A stretch of 64,000 nt of DNA from Tachypleus tridentatus (Eukaryota), in NCBI RefSeq assembly GCF_004210375.1, contig NC_134837.1, forward strand, positions 230,505,567 through 230,569,566. Reading direction: 5' to 3'. Both the position numbers and the translations under genes were made by a program. Positions 1 to 64,000 of the stretch are shown piece after piece; the first letter of the stretch is position 1, and each line of letters begins with the position of its first letter. The notes under the pieces are model-generated. The model made no database searches and was not told the origin of the DNA. It saw only the letters and a list, made by a program, of their open reading frames with translations.

Positions 1-654
1 ATGTTCTGAGATACAAACCTCATATTGCATCTGCTGTCGACTAAAAATTGGTTGTTTTAAGTAAAAATGTAGTAGAAAGTTTTATTTTTCTCCATGAGAG
101 AATTGCAATAAACATAAGATACAAATGGTCTTCTGTCCGAATCTGAATTAGGTCTCTATAAGTTTTTAGAGTAAATAACCTTCATATCATGAACAGAGAC
201 CAAGAAGATAACTTTAATAACCAGTTTTTGCCAAATGATGTTTACTAGATTACCACTTACTAACTTCTGAATGTAATAAAATACCATTGCAAGTGATTGG
301 CAAGTTGTGTACTTCGTTCTTAAACTGAACATTAAAAGCTTTTAGCTAAAGGGTTTATCTATTTTTAAGACGTAGGAATATTTATTTGTGAATACTTTCT
401 GTAGGTAGTACACACTGATCAAAATATTAAATACCCCTAGTAACATGCTAAACTGTTTCTCACTTCGTGTTCATAAAAAGTAAGTATTACACTCAAGAAA
501 AATAAATCTACCATAGGTTTAGAAATACACGTGGTGAACTGCTTGAGCATTATTTTTTGTTATAATGGAAAATGAAAGATACATATCAAGATTTGACTGA
601 AATATTATTGTTGGGATCAGGTTGCACTGTGCAATACTTAATTATGAGGATGAT

Positions 655-924
655 TGTTTGTTTTTTAAATTTAGCGCAAAGCTACTCAAGGGCAATATGC
701 GCTAGCCATCCCTAATTTAGCAGTGTAAGACTATAGGGAAGACAGCTAGTCATCACCACCCACCGCTAACTCTTGGACTATTCTTTATCAACGAATAGTG
801 GGTTTGATCATATTATAATGCTTCCATGGCTGAAGGGGCGAGCATGTTTGGTGCGAGGGGTTTTGAACCCTCGGCCCTCAGATTTTGAGTCGAACGTCTT
901 AACCCACCTGGTCATACCGAGCCT
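655..924 (-). mobile_element. SINE family 1: a ~270-bp tRNA-derived SINE whose tRNA-like head lies at the high-coordinate end of this copy.
   Basis: …ttagcgcaaagctactcaagggcaatatgcgctagcc… … ggttttgaaccctcggccctcagattttgagtcgaacgtcttaacccacctggtcataccgagcc. Confidence 0.85.
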
Positions 925-2180
925 TTATGAGGATGATTAAGTTAACTAGCAAATAAAAATATCACTGTCACAAGTCAAAATATAAGAAACTTTGTGTAAT
1001 AAGGGAAAGTGTATTCAGAAAAAAAGGAGACCTACTGAATAAGGATAGGAAGCAAATAATGATGACCTTTTGAACTAACAGACATTCTATTGTGTATGAA
1101 AAACTTGATAGTAAATTAAACCGTTCTTTTCCACCGCAGAAAATGAATAAAATATAATTTCGTAAGCAGTTGTCTTTATATAATCTATTCAGTTCTCCAA
1201 ACTATTGAAGTAATCATCTTCCGTATTGTCCAGAACACTTGGATTAAACTTATACCCAATGGAACTGCGTAATATGGTCAGACGGATAAAGCATCATGTT
1301 TTTCTTCAATAATGAAAGGGTTAAAGTATGGTGACAATCCAGTGAAGTCATGGACTTATTTTTCATATTCTACACTGTACAAGGTTCTTTATGCAGTGTA
1401 GTATTTACATGACATGGTATAAGTCCCCTTCTTTCTTTGAATGGTCATATTTCCGGTTATAAACATTCGATCACCATAGCTAACCAGATACACCCAACCA
1501 TACTTTTCTAACCAAACACAGATGGTTATTTCCAGAATGAGAAAGCCACCAGCTATAGAGTTAAAATCGGGTTTTGTATGCAGACTTCTAACAGCTATTC
1601 TGGTCTGTACAGATCCTTTATCTCAATCATACTGAGAAAATTTTGTATAATGATCTATAACAGGGGTGGCCAAACTTGCTTAACGTATGAGCCGCATACG
1701 ATAAACTTCAGATGTTTGAGAGCCACAAGACATAAACAAATATTACACACACGTTTTTATTGTCACATGTACATACTAATATTTATTCGTGTATGTAGTT
1801 TTTAAACTGTTAATATGTATTAGTTTCAATAATCACAAAGTACACATATATATACCAAATGTTTTTAAAATCCTGACTGATTATTGTTTTAACTATATCG
1901 AGCGTATTTAATACGGTAATGAACTACGGAAACATCTAAAATAAATATGCAAATTTTCATCTCATCAAGTGAGACTGATAAAAATAAAGGGGTTAAAAAC
2001 AGATATTTTTAATGATATTTATTTGTCTTAGTAAATATCTGGCCAAAATACGGAGGGAAACATGTAAAACAATAAAATTAAATGTATTTTAATCAGATAC
2101 CGCCTTACAGAAATTTTAGTCTTATCATAATATTTTTATAATACAAACAGACACTAATACAATTATTAGACTATTTACTA

Positions 2181-4038
2181 CTAGTAGAGGTCTTGTGAGT
2201 TTCCATCTTGGTTGTGAGTCGTTGAAATTTCAGCTGATATGTTGTCATGGCTGGATAAATTAACTTCGTCAGGCGTTGTTTGGTAAGGACTGCACGATGC
2301 TTCGAATTCAAACTTCATTACAGAGTACAGTGATTCACAGCGATATGTTGTGCTGAAAACTGAGATGAGTCGCACACTGGTTTTCTTCAATTCGGGATAT
2401 TTTATTTCTGAAACTTGCTTCCAGAACTCAGTTGTAGAATGGGATTTATGGATCATCTTTAGACCCAGGTCCTCCTATAGTTCTATTGATTCCATTTCCC
2501 CGGCTGATGATTCTGTAACCAGAGATTCAAGAATTGGACAACCATTATTGATCACATCAACCAGGAACGGATTTACAAGAAAGACGAAGCAGGTCTTCAT
2601 CTTCTGCAAGTCCTCAAACCTGGATAGGAACTTATCAAGCAGTTCTTGTAATTTATCTTTGTATTCTTCCAGTTTGTGGTCTTTTATTTCAATACCAGGG
2701 AATGTATTCACTCTCCTTTTGAGATTGGGAAAGTAACTGAAGTTTCTTGACAATATGTCTCTTTGAAAAAGTCTTATTTTATTCTGAAAGCTGAAACTTG
2801 TTGGAGTAAAATCGGAAGCAATCTTATCCTTCCCCTGGAGTGCGAAGTTGAGAGTTTGTAGATGATTCATTATATCAGTAAGGAACATTAGATCTTGCAT
2901 CCATTCATCATTTCCCAGTTGAGGATAGAATATTTTCTTTTCTTCAAGAAAAGTAATAATAGGCTTCAACAGATCCACAGACCTATTTAAGACATTGCTG
3001 GTAAACAGCCACCTCACAATGCAGTAGAAAGAGACATCACTTGGTTTATCTTCAAGCTCCAGTTCTTTAAAAAATTTTTGAACTATTAATGGGTTTTCCC
3101 ACTCTGCATATGAAATTGATAATTTCAAGAATAAATTTAATAACATCTTCATACTTGAAGTATTTGACTGCCAGGTGTTCACGATGAAAAATGCAATGAA
3201 TAGGGAGAAACTGCGGAAAGCTGGGCTCAGTTTTCATAAGTGCAATTAATCCCGCATTTTCCCCATTGTTACAGATGCTCCATTTGTTGCAACACTGACG
3301 AGTTTATCCAGTAGAATATCAGCATTTGTTAAGGCTCTGTCAAGCACATTTTTAATGTTAACACCATGAGTTGTTTTTTTCAGTGCCACTCAGTCCAACA
3401 TCCATTCTTTCACAGTTATATCGGAGAAAACATAACGAACAATTACCACCAGTTGTAGATTGTCTTGTATGTCTGTAAATTTGTCAAGGGCTAAGCTGAA
3501 TGCAAGAGAATTATTTAAATCATTTTGCCTACAACATCAGACTGATCTTGGAGATACGTCTTTTTGTAGTGTGGCGTGAAGCTGGTGTTTGTACTATTAG
3601 CCGCTGAAGTGTTGTGTGTTATTTGGATCTAACATTGCAACAACTTCAGCAATATTCTTCTTAACAAATTCACCATCAGGATACTGGCTTTTAGCACGAA
3701 CAATATTCCATGATATAACAAAACTAGCTTCAGTTGTTGTATCAACTTCCTCACTGAATCTTGTCAAGAGTGTCCGTTGGCTATTTAGTGATGTATTTTA
3801 ACACAATTAACTTGTTTTTCCGTAATTCTTATTTAGGTGGATAATCAGACTAAAAGTTTATGTGACTTGTTTCATAGTGGCGTTTCAAGTTACTAGCTTT
3901 GTAATGACCGAGTAACACATTGCAGATAAGACACAAAGGTTTACCTTCTCTAACGGTGAATACAAAATCTTCCTCCCACTCTGGCTTGAAATTTCTGTTT
4001 TCATCTTCATACGTTTGCTCTTTACAATTTGATGACAT
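2181..4038 (-). pseudogene. hAT-superfamily (Buster/Charlie-like, ZBED5/GTF2IRD2-like) transposase pseudogene. It keeps the N-terminal zinc finger, a DDE/RNase-H-like core with stops, and the C-terminal hAT dimerisation region.
   Basis: ORF 3850..4038 minus: FKPEWEEDFVF…PLCLICNVLL…KASNLKRHYETSH. The core 3182..3850 carries in-frame stops and shows ALDKFTD, QLVVIVRYV and GVNIKNVLD. ORF 2475..3182: …LFQRDILSRNFSYFPNLK. ORF 2181..2456: C-terminal tail. Confidence 0.7.
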
Positions 4039-4396
4039 TTTCCTTCACGAAATTTTCACAGACATTTGTAAAAATTAAAATTAACAATAAGGCCCAACAA
4101 TCGCAACGCCACCAAACTGTACAGCGTCCAGTATCACACTAACACTCCACTATTTCACTGCCCACAACATAGCCACAATCACGTCGATCGCAAGCTACGT
4201 CCATTAAAACTAACATTGTCAGTACCGGCTTGTATGATTACTGATTCTCCAGCACAATTCCTTGTTGATCTGAAATTTATTTAATCCCTAACTCAAATCT
4301 AGCATTAAAATTAGGATTTAAGTTATTAAATATATTTACTCACCATTAACAGTAAACTTGTGTTTTAATCCAATGGACTCTCAGTTTATACCCGGC

Positions 4397-4520
4397 ACCC
4401 CCCACTAGTACAGCGGTATATCTCCGGATTTACAACGCTAAAATTAGGGGTTCAATCCCCCTCGGTAGGCTCAGCAGATATCCCGATGTGGCTTTGCCAT
4501 AAGAAAACGCAACACACAAC
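4397..4520 (+). mobile_element. SINE family 2a: a ~120-bp tRNA-like element with the tail …cagcagatatcccgatgtggctttgccataagaaaa.
   Basis: ccccactagtacagcggtatatctccggatttacaacgctaaaattaggggttcaatccccctcgg…. Confidence 0.8.
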
Positions 4521-5043
4521 TTATACGCGGTAAATAGTTATAAAGCTTGAAGATATTTTATTTACCTTTTATATTAAATGTGATAAAAGGGAGCTCAAAA
4601 ATTAGAGGAAGCGTAGGTTGACTACTTTTATCCTCAATAACTGTTTAGATGAAATAATTATAAATAAAATGAAAATCCAATATAATAAAAAATAGCTTAT
4701 TCAACTGAACTATGTACGCAAAGCCTTATGGATAGACTTTAGGCCTAGACCCAATATAAACTTAATTTCCCTTTATTCAATTAGGAGAAGATTTTAGGTC
4801 TAGGATTTACATAAACCTAACTAGCTCTGAAAACTTACAAATATTTTAAAACGATTACTTTTATAAAATTAACTGTGTTCAGTCTAGAAAGTATTCATAC
4901 TAATAAAGTTTACAGATTGTGCTAAAGTAACTGGATTTTCCCATTGAATTGTATGTTTAGTTTCACATTAAAGGTGAAATCGTAATATCACTGTTTGTAA
5001 CATTTTTTTATGTTCCTTAATTCAAAATTTTCATTTTGTTCTA

Positions 5044-5178
5044 GTCTGTCCGATGTAAGCTATTTTACATTCACATGATGGTTTATATATCAAATTTTTC
5101 CATTAAATCAATTTTATCGTTAATTGTGTATAGAAAATATCACGTGAATGTAAAATAGCTAACACTGGACAGAAAGAC
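5044..5178. repeat. Inverted repeat forming a hairpin: ~36-bp arms separated by a ~60-bp AT-rich loop. It looks like a MITE or foldback element.
   Basis: Left arm gtctgtccgatgtaagctattttacattcacatgat. Right arm atcacgtgaatgtaaaatagctaacactggacagaaagac, about 85% complementary. Flanking direct motifs ttaggtctagg / aactagctct lie at 4793-4829 and 5178-5220. Confidence 0.6.
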
Positions 5179-8100
5179 TTAACTAGCTCTACTCAGTTAT
5201 TGAAATACTTTAGGTCTAGGCCTTGTATATCAGCCTAACAACGCTCAATTCAATTACATTTAGGCCTAAGAATTTTAGCTAAATTTCAAAGTTGGAGCTT
5301 ACGTCAGCGGAAACAAAATACACACTTAATGGTAATTATATGATTGATTCTAAATCGAGTTTTATCTTAGTTTATTTTTTAATTGTATAGTTTACAACAA
5401 TATGCATACTGGCCCAAAATGTGTGTTAGATTATTACTATTACAAAACAAGTTTGTAATGTTAAAATTCGTAGCATAATGTTTGTTTTTGAATTTTGCAC
5501 AAAACTACACGAGGGCTGTCATAGGACTGACACAAATGAACCTGAATGTTAATTTTTAAGTTCAAGATCACCGAAGATTTATTCATGAGTGTCTGTATTC
5601 AAGTGTATATGTTCACTGTACAAGAGATGATATGGAGGAAAAGTTTCACTATTTGTTATGCTGGTTGAATTCTTGGATGAAATGGCTCAGCCAAAGGAAA
5701 GCTTGTAGAACTTATCTCACTCTGAAGAGATTTTTCATAAAATCATCATATATGAGAAATACAACCCTGCACATATAAATAATAATGCCATCCTATTTTA
5801 TATATGTAATTTAATTTCAGCAATGAGATTTTTAAACCTAAGATAGTTTTTTTCCAACCTACCACAATACCAATCCAGAAGTTTTCCTGTTTACTAATTT
5901 TTATCCCATTATGACTCCTTTCCTTTACTATGCTATGCATTGTGGTTAAATTTCAAAGTGTAGTTGCTGTGTATCTTGTGTAGAATATGCTAATCTTGAT
6001 AATATAGCAAACTGTTTTCTTATGTAATAAAACCTCACATGGTAAATTTAAAATCAACGTTGATCAGTCTCTGGGTACAAGTGGATCAGAGTCTGCACAT
6101 CACAACCCTTTTACATGAAAGTTAATTAAACAATTTTGTTTTTAATACATTTGAGTCAAAAATGTAATTTTGTAACTTATTTTAGCATTACATAAATTTT
6201 GACTTATTTGAAAAATAAATAAATTATTAATTTTCAAATTTCAAAGGAAAATAAATTAATTCTTAGTCTTCACTTTTCTGTATCAAATGATGCTTCTTTG
6301 CTTTCTTCTGCCCATAATAGCAGTTTGTCAGAAATTACACACTTGTAATGAAGACATTGCTATGTGACAATGTAAATTAATAGTATCTGAGCTTCTTCCT
6401 TGATCGTGAAAAGAACAAGAAAGTGTAATCCATATTCCATGTCCATCCTGTCTTTCAAAAATTTGTATATGATATAATTATAGGATAGTTAATTAATCAG
6501 ATATATTTATTAGTTTTCATACAGTATATTCTAGACAATATGTTTGTGGTTTTTCTCAAATTCATGTTTAAAATCAACGTGAATTATTTTTTTCTGGATG
6601 ACAAAAACAGTGAGAAAACAGGGTTAGGTAAGCAGGTACTAGATAGTAATGTTGTCTACAGGAAAATTCTAAATTTCTCTCATTTTTATCTGTATTATTT
6701 ATTTATTGTTATTTACTTTTGTGAAAAGTACTTGATATGTAAAAATTTAAAACTTGTTTGGTTAAATGAATGAGAAACATTTTTTTCACACTCAGTAATT
6801 TAGGTATTTTCACCTTGCAAAAGCAGTTTTGAAAAGTTAATTGACATCTAAAACTATTTAAATATAAATAACTACTTATCTATTATACTCATTCTACTAA
6901 AAGAAATGTTTTTTTATATTATGTGATATTTTACAACTTATGGTTTTACTACAATGTAACATTAGTATAGGTGACAGATAGAAGATAGTGTTATGAAAAT
7001 GACAATTCTTGTCATTCATTTAAGAGGTTCCAGTTGTTAAGAGTATTTTTATGCTGAGCACCAACATTCCCATCCAATCGGCTTAGTGACGATTTTTACA
7101 TTCAGATAAATCTTTAATAAAAATAATTCACCAGAAAATTTTATTGTTTCTGCACATTTAACTTTAACTGTTTAATTTAGCACATTCATATTTACAGTTA
7201 TGGTTGCAAGACAGTTTAAAATGACCAAACCTATATACTTAGAGTTAATCTAATATTTTTTAATTAAGATTCCTTTGTCATCTAAACTTTAATTTTACTA
7301 ATTTTGCATAATATATATCAAGACAATAAACCTGCATAATGACAACAAAACAGTAGTCATTTATGAATAAAAAAATTCTTGAACTATTGATGTTGTTAGG
7401 CACAACTAGGCTATCTCATATGAAGCTTGAAAAAAAAAGTTTGTGAACTTACTTATCTCTATTTAAAAAGTGATTTAGTATGAACTATTCTTTAGAATAA
7501 GAAAGAATATATTTGTTTTATCTAATCAGTTTAAAATTAATATAAAATATAGTTGGTAACTTTTTTCAGTTTTTCACAGTGTAATTTAGATTCATTGTTT
7601 CAAGATGTGTAATTTAAAGACTAATAAAATTTTTTGTATCAGCATCAAGCCATAAGACCTTGTTACACAAGTTGTCGTTAATTTATTTAATTTATGTTGT
7701 AAGATACAAGGACTAACAGAGAATCACACTTTTATTGGATCATTATAGAAATGTTTCTTTTGAGATATTGAATGATGCACCATGATTGGACAGCTTGGTT
7801 TCTGGTATTTCAGTTTTATGCTAGAATAAATGCATGTTTTTTGTAGACGATACATTCAACAAAGTTTAAACAATGAATGCGTGTATTTAATTGCATTTAT
7901 TTGTGTAACATGTAGCAATAATGATGACTTACTCTTGTTCTGACTAAAACAGATTGTGTTGCTAATAGATAAATAAATAAATGTGAAAACGAAATTACAA
8001 GATACTTATTAGAATGGAAGGTTTGATTTGGTATTTGCTATTGGTTTATTTGCAAGGTCACTCCATGTAATTTGTGTTAACAAATTTTTACCATCACGCT

Positions 8101-9132
8101 ACCAGTAGTAGTACATATCGTTAAGCTACCACAAATTTCATCTGAAAAGAAATAATACATATATTAATCAAGATTTGTACACATACATATTAACATTATT
8201 ATTATCATATTATTCTATGATACACCAGGAAAACTGGTGAAGGGCTTAATTACCGCATATGAACACAGGTGGTAGCATAGACATTTTGTTTGTTAATAGA
8301 ATTTTTCACGAAACTTTCAATTATAAAAACTTAACACTTGTCTTTGTCCAGTAAATTTTTGGATTACGTTTTACTGTAGCCACCAGTTTTATCCAGCTGG
8401 TGTTAGTGACTTATGCTAAAGCTTGATTATACAGAGGGGAAATATATTAATCACATAAAATAATATTTCAATGTCTTATTTTATAATGTGTTAAAACCTG
8501 GCTACATCGTTCATTATTACATAAAATTGCTGACTTATAAATGTTTCATATTTTATAACAATATTTAATTCGGGAAATTAGCTTATAAAACTAATAAAAT
8601 TAGGGTTTAGAGAAAATATCTATTATTCACACATATTCAAGGACATGTTAGGACCATCTAATACTAGCAGAAATACTAGTCTACAATGTTTGCTAGCATT
8701 AGTAGCAATAAAGCTACGTTGAACACAAAATATTTTGTATTACAAAGATACATGTAATTTAATAACTGCATGATGAAAGAACTAAAATATTTAAAGAAAA
8801 CAAACTCCGACTTATCAAATTCAGATATACCTTGGAGTCAGACGTTTACTAAAAGCGACATCTCCGAAAAATAAGATTGGATACACGACTTATCTTGCGA
8901 ACTTCAGCGATTGTTTCAAATACGTCAAGTAAATATTAACAATAAGAAAACGAATTTACACAATACAAAGTTTAAATTTGGAATGTTTCTGTTTCGCTCG
9001 CTGTAAATATTTTAATATAATTAATTTATTTAAATAATATCACTGCTTCAAATGTTTACAAATATTAAAATTATCTATGGTATATCACAAAATAATGGAA
9101 GTTAATGTGAGCTTGTTACGATAAGCTAAGCC

Positions 9133-9255
9133 TAAGTGTGAGCGCCAAACTACTCAATGGATTATTTGTGCTGTGCCTACCAAGAGTATCGAAACCTGAA
9201 TTTTAGCGTTATAAATCTATAGACTTTGCGCAACGCAACTGGGGAACCTAATCAC
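9133..9255 (-). mobile_element. Family-2-like tRNA-derived SINE in reverse orientation with a variant tail.
   Basis: The reverse complement reads …cccagttgcgttgcgcaaagtctatagatttataacgctaaaattcaggtttcgatactcttggtaggcacagcacaaataatccattgagtagtttggcgc. Confidence 0.6.
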
Positions 9256-9621
9256 TATATAGTAATGAAAATGATAATAAAGACAGAAATTTAATAATTA
9301 GTTAATTTCTTAACAAAATATAAAATGTTGTTATTGCGTAGGAGTTTTAATATAATAAATACCTTTTTGCACGAGATTACGAAGACAAATATGCTTTACA
9401 TAAAACTACTAGATAGCAAGCAAGTTTTAAAATCTGAGATAGAAAATCATTAAGAAAATGTTAGCGAGGCATTTTTCTAATTTCGTAAATGTAACTCTTT
9501 GCATACTCTTTCTAAAATGCATGTATATATTATATTATTTCAAGATTAATTTCATTTAATAAGTTTTTAAACCAAACTGTAGTTAATAAGATCTCGTATT
9601 TCTAAGGGTTAACATAACTTT

Positions 9622-9890
9622 TTGTTTTGGAATTTCGCGCAAAGCTACTCGAGGGCTATCTGTGCTAGCCGTCCCTAATTTAGCAGTGTAAGACTAGAGG
9701 GAAGGCAGCTAGTCATCACCACCCACCGCCAACTCTTGGGCTACTCTTTTACCAACGAATAGTGGGATTGACCGTCACATTATAACGCCCCCACGGCTGG
9801 GAGGGCGAGCATGTTTAGCGCGACGCGGGCGCGAACCCGCGACCCTCAGATTACGAGTCGCACGCCTTACGCGCTTGGCCATGCCGGGCC
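9622..9890 (-). mobile_element. SINE family 1 copy.
   Basis: Matches the consensus tttgaatttcgcgcaaagctactcgagggctatctg…ccgggcc. Confidence 0.9.
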
Positions 9891-10129
9891 ATTAACATAA
9901 CAAAATGTGTAATTTACTACAAAATTATATTTCATATCAAGTTAGATTTAAAGTGTGTATAAAGGCTTTCTGAGTATTTTGCAATTTTTCTTTGAATCAA
10001 AACTATAAATAAACTCTAAAAAAATGAATATACTGCATAAAGAATTGAGATGAAACTTATTCTTTTCCAAATACTTTTGAAAGCACAAGTTATTTTTTAT
10101 ATAAGTTTATTTATATATCTTTGTTCGTT

Positions 10130-10200
10130 CCCCTCTGTGGATTCAGCAGGTAGCCCAATATGGCTTTGCTATAAAAAACAACAACAACACACACACACAA
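10130..10200 (+). mobile_element. SINE family 2a, 3' fragment.
   Basis: ccctctgtggattcagcaggtagcccaatatggctttgctataaaaaac. Confidence 0.55.
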
Positions 10201-10558
10201 ACTATATATCTTAACCATAGGTTGTTACAATAGAAAACGATCACTTTTACATAAAATATAGCATCTAGCAAGCACAAAGAGTAAGACAGATGTTGATAAT
10301 GTATTATCAAGCCTCATCGCGCACAGATTAATCTCTGATCAGTATGTGCAAATTTATTATTACTCTAAGCTGATAAAAGAGTAAATATCTCTAATATTCC
10401 AGATCTACAAATTACATTTGTAAAGTATACATCTTTAAATTAATAGCTAGTAAAATTTTACAATTTACAGAGATGATTGAATTTAAGAATCACTTTCGTT
10501 TTAGTTACGTAATTTATACTCCTCAATCTAGGTTGTAGCATGTCTAATTTCAGTAACT

Positions 10559-10835
10559 GTTATAATGGCCAGGTGGTTAAGGCGCTAGACTCACAATTTT
10601 AGGGTGGCGTGTTCGAATTCCCGTCATACCAAAAATGCACGCTTTTTCAAGCGTAGAGGAATAATGATGTGACGGTCAATTCCACTATTCGTTGGTAAAA
10701 AAAAGTATCACAGTTCAAGATTTGGTGGTGAGTAGTGATGACTAGGTGCCTTTCCCCTAGTCTTACAAAACTAAATTAGGGACGGCTAGAGCAGATGGCC
10801 CTTGTGTAACATTGCGCGAAATTCAAAACCAACTA
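10559..10835 (+). mobile_element. SINE family 1 copy in the opposite orientation, with its tRNA-like head at the 5' end on the plus strand.
   Basis: aatggccaggtggttaaggcgctagactcacaattttagggtggcgtgttcgaattcccgtcatacc … gcgcgaaattcaaaacc. Confidence 0.9.
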
Positions 10836-11059
10836 ATAGTGTTTTCTTTATGAACTCAACCATATTCATTTATCTCACGTGAATTGGTTTTTATTTCAAG
10901 AAATTAGTGTCCATAAAATATTTTATCAATGAACAATTCCAAGTATACTTTTCTGTTTGTGATATGCAGGTATTTTAGAAACAAAGTAAAAAAGTAAAAT
11001 ATGCTAAAGCACATATTGTAGTATTAGAATTAACAGGCATTGGTGGGATTCTGTGGTAA

Positions 11060-12100
11060 GGAACATTATTTAGAAGTATATTGCAATAAAAATTGTGAGT
11101 GGTAAAGGTTAAGAGGAGGTTCATCGGGCTCAGTGTACAAACTCTGAACTGTGAAAGTACAGAGAGTTTTCATGCAGAACCAAATACCCAAATAGTAAAT
11201 GGGGTCCAGCATCTTTAAAGCCGAGGTCCTGGCAAATCTAGTTTGAACGGACTGAGGGTACGATAGATCTTGAGAATATAACATTGATCCACTCCCAAGA
11301 GGTTGTTGAAAAGACACAGAGGATTTTTATTCACTCTTACACTTGACACGTAACTGCTTGATTGAGGAATGAAAGTAAGCTTATGTTCAAAGATAAGCCT
11401 AAGGGAAGAACAACGTCACTGAGATGGAATTGGGATCTGGGTTTATACTCCATTGGTAGGAAAGATGCATGAAAACAGTTTTGAAGAAACAAGTTATTGT
11501 AGGTAATCTGAAACTACTGCTCAATGAACCTCATGTTCAATGACCAACACGAAATGTGAAAGTCATCGACATAGAGCCCCATGTATAGTGATAGCATTAA
11601 TCTTGATACTGAAAAGTGTGACACTCAAGAGACAGTCCTGAGAGATTCCAAGGTCATGTGGAAGGGAATTGGAAAGTATCGAACCGACATGGACTTGAAA
11701 TCGCCTGTCCAGTAAAAGTTCCAAACAATGATCATGCAACCCATAGGAGTGGAGGTTTTGCAAAATTGCTAACATCAATGAAGTGTCTTAAGCCCTCTCA
11801 TGGTCAAAGAACATGAAAATAAGATATTTCATCTTGAAGAAGGCTTCCCAGATTGATGTCTGAAGTCGAATCAGGTAGTCCACAGTTGAGCGCTATTGAC
11901 GGAACCCACAAAGGGTGGGCGAGAGGAGGTTGTTTGCTTTTAGGAACAACCAAGACAATTATTAATTATCTTCCCTGAGACTCTACAAAGACAGTAGGCT
12001 CAAATTTGATTAATGTAATCGGGAATTTCATTATGTTTAGCTTCTGTTACGGCCCTTGAGAAATACGCTTTGAATTCGCTGAAGGCTGGTGATTAAATTA
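11060..12100 (-). pseudogene. LINE (non-LTR retrotransposon) reverse-transcriptase fragment, degenerate.
   Basis: Minus ORF 11563..11778 contains …HDLGISQDCLLSVTLFSIKINAI (GxPQGSxLSPxLF-like). ORF 11066..11317 contains an …YLGIWFCMKTL… (KYLGV-like) motif. Confidence 0.4.
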
Positions 12101-12380
12101 TTCCATGTCCCATTTCAGAAAGCTGAGGTTTAGTTTCAATATTTACTTTTCAATAGAATCAAACTCATGTCTCCTTTACAAAGGAACGATAACAAGAAGA
12201 CATAGGTCTACACGAATTCCAAAGATACACAATTCTGCTACTAGGAAACCAGCACAATCTTTCAGATAGATAGAAGACAAAACAATTTTCTTTGTTCTAC
12301 TTCTGATAAAATTATGTTAAAGATAAATAATTTCTGGAGAATAAAAAATAGGGCAGAAAAATTGTTGTAAAATTTTTATT

Positions 12381-12505
12381 TGTTTGCTCAGAATTAAGCA
12401 CAAAGCTACACAATGGATTACCTGTACTCGGCCCACCACGGATATCAAATCGCGTTTTTTTAATAGTACGAGTCCGCCGACATACCGCTGTGCCACTGGG
12501 AGGAA
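12381..12505 (-). mobile_element. SINE family 2b copy in reverse orientation.
   Basis: The reverse complement reads cccagtggcacagcggtatgtcggcggactcgtactattaaaaaaacgcgatttgatatccgtggtgggccgagtacaggtaatccattgtgtagctttgtgcttaattc. Confidence 0.8.
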
Positions 12506-12954
12506 TAAAATTTTGAATTTTGTGTTCGTAGGTGGTAATGATTTATATTTTAAACATTAAATTTTGAAAAATAAACTACAAACGTCAAGGTGGAACTTTA
12601 ATACTTGAAATTACATATATAACTATTGATATCTGCTATTTAGAACTACATATTTTATGCATTTCTTGAGTGAAAAATTTTTAATACAAAAATAAAAATT
12701 CAGGGAAATTGCTCAAAATCGTTTTTAATGTTAAAGTAATATTAAAGTGAAACCACATCGTAAAATATCTTCTATGTTATCATAAATATTGGATTAACGA
12801 CAAATTTTAAATATACGTGTTATAGATCTTCACTGAAGAAAATACAGCAAACGTATACGTGTTAATAAGCCCTACAATAAGTAATAATTTTCTACTTAAA
12901 TGGTAAAACCGGAGATAAACAACAGCATAGACATAAAAGAATCAAACGGCACAA

Positions 12955-13140
12955 AACATTCCTTTCAATATTGAAGAGCATTGTACAAGATGGTCGGTTT
13001 GTATTTAAGTGAATAGTAATAATACTTGATAGACAGAAAACTCGACTCTCCTTATAAAGTGTGAGACGAAATTCAGCTTTTGTATTTAGCAATAAATATT
13101 GCCTGTAAGAAATTGGTTTAGAAGATTAACAAGTAATACA
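12955..13140 (+). repeat. ~185-bp segment duplicated at about 97% identity at 14118..14302.
   Basis: cattcctttcaatattgaagagcattgtacaagatggtcggtttgtatttaagtgaatagtaataatac… occurs at both sites. The copies lie 1.16 kb apart with a family-1 SINE between them. Confidence 0.85.
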
Positions 13141-13660
13141 TATTACTTACATGCTCCACCAACAGAAGTTTACAAATGCTACTAATAATTTATATCATGC
13201 ATTGCCCTCCAACAAAATATCCGTTCTACTTACATATTATAAATTTTAGTTACACCGTAAAATATAATCACATAAACTGCAGATTCTTTCAATTTTTACA
13301 TCCCATTTGGTTTTCAAAATCAGAGTAATAAAAATATCTTCTAAAGTCTATATTTTGTGTTCCACGAGTCACTGAAAACGAGTCTTTTTGTTTATTTGAG
13401 CAATAGAGAAGTCAATATTTCGATAAGAACAATATTCTTTTTGTTTTTTCCAAAAATAATAGCTTTGATTTTATATATATATTTATTGAGTGTAAGTTGA
13501 CAGTGTCTGAACTATAGAAACAAGTGATTTACTGCTATTTATAAAACTTTTTAAGCAGATAGCCATGGTAGTAGTATCATCAGCATTTAGAAAATCTAAA
13601 CTTAACTGAAAAGGCCGTAACGTATCTGAAATATACAGAAAGCAAATGATTGTTTGCTTT

Positions 13661-13926
13661 GTTTTTGAATTTCGCGCAAAGCTACTCGAGAGCTATCTGC
13701 GCTAGCCGTCCATAATTTAGCAGTGTAAGACTAGGGGAAGGCAGATAGTCATCACCACCCACCGCCACCTCTTGGGCTACTTTTTAACTAACGAATAGTG
13801 GGATTGACCGTCACATTATAACGCCCCCACGGCTGAAAAAGGGGGCATGGTGGTGCGATGGGGATGCGAACCCGCGACCCTCAGATTACTAGTCGCACGT
13901 CTTAACCCACCTGGCCATGCCGGGCC
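13661..13926 (-). mobile_element. SINE family 1 copy.
   Basis: Matches the consensus. Confidence 0.9.
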
Positions 13927-14117
13927 ACGAATACAAATGAAAGGTGAAATAAATGAACCTTTTGGAAGACATGCATGTAGGGTAAAAGGTCTTGAGAAAT
14001 TTCCTTCTATACAGAGGACCCTTTGATGTTCATAAATAATGAATTAATAACTCAAACATAAGTAGTATATTGATAGACCACAGTTTGGAAATTAATCTAC
14101 GATGCCAAATGAAATAA

Positions 14118-14302
14118 AACATTCCTTTCAATATTGAAGAGCATTGTACAAAATGGTCGGTTTGTATTTAAGTGAATAGTAATAATACCTGATAGACAGA
14201 AAACTCGACTCTCCTTATAAAGTGTGAGACGAAATTCAGCTTTTGTATTTGGCAATAAATATTGCCTGTAAGAAATTGGTTTAGAATATTAACAAGTAAA
14301 CC
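14118..14302 (+). repeat. Second copy of the ~185-bp duplicated segment.
   Basis: See the partner entry 12955..13140. Confidence 0.85.
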
Positions 14303-16099
14303 AACCCTTAAAAGTTTTCTAAATACTTTTGTGAGACTGTTTGGACAGTAGGAGCTAATATTTGAAGGAAGTTTATTAGGTTTAAAGAAAAGTAGGATTA
14401 CCGAAAACATCTATTATGGATAAAGTAGAGTATGCCACATGGTGTTAGATGCTTTCTTAAATTAAAGTAGCAGAATACAAAAATAGAGTGATTGGTATTG
14501 AAATGATTGGCGACAACATCAAACATCCTAGCAAGCTGGAAATTGAATAGGAAATTACTTTCCAAAATAGAATAATGGAACCGAGAGACTAAAATTTGAT
14601 CAAATGTTTCGCTGAAAATACTGATAATAGTAATAGGTCAGTAAAAATTAACTGGTCGAGGAGATTTATATAAACAGTTTCCATGAGCAAAAATGAAATC
14701 TAATGAGTAAAATAACGACAGCTAAAGTATTTAGTCATAAACATAATTTGTGAGGAATATTCTGTAGATTTGAGTATGCAATGTTGTCCAGTCAAGGTAT
14801 TGTATTATAATTGTTAAGAAAGCTTGATGGATATTGAATACCATCATCCAGGTTAAGGAGAAAATTAGGAGTGAATTCTGAAAAATGAGAGTTAGGAAAA
14901 AAAGAAATACCATGAAAGATTAACAAATCTAACAAATAGCATCCTGAAAGATTTAAAGGATTGATAAACAGATACGTAAAAAGTTTATTCAAAATAATTA
15001 TCAAATACATTGATCGATCCTAAGGAAGACTCAGGAACAAGAATTAGATGCTGAAGAGAGTGTAACTGGTCTGTTAGTAAATTAGAATTATGTTTTTGTA
15101 GATGTGACAAGAATTTTCAGTGCTTTGATAACAGGCTGAAGTTTGAATCAATATTTCGAAATGCAATATCAAAGTGATGTTAATAAGCTTTTGAAAAATC
15201 ACGAATGTTTTCGTAGGTAGGTGTCGTGTACAGGAGGTTCTGGCAACAAACTAGATATGAGTAGATGGATTCTGGCAACACGTGAAGGAACGTTAATCAG
15301 GTCAGCAGAAATACAATATTAGGAGAAGTAAGGACAATGTCTGATGTGATATTTTAATCAAGGCATGAATGACACATAGTTATAGAATGAAACCACCAGA
15401 GTGTCATTAAACTGATAAAGTTCAGAAAGTACCAGCCGTAGATGTTAATACCAGTGACGATAATGTAGCTTTTGAAGGTCTGACCAATAAAAGAGAAGGC
15501 ACGTAACAATATTTCTGTTGTTTTGGCATATGTATTGTAGTATATGTTGTTATACTCATATGAAACATATTCATGTAACACGATACAACTAAATATTTCA
15601 CAACGATAACATAGAATTGCATTAACAAAAATTATTGAACACACAATCTCTTGTTCATTTGTTAACCACAGTTCAAAGTATGATTCAAGGTCGATAAGGG
15701 CAATATATTTAACCCCACCCTTTTCAGTGATACGTCTGCTGGTTTATGACGCTAAAACCTAATTTCAGTGTTTGTTTCTTTGTAGTTAAGCGCAAAGCTA
15801 CACATCAGGCTATCTGTGGTCGATTTACCACCAGGGGCGTGTGTGGTTTGTCCTGATGAGGAAGCAAAAGCATAAAAGATGTTATAAAATAATAGAAAAA
15901 AAATGTGCAGGACAGCCAGTAAAGATAAATTAATTACTTGTGGTTATTAATCATATTTAAGATGAAGTATTTCCAATTAAAGATAAAAACAAGAATATTC
16001 GGCTATTTACTTTATTTATATGTTAATTCCATCCTTCTTTCCTTTTGATTGAATAAAGTTATTACATCTTTATAGAAGCTATCAGTATTTATTTTCTTG

Positions 16100-16379
16100 T
16101 TTGTTTGTTTGTTTTTGAATTTCGCGCAAAGCTACTCGAGGGTTATCTGCGCTAGCCGTCCCTAATTTAGCAGTGTAAGACTAGAGGAAAGGCAGCTAGT
16201 CATCACCACCCACAGCCTACTCTTGAGCTACTCTTTTATCAACGAATAGTGGGACTGACCGTCACATTATAATGTACCTACGGCTGAAATGGCAAGCGCG
16301 TGTTTAGTGTGACGGGATTCGAACCCGCGCCCCTCACATTACGAGTCGAACGCCTTAACACATTTGGCCATGCCGGGCT
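16100..16379 (-). mobile_element. SINE family 1 copy.
   Basis: Matches the consensus. Confidence 0.9.
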
Positions 16380-16676
16380 CTTTATTTTTTTAAGAAAATT
16401 TTTCTGAATTGCAATTAACGCTAAACTTGCAAGTCTTTCTTGTGGTTGCGCATTTTGGTGTAGCTGTGTATTATTTTAAATGAGACGAAAACACTCAACT
16501 GAGGCACTGGTGGCTGGAAGAATCAAGGTTAACTCTCAAAACTTCGTAAGTTGTTGTAGGGCTTCACCTATCTTGTCATTTTGCAAAAAAATAATATAAT
16601 TCATTCACTGATTTTTTTTTTCTTTTTATTATAATTCCAAAGAGTCGAGGCCACTTTCGTTAATCTTTTCTTCAGC

Positions 16677-17350
16677 TCAGTATCTAAAAGGTGCACACGC
16701 TTTGTTAATTTCGCAAAAAAACAAAGAGAATGGTTTAAGTCCTGCAAGCAATCTGTCACACTCCTTGATCTTCGTCATAGATTGTGACAACACTAAATTC
16801 AATCTTTGCGTCATATAATGAATAAAGAGAGCTTTTGTGTATTTATCTATAACTTTCTTTAGAAGCCCATTCAGCTCATTGAACATCACGCTTGCCCCAT
16901 CATAGATTTGTGCAACAACTTTTGACCTAATATTTAATTCAGCGACTAAATAAACACTATTTTGGATAAATCTACAGCTTTTCGATGTGCACTAACATTT
17001 GTAAACTACAGAAATCTATCGTAAATTTCACCATCTTTAGTTACATGTCGTATAACACTAGAAAGCTGAGAAATGGTTATTGCGTCAATAGTTTCATCTA
17101 AGGTAAGATCTACAGGGAGATAATCACATATTTCGCTTTTAATTTTATTCAACAATACTTCTCCTACACAATTAATGAGGTCATTCTGCATTCTATTTGA
17201 CAGGCTAGAATAAACACTTGATATCTCTAAATGGGATTTAAATAATGGATCATATTTCTTACACAAATTTACCAATTCCACATAATTGTCTCGATTAGTA
17301 GATTCAAGTGATTCATTTTTACCTCTAAATGCTAATTGTTTTTCACACAA
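16677..17350 (-). pseudogene. Fragment of a ZMYM1-like or DUF4371-type hAT transposase.
   Basis: ORF 17006..17350: LAFRGKNESLESTNRDNYVELVNL…SHLEIS…YSSLSNRMQNDLINC. ORF 16677..16889: …HYMTQRLNLVLSQ, matching the hAT CxxH / AHxLNLV motif. Confidence 0.55.
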
Positions 17351-18026
17351 ATATCATAATATGTTGATTAACCTCTTTTAAGTGCCTCTATTCCTCTTCA
17401 CCTTTTCATTGTTCATTTGCCCATTTATTTTATGTTGACTGTTTAATTGGAATTGAATCCGTGATTTTCCAAACCTAGCTACACATGAAGTTTAAAATAT
17501 ATGATTGATGGAATTTTCATGTACTGTATTTTAATTGCCTTATGCGTATTATTTAAATCATTAAATCCGCTTGTGTTCAATGAACCAAATTCACTTTTAA
17601 ATAATAAACACGGCCATCAGAAAAGTTTTTACAAGTTAGGAAAAGCAGTTAACAAAGAATTCCTGTCATATTGGTTTACACTGAGTTTTCGAGAGCATTG
17701 CTTTGTTTTTCCAGTCAGTTTTAGAGCTGGCATTGGTCTACCATTTATTTATCACTAAAACTCTTTGTATCACACTTGTTCACTAATAAGCTTTCCATAA
17801 TACAATTACAATTTTTCCTATTATCGTTAGAATCCATATTCAAATCTGAAGAAATGCACTTCACAAAATAAAATGTGCATAGAAAAAATAACAGCATAAT
17901 TTAATACAATGCTCGAAACATCTGCACATCACGTAACATCAGAGATGTAACGAACAGTCAAGATCGCAGGGCATGAAAAAATAGTAAATATAACTACTGG
18001 AGTGAACAACTGTAACGACTGTATTA

Positions 18027-19410
18027 TTGGGTTGAGGAATAATTCGTGAGCGTTTTTTCAAGTTAAAAAAATATATTCATATATGAAACGCTTTCCCAAA
18101 ATATTTCATGTCATTTGGTAGATAATTTTTTGCTCTAACAGATGGTGTGTTTGACTTTCATATGTCTTTAATTTTTGCTTTCATTTTCAGTTCATTAAAT
18201 GGAATGTCAAGTGGACAAAATCGAGCATTTTCGACACCATCTGCTTTACGCATTTAATCGAGGTGTTAACGCCGCCGAAGCTGCTCGTGAGATCTGTTCT
18301 GTGTATGGCAAAGGAGCAATGCCTGAAAGTACCGCCCGCCGTTGGTTTTCGCGCTTTAAAAATGGGAATTTTGATCTGAAGGACGGGTCACACACTGGTC
18401 GACTAACTATGTTTGATGAAGAGCTTTTTCACAAAACTCCACGTCACACGACTAGAGAATTAGCGGAGCAGATGGATTGTGATAAAAAAACTGTGGTGAA
18501 CCACCTTCGTTCAATGGGCAAGGCTCAGAAACTCGGCGCTTGGGTGCCACACTGTTTGAGCGAAAAGAATAGAAATCAGCGCATCACAATTGCCGCCAGT
18601 TTGCTTGCTCGACATCGCTCAACACATGGTCACAAGGAGCGCTTTCTTTATCGCATCGTCACTGGCGATGAAAAATGGTGCCTGTACATCAATATGAAGC
18701 AGCGTAAAGAATGGCTCAGCCCCGACAAAAAAGCGACTCCTCGAGCAAAACGAGACCTCCATCCTCGAAAGACTATGTTGTGTGTATGGTGGAACTGGGA
18801 AAGCATAATCCATCACGAACTGCTTGGGCGCAACCAAACAGTTAATGCGGAGCTCTACGTTAAACAACTGCACCGACTTAACGAAGCAATTCAGCAAAAA
18901 AGACCAAATCGACAAAACAGTGTTCTTCTGCAGCACGACAACGCTCGTCCTCACATCGCCAATATGACCAAAGCAGCGATTCAAGAACTTAAATGGGAAG
19001 TGTTGCCTCACTCCCCATATTCGCCAGACTTGGCGCCATAAGATTTTCATCTCTTTCGATCGCTTTCGAATGCATTGCGCGGCGTATCGTTCAATAATGA
19101 CGTGGAATTGAGCGCTTGGTTGGACGAATTCTTTGAGTCAAGACCGAAAGACTTTTATCGCCGAGGCATTGAGAAACTTATTGAACGATGGGAGGAAGTT
19201 ACCAACAACAACGGAGATTTTATTGTTGACTAATTTCTTGCAATTTCGTTTAAAACAATGCATACTATATACCTAGGTATTACATGAAATAAAGTATCAT
19301 AATAAATGTTTTGGGTGTAATGTGTTCATGCATTGAAGTATTGTATAGTCTTGCATGTAATGCTTGAATGAAATTATTTAAAAACGCTCACGAATTATTC
19401 CTCAACCTAA
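18027..19410 (+). mobile_element. mariner-like element (Tc1/mariner, Hsmar1/cecropia-like) with ~30-bp terminal inverted repeats and TA target-site duplications.
   Basis: 5' ITR TTGGGTTGAGGAATAATTCGTGAGCGTTTTT at 18027. The 3' reverse complement TTAGGTTGAGGAATAATTCGTGAGCGTTTTT ends at 19410. TA lies at 18025-18026 and 19411-19412. Length 1384 bp. Confidence 0.9.
18199..19242 (+). pseudogene. mariner transposase with the DD34D-type motifs LLQHDNARPH and HSPYSPDLAP. It is about 346 aa and interrupted by a single in-frame TAA (LAP*DFHLF) at 19042-19044.
   Basis: ORF 18199..19041 continues in frame after the stop to …WEEVTNNNGDFIVD*. The sequence shows the classic mariner signature. Confidence 0.9.
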
Positions 19411-19593
19411 TAAAATACTTCCACTCCCGCTAGTAGGTTTTTATGCAATGAAATATGTTAAGGATATAATGTTGGGTATTTACGTGAATTATAGTAAAGG
19501 AATATTTTGTTTGCTTGTTTCTTGTTACGTATAAAGCTGTATGATGTGTTTACTTTAAAAGTGGGGAGGGAGAAAAGATTAAATTTTTGTTTT

Positions 19594-19848
19594 GAATTTC
19601 GCGCAAACTACTCGAGGGCTATCTGCGCTAGCCGTCCCATAATTTAGCAGTGTAAAACTAGAAGTAAGACAGCTATTCATCACCACCCACCGCTAACTCT
19701 TGGGCTACTCTTTTACCATATAACAGTGGGATTGACTTTCATATTATAACGCCCCACGGCTGAAAGAGTGAATATGTTTGGTGCGACGGAGGATTCGAAC
19801 CCGCGAATTACGAGTCGAATGCCTTAACTTTCCTGGCCATACCGGGCC
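19594..19848 (-). mobile_element. SINE family 1 copy, slightly deleted.
   Basis: Matches the consensus. Confidence 0.85.
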
Positions 19849-21020
19849 GGAAGAAAAGTCCCTTTGGATTGCCTTTATAACATTTCAAACTTTGATTCGG
19901 AAACTAGTGGACTTTAATCTATTGTTTGTGAGATAAAAAATAGAGCAGTTTGTTTTCGTTCATTTTTCTTCTACACTAGATGTCTGTTTTGATTTTACGA
20001 GTATTCTTACTTCCTAGTCTGTGTTATTATTTTAACGAGTTTTATTATGTTTATTTTAATGATATTTATTTATTAATAGTTTTTTTAACGTTGAGCTTCT
20101 TGTGGCGCAATTTACTTTTCACATCATTTTTCTTCTCTTCTAAATACAATTGTTTAGATTTCTCTCACTCCGTATCTCCACAGTAAATCTGAAGGTCTGC
20201 AACATTGAGTTCTGTTTCTGCCATGGTCCATTGAACAATTTTACGTTTGAACAAACATGTTTATTCCTCTTACTACTAAGCACAAACAGCAGTGAGCAAG
20301 ATACTTCTATTACGTAATTCATTTGATCTATCTTTTTGTTTTTGTGCAAAAAAAAACCCACAAACAAACAGATATGCAAGTGCTGTAATTGTTAATAAGA
20401 AAATGGTACTAAATGCTTAATAAAGCAATATGACCACGATTTCAAATCTTTATTTACAATATGAGTTTTACAAACAATAGAAGCACGCAAATATATTGAC
20501 TTAATTTTAATAAATGGATTTTTTATTACATGAAAACAACAAAAATATTTTCGTTATGAACTAACACCATTACAATGCAGAAATTAAACACGAAACTAAT
20601 TTATTGCTTATGATGTTGTGTTGTATCGTTATTTGACGATGCAGCAAGAACAATTACTATTCCAAATAAATGTAGTTCGAAGAAGTAAATCCATATATGT
20701 ATAGATAGATAAATATCATTACAAATTGTGTTGAAGAAAAGCAGTGTTAACAAAATAAACCAAATATTTACCATTTTATCTGTGATTCTATTATGTTAAC
20801 ATTATTATTTTTATTGAAATCCAGTAAAAGTGTTTTTCATATTTTATCCTCCCAAATATAACAATTTTAAAGCTAACAGCAGAAGAAAAAAAATTAAATT
20901 ATCTACTGCTGTCTTTTCAAAATGGTTTTGAAATATTTCACCATAAAAATATTTTTCTTACTTTATGTTAAAATGAAGATTGAAGCTAGATAAACCGTTA
21001 TGTAAATATAAATGCTCATT

Positions 21021-21026
21021 TTTATT
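21021..21026 (-). promoter_or_regulatory. Polyadenylation signal AATAAA overlapping the TAA stop of the terminal exon.
   Basis: Minus-strand sequence …GAA AAG TAA ATAAAAATGAGC. Confidence 0.5.
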
Positions 21027-21028
21027 TA

Positions 21029-22084
21029 CTTTTCATTCTGTACGTTGAGACGTCTTCCAAATATGTAAGCTTTATGAGGCCGTGCAGACAATGCACCATT
21101 ATCTTGAGTAGCATGTTGGGAGAATTGATCCAAGTTCCGCACAGGTGACACTGCTACCGAAGGTGAACGGTATTGGCTTGTGGCTAGAGGTGGCACTGCT
21201 ATCGAAGGTGAACGGTATTGGTTTGTAGCTGGAGGTTGTGCTGCTACCGAAGGCGAACGGTATTCGCTTGTAGCTGGAGGTGGTGCTGCTTCCGAAGGTG
21301 AACGGTATTGGTTTGTAGCTGGAGGTGGTGCTGCTACCGAAGGCGAACGGTATTCGCTTGTAGCTGGAGGTGGTGCTGCTTCCGAAGGTGAACGGTATTG
21401 GTTTGTAGCTGGAGGTGGTGCTGCTACCGAAGGCGAACGGTATTCGCTTGTAGCTGGAGGTGGTGCTGCTTCCGAAGGTGAACGGTATTGGTTTGTAGCT
21501 AGAGGTGGCGCTGCTGCCGAAGGTGAACGGTATTGGTTTGTAGCTAGAGGTGGCGCTGCTGCCGAAGGTGAACGATATTGTTTTGTAGCTGGAGGTGGTG
21601 CCGCTACCGAAGGTGAACGGTATTGGCTTGTGGCTGGAGGTGGCGCTGCTACCGAAGGTGAACGGTACTGGCTTGTGACTGGAGGTGGCGCTGCTACCGA
21701 AGGTAAACGGTATTGACTTGTAGCTTGAGGTGTCGCTGCTTCCGAAGGTGAACGGTATTGGCTTGTAGCTGGCGGTGGCGCTGCTTCCGAAGGTGAACGG
21801 TATTGGCTTGTGACTGGAGGTGGCGCTGCTACCGAAAGTGAACGATGTTTGCTAGTGGTTGAGGATGGTTTGAAACGGGCAGGATTAGGTTCGACTTTCA
21901 ATTTTTTCTCATCTCTGGGATCCGGAAACGTATATAGATCATTATTTCTTTTAAAATAATTTTCAGAATTGCCACAGTTTACATTGTACCACCACTCACA
22001 GACGAAGGACAACTGGTTATAGACAGTACCATTTGGACAAAGAAAGCTTTGCATACGACCTTGAGGACTACAATGATGATACAA
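21029..22084 (-). CDS. Terminal coding exon: the C-terminal half of the CBM14 domain (LYHHCSPQGRMQSFLCPNGTVYNQLSFVCEWWYNVNC), then about 16 15-aa tandem repeats YRSPS[EV]AAPPPAT[SN]Q, then a short unique tail and stop.
   Basis: The minus ORF 21026..22084 is preceded by the acceptor gtatatttttag|TTG TAT CAT CAT TGT. It is in phase 0, matching the phase-0 donor at 32474. Joining the exons yields C-x14-C-x5-C-x10-C-x12-C-x7-C with conserved aromatics, which is the peritrophin-A spacing. Confidence 0.65.
21149..21847 (-). repeat. Coding tandem repeat with a 45-bp unit (15 aa), about 16 copies, and a 90-bp higher-order structure. Several 90-bp blocks are identical at the nucleotide level.
   Basis: Direct reading: ggtggtgctgctaccgaaggcgaacggtattcgcttgtagctgga… repeated. 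The protein alternates the …SEAAPPPATSE and …SVAAPPPATNQ units. Confidence 0.9.
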
Positions 22085-23037
22085 CTAAAAATATACAACC
22101 GTTTATTGATATTTTGTATAGGCTGAATTATTTAAGTCACAAGCATAAATAAAACAAAGTACGTGATTTAAAAATATATATGTAAAAACGACTCTACAAG
22201 TAGGTTTTCTCGACATCACTGAAAAGTATATGATTTAAATGGGAATTTTATAAACAAAATTACTTATTCTGCAAAATATAGGTTATGTATTGGAGTATGT
22301 TAATTGAAAGGTTATTTTGCTAAGCATCTGTGACAGGTTCAAGCATGATAAAAAAATGTTATTTAAAGTCCAAGACTTATATTGTATGGTGAACGATGTC
22401 AAATACAAAGTGACTTCTTCCTTAATATATCTGTAATTTAATTAAAACTCGTAAGCAGACATATCTGTCCATATCTTTAACAGCAAAGATTCACATTCCA
22501 CTCTGGACATATATGTTCTAGTCATAATATCACAATTCTCAAACATAAAGACTATAAAAGTACCATGATAACGTCACAAAATAAACTTAGTATCTTTAAT
22601 GTGTTCAATGAATTAGCCTAATTGCCATTTCTTGTAACACTACAGATACTCCGTCAACAACTTGAAAATGATAAATCTCCCAAAGAATGCACCCAATTCC
22701 ATGATAATGGAACTCTGAGCCTTCTATGCCAATATACCACATTACTTCGAATTTAAGATGCTTTCTTATTTAGGATGCACCCCACTTTTAAGAAGGGATT
22801 TTTCAGAAAAAAAAAGGATGATCATTAGAAAGGAGTAAATACGTTTTATAAGAGTTTATTAACGAATAAAAAATGTTAATAATGTAATTAAAATGAAATA
22901 TAATAAAATATACAGGAATTTTAAAGTTTTCATTAAAATAATGTTTCTTTAATCAGAATGTTACTTCGATGTTTCTTTTGACCCACTGCAATATTCTGAG
23001 GTTGAAACATCTTCATCACTTGATTTATTACTGTCTC

Positions 23038-23160
23038 AGACCTCCGCTAGTACAGCGGTATGTCTACGAATTTACAACGCTAAAATCATGGGTTCGATTC
23101 CCCTCGGTGGGCTTAGCAGGTAGTCCGATGTGGCTTTGGTATAAGAAAAAAAACACACAC
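23038..23160 (+). mobile_element. SINE family 2a copy, lying inside the gene's intron.
   Basis: cctccgctagtacagcggtatgtctacgaatttacaacgctaaaatcatgggttcgattcccctcggtgggcttagcaggtagtccgatgtggctttgg. Confidence 0.8.
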
Positions 23161-24977
23161 ATTACTGTCCTAAAGAATGTAATTTTGTGTTCCATCTTCA
23201 AATCTGACGGAAAATTTTCACTACTTGTTGTCCTTCCCTGTAATGATAACCTTTTATTTTCATAAATTTCTCACACCAGTCACGATAAACCTTGAAAGAA
23301 AGACTAATATTTCCTGCACATTCTTTCACTTTTAATATTAATACTTCTCTCATTACAGGCAAGCCTTTATTTCATAACTCTCTAAAAGACGGTAAAAAGG
23401 TAGCCTCAATTTCAGTTTTTTTTTCTCATCTTGGGCCAGAAAATGGCTTTGTACTTTTCTTGCAAGAAAACAAGTTAGTTTTCATACCACACCAACGACG
23501 TATCTTTGCCTCATACACTTTTTACTTTTTACCGGCTGCACGATTTCCAATGTGTTCGACGTACAAAATAACTTTTCTTTTAAATTTAGCATCGTACGTA
23601 AAACGCTCTTCATGGGTAAAAAACTCAATAAAAAAAGCATCTGAACAACAGGAAAGTCAGAAAAAGACTGAGGACAGTGATATACAACTACGTCGCTAGA
23701 GGCGCTGATATCGGCAAATTAGACATTTTGTACGTGTTTTTTTAGCCTTTTTAATCTAAGTTATTTTTAAAATATAGTTCAATCTGTTTGTTAGTGCAGG
23801 AATTTTTCGAAAATCTTTGTTGTTCGAGAAAAATGATGTTTTCCAGACTTTCGAAGAGTGAAAAATAATACTTCGAATTTAAGACGCACCCTAATTTTGA
23901 ATTCGGAAAAAATGTGAAAAAAAAGGTGACTCTTAAATTTGAAGTAATACGGTAATTACAACATAAATATACATTGTATCAATAACAAGAAGACTTAACG
24001 GGTCATCTCTATCACCAGTACTCAATATTTTTATATGGAGCGTTTCGAAGATTATGCCTTCAAACAGTCGCGACTCAGGAAGCGATTCATATATATTGAC
24101 TGTATATTTGCAATACAGCTACACTTCACAGTCAGGATTTAGGAATTTAGGAAGATTCTGAACAAGTGATATCCAGGAATACAATTCACATTATGAAAAG
24201 TAAAATATTATGATCACTAAAACACGTTACTCGTATACCATAAGAGTGTGCATAAAACATGTATCAGCGGATAAATACCTCACTTGAACGTGGAACAAGC
24301 ATAGTAGTGTGAAGGGGAGCATCACAGACTTCCTATTCATTAGAATGAATAATATTTGTTTGACAGAAGACGATCAGAAGAATGAGGAAAAACACATTGT
24401 TACAGCTCTCTTTGAAAAAAGATACCTTGAAATTTAGGTAAATGAAGAAAAGAAAAATAAGAATCATAAACAGAAGGAAAATTACACTGAAAATTTTATA
24501 AGAGTATGCAAATAACATAAAGTCGGAACAGTAATGAGAAACCACAAAACAAAACAATCGCAATTAGTATATTGAAACCACTGAAATACCCGAAATAAAG
24601 ACAAAACAACATTTTCAGCCTCCTTTATGAAAGTGGGCTCTAGTAAATGGGAGAAACAAAAGGCAGGATCAGAAAAAATAATAATTATTGGAATACCACT
24701 CTAATAGTGGTACCTACCAATGGACACAGCCTTTATAGTGAAAAAAAATATGAAAATGGTTGGGTATGAACTAAACACAAGAAAACTAATGATAAAAGGA
24801 GTTTTCTACATTCACTTGACCGATAACACGCCAAAGGAACGCAATAAAAAATATAACAAACGATTCAAATAGTTAATTCCATGTTCTAATGGACGAAGAG
24901 CTTAGGCAAATGGGTAGCAAAACTTTAATTATAACTAGCCGCAGTTTAAGTTCTGACTAATAACACCACATATAATA

Positions 24978-27329
24978 CAGTGGTACCTCGGTTCTCGAAC
25001 GACTTTCTTCTCGAACAATTCGGTTTTCGAACATATTGTTTGAGAAAAAAAATGTCTCGGTTGTCGAACATAAACTCGGTTCTCGAACCAAGTGTCGTGG
25101 CCCGAAACCCCGAAATAACCCGACTGATGACCCGAACGACCCTTCGACCATTTTTGGCCCGCACCAAGCTTGCCCAAAACATTTTATCCGCACCTGTCGC
25201 TCAGTCCACACCCCTGCTAAAATCTGATGTGAACGTTCTCGTTTTTCTTTTTTTCTTCTAAATATTCTGATTAAATAAGCAACCATGGGGTAAAAGAAAT
25301 ATAATGAAATCAGCAAACCAAAAAGAAAAGTAGTTAGAGCCACAATAGAGGTGAAAAAAGATCTCACAGCCAAGTATGAGAGTGGTGTTCGCGTGTCTGA
25401 CCTTGCTAAACAGTTTGGTATGACGAAGTCCACACCATACTGAAAAATAAAAAGGTCATCAAAGGAGTTGATGTTGCAAAAGGAGTGACAGTGCTTAAGA
25501 AACAAAGATCACAAACAATGGAAGAGGTAGAAAAACTGTTGTTGATTTGGGTAAACGAAAAACAGTTAGCTGGTGATAGCATTTCTTAGACCATCATTTG
25601 TGAGAAAGCAAAGCAGTTGCATGCTGACCTACTAAAAACACCCCTGGAATAAGTGCTGATACAAGTGATGCCTTTAAGGCTAGTAGGGGGCTGGTTTGAA
25701 AAATTTCGGAAGAGAAATGGCATACATAGTGTGGTGAGACATGGGGAGGGTGCCAGTTCTAACAAAGACGCTGCTGATAAATTTGTTAGGGAATTTAAGG
25801 ACTATCTAGAAGCTGAGGGTTTTATTCCCCAACAAGTGTCAACTGTGATGAGACAGGCCTCTTTTGGAAGAAAATGCCAAAGAGGACCTACATCACGAAG
25901 GAGAAGTCACTGCTAGAACACAAGCCAATGAGGACAGGCTAACTCTATTGTATGTAGTAATGCAAGTAGAGACTTAAAACTTAAGCCTTTGTTTGTGTAC
26001 CATTCTGAGAACCCGAGGATTTTAAGAAAATAGTCTCCGGAAAAGTAAACTAAATGTCATGTGGAGGGCTAATAGTAAAGCATGGGTAACCAAACAATTT
26101 TTTCTGGAGTAAGTCCATGAAGTGTTTGCTCCAAGTGTAAAGAATTACGTCACGGAAAAACAGTTGCCACTCAAGTCCCTTCTTGTGATGGACAATGCAC
26201 CTCCTCACCCACCAGACTTGGAGGACGGGTTGGTGGAGGAGTACAGTTTCATTACAGTGAAGCTCTTGCCCCCTAACACGACTCCCTCATTCAGCCCATG
26301 GAGCAGGTCATATCGAACTTTAAGAAACTCTACACCAAAGTACTGTTTCAAAGGTGCTTTGAAGTGATCTCTGACACAGAGTTAACACTTACAGAGTTCT
26401 GGAAAAAATCACTTTAATATCCTCCATTGCTTGAGGATCATATAAAAAGCCTAGAGGGAAGTGTCTTTGATGACCATGAACTCAGCCTGGAAAAATTGTG
26501 GCCAGACTCAGTAGCAGGTAGAGACTTTGAAGGCTTGAATGTAAGTGGTGATGATGTGGAGGAGTTGGTAAAAGACCACAACACTGAGCTCACCACGGAA
26601 GAACTCCAAGATTATCAGAAGGAGCAGCAACAGAAGGCAACTGAGGAAGTGTCTTCAGAGGAGGAGGAGGGAAGGGAGGATGTTCCTAGTTCACTAATCA
26701 AGGAAATGTGTGGAAAATGGGGAGAGTTACAAAGTTTTGTGGAAAAATTTCACCCTGACAAAGCTGTAGCAAACCGCAGCATAAACCTTTTCAGTGACAA
26801 TGCCATGTCTTACTTCAGAAACATTTTAAAATGTAGGCAGAAACAAACCTCATTAGACAAGGTTTTAGTGAGAAATAGTTCTAGTGAGTCTCAAGCAGGT
26901 TGTAGTGGTGCAAAGAAACATAAAAGAGAAAGAACCCCAAAAGGAGAGTTATTTGACGTTTTAATGGAAGGTGACTCCTCTTCCAAACAATAATAACCTT
27001 CCTACTCTCCACGTTCCTCACCACCTTTCACTTACGCCATCAGCTCTCCTCAGCACAGGTAAAGTGTAGTTAAATTTTCATATTATTGTTTTTTTTAATT
27101 GTGTTTATAGTTTTTGTTGTTGACTTTATGCATGTAAGTATTATTATACAGGTATAAATAAGCAATATTTTTACCTAAAATGCTTCATAATGCGTAATTT
27201 TTGGAGGTCTGTAACACATTAATTTAATTTACAGTATTTCTTATGGGAAAAATTGATTCGGTTTTCGAACAAATCGGTTTTTTAACAGCCTTTTGGAATT
27301 GATTAAGTTCGAGAACCGAGGTACCACTG
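24978..27329 (+). mobile_element. Tigger/pogo-family DNA transposon with TIRs, TA duplications and internal subterminal direct repeats of the form cggttctcgaac / cggttttcgaac.
   Basis: CAGTGGTACCTCGGTTCTCGAAC at 24978. Its reverse complement ends at 27329. TA lies at 24976-77 and 27330-31. Confidence 0.85.
25270..26993 (+). pseudogene. Tigger/pogo transposase, frameshifted. It has a CENP-B-type N-terminal HTH, GWFEKFRKRNGIHSVVRHGE (HTH_Tnp_Tc5), the DDE-region motif LVMDNAPPHP…LPPNTT, and an acidic C-terminal tail.
   Basis: ORFs 25653..25916, 26122..26367 and 26427..26993 lie in different frames. The motifs match tigger-derived proteins. Confidence 0.8.
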
Positions 27330-27949
27330 TACTTCTTAAACATTTCCCTGAAGATAACATCAACCTGGCAGTTGTAACTTAGACTATAAATTAATTATCA
27401 TCTAGTGAAAAGTTAACTAATTATTAATTAAGTTACTAAGAGTTAAGTCTACTAAACACGACAACGACAAATCTACTTAATTCTTATAATATATATTAGA
27501 CATTACAGAATATCAAATACAAAGTATACAGAGGCTGAATACGTTATTTGAAATGACTTTGGAGCCTCACCACATTATTAAATTAAATATCACTAACTCC
27601 CCATCTTGGCAATAGATATACAGCATAGTTTCTATTGCAAAGTGGTCCGTCATAAGGTTTTCATTCAAAGCACACACCTCTTTCCAACCTGCTGATTTCA
27701 ATAATGTAGCTAGTATACGATGTAACAGATTTACTTTATACATTTATTTTAGTGCATAGACTTGTTTCATTATAGTTTTTAGTTTGCATGTGATGTATAT
27801 TCTTGACTGGGTATTGTGCAAGTACAACCTATTATCGAAATTTGTAAAACATTCACGTGCGTAAGAATCAACAATATACTAGATGCATATATAATAATAG
27901 AGATTGACAGTTTTGTCACGAGCTTTGGTAAATATTCTGGAGTCTCGCG

Positions 27950-28258
27950 TGATTGATGTATAAAAACCGACCAGTCGAGAGAAAGAGTGTTATTGTTGGA
28001 AAGCTACAATCAGTATGTGCTATAAGCCTAGGAAGCTAGAATTGTGATCAACGTTTATTGATCGGAAAACCACAAAATTTGACCAGAGACATTACAACTT
28101 TCAAACATAAGAAACAGTTCAACTTCAGTGAATTACTTTGGACCTTATTATTTCCATAAGGACCTCAAATATTTTTGCTGGAATGAGTCATCTGGTATAC
28201 AGTGTGAAGCCAGCCAAGAAAAAGACACCATTAACTTACGCGAGTCATAACAGTATTA
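27950..28258 (+). repeat. ~300-bp sequence that recurs at 31235..31500 at roughly 75% identity, flanking the gag-pro-int fragment. It may be an LTR or leader remnant.
   Basis: The two copies align by eye (ataaaaaccgac.agtcgag … gtgaagccagccaagaaa…). Confidence 0.5.
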
Positions 28259-28528
28259 GTTTGTTTTGAATTTCGCGCAAAGCTACACGAGGGTTATCTA
28301 TGCTAGCCATTCCCTAATTTAGCAGTGTAAGACTGGAGAGAAGGCAGCTGGTCATCACCGCCCACAGCCTGCTCTTGAGCTACTCTTTTATCAACGAAGA
28401 GGGGATTGATCGTTACATTATAATGCTCCTAGCTGAAAAAGCGAGCATGTTTGGTGTGACGGGATTCGAACCTGCGACACTCACATTACGAGTCGAGTGC
28501 CTTAACCACCTGGCCATGCCGGGCCACG
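28259..28528 (-). mobile_element. SINE family 1 copy with an 11-bp target-site duplication TAACAGTATTA.
   Basis: The duplication lies at 28248..28258 and 28529..28539. The copy is inserted just after the ~300-bp LTR-like repeat. Confidence 0.9.
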
Positions 28529-28949
28529 TAACAGTATTAACTCAGAATTAATTTGCTCGTCATGGATGTGGACCATCGATAAAATATTCAGTTTTAAGCC
28601 GAATATAAAACTTAGTATAGTTTGTAACTTTGTAAAACCCTTGTATATAAACCATCATTTGTAATATTTATTAGTAATAATAGTTATTATAATTTGTATT
28701 GTTTTTTACTGTGTATTCAAATATATTTCTGTTAAAAAGAAAATTGTATCAATCTTGTTGGCAAATAACATAAATTTAACTAACTACGAAATTCAAATTA
28801 AAATTTCCAGTTATATGGAATAGTAATACCTAATTATGTAACATAATAGATCGGAGATTTGTTCGAAATAAATTATAATACGTAACATAATAAATTGGGG
28901 GGTCGTGTCAGAAATATGAACCAGAGATAAAATTTGTTCTAAATTAAAA

Positions 28950-31190
28950 TTCAAATCTTAATACGATTTATATTAATCAGTGCCGACAAGACTTGATCAT
29001 GTCCGATTGTCAAAGTCTTATTGCACCATTCTCCCTTGAACAACTAGAAAAATATAACAGAAATAAATTGCTTGAAATTGCCAAAATTTTAGAATTAGAT
29101 GTTAAAAATCAATGAGAAAAACAAACTAAAAAGTATATTGTTGAAATATTATCGACGATGATTTGTTGTCTGAGGAAGCATTAGGAGAATATTCTAGCCG
29201 ACCAAAGTTGAGTGATGAAGATATGTTAGAAATCCAATTAAAACTCAAACAAATCGGGCTTGAACAAGCCTGCATCGAAGCCCAGAAAGAGAAAGTCCGT
29301 AAACGTCTAGAGGCAGAACAAGCCCATATCGGGGCCGAGAAAAAACAAGCTCTATTGAAGCAAAAACGGAAATTAGGCTGAAAGAAATGGAAATTAGACT
29401 CATCTCTGATCGATCAAGACAAAATGACAACTTTTAATTCAGTCGATATATTAAAGTATCACCCTTTAATCAAAATGAAATTGATAAATATTTCTAGCAT
29501 TTTGAAAAAGTTGACAAAATCGTGGAATGGCCCACCGAAAAATGGTCATTATTATCACAGAGTATTTTGACTGGTAAAGCAGTAGAAGCTTATGCTGCTC
29601 TGGCTTTAGAAGATAGTATAGATTATGATAGGATTAAATCAGCTATACTCGAAGCATATGAATTAGTACCAGAGGCTTATCGCCAAACGTTTTGAGGTTA
29701 TTACAAGCAAGATAGTCAAACGTATATGGAATTCGCCTACGAGAAAGAGGTTTGTTTGATTTATAGTGTAATTATAAGCATATTGGTAACAGTTTTGACA
29801 AACTAAGACAATTTAGACAAATTATACCTAATTGAGAAATTCAAACACTGTACAAGTGATTACCTCAAAACTTATTTGAATAAAAGAAAGCTGAAACACT
29901 ACAGGAAGCAGCTTCTGTTCCTAATAATTACACCTTAACACAGAAGACCACTTTTCATTAAAAAAAATTCTTGTCATCTTATCACAAACCAATATATGTC
30001 CGATCCACTAAAGTTGAGGATTCTTCTAAAAATCTATGGTTCGAAATTCTCAGACAGTCATTATACTTCATCAAAACCATCAAAGCCTGTTTGTTATTTT
30101 TGTAAAAATCCTGGTCATGTTATGCCCGATTGTTGGAGTTTAAAAAGAAAAAAGAAAAGGATGCAACACTTACTGCGTTTGTGTCCGCATACGGACGTAG
30201 TTTCACTAGATCACATGATATCGTTTATTTGGCCACTGCTAAAAAGGGTGATGCAGCTAGAGAGGAATTTATACCTTTTATGTCTGTTGGTTCCGTGTCT
30301 TTGACAAAAGCCACTGCTAACTCCATACTTATACGTATTTTACGTGATACTGGAGTATTCCAATCATTGTTGTTAGAAGGTGTATTATCTTTAAACTTGA
30401 GCTTTGTTACTGGTGAGTCTATTATTATTCAGAGTATTGAGGGTGGTTTTATTAATGTCCCTCTTCATTACTTTTGTTTCATGCCAGACCTAGTTTTGGG
30501 ACTAGTTGTGGTTGGAGTAAGACCTACCCTACAGTTCAGGGTGTATCATTATTGTTGGGAAACGATTTAGATCGGGGAAAAGTTGTTGCCGAACCCAAAA
30601 TGGGTAGCGAGCTGATCACTGTTTCATCTAAGGATAACGTTGTTGTTCAGGAGAATCCAAAAGTGTTATTAATAAATTAAGCTGAAAACAAACGATAGAG
30701 ACGTGTTCAGAAAATAACATTATCGATTTAATCACAGACATTTTTTGGGTCTGACTTGGATTTTCTGGATGATTATTCTACTGAAAATTCTTTAATGAGG
30801 TGCAATAATAGACGTGATGGATCTGATTCGTCTGTTCAAGTTCCCTTTGCTAAAAGCATACTGATCCACGAGCAAGAAAAGGATCTGCAGATCTCTTCCT
30901 TATTTAACTGTGCACTTCCAAAAGATAATACGGATAAAGTTCCTAATGGTTATTTTTGCAAAGATAATGAGCTCATGAGAAAATGGAGCCCACCAAATGT
31001 ACAAGTTCCAGAGGAAGGGGCAATTTAGTGTTTTAAAACCATATAATTCGGAAATATTGAAAGTTGCCAATAAACTTCATATTGGAGCTCATTTAGGAGT
31101 CAATAAGATGTGTGAAAAAATTATGGGACATTTCATTTAGCCCAAAAATTAACTAAAGTGTTTCTTCCTTTTGTGCAATTTGTCATATAT
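28950..31190 (+). mobile_element. Internal fragment of an LTR retrotransposon. It holds a gag capsid-like region, a CCHC zinc knuckle, an aspartic protease (DTG) and the N-terminal HHCC part of integrase. Reverse transcriptase and RNase H are absent, and there are several frameshifts.
   Basis: Capsid-like region WPTEKW…LVPEAYRQTF at 29527..29694. Zinc knuckle CYFCKNPGHVMPDC at 30089..30130. Protease motif ILRDTGVFQSLL with DTG at 30346..30354. Integrase N-terminus ILKVANKLHIGAHLGVNKMCEKIMGHF at 31055..31140. Confidence 0.65.
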
Positions 31191-31234
31191 ATTAATTGGC
31201 TGGAAAACTTAACCAGAAAATTTCTGCTACCATA

Positions 31235-31500
31235 AAAACCGACTAGCCGAGCTTACTATTGAACAACTACAATCATTGTGCTATAGACTTAGGAAGGTAT
31301 AATTGTGATTAACGTTTATTAATAGGAAAACTACATAATTTAATCAGGAAAGTTATAGATTTCGAACATTACAAATCGTTAAACTTCAGTGAAATACTTC
31401 GGGCATTAGAGTTTGTACGAGAACAGTAAATATCTTTGCCGTAAGGAATCAGCGTTCACCCGGTGTGAGGCCAGCCAAGAAAGTGACAAATTCCATTTAT
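31235..31500 (+). repeat. Second copy of the ~300-bp direct repeat, the partner of 27950..28258.
   Basis: See the partner entry. Homology ends near 31500. Confidence 0.5.
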
Positions 31501-32473
31501 GGAAACACGTGGTTATGTTACCACCGGTAAATCATTTTTATAAGACGCAACTAATTCTCTATATAGATAAAACCCTGGAATATATATTGATTACAAAGTT
31601 AATCACTGTACACAGACTATATTATAGGTTGGAATATGTCAAACATGAATTTACTTATTTTTCTCTTGATTTTAATACATATTATAGTAAGCGAAACAGA
31701 AGTACATTTACTTTATAAGATGGGTATTGTACGCCGAATTATGTCAGCATAAAGATAAAGATTCTTATTTTACAGAGTAGGCTATGTAAACAAAGCGCTA
31801 CTTAATGTAGAATGTTGTATATCAAAAACTTATTTTACGCATTCTGTATCGCAAAAGTGTTGAAGCATTACTACTGATCTTTAACTTACACTGCACAACA
31901 AAGTTTTTGCTTCTTGAACACTGTTGGGTGTTCCTTATAGATTTTTGGCTGCTGATCACAAAAATCACATCCAAATTTGCCCATCACGTACCGTTTCATC
32001 TAAATCTTGGTTTCACCAGGACATTGCTACAATGGAAAAACGATATCAGGGCAACTGGAATCCATCAATGCTTTTTGACAACTGTTGGACACTGCAACGT
32101 GATGCACCGGACATTGAATACAAACGAAAATCAGGAGCAAAACACTTTTAATTATATTGAACTTAATAGCGTATTAGAAACATAAACGCAATTAAATACG
32201 TTATTGCCGGTAAACAGTTAACTGTCTATTTCTCAGAGTTTCTATGTGATGAAGCAAAACCAAAACTATATTTGTACACACCCACCAGGTACCTGTCACA
32301 ATCAGCAAAAACTTTTCAGGAAACAAAACTTTTCAAAAAAATGGTTGTGCAGTGTCTTTTATATTTATAAACTGTATTATAATTTTTGTTAAAAAATACT
32401 TACCCAACCAAAATAATCGTTCTTTATCATATTCCGCGTATTTTTCAATAATAGCTGATAAAGACACGTTACC

Positions 32474-33747
32474 TGACATCTGTGTTCCACACTGGCGTAG
32501 AATCCAGGCAATTTATCCTCACAAGTAAAGGAAGTTCGTGGGATATTCGAAATAGTAGGGTAGTCGCTTCCAGCCTTCCCGGGGATGGCACTCAGGTCGC
32601 CTTCTATATCAATAATAAGCTGATCATCAAAGTCTTTATCCCTATTTGATTTAGTTTCTTGTATTTGACGTTGTTGTTGACCGTAACTTCGTGGAAGCTC
32701 TGAGACTTTGTATCTTACAGTTGGTATAGAGACTGGTTTTTGTTCTTTAGGATTTTTCCTGTAAAATGTATTTTGTAAAGATGTGTGTTGAACAAATGAT
32801 TCTTGGCTTTCATCTTTGTATTTCTGGACAGATGGTCGCTGTGGTGTTACTTGCTGGAACTTAGGAGTTGATTGAGGGTTAGCCTTTTTAAGCTGGGGAG
32901 TGGTTTTCTTTAAAACTGATTCAGGACTGTTAAGAATCACTCCATGCTGCTGATGTGAGCCTTTGGCTATTGGTATCAATAATTTATTACTTTTAATGGA
33001 ATGTTGAGTTGAGAAATATGACTGCTGATTTCTTTTAAAATAACTTTCCCGTGTAGGCTGTAGCAGTGTGATTTGCCTTGTTGGAATGTCAGCGTTTATC
33101 CTTTTTTCGTCATTTAAAGAATGTTGAGCAAAAACATGTATAGGACGTCCTAGCTGTGATATGGGTTTTCTGCTGAATCTGTCATTCTCTACTGACTTTA
33201 CTTGTGGAATCGGTTGTAAAGAACTAGTTTCTTCTTCATTGTTTTCTTTGTCATCTTCGTTAGTGAGAGAGTATTGTTCAAAGAAACGAAGAGGGCGCTT
33301 TTGCTGTGTGGAATTTTGTCGAAGGCTGTCATCTTCTACAGTCTGCACTGGAGGAGTTTCTTGGTTTGGTCCACCCACTGACTCTACAAAGAGTGGTATG
33401 TGTGAGATCTGTACTTGAGGTGTGGTAGATTGCTTGGCAGTGAAAGGTATTTGTAACTGTTTTGGTGGTTGAAATGTTAGTTCAGAGTCAGGTTGATGGA
33501 AAGGTTCAGGTGATTGAGTTGGCGAACCATTAACATCTGTATTTGGTTGCTGTACAAATATAAACTGTTTCTCTTCTTGGATCTTTTCTTTGGTCTCCTT
33601 CACAGATCCGTTATCTACTACTCCACTGACTGGTCCTCGACTGAATCTGATGACGACATTAGCAGGTCGTAAGAATTTTGCTCTCGGGTCATTTGGGTCA
33701 AGATCAGGAGGTTGATACCTGTAACTGAGATCCAGAGGCTTGTAGGG
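32474..33747 (-). CDS. Internal coding exon of a peritrophin/mucin-like gene. It is a long Q/P/S/T-rich low-complexity region ending in the N-terminal half of a chitin-binding peritrophin-A (CBM14) domain (…SFTCEDKLPGFYASVEHRCQ). The exon ends at a GTAACG donor.
   Basis: The 455-aa minus ORF 32389..33756 supplies the reading frame. The minus-strand sequence ...CAC AGA TGT CAG|gtaacgtg gives a canonical 5' splice donor directly after Cys-Gln. The upstream boundary is either the ATG at 33756 or the acceptor tctgtttatgtttcag|CCC at 33748. There is no signal peptide, so a 5' exon is missing. Confidence 0.6.
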
Positions 33748-36700
33748 CTGAAACATAAACAGAATGTGAAAACAGAGTCAAAACGAGACAGAGTGATTTA
33801 TATACAGTAGTTTGAATTAATGTATCATGTGCTATGTGTGTTTACTTTACATCAGTAACTAAATATTTCTAATTACAGTAAGGAATTGTTACCACCAGAG
33901 AACAATATACTTAAATTTAAACTGACAAGATACAGAAAATTCTGACATATTCTAAAAGTATGTACTAAAACTTAATGATTTAAATAATGATATAACGTTG
34001 CTGTTTTGGTTTGGTTTGTGATCTTAAAACTCTTTACTTTGACATCAACTTACTTGAATTATCTCAACAACAGTATCGTATTGTAGCACAGAAAAAATGT
34101 CGAATCAAGTTTTCTGAATGTTACAAGTTAACAAATTATCTACCTAGATTTATCATTTAGTATTAAAATAATATTATTATCCACTTTTCTTCTTTACTTC
34201 TTTACAGGTGAAATGAGTAAATGTATTTTTGCATATTTTTAATATTTTATGTGTCGTTCGTTAAAAATATCGTAGAGAAAAGACATTGTCAAACACAGTC
34301 ATACAATACTTGTAATCCGCGATTCGAATCTCGTAACTTTTGCAAGTGAAGTAATAAATTTTTCCTATCATATATTTATGTTAGATATTTGATCAAAGCT
34401 GTACAAAAGCTGTGCTAGCCGTCCAAGATTTTAAACAAATAGCCTCGAGGGACGCAAGCTAGCGCGTAGCACCCACCCCAACTCTTTGGTTGTTCGTAAC
34501 TGAATTAATCGTTCATTAAGACATTTTTTAAACTATTCCGACCGTCCAAAGTATTCACATTAATTCTGGTTTAATATAAATGTAAAATTTAAAAAAATAA
34601 ACGACAATGCTTGAAACCAACTGCTAAAACTACAGAATATTTACATATATGTGAGTATACTTACTAAGATATCCTGTCCCTTGATTAAGCCTAATCCTAT
34701 GATTCCTAAAAAAGAAAGCAATGGTAATGTTTGAGAATTAAACATCTCATATGTTTAGAATATCAAAACCATGTTAGAACTTTAAGATATCCATTTATAA
34801 CTTCTGTAGTATTTGTATGTTTTGTATAATATGAATACAGGAGACAAAATGAATTTTATTATGGAGTAGGTCATCTGGGTTGGACATGAGATGGATTTTA
34901 TAACGAGAACTTTGAAAGTGCATCAGATATAACCTTTTTTTATGTAGAGTTCCACCATGTTCAAATGTCAAATGGTAAGAACAAAGCTATTTATTAATCG
35001 CGAGTATACGGTTTCTTAAGCATATGCTTTTTAGCGAAGAGTTAAATTAATATATAATTTTTGCGTTCAAGAAAACAAATCTTACTTTGAATTTACCCTT
35101 GTTAACTGCTGAATAAAAACAGCTTGGTTACGGCTTTTTAACGCTAAACAAATTAAAACTTCGTCCGTAGCAAATGCCACAAAAACTTTGATTAAATCTG
35201 TAGCACTCATTAAAACTTCTAATCTGAGATTATAACATTTGACAAAACAATAAAAAAATATCAATATGTTTATGTGTTTACATATATATAAAAGTTTTGA
35301 TATTAAAGTACGAAAGAAAAGTAATCGTGAATATTTAAATCAGAATTTTCAGCATAAACAGCACCTTATTCACACAGACTAAACGGAAAGATAAGAAACA
35401 CCTGAATTTTAGGCATTAAAGTCCCTAATTTTTAGCTACTTACCAGAGCAAAGGCAGCCAGTTTGCAGAAGTTACAATCACAAGTGTTCTTTCTGTGTGG
35501 CTTTTTGAACCAAATAACAAGACTGATGCTACTTGTTAGCAATTGAAATCTTGAGACCTCTTCAATGGCATTGCATCTCGAACGTTAGGCACTTCGATAC
35601 GTAGCTCAGTACATTAACTACTATACTATGTCCATTTCCAGTAGTCGTGGATTTTACGTACATGAAGTATAAGATTAAGGAAATGATATCTAAACTTACA
35701 AGAACCCGCAACCAATGTAATAACTATTAGAATTCAAAATTATGATAAAAAGACGATGTTTCTGTTATTATTTCTATGCACTGAAACTATTTTTCACCCA
35801 ATCACACGCTTCATTATTATAATTGAATAAATATATTTATTATTATAAATATAACATGCGAGACAAAAATTGGGTTTCTCTATGCATCAAAGATGTAGGC
35901 AATGTTCCGCACTTCAGGGTTGTTGGATAACAAAAGGCCAATAGTTTGTGAGGATTTCTGCTGATTAACTTTATTCCTTCTAGAATATTACTTTAAAATT
36001 AGGGAAGACCAGCGTAGATGAATGATCCTCTCGCCAATAACCAAAAAATGAAAAAAAAAACATTACTGTCAAGTTGAAGATTTTAAGAAAGAGAGTTTAA
36101 AAGCACACTTTTCTTATTTTTACAAAAAATAATATTACCACAATGTTTGCGAAATAAATTTCCTCAAGAAAAGTTAGCAAGGTTAAAATAACAATTAAAA
36201 GTTATTTTAGAGTAAATATACAAACCAAGAAGAGCACAAAATGCAGTTCTCATGTTTCTCCGTTTGTGTGTCCTCCAACTAGGTTCTGTCTGTAAAATAG
36301 GATAAAAGGGTATGTCAAGTACATATTCAGGTAGGTCCACCCAATTCTTGCGCACAACCTTGATCTAAAGTTGATTTAAACAGAACTCATTGACCGACCG
36401 TTTCGGTCATTTGCCCATGACGTTGTTATCACTATATATTGTTCTTATTTCCCATTTTGACATTCACCTACATGCAATATCAGTCTAACGTAATTTATGT
36501 TTGTAGGTTATAGTAGAGGCGTTTTCAGACGAGTACTAGAAAATATCTTAATTTGGTGATGAAGACTTTATCTGGGTTGTTATGTAAACAAGTAAACTCT
36601 GTTAATCATAGCTATTCGATTAAGTCAGTCACAAACATTTCTCTCTAGCTGTATCTATTATAGGTCACTGGTATTTGTTCTAGAAAATATGGAGACAAAC

Positions 36701-37337
36701 TAAGTTTATTCTTTTACACACATACACACACCTTGGTGGGAAATGGTTAGGTAATATGGACTTTGATTTAACGTGGATGAAGTGCAGGTAAATGACATAT
36801 CTGAAGGTTTCTACAGATAAAACTAAAACTGTTCTTTATTTTGTTGCCTACATATCTGTTTGCTATAGAAGGTCCTCCTGTGTGAACCAGATTAGCAAGC
36901 TATTATCTATATGGACCCAGCGGTTAGCGAGAGTTAGCAATTGAAATAGTGCTATGTTTTGCCCTTTTCATAATTAGAACACAATATTTTTTTTCAGATA
37001 TATCAAGGTAAAATTATCAAAATTTTCTTGAATGTGTTTATGTGCCTGTGTGTGTGTGTTTTCTTATAGCAAAGCTACATCAGGGTATCTGCTGAGTCCA
37101 TCGAACTTGGATGTATTATCAATGTATTTCTCGATATGCTTATAAATACGATGTGTAGCGTCAGAACATGCATTAATTTTCTATTTTTAGGCAAAACCAC
37201 AATAGTCATGTTGCAGAGGTTCATACTTGTTTAACCATGTTTATGGGTCATTAATCTCTTGATATGTGGGTTATATCAAAGTCAAGGATGGTACAAAATA
37301 ACAATACAAGTTAGTAAGAACTGAAGAACTGTGTCCC

Positions 37338-37552
37338 CCGGCCCAGCAAGGCCACGTGGTAAAGACACTCGAGTCGAAATCCGAGGATCGCGGGTTCGAC
37401 TATTTGTTCGTAAAAGAGTAGCCCAAGAGCTGGCGGTGGGTGGTGATGACTAGTCTCTTTCCCTCTAGTCTTACACTGCTAAAGTAGAGACGGCTAGCGC
37501 AGATAGCGCTCGAGTAGCTTTGCGCGAAATTCAAAACAAACCATGCCAAACC
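37338..37552 (+). mobile_element. SINE family 1 copy with an internal deletion of about 60 bp.
   Basis: cggcccagcaaggccacgtggtaaagacactcgagtcgaaatccgaggatcgcgggttcgac … gcgcgaaattcaaaacaaa. Confidence 0.85.
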
Positions 37553-37679
37553 TGTGCCCCATGAATAGGTGTAACGGAAATTACCATTGACACATGTAGT
37601 CTTGGATAATAGAATATCATGCCATGACTTTATGCTAACATAAAGGTGCTGTGAAGTCATGTTTTTTGATCTTATTAGT

Positions 37680-37800
37680 GGCACAATGGTGCGTTGGTAT
37701 GTTTGATGACTTATAATACTACAAATCAGGTTTCGATACCCTTGTTATGTTAAGTGCATGTAGCCCACTGGTTACCTTAGCGCTTTAGAAAAAAACAAAC
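37680..37800 (+). mobile_element. tRNA-like element related to SINE family 2, diverged, directly 3' of a family-1 copy.
   Basis: ggcacaatggtgcgttggtatgtttgatgacttataatactacaaatcaggtttcgatacccttgttatg…. Confidence 0.45.
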
Positions 37801-38240
37801 AACAGCAACAAAAGTTAGTAGTCTCTCTCCTTTTTTTTTTAGTTTAGTCTATTTCAATAAACACAAATCAGCGATAACGTCTTAGAGCATAAAGTTTCTT
37901 TCTCTGGTGTTTCAATCTTAAGCAAAGGGGTTAATAACGCTAAATTTCGAAGTTCAGTCTCTTTGGTAAGCACAGCACAGACAGTCCATTGTGCAACTTT
38001 GCATTTAAACAAAACAAGCACAACATTATTGGGAATAACTATTCTGTTTTATCTGTTTATTAGTATTTATTCGATTATTTACAATATTTGTTTTAGTCTA
38101 TACTTACTATTTCCTGCATCTTCCATTTATTGTGAATTACTTTCAATTTACCTGTTTCAAGTCATTGTACCTGAATAGTGTAACTGTAATTTACTTTTAT
38201 TATTTTTCTACAACATGAACTGACCTGTACAAATAATTTT

Positions 38241-38513
38241 GGTTTGTTTTTTGAGCTTTGCGCAAAGCTACACGAGGGCTATGTGCGCTAGCCGTTCCTA
38301 ATTTAGCAATGTAAGACTAGAGGGAAGACAGCTAGTGATCACCACCCACATCCAACTCTTGGGTTACTCTTTTATCAACGAATAGTGGAATTGACCGTCA
38401 CATTATAATGCCCCCACGGCTGAAAGGGCAAGTATGCTTGATGTGACGGGAATTCAAACCCGTGACCCTCAGATTACGAGTCGAGTGCCTTAACAATCTG
38501 GCTATGTCGGGCC
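38241..38513 (-). mobile_element. SINE family 1 copy.
   Basis: Matches the consensus. Confidence 0.9.
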
Positions 38514-38818
38514 ATACCAGTACGAACTTGTGAATTTTCATTAGCATGCAAAAAATATGCTGAGATATATAATTATCATCAATCATCAACGCTTGCCCCT
38601 TAATGTTATACGTGGCATAATGATTAACCTGTATAACACCAAAATTTGAGAAAACCTTATAGGTATAGTTAATCATACTTTATAATAGGTAAAATGCTTT
38701 TAACACTTTCTTTACGTAGTTAACATGAAAGATGAAACTCTTGTTTTCTCCAGAATTAAGTTTAGGTAATTTAAAGCTTAGAGTGAGCACTTATTCTCTG
38801 TTTTATGATTAGAAAAAC

Positions 38819-38937
38819 GCCCCCAGTGGCTCAGCGGTATGTCTGCGGACTTACAACGCTAAAAATCGGGTCTCGATACCCGTGGTTGGTAGAGCACAGA
38901 TAGCATATTGTGTAGCTTTGTGCTTGTTTCAAAAACA
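38819..38937 (+). mobile_element. SINE family 2b: a tRNA-like head plus the tail cagatagc.t.ttgtgtagctttgtgc…aaaac, which it shares with family 1.
   Basis: gcccccagtggctcagcggtatgtctgcggacttacaacgctaaaaatcgggtctcgatacccgtggttggtagagcacagatagcatattgtgtagctttgtgc. Confidence 0.8.
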
Positions 38938-40736
38938 AACAAACAAATCTTAGTAAAACTTCTACTGTGTGAAATATTTCTTTTAGCTAAAAACACTTAT
39001 GAGAAACGTTGATTTTGTCTTACAATCTCTCGAAGGGGTTAAAAGGTAGGAGGAAAATATTTTTATTTTCAACTCTTTCTTTAAGTTGTAAAATATTAGG
39101 GATAACTTATAGTTCTTTCTAACACTTTCTTTAGATACGTATCAAATAGGATAAATACTTTACTTCTTCCCTGACTTCTTTAAGAGTTACAAATTGCCTA
39201 TTTCGAATTTATTCTTTTGTAAAAGGTAAAAATTACATGTAATTTGAAATGGTATACACTATTCTGATTTTTCGTGAGGTGAAATTAGTTATATTAAACA
39301 TATATTTCTTGGTAATGGGTAAAGTAAAGGGACAAAATTCTGATTAAGCGCTTAAAATTACAGTCAGTAAATATTAAAGTTACTTGCGCTTGTTGAACAT
39401 TGTTATTTAAGCCTTAACATGTAGCTTAAAATATTTACGGAAATAATTTTATCATTAAAATCATTTCACTACATGTGTTTTAATAATTCATAACTGAAGG
39501 TGAAAGTTATTTATAGAGTGATAAAAAATCTGTTTCGACTAACCTTTTGTTCTGATAGAAGTTCTTCAAGATGTTTTATCTTGTTCTGTAGTGATCGAGA
39601 ATGATTAAGCGCAAGCAATGCTCTGTAAGCTTTTATACATGTAACCCCTTTTTGTCAGCAGGTGGAGTCACACGGTGATCTAATTTTGGCAAATGATTCG
39701 CTTTCTCAACACATCAAGGATTTTTGTTACGATAGAAACAACTCTAGGATGTGTCGTTGAAATTGTTGTATACATAAAGTGGCCTACATCTAGGGGGCAG
39801 AAATAATAGTGTACTATGATTTAACACCAAAAGAGTTGAAGAATATTCATTATAGGGCTTTGGCCTCTGATAATATACGAAGAGTGGGTTCCTAAACATC
39901 GTCTTATGCAAATCAATTTTACCTCTACTTATACTGTCAAACCTTAATGGTTCTATTGTGAAGGAAGATTTACTGAGTAAATATTAAGTTATTTTTAAAT
40001 TCTTAACTTTAAACATGTTTCAGACTTTTTAACTAAACATCTAAGAATAACTAGCTCTGAAAAACTAAAAAAAAAAAAGCCTGACAATTCTCCAACTGTT
40101 AGAGCTAAATAATGATTGAATGAATATGTCGTGAAAGAAGTTTGTGTACACGTGACTTGTGTCACTTTTTTAGAACGAAGTTCTTTCTGCGTGACGTTGC
40201 AAACTTTTGTCTGGGATACATAGACGACTTTTGCACTATCTTTTGTGTTCTCACATATTACAAGACGATGCATTTTGCTTACCATGGATGAGGCACGATT
40301 TGTTGCAAGTCTTTTGTGTATAGTCCTGACATTGTCATCTTGATCCATATTCCTTTTTCTTCCAATCAAGTACAAGGGATATTAACTTCTTGAAAATTAT
40401 AAATATCCAGTTTGAACACGTCTTTATGCTTTAAGTGTATAAATATTTTGCTTCAAAAAGGGTTGTTACACACCATTCGCAAAAGCGATCGGTTTGCAGT
40501 TGTATCACCCAATTAAGAAACAATAAACAGTGCCATAAAGTAGTTTTTATACATTCTGTTCTAACGCAACTTTATATTGACTATCGTTTAGTCTGCTGAA
40601 TTGGATATTCAAAATCGTTTTAACAAAAATTATTAAACGCGGTAAGCTACATCTATACTTTATGTAGTTTTGAGCGTATAAGTAAGTGTCTTGTATAACA
40701 CTTTTATTTACTTGAATGAAATTAGTTGTTTTAGCT

Positions 40737-40855
40737 TGCCCCCGAATGGCACTGCAGTAGATTTGTGGACTTACAATGCTACGAACTGGGTTTCAACACA
40801 CGTGGTCGGCAGAGTACAGATAATTCTTTGTGTAGCTTTGTGGTTAATTTTAAGT
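40737..40855 (+). mobile_element. SINE family 2b copy.
   Basis: cccccgaatggcactgcagtagatttgtggacttacaatgctacgaactgggtttcaacacacgtggtcggcagagtacagataattctttgtgtagctttgtgg. Confidence 0.75.
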
Positions 40856-41077
40856 AATACAGTTCCGTTTAGACCATTCTGATGTATATTTTCTTTTTCT
40901 ACAAAACTCACGTATTGAGTTTATGTATATATTACGATGATTTATTTAGTTTTCTTAAATTATGAAATTTTTATTCATCGAATTTGTGACAACTGCAGAA
41001 AGTTTTATTTTCTTAATTATTTGAAGTGTTTTTTAATACGAGCTTTAAAAATATGAATTGAATAAAGTGTCACAAAA

Positions 41078-41192
41078 CCCCTGTCCTCCAGTGGGTTAGC
41101 TATAGGCTTACGGACTTATGACGCTAAAATTAGCTGTTCGATTACCCACTGTGAAGACAACAGAGAGCTCAGTGTAAGCTTTGCGCTAAAAC
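41078..41192 (+). mobile_element. SINE family 2b copy, diverged.
   Basis: cccctgtcctccagtgggttagctataggcttacggacttatgacgctaaaattagctgttcgattacccactgtgaagacaacagagagctcagtgtaagctttgcgc. Confidence 0.7.
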
Positions 41193-43139
41193 AAAAAAAG
41201 AACAACAACAGCGCTCGCCTGTAAAGGAGGTTTTAGAAAGTATTTAATAAATATTATCCGATCTTTCTTTTTAATTTAAACCATCACTTTGTGAAGGTAC
41301 AAGTAAAACATTCTTACTAAAGATATTTTTTTTCAGGCTCATTGTGCTTAATATATTATGTAAATCAATATGTATGTAAGGCCAATATTAATAAGGTTTA
41401 TGTTAAAAACATTCTCACACAGTGAATTAACAGGTAATTGTTTTTGGGATATTACTTAGTTTTGTGCTTTTCTTTGCTCTTGTTATAGAAGTTTGTATAT
41501 AAAATATAAGCAAATATTTCTTTTTAAATATCTGTAATGTTTCATCCGAGAAAGTAGTTACAGTAATTTGCGATATACAAACAGGCTATAAATTCTATGA
41601 ACCATGATATGGTTGTGGTTCAAAATCGAGTAATTCGGTTATTCGCCCTGAGATTTGGGGCGCGAGGTCATTGTTCGTCAAAGAAGCTTCAGAAACCACG
41701 CCCCCTGTTAGATTGGTCTCCAGGAACTTCTAGTCCACTAGTTTAGAAGTTAAAAAAGAACAAGAAATACACTGTCACTGCTGAGAAGTATTAATAATTA
41801 ACCATACATTATCTGATTTTGTATGTGTATTTAACAAATGAAATGGAATTTTATACATATTGAGGTTAAATGAAGGCACTATAATAATAACAAGAAACCG
41901 TTAAATACTATAAGTGACATGGCAAAAATATTTCATGCTGCACTAGTCTGACAAAGTAATCAGCTGCAGTCTGTCTCAATGTAGGTCCCTTATTAGAATT
42001 TATTTATGTACCAATCCTGGAGGGTATAACTTACGTCTACGTGATTGGATATAAAAGGGCGATATAACTTACTATAAGATATAGAGATGTTTACATATCG
42101 ACACTATATAGGTATCAGGAAAAAATATAATATAAATAAAATGGGAAAATTTAATCAGTCATATAAGGAAGCGCGGAAATAAACATAGAGATAGATGAAG
42201 CAACTTACTGCATGATTTTGTATAACAGAGCAAATAATTTCAAGATTAAATCAGACTAGCAAGCAAAAGGTTAAGAAAAACAACAGGAAGCTAAAGAGAC
42301 ACTCAGTTGTGTGTATACCTCCGCGACGCAGCGTTGACCATATTTGGCTCTAAAAAAATACGAAAATGTATCCGCATGTCCATCGTCATGAGCAGACATG
42401 GACTATTTTTGGGCAGGAGAATGATGAATAATATTCTACAGAAGTGTTTTGAAAACCTGATCATATTTAACTCAGTTATGTAGCTAAAATAATGTAAAAA
42501 ATAGGTCCCCATGTTAGTATATATATAGATATTTGGGATTTTTTTGACATTTGCTGTGACTTTGATCTTTGACCTTGACCCTCTAAAAACTAAACGCTTT
42601 TAAGGTTGGTCATAGTCCAAATGTAAAGCAACTTTTATCCGAATCCAATTATAATTGTCGAGAAATCTGATTAACAAACACACACAGGGGATGAAAACAT
42701 ATCTACCGTCCAAGTTTAGTAGTTGAGGTAATAATGGCTATGAAGCAATTGCCATGTACTTCCTTCCCAGATGTACTATGTCAGTATGTAACATTTCACC
42801 TACAATATTTTGTTGACGGAGTTAACGTGCCATAGTTTAAAAGAAATAGTTTATTTATTATTGTGTTAGACCAGCTTTTCCCAAACGTTTCTAGCCAAAG
42901 ACCGGTTTATTTTTGTAGTTTTGCATGAGGCCGGCCTTCTCAAATACCTAATTAGATAACCTGCTAAGATATGGCTAAGTTTTAACATCAGTCTGGAAGC
43001 AATAGTTCTATAAATACATCATTAATTATAAAATATACAGGTATTTTATAGTATTACTGTGTAAAAAAAGTAAAATAAAGTATATTTAATTGTTTTTTAA
43101 TATTTATGTTAACTGTATATTTATTAATGCATTTTTAAT

Positions 43140-45060
43140 TAGAAGGATAATGCTATTTTCATCACATAGCAACACATCACATCAGGAGGAAAAGAAGTCA
43201 GTTTGATCCTCAAATCTGGCTCAACATTAATCTGTTTCTGAACATAATTTTTAAGAAAACCGGCGTTGAGAAGCCTGATTGGCATTTATAAGTCGTGACA
43301 AAGGAAATACGAAATCTAACTACATTTTCTGATAAATTTGGATACTTAACACGACAGCTCAGCCAAATATTAATTAACGAGGCTTGACACTGTCTTTCAG
43401 TGCAATGTCGCAGGACAGTTCGATAATAGAATCAATTTCTGATTCACTGAGTTGTAATCCTTCCTCATTTTCCTTGTCAACAGTAAAAATGTTTCTGATC
43501 CACATTTTATTGCTGTTTGTTGGAGGAAAATATTCATTCCATCATAATTTTAGCCCCAAAAGATGCTCTTTGATTGTTGAAGAAATCTCATCTGGAATAT
43601 TACCTTCTTCATCTTGGTTTTGTAATTTAGTTAAAGTAGAAAAAGACTTATGATATTTTTTCTCAACTCGAGGTACTCACAAGTTAATTTTTTACATATC
43701 TACTTCTATCTTCTCCTGGACTTTAAAAATATTTATGTTAGCACCTTGTATATTTAGATTTAACGCATTTAAAAAGCCAAAAATGTCACATAAATAACCC
43801 ACCTTAATTAACAAATGCAAATCATGAAATCTGTCTCTAAATTTAGATATTGCATTCTTTGCTGATGGAGAATGTTGCTTCAAAAACCAGATAACTTTCA
43901 TTCTTCGTTTCGATGAATCTTTTAAAGACATTTTCTTTTGAAAACCACCGAACTTCACAGTGTTCGCTTCCTAGTTCTTTGCACAAATGAATAAAGATTC
44001 TGGAATTCAACGAACTAGGTTTTATATAGTTTATGAAGTTAACACATTCTTGCACAGTTGAATTCAAAAGTAAGGGTATTTTCTTCACAGCTAACGCCTC
44101 TCTTTAAATGTTGCAATGCACCCATTCACCGTCTGGTGCTACTGTTCGGATCCTCTGGAAAGCTCCTTCATGGGAACCTGCCATTGAGCAAGTATCATCG
44201 CTACTCAATCCAACACGTTTTTCTCCCATTGAATACTACTCTGAATTGTAACATTATTGATTAACTTAAGAATTTCGTCAGCTGTTGTTCTTGTTGGAAG
44301 TGATTTACAAAACAATAAATCTTCATCAATTGTGTCCTAATGATCATATCTTACAAAGCACATTAAACTAACATTATGTGCTACGTTTGTGATTTCACCC
44401 ACTTGTAATGAAATACTAACTACAATGAACTTGACGTATAAGAATTTCTTCAATATTTTTTACCATATTCACAATTCTACCTATTATTAGATACGGACAG
44501 TAAATTCAGCTAATTTCCTTGTCTTTTTATAAACACGAGATGTAATTGTTTATACTGCATAAAGTATTAATGTTTCATCAATAGTATGCGGATAACCTGT
44601 ATCGGTTATTAATTTTGAAATTTCATATGAAGCCATAACCAAGTGTTCATTGGTAGATCTCGTGTAAAAAGTATGTGAAATTATTTGTTTAGAAAAAAAA
44701 CTATGTCATTTTTCGTAGTTATGAAAAAAATCCATTGACCTACTCGAGTATTCTGGATGTCTGGTATCCATGTGGCGTTTCAGTTTCGATGATTTCATGT
44801 ACTCATTTGATAATGTTGAACAACAAAAACACATAGTGACAAGTCATTATTGCTACCACCACTTATAAAACTGTACTTCAAATATTCATCACAATACTGT
44901 CGAGTTCAAGAGGTCTTTGTTTTCTTTTCTTTGTTATCAGTCTGCATATCGTTTAAATGTTTATAGGTATGCCTATTATTTTCACTAACTTCAGTTTCAC
45001 TTGATGTTTTCTTGTGTGATGCACGTTTCTTCAGCCATCTATCCATGTTGAAGAGGGTTT
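43140..45060 (-). pseudogene. Second Buster-type hAT transposase pseudogene in the same orientation. Its N-terminus is MDRWLKKRASHKK…YCDEYLKYSFI and its C-terminal part reads FINYIKPSSLNSRIFIHLCKELGSEHCEVRWFSKENVFKRF.
   Basis: Minus ORFs 43843..44088 and 43692..43958. The reverse complement of 44990..45055 is translated. Multiple stops and frameshifts are present. Confidence 0.65.
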
Positions 45061-47904
45061 TCTTGAAAATGAGCAATTTAAATTTTTTTAGTTAGTACAA
45101 ACTAAGTCACAAACAATTCTCTCTCTTCTCAGAACAAACTGACACTTCTGCATCGGCCACCAGTAACTTGTCTGCTGCCACCTGGCGTTACCAGACGCAA
45201 GACTGTTCTCGCATGCCTGTCAGTTTCCATTAACAGAGTAAGCAAATTCAACGCATTTGGAATAAAACTCCAAAAACTTGTACCTTGCCCTCACACAGGG
45301 GAAGATCGACTTGGACTCAGCAAGGGGACGTGTCTAGTTAACATGTGGTTTACATTTACGGCATTTCACAAGATTATCAACAAAGTAAAACTTAGCATTA
45401 GATTCCCTAAATTGCACTAAGTGAGAACACTTTCTGAGAGACTGAATGCATGAGGGCAACCGTCAACTTGTGAATTCTATAGTTTCGTAACCTTAAGTAA
45501 AACTTATACTTTTCCTTCCTGTTATATTAGCTTTGTTTAAATAATGAGAACTCCAAATTAAATGAAATGAAAGTTTAAATTATAATGCATTTTAAAAGAT
45601 TAATTTTATTAGAATATATTTATATTAACTGGTTTAATTAGATTCTTTAATATACAACAATAGCTTGTAGAAAGTTTAAAAATGGCGGTCGATAGTAAAA
45701 AGGTTAAAATTGATTTAATTTCTTTAGTTTCCTGCGGATCGGGTTTTGTTTTTGCAGCTGGTACTGGATCGCGGACCAAACTGTCAGTAACGCGGTGTAG
45801 ACAATTCCAAAACCTATTATTAAGAGGCTGCATTGTTTCGTTTAGAGACAGCTAATCAACAGCACACACACCGCCGACTCTTTAGCTACTCTTGTTTGAC
45901 TGAATATCGGGGCATGATCATCACTTTGTGGAGATCTGAGTCAAATAAACGAACATAAGTGATGCAGTTCAATATAGATGTTTGAAAGAGGCTGTAATTT
46001 TTACAGATTTTTACATGTACCGTGACGGTATGTCAGATACTCTTGATTAACATAAACGTTTCGAAGAAGTTATAATGTGATATAAAGCTTAATGGAAACT
46101 TTGAAAACGAACTATGATGTTTAAACAATCGTACTTTGATACGCTGCTTTTAAAAGGATCGTAATACCTCACTGGTATTAGGATTTTAACAAAATCTTTG
46201 ATAACTGTTATAGTATTTTACTAGGGGTAGTTTGTGAAGATGTTATAGTATTTTATTGCATGTAACGCACCATTAAGTATTATTTTAAAGAAGAATTGGA
46301 ACTTGCAGAAATGCTGTGATATTCCATAGTAGAAAATGAAACAGTATAAAAATATTAAAAGTAAAATGCACCTTACTTTCTGATATGCTGTGTCATTACA
46401 CTAAACAATTTGAAAGAAAACTTAGAATTGACTTATAGTATTTCGCCTGATATCCCATGTCAACAAGTAGACATTTTAAAAGAAACATGAAAGGGGTTAT
46501 AGAGGTTCACTGAAAGAGCATATAAATTTTTTATGTAACTAAAATAATATAAGAGAGATAAAGTATTTCCCCATCTAAACCGGTTCATTATGTTAGGATA
46601 AGAGAAATGCTTTAAAGGGACTGTAACGTTATATTAATATACTGTATCAGTAGGTTATAGACTTAAAATGAACTTTAAAATGACTCGTATAATATCATCA
46701 CATTTACATTATTAATATCTTATAACTGTTGTAGTATTACATTCCTTCTGAATCAACCTCGTTGTATTACGTAGTGTTAACATCTTATACAGTTTAATAG
46801 GGGCTGTAGCATTAAACGACATGCACATTGTCAATAGTTTATACACTTTCATAAGGACTTTGAAAGGGTTAAGGCGTCACACCATAAGTACAATGCTATT
46901 ATTTTAAACAATTCAATTTTAAATAGGAACTTTCAGAAGTTGTAGTATTTCATTTCATTTATAAGTCATTATCTTACACTGTTTAAAAATATGTTTAAGA
47001 AGTTTTTTGTATTTCACTATATTCATTAAGTCAGTACAAGAGATAGTATGAAAGAAGCTTTAGTATATCGCTGGTTGTACCTGATATAAAATGTCAGTAT
47101 GTTAAATACATTACAATAACATTTGTAACTTTCATCTAATATATATCATGCTATTATATGTTATATAGTTTAAAACGTAACATACTTAAAGGAATTAATA
47201 GTATTTCACAACATGTATTGTGTTAACATATTTGGCAGTTTAAAGTCATATCAGAAATAGTTTATACTGTTTCACAACTTTTGGACGTTGTAGGTTGATA
47301 ATATAATCTATTTCTTCCTGTGGTTTATATGGGCCAATAATGTCAGTTATATCTTTTTGTTTTGTATAATATAATACAGTTAACTGAATACTTCATATTA
47401 AACAATTTTGGATGTCCAAATCAGCACGTCACATAACAATCACAGACGATATAAAGTCGTGACAGAGCTACAGTTTGAAATAATTTGGTAATAAGTAGAT
47501 AGTATTATGCCACTGAAAATTTATTGCTTTTGAAAAGTTTAGGCAAGAGCCTTTTCTGAGGCAAGATAATGGGACACTCAGATCATATAATTTTCGTTTT
47601 GAAGATTTAAAATTTTCCATACAAAGATATTCATTGCAACTAATAATTAGTAGAATTGAGAAATAAAAGAATATGGATTAACTTGGAAAATTATGATCAT
47701 CGAGAAAGAGACTTGCAAAAAATCATGTGACATAGGAATATAACCTAGGTTTCATCTATATGTAATATTTATGAATCTACTCTTTAATCTGTAAATGTGC
47801 AGGTTATCACATAAGATGTGGAAAAAAAAACCGTTAAGCTAATCTTGTTAGAAGTTATTTTCGTTCCTGTGTTGTTTTCCATACAGGTGGTATCTGTTAC
47901 CATC

Positions 47905-48310
47905 CGGGCCCAGATATGGCCAGGTGGTTAAGGCACTCGACTCGTAATAGGAGGGTGGCGCGTTTGAATTCTCGTCACACCAAACATGTTCGCCCTTTCA
48001 GCCGTGGGGGTGCTATAATGTTACAGTAAATCCCACTATTCGTTGGTAGCCCCCCCCCAGTGGCATAGTGGTATGTCTGCGGTCTTACACACTAAAAACC
48101 GGATTTCGATACCCATGATGAGCAGAGCACAGATAGCCCATTGTGTAGTTTTGTGCTTAATTCAAAACAATTATTCTTTGGTAAAAGAGTAATCCAAGAT
48201 TTAGCAGTGGGTGGTGATGACTAGCTGCTTTCCCTCTTGTCTTACACTGCAAAATTAGGGACGGCTAGCACAGATAGCTTTCGTTTAGCTTTGCGCGAAA
48301 TTAAAAAAAA
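47905..48310 (+). mobile_element. SINE family 1 copy interrupted by a nested family-2 SINE at 48046..48180.
   Basis: The head at 47905..48045 ends …cccactattcgttggta. The body resumes at 48181 gtaaaagagtaatccaagat…. Confidence 0.85.
48046..48180 (+). mobile_element. SINE family 2b copy nested inside a family-1 SINE.
   Basis: gccccccccccagtggcatagtggtatgtctgcggtcttacacactaaaaaccggatttcgatacccatgatgagcagagcacagatagcccattgtgtagttttgtgcttaattcaaaac. Confidence 0.8.
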
Positions 48311-50467
48311 CAACCACCAAACTTTTACCATTCGTGGGAACCTTGCTTGCAATGATTGCATTTAGGATGTTCAGGGCAAGGTCAATTTCTGGTTGTACAG
48401 ATAATACTGATCGATCTCTGTTTAATTGATGCAGAATCATAGCGGTTAGTCATATGATAGTCATACAAGGTTAGAGCAAGGCTTCATTTTAGACAAAACC
48501 TTTCATTCAATTAGTGTGATTCTTAATCTCATTAAAGCATGACCTAATATTGACTCTATAAAGAAATAACAGTCCATCGTAAGCAGGTAAACAGGCTCAG
48601 TTTTTGTCTTTTGAGTTACTATAGATTGTGTTCGTAGAATATTACACTTTGTATTCAGTCCATTTGTCCCTTAGTTTAAATTCAATCAATAAAATTTCAT
48701 CATTGTTCTGCAGTGTAATATCTTGTTAGAATCTCCTGATGAGTGGATCTATCAGATAAATCGCAACATTATATTTAATTCAACTAACAGAATAGATGCT
48801 GATACTAAAATGTATATTTAACTTAAACACTTTTAATGAAGCATTAAAAATTCTTCTCTGTTTTGAAATGGAATTTTACAATAATTTGTCATCGAGAAGA
48901 GATGGACACCTGAGTGAGTATTTGTAGGAAATGTCATCCACTGAATGTTGGACTTCTGCCACAAAAGCCTGTGACTGCTACTTTTATGTGACCCATGAGT
49001 TAAAAAAAACTGCTAATGTCTTATGCACTCAAATCACTATTTGATAGGGTTCTAATATTTAGAGTTGACATCAGTGCAAAGACAACTCATTTTCAGAGGT
49101 GTAATACAGTTGTGGCATCTAGTGAGCCGTATAAAACTTGTGGAAATCTTTACAGGACTCCAAGGCTGACACCAGCCAAAGTACAACTCCATCTATGGTT
49201 AAAGTACCACAGCAGAAGGAAAGGAAGCATTATTGGTGGACATCATTAACAGCTGGAGCTCTTTTGTCTGTGGGACAGTGGTGAGCCTCCTTGAGCTGAA
49301 ATTTATGGTTTGATATAGACCAGAAAAAATTGCCAAATGCACCTCTTTCTTTTTACCCCAAATTCATTAGCCATCTGCATTTCAGAGTGTTGAAACATTA
49401 TACGTTTACAATGTTGAGCTGAGAGTGTAGCGAAACTCTCAATCTGGTGATTGAGAGATTAATAAGGAGGCCGTTTGGTCACACTCATGGGTTCTCGTGT
49501 GTAAAGCTAAATAAATCACCTTTCTACATTGGTCTCAGAATATCACAAGGATACTTTTGTTGAAAAGTTCATTCAAAGTTTACCGCGTGAAATCATGTGA
49601 CATCAATTTTATGTAAAGACCTTCCATTGCTAGCAGAGACAGTTTCTAATGAAATGAGATAAGAAGATATTGAGTCTTTCACAGGAGTAGAATAACCTCA
49701 TATCAGCAGCTGCAAGAACATCAATCCCAACAGAACATCCTCTTTCAGTTCCTACGTCGTATGAGGGATGGAATCAGCCATGGATCAGATGATCCCTCAT
49801 GCATACCAGAGTTCTAATGAAGCCATATTGGTTTCCAATGAATGTGTAAGCTCTTCCATATCATACGTTTCACCACCAGCTCTAGTTGGAAGGGCTGAAG
49901 AATATTTTTGCTTGAAAGGAATTTTTTTACTTGAGGTGTTAAAGATGGACAAAATGAATAAATTTTACGGTATAACATCACCCACTTTTTTTAGGGTTTT
50001 TGTTTGATGATATCATACTTCCTTTCTATTTTATAGATAATATTATATCTCTCTCCTTCAGGTGCTATATTTGGATTATATTAGTTATATCTTCTGGTGG
50101 TTTTGATCGATAGTTTCCATACATCTTTTAATGTTGTAAATGATGGATATCAACTATTTCTTTCCGTTGTCTAATATGATAATATAGTTCAGTTTTTACA
50201 TTGTTATAAATGGTTGATATCTCCCACTACGTCTGGCGCTATAAATGCATAATACCACATCTTTTTTCAAATTATTGTTGATGTTTTTACTGTTGTGAGT
50301 AATTAATATCACCAACTCCCTAATTGCAATATATGGATAATATACTGTTCACTTCTTCCGCTGTAGTGAGTTGTTAATATAAACAACTTCCTATATTGTA
50401 AAAACTGGTTAATATATTGCTCACTTCTTTCTTTGTACATAATATAACTAACTTTTTTAGACTGTAA

Positions 50468-50628
50468 GGACCGGCATGATCAGGGCGCTTGACTCGTAAT
50501 ATGAGAGTCGCGGGTTCGCATCCCCATCATATCAAACATGCTTGCCTTTTTAGTTATGGGGCGTTATTATGTACTGTCAATCCCACTATTCGTTGGCAAA
50601 AGAGTAGCTCAAGAGTTGGCTGTTATAA
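50468..50628 (+). mobile_element. SINE family 1 copy, a 5' fragment with its 3' end truncated.
   Basis: ccggcatgatcagggcgcttgactcgtaatatgagagtcgcgggttcgcatcccc… cccactattcgttggcaaaagagtagctcaagagttgg. Confidence 0.75.
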
Positions 50629-51196
50629 AACGCATGATAGTTAAGAAACAATCCAATTTTTATTTCAGTTGTTCTTTTTTTAAAATAATTAATCATTTTA
50701 AAACATTGATAAATGATTAATCACGTACTTAATAAACAACTGTCTGTGCAATATTGTGAATTAAAATCTTGAACATTACTTTTACAAATAGGGAAATATA
50801 ATACTGAGTAAAGTATGAAATAGATAACCAAATATAACTTCGATTCCAAGTGGATTTTAAAACGAACAAAACAATAATAATAAAAACTAGTTATATTTCA
50901 CAAACTCAAGAACAACCCAGTTTGTGTGTGTGTGATGTGGGGTTTAGCTAACTCTGTCGTAAAAGCTCTTGATTCCTAAGCTGTCGAATCAAAATCAAAT
51001 TCATGTGATATCACAAAGAATGTCACACATTTCAAACTCTCGATGCGCAAAAAGAATGACAGTCAACCTTTTAGGGTGAAAAGGCCGGTAGGGTGCTATT
51101 GACTTCCTGTCTTTCCTCTGGTACGTGGTTCAAAATTAGGGATGATAGAAAACTTTAGTAGTTTTATTATAAATACAAATACAGCTTCTAATGAGT

Positions 51197-51465
51197 TTGT
51201 TTGTTTTATAATTTTGCGCAATGCTACACGAGGGCTATCTGCACTAGCCGTCCCTAATTCAGCAGTGTAAGACTAGAGGGAAAGCAGCTAGTCAGCACCA
51301 CCCACCGCCAACTCTTGGGCTACTTTGACCAACGAATAGTGGGATTGATCACAACATTATAATCGCCCCCACGGCTGAAAGGGCGAGCATGTTTGGTGCT
51401 ACGGGAATTCGAGCCCGCGACCCTCAGATTATGAGTTTTCAACTTAATCACCCGGCAATGCAAGG
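51197..51465 (-). mobile_element. SINE family 1 copy whose head end is degenerate.
   Basis: Matches the consensus up to about 51430. Confidence 0.8.
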
Positions 51466-54400
51466 CCAAGTATAAGTGGAAAGGTTCAAATTATTGTTAA
51501 CTTTTATACTTGATATACCTTATAAAATATTAACAATTCAATTTTTTTTAAATTTTGAAATGAGGTCTCACGTCTATTTTTACAAAACTTAGTTATTGAA
51601 ACAAATGTGAACCAATACAACATGCAAAGAAGTTTATAAAATTTACTTAACACCTGCCACACAGAAAGTTTGATAAAAAAATATTAATTACGGAAAGATT
51701 TGGGTTGTTTTGATTAGACAATTAGAAGATGTTTGGCACTATTTTTGAGATTTAGATCACTGGCTGTAAATGTCAGATGAGGGAAGAACTTATCCGAAGA
51801 TATCTCAGTTAAATAGACATACCAGCTGAATCGGAGATTTGTCATTTGATTACTACATTGACAGAGAAACATAAAACCACGAGCACAATATAATCGTTGT
51901 CTTAAAGGAGAAATTGGGATCATACATAAGAAATTATTAGTCTTAATATTGTACGAAACTAAAGGTACAGTAAAGCCCACATATGTAGTGCTGGAGTTGA
52001 AGCAGTTGTATGATGCATTAAAATATGATTTCCTTAACAATTCTCAAATTAAAAATGCCACTTCTACAATGGAGAGTAAATATAAGAAGGATAACAATGC
52101 CCAGTAGGGTACCACCATAGTATAATCCATAGAGATTTCATTGTGTCATATTTTCAATAATATTACTTTTTTTGTTTTTCAATTTAGAAGCTGTGCTGTG
52201 TTTCATTCATCGAGGTCTGCTGACATAACCCTCAATTACTGGATTCTAGAATGGATACTCTGTTGACCCTCTTAGGCTCAGTGCAAAAGGATACTAGGCT
52301 GGCTTCTGTGACAGGGTGTTAAGAACATTTTCTAATTTATAAGTATTATACAACAGTTGCATCAATTTGAATATTTAAAGGAAAGAGAACATAAACAAAG
52401 CAATTTTTTTCTTTGGCGATGTTTTAAAATAACTATCTAACAACAAGGCCAAGAAGAAAAATCGTCGCATGTAAAAATAGGCAAATAAACCTTAGGTACA
52501 AACTGTGGAAAGATTAAAACCTAAATAACAGAAGTATCTGCAAAAGTTATAGTTACAATGGAATAAAGTTAACGCGAGATTTAATCTCTGTTAACAAATC
52601 TCACATGTGGAAAAAAAAGTTAAAGGCAGATATGGGTACTCGAACCAAGAAAATATTTCAAACAGCCAGTTGCTTTTGTAGGCAGCTATTGGAAGTAGTT
52701 TATTCTAATAAAACCTAATTACAAATAAAACAAGTTGGTTAAACCATTACGAGTGATAAGCAAAACTTGTCATCTCGTGTTGACTTTTATAGATAAGTAG
52801 ATAGACGACTGATCGTGCTCTGTGAAATGGTGCAACGCTTTTCATACGAGTTGTGGTACCGCAAGCGAATGTTTAGTATTAATGAGTTGCTTCACAACGA
52901 ATACTTAGCAATTCGACAGTGTAATATCACTAACTTAGATTTAAGGATGAAAAACAACTCACATCGGTTTTCTGGAAAGGATATACGTATGGTGAGATTT
53001 TTAAACGATTTTATAGTCTAAGGACACGATATTTGTAAGCAGAGAACCTCACGAAACAGCGCTTATGACAGCTACATTTTCCGAAACGACATCCCAAACA
53101 CCAGTTTGGACTAACATCATCATCTACAAAGCTTAAAGATTATGATTATGAAAAAAGAGCGTTTTGTATCCCAAATTCATTGTAATGAAGATGGGCGTTT
53201 GTCCTGATAGCATTAATAACATAACAGCACGAAGATTTGAAGACGATAGCCTCACAATTCAGAAAGTTACTAACTTAGATATAACGAAATGGGTGGTTGT
53301 TTTCTTAAAAAAAGTAAAATCTTAATTATTCCATTAAACCATGTTATGTTTTCTGTTGTAGCTCCAATGGACTTTAGTGCCTTTGGTCTGCTTAACTGTT
53401 GTCCTGTTTTTCTCCTTCGTTACTCGTGTTTGCTGATTTTATAAATTTTTATTCAGTAGCTTTAGTAGCAATATATATCGCAATATAATTTTAAATCTAT
53501 TAATTTCGAATTAGATTCCATAGTCTTATATTTGAAATCATCTGAAATTGTTTACGTATAAATTTGTTTATTTTTGCATAATTTATTTCTTAAGTTTCGT
53601 TTCTGTTATTTATAATTGTGGAAATATTTTAAAGAAAAAAACACCATGAGTAAACCAATCCATTCTTTCACGTGAGATATTCCAAAACTGATTTATACTT
53701 TTCAGTTTCAATTTCAGTATTAGAATTCAATATTTTGATTTGTTCTTTAAAATAATACGTTTTTATTTTAACTGTATTTTGTTTTATGGATGAGGTTATA
53801 TCTCTTTTTTAGGCGTTATAGTTGGATCTTTCTCGGTGTTTTGATCGATAATTTTTCATATTTCTTCTGGTGTTGAAAAGTTTTTTTTTCATTTCATCGT
53901 GTACGTAACTGATCCAGGTTAGTCTGGTTTCTTGTACATAGATATGTTTTAACCGCTTGATGTCTCTGCTTATCTGGTTCACTGAGTTTTGAATGTTGAT
54001 TCGCGAGTCATAACTATATATATATATATCTGTGCGATAATCCCCTTGTTCCTTGGTTAAATTTTAGTTATCCAACATATATATTGTGATGAGATAGGTT
54101 TCTTCTTTCCAAACAAGAAGATTTATTTCCTTGTGTACATTCTGGGATTTATTTGTTTTTATTGTTTAAAATTTTGTATCACATTTTACATGCATCACTC
54201 TACAATTCATTTTAAAATATTTTTTACCTGAGTTCTAAGTTCACTTTTAAGAGAAAAGATGGCGACACTAGCAACAAATAATATATAATTTTATTGTATA
54301 TTTTCTATACCTCAGCTTGGGTTCCAGATTACAGTGTATATTCCGGAAAGGAAGAATAACTGTCAAAAAACAGACAGAAAACAAATAACTAGACTTCTAG

Positions 54401-56559
54401 ATCTACCAGAAGAGTGAATGATTCATGCTATCATTTACAACCAAATAGTTTAAAAATAAACTTCTATAGTTTGAAAGACCAAGTGAGAGAATTCCCTACC
54501 AATCAACTTACCGTTTCAACTTCGATACCTTGTTCTGGTATCGACATAAAGGACAGACATTTTTCGATTCTAGTCTTTGGAACTAGTTAGTGTGTGATGT
54601 TTTTTACCTAAGTTACGATAACATAAATTATAATAATTTAATTTTAAAGTTGTTGTAACTTATACGATGTATTATTTTTTATTTAATTAATAAGATCATA
54701 TCCAAAATTTTCACCCATAAGTGTCAGAAAGAATACTTGACTTTGTTAAAGGTCTCTGAAAGAGAACTTACTTTCAGCTATAAGTGTATGAAGATGTCAT
54801 TTTAGGAGGTTTTCTATATATCATACTAATATGACCTTTGCTTTTGTGTGCTCTTTTATGAGAATCTCAGATGACATGAAATAAAAACATAAGACATGTA
54901 TGTATGGAATAGAACACTTGCCCTTCACAAATCTGGTACCATGATTATATGTAGTTTGTGAAGTTACGTTTGGGTTACCGATCAATACATTACAAATAGT
55001 TTCAACCAATGCCCAAATGTATCCAATCTTGCTACTTTGTGTTGGTCTGAATGAATAACATGACTTATCGAGAAACAATTATACAGTGTACTTAACTTTT
55101 GTTTTCGTTACTGCCAAAGAAAATACAAAATATGAGAATTGTTATTTTTTTAACTATGTCACCAAATTCGTTTTCTCATGAAAGAAACAGTTTTCTAAAG
55201 TGTAGTTTTCATAATTATCAAACTATGCCACACATAACTTAGTTTTTTCTTTTGATATAGAAATTTGTCAATGAAATAGTTTTTCTCTGACTTACTAACA
55301 AGTGGCAAGATTTTACAATAATTCTTTTGGGTTTATCAAGTGACTTAGAAAAATTGCTGAGAAACCAAAACATTATGTATTATTAACTCAGTTTGAATAT
55401 TCTAGAACACAATAATTGTTAAACTTCACAGCTTTATCGTAGATTAAAAGAAGGTAATATATTAAAAAAAACATGATTTAAAGTAGGTTTATTCTCATTT
55501 TGGTCACGTAATACCACTGAACTCACAACATAACCAATAACAAAATCTGTCAAACATATCTGTAAAATTCTGTGGCAATCTTGACCATTAATGATTACAC
55601 ACGAAGATAGAATTTGATTTTTTTTAAACCCACCTTCTACATATTAGAGACTAAAACAGTTTGAAATGGAAAACGTGTCAAATAATAATTAGATATTGGA
55701 CACTTTTAAAGAAACGAAACAGTATTCTGCACATTTCCCAGGAAGTTTAAGTCAAGTTATTATAAATCAATTAAATATTTACCGTGACGTCATGTTTTGT
55801 TATACCACCATGGTAAGAACTGGAGCCAAGACCAGCATTGAGAGACAGGTGGCTAACTAACACATAATATCAGCTACTTAGAGATTTTGGTGTTGCTGGT
55901 TTGGAATTGCATCAGAAAACATTGGTAATAGAAACTGTTAGCTGAAAAAAGTTCAACTTTGAAGGACAAAATACGTGCCAAGTTGCCTTATTGTTTTGCT
56001 TGTAATTTGATTTCACCGGAAATACTCTATTTTCATAAAGTTGTCAGGTTACAAATATTTTATATCTCAAGCGCACCTAATATACAGAGCTTTTTAGAAG
56101 TAACTTTCTTTCAAAAATTAACTCGAAAATTATTTCTAAATTTTTATTGAATTACGTGGTAGTCATTATAAAACTTCTGCTATTTTATATTATGTATTAG
56201 TCCAACATTAATTTTTAAGTTTCAAGTAGGCATAAATCGCAGAGGTGTAGGAGGGAAATTAAAAGTGGGGGAACCCAAGGTTTATTTGACCGAGCAAAGC
56301 GAGGGAACATGCGCAATAGGCGCACCCATTTAGGGTGGGGCCCAAGCCTCGCCCTAGGACTGTGGAAAGTCTTTAGTTCTGGGTTAAATTTCATGTATTT
56401 TCTTGCTCCTCCCACTTTATACGTTACTGAATTGTTATGTAATAAAATGACATTTGCAGAAAGTCACATAGTTGATTGGTTATTTTTGTGGAATCGAATG
56501 AGGCTCATTAAATAGTTAATTACACAATTTAAATCTGTTGATTGAATCACTTTGCACAG

Positions 56560-56790
56560 TTGATCGTAATTCTAGAAACAGAAGGTTTGATGGTAATTCT
56601 AGAAACAGCAGGTTTGATGGCAATTCTAGAAACAGCAGGTTTGATGGTAATTCAAGAAACAGCAGGTTTGATGGTAATTCTAGAAACAACATGTTTGATC
56701 GTAATTTTAGAAACAGCAGGTTTGATCGTAATTCTAGAAACAGCAGGTTTGATCGTAATTCTAGAAACAACAGGTTTGATCGTGTTCTGT
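56560..56790. repeat. Minisatellite with a 27-bp unit (taattctagaaacagcaggtttgatgg), about 8.5 copies.
   Basis: Read directly from the sequence. The ORFs on both strands here are repeat artefacts. Confidence 0.9.
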
Positions 56791-58249
56791 AGTTAGTCCT
56801 AACTCCATTTTTTTTAGATAAAGTTCAGCTTGTAAGTGTCATTATGTATTTGTGAACGTAACTCGGGGTTTGTAGACGTTATTTAATATTTGAATAAGTC
56901 AGGAAGTATTTGTGGCCGTTATTTAATATCTGTGGTCATCGTACGGTGTTATTAAACAACCCTAGGTGTTTTAAATCGTCTTTTGCATTCTATTCCTTCA
57001 CACGATATTTCGAAACTGAGAAATAAACTGAAATTAATATAACTTAAGACAAAGTAAAAGAGTTAAAGAAAACAAAACATATACAACAGTAAAACGAACA
57101 AAACAGAAAAAGAATAACAAAAACTGGTTATCAAACAAGTAGAATGTATTTAAGACTAATTTAGAAAACAGGTAAGACAAGCTTACGAGACAAGATAAAA
57201 ATAAAAACAGTTTAAAGAAGAAAAAGACGTAGTCAAACGAAGTTTCTAGTTTTAGGAAAATAAGAGCTTGTTTTTAAGATATTCGCAAAGCATCATACTT
57301 TGAACGTTTCGAGCTTTCCTTAAGCATCTTAGTGAAATAACAACTACTGTTTATTAGAAACATAAATTCAAGTAAAGAATTGTTTTTAAGATAACTTTAG
57401 TATTTTGCTAAACTAGGTCAATAACGACTTGGAGTATTTTTAACTTTGTAATTTAGATATTGCAACTGATATTAATTGTAGCTTTTAAGTGCCGCACACT
57501 CGTTTTATAATATACAAATAGAATATCTGAAATGCAATTATTTGCGTTCAAAAGAAGTATTCACGTGCCTCGTGAACACCAAAACAAAACACAAAAACGT
57601 TCAGTATCTAAGCGGTATTTAGTACAGAGTACGTTGTGATATCAATTAACAGCCTTAGAGACATAACTTATAAAATGTCAGTTTTTCTTGATATCCATTA
57701 GTAGCCTTTGAGACAGAACTTGTAAAATTATGCTTGCTGAAAAACTAGAATACCGTATAATCAATTAGAATAGTCTGTGGCCAATTAATAGCCAAGATTT
57801 ACTTCAGTGAGATCAGTGGCCGGTTATTAATTAAAATTCAAACTCCATTTGTTGTCAGTGTCCAGTTGTTAGCTCAGTGTCAGACTCCAGCTAAGCACAT
57901 TCACCAGTTTGTTATGGCGTTGTAACTTTGTACTCATTACATACTTTGTTTGTCAGGTTTGTTATTATTATTTTCTTAATTGCTATCACAAAATTGGTAT
58001 AAATAGAATGAACAACAAAACCGAAAGACAAAATGCAGGTATTGTTATAAAAGCAACATTCGAGATTTAATGTTGTTACACACATATAAATATTTGAGTA
58101 GATGAAAAAACTTCTTTAAAAGCTGCAGCATAATAGTGCTAAGTAATTTAACTACTCAATCAAGGAGATCAGTGATGGCCAACCAATAGAAATCTCCCTG
58201 TAACTTAAAAGAAATAAGTTAGCAGCATAAGTGGATCGCGAGTGTTCGT

Positions 58250-58860
58250 TATATCTGTAAATGATAATAACAGGTGATAATACAAGTGATAACAACAGAC
58301 AAAGTGATATCTGTAACTGGTAACTGCAGGCCAACTGATATTTGTAACTGGTAGCAGCAGGCTAAATGATATCTACAAGTGATAACAACAGACAAAGTGA
58401 TATCTGTAACTGGTAACTGCAGGCCAACTGATATTTGTAATTGGTAGCAGCAGGCTAAATGATATCTACAAGTGATAACAACAGACAAAGTGATATCTGT
58501 AACTGGTAACTGCAGGCCAACTGATATTTGTAACTGGTAGCAGCAGGCTAAATGATATCTACAAGTGATAACAACAGACAAAGTGATATCTGTAACTGGT
58601 AACTGCAGGCCAACTGATATTTGTAACTGGTAGCAGCAGGCTAAATGATATCTACAAGTGATAACAACAGACAAAGTGATATTTGTAACTGGTAACTGCA
58701 GGCCAACTGATATTTGTAACTGGTAACTGCAGGCCAACTGATATTTGTAACTGGTAGCAGTAGGCCAACTGACATCTGTAACTGGTAGCAACAGGTCAAC
58801 TGATATTTACAAGTGATAACAACAGGCCAACTGATATATGTAAATACAGGTGTACTGTTG
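58250..58860. repeat. Minisatellite with a 93-bp unit built from three diverged 31-bp subunits, about 6 copies.
   Basis: gtgataacaacagacaaagtgatatctgtaactggtaactgcaggccaactgatatttgtaactggtagcagcaggctaaatgatatctacaa repeats. Confidence 0.9.
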
Positions 58861-61800
58861 TTAAAAATTTAAATATAAACTTTGTTAATTTTTTGTACAT
58901 CGAACTTTTAAAACGGTCAGTAGAGAGACTGGTAGTCTGTTTCCTAGTATTCACTATCAGAGTTTTAATAAACTGAATAAAATGTTCATTTTTCATTTAG
59001 GTGTATCATTACTGGTTTATGAGTTGTATTCCTTGAGGGCTGCACGTGTTGCCCGCGATTACTTTAGTTCGCCCTCCATTTAAGGGAACTGGCTCTTCGC
59101 AAAAAACGCTTTAGCTACCCTAAAAACTCGGTTACATAAATGTGGAGCGCCATAAAGATGCTGAAATCGACATTACGTTAAATTTTGAACAAAAGAACAA
59201 AAACGTACTGTAAGGAAAGAAAATGCCAAAACATGAAAGGTATAAAAAAACCAACAACACACACACTTAAAAGTGACATCTATTAAAACATCACATGAAC
59301 AGTGAGATAATAAATAATTTTCATCATTTTATGTCTTGGACTGATATATACACGGATGTATAGATTTGTGATTGGAAACAATAGAAAAAGCTATTTAAGT
59401 ACGTAAAACATCAGGGCAGTTCCAGTTCTAATATACTTCACTTTGTAAGATACAGAAAAAAAATGTTATTTTAAAAATATTATACAAAGCACATAAAAAG
59501 GGCATATTTAGAAATTATGTGTTTCCTTCTACTGTAACTGTTTGTTTTATTTACCTTAGGGCTAATGCTAGTTATATTCCGTGCCTGACACGCTATTTTA
59601 AAGTGTTATTTAGTTAATGAGCTACACAATAAACAATTGAAGTAGGTTAATTCATAAAGCGTTGCCGTCCAAAATACGTATCGCTCAAAGAAAGTAAAAG
59701 CATTTCAAACACCTAAATTTTAACTCATTCAAGACTGATTTATATAGGAGAAACGAAAATATAAAATGTATAGAAAATAACTTCTCTCACTCACCGTCGG
59801 ATTACAATACTCAAGCTCTGGGAGCTTGTATTTTAGCATTACTTTCACGCCTGGTTATTTTATTGAGGTACTAAAATGGCTAAATAACATATATTGTTTA
59901 GTTACCAGTAGCTACCACAAGTTGATGTTTGTTTTATTCTGTTTACATTTTATTCTTACTCTTGTGTAGAACTGTGCGAAGTTAGGGTAGCAACTGTTAC
60001 CAGGAGTAACACCATATTATTTTGTTGTGCACTTATTATAGTTACCTATATTTATTGGCGTCTTACCTGGTATACGATTTCAGAAAAACATTGTTTGTCA
60101 CTCAAGTTATAATATACATACTGTCCATATTTAGTCGTTTTTGTTCTTTGTTTACGTGGGAAATGTTTCTTTCCGTTTCCTTGTACCAGAAATATAACGC
60201 GAATTTTTAAATTACATGTCAGAAAAGAAATTCTACGAAGCTTTGATAGAATCTTAATGAGTGTGCCCATTAGACTTGACATAAGGAGAATTACTTGACG
60301 TTATAGCAAATTCCCAAGGATAGTGTAGCATTACTTTTAGCATAACTACTGTTATGATCTTAATTCGTATGACTAATACAATTGTAAAATACTTGCGAAG
60401 ATAGCTAATCAAGTGGCTTGTACACAGTAACGAAAATTCCCGTACAACACACACAAGTAAGAGTAACAGCTCGTATGTAGTTTTCTCTCTTGGCTAGACA
60501 CAAACTCTGATCAAAATGTGGAATTGTAAGCTATTTATTTAGTCTTGCTACTTTCTAATTCACACGATAAAATGAATTACTTTCATCTCCCTCTCACAAT
60601 TCATGCTAAAGATGATCATTTGGAACTATTTTGAGGACATGAAATGGAATACAGTTTGTCTCTTAATGATGCTCTCAATTTGTTGTGATACTGATAATTT
60701 ATAATATTCTTATATTTTACCCAGAAATATTTGAGACACTAGATTATGTGCTATTCTTCACTGAAGATCACTGATCCACTCTGTGCTTTCAGGCGAGTGT
60801 TTTATTATTTCTTAAAAATTAATGTAATAATGATTGGGGAAATTGATCATTGCCGTAGAGTTTGGCGATTCGCCCATCATGTGTGGAACAGGCAATAATT
60901 TCACCTTTTCCTAAACAGTGAAAATTATATTTTTATTTGAGTGATTTACGCAATATTTCAAAATTATTGCGCAGTTTCCCTGCATGTAGTGTTGACTGGA
61001 TGCTTGAAGGTCGTGAACATGTGGTAATAGTTTTATACGTATAAAAGTTACGTACTACAGCCTTTGTTCTTAAGTCACAATTAGCATATACAGGTTTTTG
61101 TTTGGACTGCTAGGAAGGTAGCCTATTCAAATATATAATACAGAAACTTGTGGAGCTGGCTTGTAATGGCTTATAAATACGCTTAATCTCTTGGTTTAAG
61201 TATGAATTACGTAAAAATGTGTGGGATATCGTATTAAGGCTTTGGTCTAAGTATAAAAATTGAATTCTTACACTATTATGTCTCTCATTTCTCGTGATTT
61301 TCTCTTTTTCTTGTACTACATGTATTTTTTAAATCTAGTAGCCAGATAATAGTCCCACAGATTAGGGCTACGTTAGCCAATTATTTTGTAACTTGGTGTG
61401 AATAAAGATTTGACTTATCATCAAATTTACAGCTTTTCCCGGATGCTGCATAACCCAACAGATAGTGCTCCACCAACCTAAGTTAATTATAATACACAAT
61501 TACCTCTCACCTTACATGATATTAAATAATCAGTCATTGATTTAACTATCAGTATGTATAATACAATCTGCACAACTTAATATCTTTTTTTCCCCAATAG
61601 GATTAAATCTTAATTTCACGTGTGGGGCTGAAGAGGAAGAACTGTCTCTGAACACGTCTGGTTGACAAACAAGCCCCTTAATTACTGTCAAATCGAAGTA
61701 AACAATTTTATTTGTTTATTCACTCGTGTTCTCTTATTTTCCCTTGCTTTCATTGTTCAATTTATGCTTTGTTTAACAACACTTAGCATGTATGTTTATG

Positions 61801-63768
61801 GGAATTATTAGGTTCTCTGTCAGGCATCAGTTGAATACCACACTTCCACATTATCCAGTAAGAAAAGTACTGGCAGCTCAAATATCGCCCTTTAAATGTT
61901 ATTCCTTAAGTTATTTGAATGAATTTAGTGCAAAAATATGTGTAATGCAAAATGAAAACAATATTTATTTATTCACAGAGATTTTTAAAACACAGTGTGT
62001 GTACTTGCTTTCTGCTTACTGGCTGGTTACTTTTTATTGGACTCTTGAATCTGTCAAGTTGCTTTCTTTACTCATGATGTCTTTCCACCAATCAATTATC
62101 TTAAGAACCTTCGTAACGAACAAATCTAGCATTTTTATTTAACTGGAAATGATGGAATAATCCACGTGACTTCATTATCATTCAATACAGGAGAGAACAT
62201 AACTTTTAAATATTATCTAGTCTATCATTAAATAATACCGTATACATCTAGAATTTACGAAGAAATCAAACATTCTATTTTAAAACAAGAAAATAAAAAA
62301 TCATAGTATGTTTACAAACGACATATTTTCTCTACTTTTTGTTTTAGGCTTGTTCTCAAGCCAACATTTAAGTTTTACTTTAAAACCAGCAAATACATAT
62401 CACATGGATGATACAACCATTGAACAAAGAATTAAAACTCAAATCATTTAACTATGGATAGGTTAAAGTGTGCATTTCGAGATCGTTTAAAGAATGATAT
62501 TAAACATTTATTTAAAATGCTTTATTATTAATGTATATAAATTAACTTAGTATCAAAACGTAGCTAATAAATCACATTCTAATGTTATATATTTTAAGTT
62601 CTAACTTTATAAGAAAATATTTGAGTAAATCTAAAATTTCTCTTAATATGAAAATTGTGACATGACATTTATTCTCCAGATCTTCTTTAATTTATTTATC
62701 ACTCTTCTTACAAATTTTATAGCATTCAGTCTTTTTGTTCATGGAGTCATAAACTAGAAAAGCAGAGCCATTTTCAATGCCAAATCGCCAAATCTTCTCT
62801 TTTACAGGTTGGTAATGCTTCTCTCTGATGCTTTGTATTATATAATTGATATTCAACAGAAAGGCAAAACATTACTCTATCAAATAATGTATAATGATAT
62901 TTTGTGTTTAATACAGAGTATTATCAATTTTATCTTGAGCTTGAAGATTGATTCTTATGGTGTTCAGACTGAGCAGCTAAGGGAATCATTTTAAGACTCT
63001 CTTGTCTTAGAAAGCCAGTTAGTTTATACAGAATTATAAAATATTGTTTGATTTGTGCGTTATTATTTTGGGCTCTTAGGCTCATTATTTAAGAACATAA
63101 AAAAACAATGTACTAGTACCATCATATCAAAATGTAGGTTTACATTTCATCAGAAACTGAGAGCAAACAAAAGCTAGATTTTGTAAAATAATATATATAA
63201 TAAAAACTATTATTAACTGGCTGTGTTTGTTCCCGAGCAGCTCGTGCATTGCGTCATTCAATACTGTCATGTAAGATAAACATTTGCTGAGAGGTTTAAA
63301 ACTTGTGTGTTGTGAGAATTAGTTAGACATGGTCCAAAGGACAATAAACCAGTAAAATTAGGAGTCTTAAGTTATTTAAGATAAACAGCTTTCGTTTTGT
63401 CACGACCTGTAGTCATTCTGGAAAACAGGATAATTTAGGCTTTTTTAGTATTTTAATGGTGGTTAATAGGTCGATCAGATCGACCAAATTCAAGTAGAGT
63501 TAGACTAGAGAAAATAGCATATAAGGTTCCAATGACAAAAATTGTTTGCTATTTATTTTGCAGGTTTTAGAAATTAAGCAGATGAAATCTAAAGATTTTC
63601 AATTGTAGAAAGGTATTTTTCATTTTAACATGAAAATCACTTTGCACTAGGTGCAGTCAGTATTCTGACTTGATATCTTCGTAGGCAAATGTTTAGTAAA
63701 AATATTTAATTTAAAACAACGTACTTCTTTCAGTGGAGAAGAGTTGTAATGTAATGAAGATATGTGTG

Positions 63769-64000
63769 TAACTTTAACATTCTGTTTATAGTTCTAGTAT
63801 GTATAACCTTAACATTCTGTTTATAGTTCTAGTATGTATAACCTTAACATTCTGTTTATAGTTCTAGTATGTATAACTTTAACATTCTGTTTATAGTTCT
63901 AGTATGTATAACCTTAACATTCTGTTTATAGTTCTAGTATGTATAACCTTAACATTCTGTTTATAGTTCTAGTATGTATAACCTTAACATTCTGTTTATA
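63769..64000. repeat. Minisatellite with a 35-bp unit (gtataaccttaacattctgtttatagttctagtat), at least 6.5 copies, running off the window end.
   Basis: Read directly from the sequence. Confidence 0.9.

Follow-up and report, generated by a model that had tools for sequence, protein, structure and literature searches.

Exon structure of the locus

This locus raises the question of whether two long open reading frames (ORFs) on the minus strand of a Tachypleus tridentatus chromosome are separate genes, or whether they are parts of a single gene whose product contains a chitin-binding domain that is put together only by splicing across the 10.4 kb between them. We analysed a window of 64,000 nucleotides of nuclear DNA from this species, the tri-spine horseshoe crab, containing both ORFs, and all coordinates are given relative to its first base. 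The interpretation that we favour, with a probability of roughly 0.93, is that this is an ordinary T. tridentatus gene, LOC143239437, read from the minus strand, with four coding exons and a single CBM14 domain split by a 10.4-kb intron.

The first ORF (455 aa; 33756..32389) contains ...SFTCEDKLPGFYASVEHRCQ, directly followed by GTAACG with the GT at 32472-32471, and it extends for 27 codons past this donor to a stop at 32389. The second (352 aa; 22084..21026) has the upstream flank gtatatttttag and begins with the residues LYHHCSPQGRMQSFLCPNGTVYNQLSFVCEWWYNVNC; the acceptor AG (22086-22085) before it is itself part of an in-frame TAG. The lengths of the two exons defined by these sites (1275 and 1059 nt) are multiples of three and both junctions are in phase 0, so that direct inspection agrees with the initial annotation as to the GTAACG donor, the polypyrimidine-AG acceptor and the phase, although the donor exon ends at 32473 and not at 32474. 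A simple two-exon join was also proposed there, but the gene has four coding exons, of which two lie upstream of this pair. The reading frame closes across exons 1 and 2 (28 + 41 = 69 nt, or 23 codons), and the N-terminus that they introduce, MRTAFCALLGIIGLGLIKGQDIL, is hydrophobic and signal-peptide-like. The features of the gene are listed in Table 1.

Table 1. Features of LOC143239437 in the 64,000-nt window.
Feature	Coordinates	Strand	Details
Coding exon 1	36226..36253	-	28 nt; ATG at 36253; MRTAFCALL plus first base of a Gly codon; donor G/GTTTGT, phase 1; exact match to XP_076336609.1 residues 1-10
Coding exon 2	34665..34705	-	41 nt; acceptor ttttttag/GA, donor TTA/GTAAGT; encodes (G)IIGLGLIKGQDIL; exact match to XP_076336609.1 residues 11-23
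Coding exon 3	32473..33747	-	1275 nt; acceptor gtttcag/CCC, donor CAG/GTAACG; XP_076336609.1 residues 24-448
Intron 3	22085..32472	-	10,388 bp; phase 0; GT 32472-32471, AG 22086-22085; splits CBM14 between Cys2-Gln and Leu
Coding exon 4	21026..22084	-	1059 nt including TAA stop at 21028..21026
Tandem repeat in exon 4	21143..21844	-	Coding; 45 bp x 15.6 copies; 89% matches, no indels; Tandem Repeats Finder score 1054
AATAAA hexamer	21021..21026	-	Overlaps stop codon; read from the sequence; putative polyadenylation signal

Together the four exons encode a product of 800 aa with a signal-peptide-like N-terminus, a Q/P/S-rich region of about 400 aa, one CBM14 domain and about fifteen 15-aa repeats. 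This reconstruction is identical throughout (800/800 aa, 100%) to the T. tridentatus protein XP_076336609.1 (UniRef100_UPI003FD50F6C, "uncharacterized protein LOC143239437"), with no difference at the CQ/LYHHC junction, which is exactly the one that the initial annotation had predicted. The gene, the splice and the domain are therefore already known, being present in RefSeq, and standard annotation did not miss the gene; a precomputed PF01607 assignment is the only functional label carried by the record. A search for the exact protein on other contigs showed it to be a singleton cluster confined to the 276-Mb chromosome record; an exact-sequence look-up gave no gene position for it. The 32473-to-22084 junction is best described as predicted, from homology and from a RefSeq (XP_) model that is itself computational.

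The joined CBM14 domain

The Q/P/S-rich low-complexity region lies in exon 3, together with the first third of CBM14 (Cys1, Cys2 and Gln); the remaining two thirds (Cys3 to Cys6) lie in exon 4, where they are followed by a linker, the 15-aa tandem repeats and the C-terminus. When the two exons are joined we recover the spacing C-x14-C-x5-C-x10-C-x12-C-x7-C that was reported initially. This satisfies the wide ChtBD2 consensus CX11-30CX5-6CX9-24CX12-17CX6-12C of Tetreau 2015, in the form in which it is quoted in PMC7379184, and is slightly outside a narrower 1999 consensus (x15-17, x9) at two spacings. Exactly six cysteines of the 800-aa product lie in CBM14, and the one other, Cys6 of the protein, is in the signal-like N-terminal segment.

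The joined protein matches Pfam CBM_14 (PF01607) over the whole profile (1-53 of 53; 41 bits, E 2e-10; gathering cut-off 22.1 bits), as the initial annotation had anticipated, and the isolated domain scores somewhat higher (45.9 bits, E 6e-12). In view of these E-values and of the 100% identical database protein, the apparent reconstitution of the domain is far beyond chance. The two halves behave differently when scanned separately: exon 3 alone gives no match to CBM_14, but exon 4 alone scores 27.8 bits over profile positions 18-53 of 53, above the cut-off of 22.1. The proposition that neither half is recognisable alone thus holds for exon 3 and fails for exon 4, and a search conducted ORF by ORF would miss the 5' third of the domain while recognising the remainder.

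An AlphaFold (AF2) model of the joined domain has a pLDDT of 88.8, and its best Foldseek matches in the PDB are all CBM14 modules (4z4a, Avr4; 5hbf, CHIT1; and 6so0), with probabilities of 0.92-1.00 and E-values of 0.01-0.06 that are modest because the domain is small. Sequence-level PDB matches are weak, and these too are CBM14 modules of chitinases. The predicted fold superposes on those of human chitotriosidase (5hbf, 6so0) and fungal Avr4 (4z4a), with an rmsd of 1.5 A over 48 columns for 5hbf, although sequence identity is only about 27%; moreover, those modules are either linked to a GH18 catalytic domain or act as free effectors, whereas in the horseshoe crab the module forms part of a long structural protein. 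The spliced domain is, by its sequence, a six-cysteine CBM14/peritrophin-A (ChtBD2) domain, and it is predicted to bind chitin.

Conservation of the domain and of the intron position

Alignment of the join with 20 homologous domains is free of gaps across the junction; Cys2, Cys3 and the Gln next to Cys2 do not vary, and the C-x5-C spacing between Cys2 and Cys3 is kept in all 21 of the aligned domains. Conservation does not extend further: all of the non-self database matches (33/33) are limited to 6-16% of the query, with CBM14 at the centre. The arthropod homologues, including Cordylochernes LAZ67_1002978, Ixodes scapularis "protein piccolo" and dipteran thawb (thw), have in common with LOC143239437 an extended motif, xPGxxGxDYP...CQV(F/W)HxC...SFLCPNGTxFxQ...CDWWYNVxC, and are 43-62% identical to it over the aligned domain segments (the core plus the motif before Cys1), but have no detectable similarity to it beyond the domain.

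We compared intron positions in the horseshoe crab, tick, pseudoscorpion, millipede, Daphnia, tardigrade and butterfly genes; look-ups of Eurosta thw (fly) and Diabrotica (beetle) returned no locus. In the chelicerate and millipede genes with the extended motif, the same phase-0 intron follows Cys2-Gln, although its length varies (2.25 kb in Ixodes scapularis, 0.63 kb in Cordylochernes scorpioides and about 67 nt in Chamberlinius hualienensis). The Daphnia and tardigrade homologues have no intron at this position, and the butterfly homologue is split at another site, within PG/YY. A Logan contig beginning with adapter-like sequence, which we read as transcript-derived, encodes in one uninterrupted ORF a relative 71% identical to the millipede protein.

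These observations bear on the possibility that the two ORFs are independent, or that one of them is a pseudogene fragment, and that the reconstitution of the domain is a coincidence. The intron, at 10.4 kb, is certainly long and contains transposon debris, and the join is supported here by sequence rather than by transcripts of this species. However, exons 3 and 4 are both intact, they agree in phase and are flanked by GT and AG, their joining gives the full-length Pfam match, the RefSeq model uses the same join, and the intron recurs at the same position in three other arthropods. We therefore consider coincidence to be extremely improbable. Two independent genes in particular can be rejected: an in-frame stop immediately precedes the downstream ORF, which lacks an ATG, and if the upstream ORF were read through, the domain would be cut short after Cys2. 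The view in the initial annotation that the two ORFs are not independent genes is borne out by the Pfam match and the RefSeq model, and ordinary GT-AG splicing of a phase-0 spliceosomal intron would restore CBM14 in the mRNA.

An alternative 5' splice site

A second in-frame donor, TGG/GTAAGT, is located at 32403, 69 nt downstream of the GTAACG donor. Its use would give a second isoform with 23 residues (VTCLYQLLLKNTRNMIKNDYFGW) inserted between Cys2 and Cys3, disabling the chitin-binding fold. This donor is also in phase 0, and GTAAGT is a better fit to the consensus than the annotated GTAACG, but the sole database protein uses the upstream donor, the Cys2-Cys3 spacing of C-x5-C holds in every one of the aligned domains, and the 23-residue extension gives no evidence of coding. 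We regard such an isoform as improbable, and as a shade less probable again the more elaborate proposition that the 32403 donor is used in some tissues, with splicing switching a matrix protein between chitin-anchored and free forms.

Content of intron 3

Intron 3 carries decayed transposon-like ORFs on the plus strand. A Pfam scan of the intronic ORFs gives a weak DDE_1 match at 26122..26367 and a weak zf-CCHC match at 29996..30304, both of which are below the cut-off and are hints of transposon debris only. The intron may have grown to 10.4 kb in part by transposon insertions. We also sought extra or alternative CBM14 exons in the window by tblastn with 31 homologous domains; strong scores are seen only at the two known exon ends, and there is no credible match inside intron 3. 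One weak minus-strand match at 25261..25371, within the intron, terminates at a stop and does not show the cysteine pattern, and we attribute it to chance. Over the full 64,000-nt window, neither an Rfam nor a tRNA scan gave any match.

Protein class and putative role

Both low-complexity regions agree in composition with the architecture proposed initially, a disordered Q/P/S-rich region followed by CBM14 and then by P/A/S/Y repeats. The N-terminal region has 11% Q, 10% P and 10% S, and the 45-bp repeat translates to 15-aa units of the form SPSxAAPPPATSQYR, which are absent from all of the homologue matches in the database search. The repeat region is 19% P, 16% A, 15% S and 6% T, unlike the classic Thr-rich composition of mucins.

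A Pfam search over 777 aa of the joined protein shows one stretch of CBM_14 and nothing else significant. By definition, CPAP1 proteins carry a single ChtBD2 as their only domain, vary in length and are conserved nowhere outside that domain (PMC3504105), with expression in cuticle-forming tissues and none in midgut as a further criterion, and the single-ChtBD2 proteins of Tribolium castaneum with no other domain make up this cuticle-expressed class (PMC3504105). LOC143239437 resembles that family in its single ChtBD2/CBM14, its long and variable low-complexity regions and its domain-only conservation. In these respects the architecture fits a CPAP1-type cuticle protein; the likeness is one of architecture, and no named insect CPAP1 (A-J) orthologue is assigned.

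We infer that the product is secreted and that it binds chitin, and its tissue of action is proposed on the same footing. The disulfide-locked CBM14 module would hold the secreted protein to chitin fibres, its extended low-complexity stretches and repeats would serve as matrix or spacer material, and cross-linking via Tyr, Gln and Lys may be possible.

It could be argued that the same gene, spliced in the same way, encodes a gut peritrophic-matrix protein or invertebrate intestinal mucin. CBM14 is after all the peritrophin-A domain, the Pro-, Ala-, Ser- and Thr-rich repeats could carry O-glycans, and one homologue has been automatically named "mucin-3A-like". On the other hand, those Tribolium proteins that have one ChtBD2 as their only domain and are conserved only there were the cuticle-expressed CPAP1s (PMC3504105), and the database matches have common flanks, xPGxxGxDYPxxxxIPxTSF before Cys1 and CDWWYNV before Cys6. 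Moreover, one match is an orthologue of Drosophila thawb, which the cited passage of PMC13104144 describes as found in a screen for thermal nociception that used nociceptor-specific RNAi, with no link to the gut in that passage. A gut product seems unlikely to us on this evidence, although sequence alone does not decide between cuticle and peritrophic matrix.

The significance of the locus beyond correct annotation is small, as the gene structure is ordinary for a eukaryote. It does illustrate that ORF lists of the bacterial style break eukaryotic genes into pieces, and that a small domain with an intron inside it can escape an ORF-by-ORF search. The phase-0 intron after Cys2-Gln, common to the horseshoe crab, tick, pseudoscorpion and millipede homologues, is of minor interest, as is the observation that chelicerates clearly have CPAP1-like single-ChtBD2 proteins, whereas Table 1 of a 2012 survey gave no chelicerate orthologues for any CPAP1 (PMC3504105).

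A chitin-binding domain is joined by splicing

The 455-aa minus-strand ORF 33756..32389 contains SFTCEDKLPGFYASVEHRCQ with GTAACG directly after it (donor GT at 32472-32471), and the 352-aa minus-strand ORF 22084..21026 opens with LYHHCSPQGRMQSFLCPNGTVYNQLSFVCEWWYNVNC. Directly 5' of the latter is gtatatttttag, with its AG at 22086-22085 inside an in-frame TAG, so an acceptor further upstream is impossible. The 455-aa ORF is itself entered through an acceptor, gtttcag/CCC at 33747, as the initial annotation had implied, and the junction is phase 0 since the two exons (1275 and 1059 nt) are both divisible by three. All of the coordinates originally proposed hold except the end of the donor exon, which is 32473 and not 32474. 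The joined peptide has the spacing C-x14-C-x5-C-x10-C-x12-C-x7-C, and four exons (28 + 41 + 1275 + 1059 = 2403 nt) give 800 codons plus a stop. An AATAAA at 21021..21026 (minus strand) overlaps the TAA stop and is a plausible polyadenylation signal.

Features of LOC143239437, its product and the surrounding window (slashes mark exon boundaries)
Feature	Position	Strand	Details
Coding exon 1	36253..36226	-	ATG; donor G/GTTTGT, phase 1
Coding exon 2	34705..34665	-	acceptor ttttttag/GA, donor TTA/GTAAGT
Coding exon 3	33747..32473	-	
Intron 3	22085..32472	-	10,388 bp
Coding exon 4	22084..21026	-	
DDE_1 match	26122..26367	+	19.1 bits; cut-off 22
zf-CCHC match	29996..30304	+	19.9 bits; cut-off 20.8
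Tandem array, non-coding-looking	56560..56783		27 bp x 8.3
Tandem array, non-coding-looking	58281..58843		93 bp x 6, 31-bp sub-period
Tandem array, non-coding-looking	63765..64000		35 bp x 6.7, continues past window end
Signal-like segment	residues 1-23		hydrophobic
Low-complexity region	residues 24-431		Q 11%, P 10%, S 10%, K 8%
CBM14 domain	residues 432-485		
Repeat region	residues 545-754		15-residue units SPSxAAPPPATSQYR

When searched against Pfam as had been proposed, the spliced protein matches CBM_14 (PF01607, cut-off 22.1 bits) with 41 bits (E 2e-10, profile 1-53 of 53), and the excised domain scores 45.9 bits. Neither half was expected to be recognisable alone; this is true of the upstream ORF, in which Pfam finds no CBM_14 match, but the downstream ORF by itself exceeds the cut-off (27.8 bits, profile 18-53 of 53). 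These results for the joined protein and its halves indicate that the CBM14 domain is truly split. Searching protein databases with the joined peptide returns XP_076336609.1 (uncharacterized protein LOC143239437, 800 aa) with 100% identity and 100% coverage, on which PF01607 is precomputed; this protein is longer by 23 residues at its N-terminus, MRTAFCALLGIIGLGLIKGQDIL, and these are encoded by coding exons 1 and 2. The original observation stands confirmed and its reading is supported, with small corrections. The four-exon gene with exactly the 32473/22084 junction is already modelled by the RefSeq pipeline, and both gene and splice are already known. The match of gene and protein to the Tachypleus RefSeq model identifies the window as horseshoe-crab nuclear DNA; its G+C content is 33%, and no Rfam families or tRNAs were found across its whole length.

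Homologues and fold support the junction

The joined sequence aligns with zero gaps across the junction to twenty homologous domains, which come from chelicerates, myriapods, crustaceans, insects and one tardigrade, and Cys2, the next Gln and Cys3 are invariant among them. For the joined 97-residue segment AlphaFold2 gives a model with a mean pLDDT of 88.8. Compared with the PDB by Foldseek, this model matches best to CBM14 modules only (4z4a, 5hbf and 6so0); these include Avr4 (4z4a) and human chitotriosidase (5hbf), the latter with an rmsd of 1.5 A over 48 columns. At the sequence level, matches to PDB entries are weak and are to the same modules. A Logan contig encodes in one unbroken ORF a protein 71% identical to the homologue from Chamberlinius hualienensis; the contig opens with adapter-like sequence and we read it as transcript-derived, in which case it would show the same join at the mRNA level in a relative.

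No further credible CBM14-coding piece was found in the whole window by tblastn with 31 homologous domains. A weak match within intron 3 (25261..25371, minus strand) resembles the middle of the domain (FLLPHGCLFNQ versus FLCPNGTLFNQ); the cysteine pattern is missing, a stop comes next, and we judge the resemblance to be chance.

A second candidate donor, in frame and nearer consensus than the annotated CAG/GTAACG, is TGG/GTAAGT at 32403 (32398..32406, minus strand), 69 nt further downstream. A splice at this site would place 23 additional residues between Cys2 and Cys3, upsetting the CBM14 spacing, and could yield an isoform with a disrupted domain. We consider its use improbable, and the C-x5-C spacing is kept in 21 of 21 aligned domains. 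Intron 3 is, we conclude, a spliceosomal intron of the ordinary kind, lying within a small domain of a gene that is already annotated.

Position and content of intron 3

Placing the homologous proteins on the genomic loci that encode them reveals a phase-0 intron after Cys2-Gln in the tick Ixodes scapularis (2.25 kb, CAG/GTAAGT), and an intron at the same position in the pseudoscorpion Cordylochernes scorpioides (0.63 kb, CAG/GTAAAC) and the millipede C. hualienensis (about 67 nt). The domain is unsplit in the crustacean Daphnia sinensis and the tardigrade Paramacrobiotus metropolitanus, and is split elsewhere, within PG/YY, in the butterfly Bicyclus anynana; homologues without the Cys2-Gln intron may be paralogues. 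At the tardigrade locus (L005, 1..3953) three adjacent genes each carry a CBM_14, pointing to a tandem cluster of chitin-binding genes with one domain each, whereas the horseshoe-crab window has only one such gene.

Intron 3 (10.4 kb) holds degraded plus-strand ORFs with sub-threshold Pfam matches. Three consecutive ORFs in different frames at 25653..26993, one of them the weak DDE_1 (pogo/Tigger-type transposase) match, are probably a decayed DNA transposon. ORFs at 29996..31028 encode both a gag-like zinc knuckle of CCHC type, CYFCKNPGHVMPDC, and an aspartic-protease-like RDTG motif; they are probably a decayed retroelement. Taken with the lengths of the millipede and pseudoscorpion introns, the DDE_1 and zf-CCHC matches suggest that transposon insertions enlarged an ancestrally short intron.

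Protein architecture and likely function

Cysteines are found within residues 432-485 (all six), with one exception, Cys6 in the signal-like N-terminal segment. The 15-residue units are encoded by a 45-bp tandem array (21143..21844, x 15.6, 89% matches); a 178-aa plus-strand ORF at 21180..21716, with GGGAATEGERYW as its repeating unit, is this exon 4 repeat read from the opposite strand and is rejected as a gene. Once secreted, the protein would bind chitin through its disulfide-locked CBM14 module and its extended regions might contribute to the matrix, a mechanism that rests on established knowledge of CBM14 modules.

Tribolium CPAP1 proteins have one ChtBD2 and no other identifiable domain, vary in length and are conserved only in the domain; they are also defined by expression in cuticle-forming tissue, not midgut (PMC3504105). 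The horseshoe-crab protein is alike in domain count, variable length and domain-only conservation, and all of its non-self matches cover only 6-16% of the query. Judged by sequence architecture it fits the CPAP1-type description, and we rate a peritrophic-matrix protein as the less likely alternative. Table 1 of the 2012 CPAP survey gives zero chelicerate orthologues for any CPAP1 (PMC3504105); in our search, horseshoe crab, tick, mite and pseudoscorpion all have clear homologues with a single ChtBD2. Four homologues (P0006, P0016, P0021 and P0030) bear misleading automatic names ("protein piccolo", "Titin", "mucin-3A-like" and "basic salivary proline-rich protein 1-like"); the names derive from low-complexity regions, and the single CBM14 domain is all that is shared.

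Elsewhere in the window, a 180-aa minus-strand ORF (58249..58791) is a by-product of the 93-bp array.

Follow-up and report, generated by a model that had tools for sequence, protein, structure and literature searches.

[quoted passage not shown] RefSeq already lists the gene, as an uncharacterised prediction; the repeat itself is apparently undescribed. It is well known that arthropod chitin-binding proteins can have coding minisatellites in their low-complexity flanks, and among proteins of the arthropod cuticle and gut lining a repeat tail is nothing unusual. Our reading is that the array encodes a lineage-specific, non-globular repeat tail that would act as a cross-linkable arm on a chitin anchor, and we give this combined statement a probability of roughly 0.6. 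Taken separately, it is highly probable that the repeat is the coding tail of a secreted protein with a single ChtBD2 domain, and the cross-linking role of the repeat specifically is a tentative proposal that may well prove wrong.

Tandem Repeats Finder reported one strong array at 21143..21844, with a period of 45, 15.6 copies, 89% matches, 0% indels, and a score of 1054. A 29-nt unit core gave 16 matches (at most 3 mismatches) at an exact spacing of 45 bp, all on the minus strand and inside 21144..21847; it was matched nowhere else in the 64-kb window and never in 100 shuffles. The units run in coding register from 21847 to 21128 on the minus strand, with the consensus TACCGTTCACCTTCGGTAGCAGCGCCACCTCCAGCTACAAGCCAA, which translates to YRSPSVAAPPPATSQ. 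The GC content of the array is 55%, against about 33% in the AT-rich window. The array and the blocks within it are as follows.

21128..21847, minus strand: coding tandem array, 16 units of 45 bp (15 aa), corresponding to aa 528-767
21488..21577, minus strand: units 7-8, YRSPSAAAPPLATNQ twice, with a pairwise difference of 1 nt
21218..21487, minus strand: higher-order block, units 9-14, three 90-bp dimers (YRSPSEAAPPPATSE + YRSPSVAAPPPATNQ)

The array opens with HRSLSVAAPPPVTSQ as unit 1 and continues with units 2-15 of the YRSPS[EVAI]AAPPPAT[SNK][QE] type; unit 16, YRSPSVAVSPVRNLD, is a half-degenerate edge unit that is repeat-like only down to 21149. The YRSPS block is almost invariant among the units, and the changes cluster at positions 6, 11 and 14. 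The repeat of about 240 residues is rich in Pro, Ala and Ser and is basic (pI ~10), with 15 Tyr, 14 Gln, 17 Arg, and only 1 Lys; Pro accounts for 22.9%, Ser and Thr together for 23.8%, and Thr for 6.7%, and Cys and Gly are both absent. The initial annotation, made from the letters of the window, had described a 45-bp array of about 16 units starting at 21149 and lacking Cys, and had proposed a Tandem Repeats Finder run as the check. These points were borne out, since the 16 units lie at exact spacing without indels, one strong array was returned, 21149 is the last repeat-like codon of unit 16, and no Cys was counted. The accompanying description of one Tyr, one Arg and one PPP core per unit holds for Arg (16/16) and nearly for Tyr (15/16), but fails for the PPP core, which was found in 10 of the 16 units.

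Pairwise comparison of the units revealed where the array has been duplicated recently. The dimers at 21487-21398 and 21397-21308 are identical, and the third, at 21307-21218, differs from both by 1 nt (CCA>CAA, P>Q). At the level of single units, units 9, 11 and 13 are mutually identical, as are units 10 and 12, from both of which unit 14 is 1 nt away. Units 7-8 appear to be a separate recent duplication of one unit. Distances of 3-9 nt separate the remaining pairs among units 1-15, and the edge unit 16 is 14-18 nt away from every other unit. A test for higher-order structure gave distances of 0 and 1 nt between the dimers of units 9-14, with 4 nt between the two units of a dimer, whereas successive dimers elsewhere in the array were 10-25 nt apart. 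The higher-order period of 90 bp (30 aa) is thus local and recent, covering 6 of the 16 units, while the 45-bp array around them is older and diverged. An array that is young in the middle and old at its edges would be the expected product of unequal exchange or replication slippage within the array. The very recent expansion that had been suspected is accordingly seen in the central part. Of the several identical 90-bp double units that had been reported, two are identical and the third is 1 nt off, and the 30-aa alternation put forward as a higher-order repeat is present in units 9-14 but does not extend over the whole array.

The host gene extends from 36253 to 21026 on the minus strand and has four coding exons, as listed below.

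36226..36253, minus strand: coding part of exon 1, ATG, MRTAFCALLG, then the donor GTTTGT
34665..34705, minus strand: exon 2, 41 nt, signal peptide end ..IIGLGLIKGQDIL
32473..33747, minus strand: exon 3, 425 codons, Gln/Lys/Pro-rich predicted-disordered region and N-terminal half of ChtBD2 (Cys1, Cys2)
22085..32472, minus strand: intron 3, 10,388 bp, GTAACG...TTTTTAG, interrupting ChtBD2 between Cys2 and Cys3
21026..22084, minus strand: exon 4, terminal, 352 codons and stop, C-terminal half of ChtBD2 (Cys3-Cys6), 37-aa linker, array, and 33-aa tail

All introns are of the GT..AG type, and the exons total exactly 800 codons plus the stop. The stop codon TAA lies at 21028..21026 and is overlapped by an AATAAA at 21027..21022. 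The open reading frame 22084..21026 opens immediately after the acceptor TTTTTAG and begins with a partial CBM_14 match (profile positions 18-53, E = 3e-6 in Pfam). The upstream half of the domain was found 10.4 kb away by tblastn with the first homologues, in an exon that ends with CAG|GTAACG at 32473. Spliced together, the exons give a product that matches RefSeq XP_076336609.1 (P0005) over its length at 100% identity; this 800-aa computational prediction is named 'uncharacterized protein LOC143239437' [Tachypleus tridentatus] and includes the whole array. Intron 3 also holds degenerate ORF fragments that resemble transposon sequence. Since a Pfam scan of its ORFs returned only sub-threshold DDE_1 and zinc-knuckle matches, the suggestion of transposon debris is a weak one.

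The coding status of the array is read here from the gene model and the RefSeq prediction. The frame runs unbroken from the conserved half of the domain through the array to the non-repeat tail and the stop, which supports translation of the predicted exon, as do the repeat tails that homologues carry at the same position. The period is a multiple of three and there are 0 indels even among the old units, which further supports coding. The length of the open frame is weak evidence, because two frames of the coding strand are stop-free across the array and one frame of the plus strand has only two stops. Differences among the units comprise 8 synonymous and 15 non-synonymous variant states, where 29% synonymous would be expected (p = 0.5); this comparison gives no signal of purifying selection and does not single out the frame, as the other frames look alike. 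That the array is coding and in frame, as the initial annotation stated, is supported by its continuity with the chitin-binding domain half and its full inclusion in XP_076336609.1, and 'terminal exon' is the correct term, because exon 4 runs from a canonical acceptor to the stop codon that it carries.

It could be argued that the copy number and order of the units come from mis-assembly of near-identical 90-mers, or that an intron or UTR has been annotated as coding. Perfectly identical 90-bp dimers are prone to collapse or expansion in short-read assembly, the supporting protein is itself a computational prediction, other frames are open too, and exact-product look-ups for independent assemblies or transcripts found no contig encoding the product on record in the assemblies queried. 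However, the near-identical part makes up only 270 bp of the 720-bp array, and unit-specific differences elsewhere anchor the assembly. A non-coding origin is likewise opposed by the continuous frame behind a canonical acceptor, by the indel-free period in multiples of three, and by the comparable repeat tails at the same position in homologues. We therefore regard an artefact of either kind as very improbable and take the array to be the coding tail of the protein in what follows.

The predicted protein is organised as follows, from N- to C-terminus.

aa 1-19: predicted signal peptide, hydrophobic
aa 20-424: N-terminal region, Gln/Lys/Pro-rich (47 Q, 31 K), of which about 400 aa are predicted to be disordered
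aa 432-485: CBM_14 domain, one complete copy with six Cys
aa 491-527: linker, basic, 37 aa
aa 528-767: repeat, 240 aa, 30% of the protein
aa 768-800: non-repeat tail, 33 aa

The Pfam search matched CBM_14 (PF01607) at aa 432-485 over profile positions 1-53 of 53, with 41 bits against a cut-off of 22.1 (E = 2.2e-10); no other Pfam family and no catalytic domain was found in the 800 residues besides this one CBM_14. The ChtBD2 consensus has been given as CX11-30CX5-6CX9-24CX12-17CX6-12C (PMC7379184), and the cysteine spacing of the domain, CX14CX5CX10CX12CX7C, lies within it at every interval. The six Cys of the domain are invariant in an alignment of 26 homologous sequences, and the sole Cys outside the domain sits in the signal peptide. 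The proposal that the gene encodes a protein of the cuticle or peritrophic-matrix type was right at the level of the domain, of which one complete copy is present. The N-terminus, MRTAFCALLGIIGLGLIKG, is hydrophobic (gravy 1.52) and was modelled as a single helix at aa 2-18. In the AlphaFold model, built from the 26-sequence alignment, pLDDT exceeded 90 only at about aa 420-490; block means were 77-87 in the signal peptide and 39-51 across the repeat, which was modelled without secondary structure. The model is consistent with a non-globular repeat tail, a low pLDDT from such a shallow alignment being weak evidence of disorder.

When the repeat and the tail were compared with 1.84 billion representative proteins by an exhaustive HMMER search, the only true match was the protein itself (E = 4e-149). 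The same search gave 53 further weak matches, and the eight of the best-scoring ones that were inspected are repeats with a similar period but no relationship to this one, such as RPHKSLVAGPPLTDSD and TTIPKLATSDKQVPT. No match to the repeat was found in the PDB, and searching the literature for the strings YRSPS, AAPPPAT and SQYRSP brought up nothing of relevance. Since the exhaustive profile search found no true relative, the repeat is taken to be lineage-specific as far as is visible. With exon 4 as query, a word-indexed search returned only four CBM_14 proteins, the identical protein not among them, and with exon 3 alone it returned none at all, the identical protein again being missed. Because the word-indexed search overlooked even the identical protein in two of three runs, missing matches in Limulus and Carcinoscorpius are no evidence.

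Homologues of the whole protein were found in a pseudoscorpion, millipedes, ticks, many insects and a tardigrade, and among crustaceans in a barnacle, a lobster, a shrimp, an amphipod, a crab and Daphnia. Each of them has one domain, of the same subtype. Cysteine is absent from every post-domain tail; the tails are of low complexity throughout and are mutually unrelated in sequence and length. A tail is not essential to the family, because the tick homologues stop 5 aa past the domain and another homologue stops 26 aa past it. Other Tyr/Pro/Gln tandem repeats are present in several tails: QQYNAPQAPS in a lobster, PQQSYERP in a millipede, and units of 13 aa in a moth and in a lac insect. The tyrosines of five tails that are followed by Pro at +3 (Y-x-x-P) were counted as follows.

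Tachypleus: 16 of 18
Panulirus: 8 of 15
A millipede: 7 of 11
The homologue P0019: 18 of 40
Halocaridina: 8 of 16

Y-x-x-P is strongly over-represented in these five tails, the nominal p-values being inflated because copies inside one repeat are not independent. That it recurs within differing units suggests that the tails retain their composition and a short Tyr motif.

These data bear on whether the repeat has any function that depends on its sequence or copy number, or whether it is a neutral low-complexity expansion, a product of slippage that is translated and tolerated in a disordered tail. Neutrality would agree with the lack of a synonymous excess over non-synonymous differences among the units, with homologue tails that are unrelated in sequence and length and in some cases absent, with the failure of the exhaustive search to yield a relative of the repeat, and with a repeat that is predicted to be unstructured. 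It does not readily account for a YRSPS block that has stayed almost invariant, with Tyr in 15/16 and Arg in 16/16 units and changes mostly at positions 6, 11 and 14, nor for an exact 45-bp period with 0 indels across 16 units, the old diverged ones included. Tyr-x-x-Pro, moreover, is found again in distant homologues whose tails were built independently. We consider neutral expansion unlikely for these reasons and prefer the reading of the tail as an arm on a chitin anchor.

A mechanism can be proposed for such an arm. The cysteine-knotted domain would anchor the secreted protein to chitin, and the proline-rich, Gly-free tail would project from it as an extended unfolded arm. The arm would present one Tyr, in a Q-Y-x-S-P context, and about one Gln per 15 residues as sites of covalent cross-links into the chitin-protein matrix, which could be oxidative (dityrosine or quinone), transglutaminase-mediated, or both. 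Because it contains one Lys, the tail would be usable in transglutaminase links as a Gln donor only, and the Lys-rich N-terminal region of neighbouring molecules is a possible amine partner. The number of copies would set the reach and valency of the arm and would be expected to be evolutionarily labile. One may go further and imagine a horseshoe-crab invention, in which the basic, Gly-free Q-Y-R-S-P arm is stapled by transglutaminase and/or oxidative Tyr chemistry onto chitin-bound neighbours for building or repair of the cuticle, as in the wound mesh of caraxin. Its copy number would then vary among individuals in steps of 45 or 90 bp and tune the stiffness of the matrix, and the repeat would exemplify an ancient cross-linking motif of arthropods, Y-x-x-P, that chelicerate, myriapod and crustacean members of the family each amplified on their own. 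This extended scenario is speculative, and we think it improbable as a whole.

If the proposed role is true, the protein would be a compact natural design that combines one chitin anchor with a periodic cross-linkable arm, in an animal in which the chemistry that cross-links cuticle and clot has already been studied biochemically. Since each unit has a single Arg, trypsin would give uniform 15-mers such as SPSVAAPPPATSQYR, and modifications or cross-links would therefore be unusually easy to map by mass spectrometry. That distant arthropods have different Tyr/Pro/Gln repeats behind the same domain speaks for selection on composition and a short motif, not on the full sequence, which bears on the evolution of structural matrix proteins.

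Among known systems, the peritrophin-A mucins offer another reading of the same tail. The repeat could be the mucin-like, O-glycosylated part of a protein of the gut peritrophic matrix akin to the insect intestinal mucins, forming a hydrated glycan brush and not a cross-linking arm. The Tachypleus protein resembles the Drosophila Muc/Mur proteins and insect intestinal mucins in combining a peritrophin-A domain with a Pro/Ser/Thr tandem repeat in one exon that is labile and lineage-specific (PMC2515642). The position of a repeat with 22.9% Pro and 23.8% Ser+Thr downstream of the domain would suit this reading, and secreted proline-rich proteins are known to become mucins by gaining exonic PTS repeats (PMC9417175). 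The O-glycosylation and the dityrosine cross-linking that the initial annotation had suggested for the repeat are both readings of its composition. Drosophila mucins were screened by a whole-protein Ser+Thr content above 25%, or of at least 20% with Pro of at least 5% (PMC2515642). The Ser+Thr content of the whole Tachypleus protein is 17.5% (Pro 13.2%), below both thresholds, and that of the repeat itself is 23.8%, so that the protein does not pass this screen for mucins and mucin-related proteins. Sixteen units of 15 aa are present as a mucin repeat would have them, but their share of the protein, 30%, is just below one third. The repeat is also poor in Thr (6.7%), no 100-aa window exceeds 29% Ser+Thr, and the units contain Tyr and Arg, which is atypical of mucin repeats. 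Many peritrophic-matrix proteins have a multi-domain layout, whereas a single chitin-binding domain is present here. A glycan brush is improbable in view of these differences, and the cross-linkable arm remains the reading that we carry into the further comparisons.

The A repeat of resilin is also 15 aa long (GGRPSDSYGAPGGGN). In pro-resilin, Tyr-bearing repeats flank a chitin-binding domain, and the Tyr residues outside the domain form dityrosine (PMC7737337). The Tachypleus protein shares with Drosophila pro-resilin and Cpr56F the combination of a chitin-binding domain with short tandem repeats in which Tyr stands in Y-x-x-P, with Ser and Pro around it. However, the domain of resilin is of the Rebers-Riddiford type and that of the Tachypleus protein is a ChtBD2; the Pfam search gave no match to PF00379 (Rebers-Riddiford) in the Tachypleus protein. 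Resilin repeats are Gly-rich and elastic, whereas the Tachypleus repeat is Gly-free and Pro/Ala-rich, and its tandem array flanks the domain on a single side. The protein is not a resilin, because the Rebers-Riddiford domain and glycine in the repeat are both absent, and a repeat of this composition is more likely to form a stiff extended arm than to behave as a rubber.

Plant extensins are secreted proteins with extended Ser/Pro-rich repeats and periodic Tyr, which are cross-linked oxidatively into a polysaccharide matrix. Their likeness to the Tachypleus tail is an analogy between unrelated lineages, without homology. The chemistry of extensins depends on arabinosylation of hydroxyproline, which is not known from comparable arthropod proteins.

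In horseshoe crabs themselves, transglutaminase-dependent cross-linking of cuticular chitin-binding proteins has been reported (summarised in PMC2956697). As described there, caraxin, proxin and stablin are secreted horseshoe-crab proteins, chitin-associated or proline-rich, that form covalently cross-linked meshes (PMC2956697). The Tachypleus tail, with about one Gln per unit, may be likened to them in these respects.

The closest likeness in architecture is to the cuticular proteins analogous to peritrophins with one ChtBD2 (CPAP1), which were defined in Tribolium and are expressed in cuticle-forming tissue, not in the midgut (PMC3504105). The product of LOC143239437 has exactly one ChtBD2 and no catalytic domain, as a CPAP1 protein has. 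It also has a predicted signal peptide, a single six-cysteine peritrophin-A domain, and long Cys-free low-complexity flanks on both sides, and the domain follows a pattern common to the insect homologues, ...DYP...P.T.F.C...G.YAD...CQ...C....SFLCPNGT.F.Q....C.WW.NV.C. It differs in being a chelicerate protein, compared here by sequence alone with a class that is partly defined by expression in cuticle tissue, and in bearing a 15-aa YRSPS...Q repeat that has no counterpart in any homologue retrieved. By its architecture and domain sequence, the product is best described as CPAP1-like.

The ChtBD2 domain of XP_076336609.1, the product of LOC143239437, is itself split by the 10.4-kb intron 3 (22085..32472, minus strand) at the boundary between Cys2 and Cys3 (CQ/LYHHC). 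ORFs or ORF fragments with domain matches were found inside this intron and downstream of the gene, as follows.

26122..26367, plus strand: DDE_1 ORF fragment, sub-threshold match, inside intron 3
29996..30304, plus strand: zinc-knuckle ORF fragment, sub-threshold match, inside intron 3
18199..19041, continuing to about 19233, plus strand: 280-aa ORF for a transposase of the Mos1/mariner type; domains: HTH_48, E = 7e-22; Transposase_1, E = 5e-21
17006..17350, minus strand: ORF fragment matching DUF4371 (E = 5e-10)

The presence of the DDE_1 and zinc-knuckle fragments suggests that intron 3 harbors decayed transposons. The Mos1/mariner-type ORF is located ~2 kb downstream of the stop codon of LOC143239437, and the DUF4371 fragment is probably another remnant of transposon origin.

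When exon 3 alone or exon 4 alone was used as the query, the word-indexed protein search missed a database protein of 100% identity, which was recovered only with the spliced query. Thus, negative results of this search at the LOC143239437 locus are unreliable.

Three other tandem arrays were present in the window.

56560..56783: 27 bp, 8.3 copies, 92% matches
58281..58843: 93 bp (3 x 31 bp), 6 copies, 93% matches
63765..64000: 35 bp, 6.7 copies within the window, 98% matches, extending past the window end

The 93-bp array keeps open a minus-strand ORF of 180 aa (58249..58791), for which the Pfam search gave no credible match, and is probably a non-coding minisatellite.

The coding array of LOC143239437 is followed by a non-repeat C-terminal tail.

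21029..21127, minus strand: non-repeat tail, aa 768-800, ending in HKAYIFGRRLNVQNEK

Gly-Arg-Arg is present once in this tail. Sites of this type direct cleavage and amidation in peptide precursors; the occurrence here is probably coincidental.

Pro at +3 after Tyr was enriched in the sequences C-terminal of ChtBD2 in the homologues P0004, P0006 and P0009 (lobster, millipede and shrimp) and P0019, tails that are otherwise unrelated, and the same enrichment was observed in LOC143239437. One short motif (Tyr with Pro at +3) appears to have been amplified independently within different repeat units.
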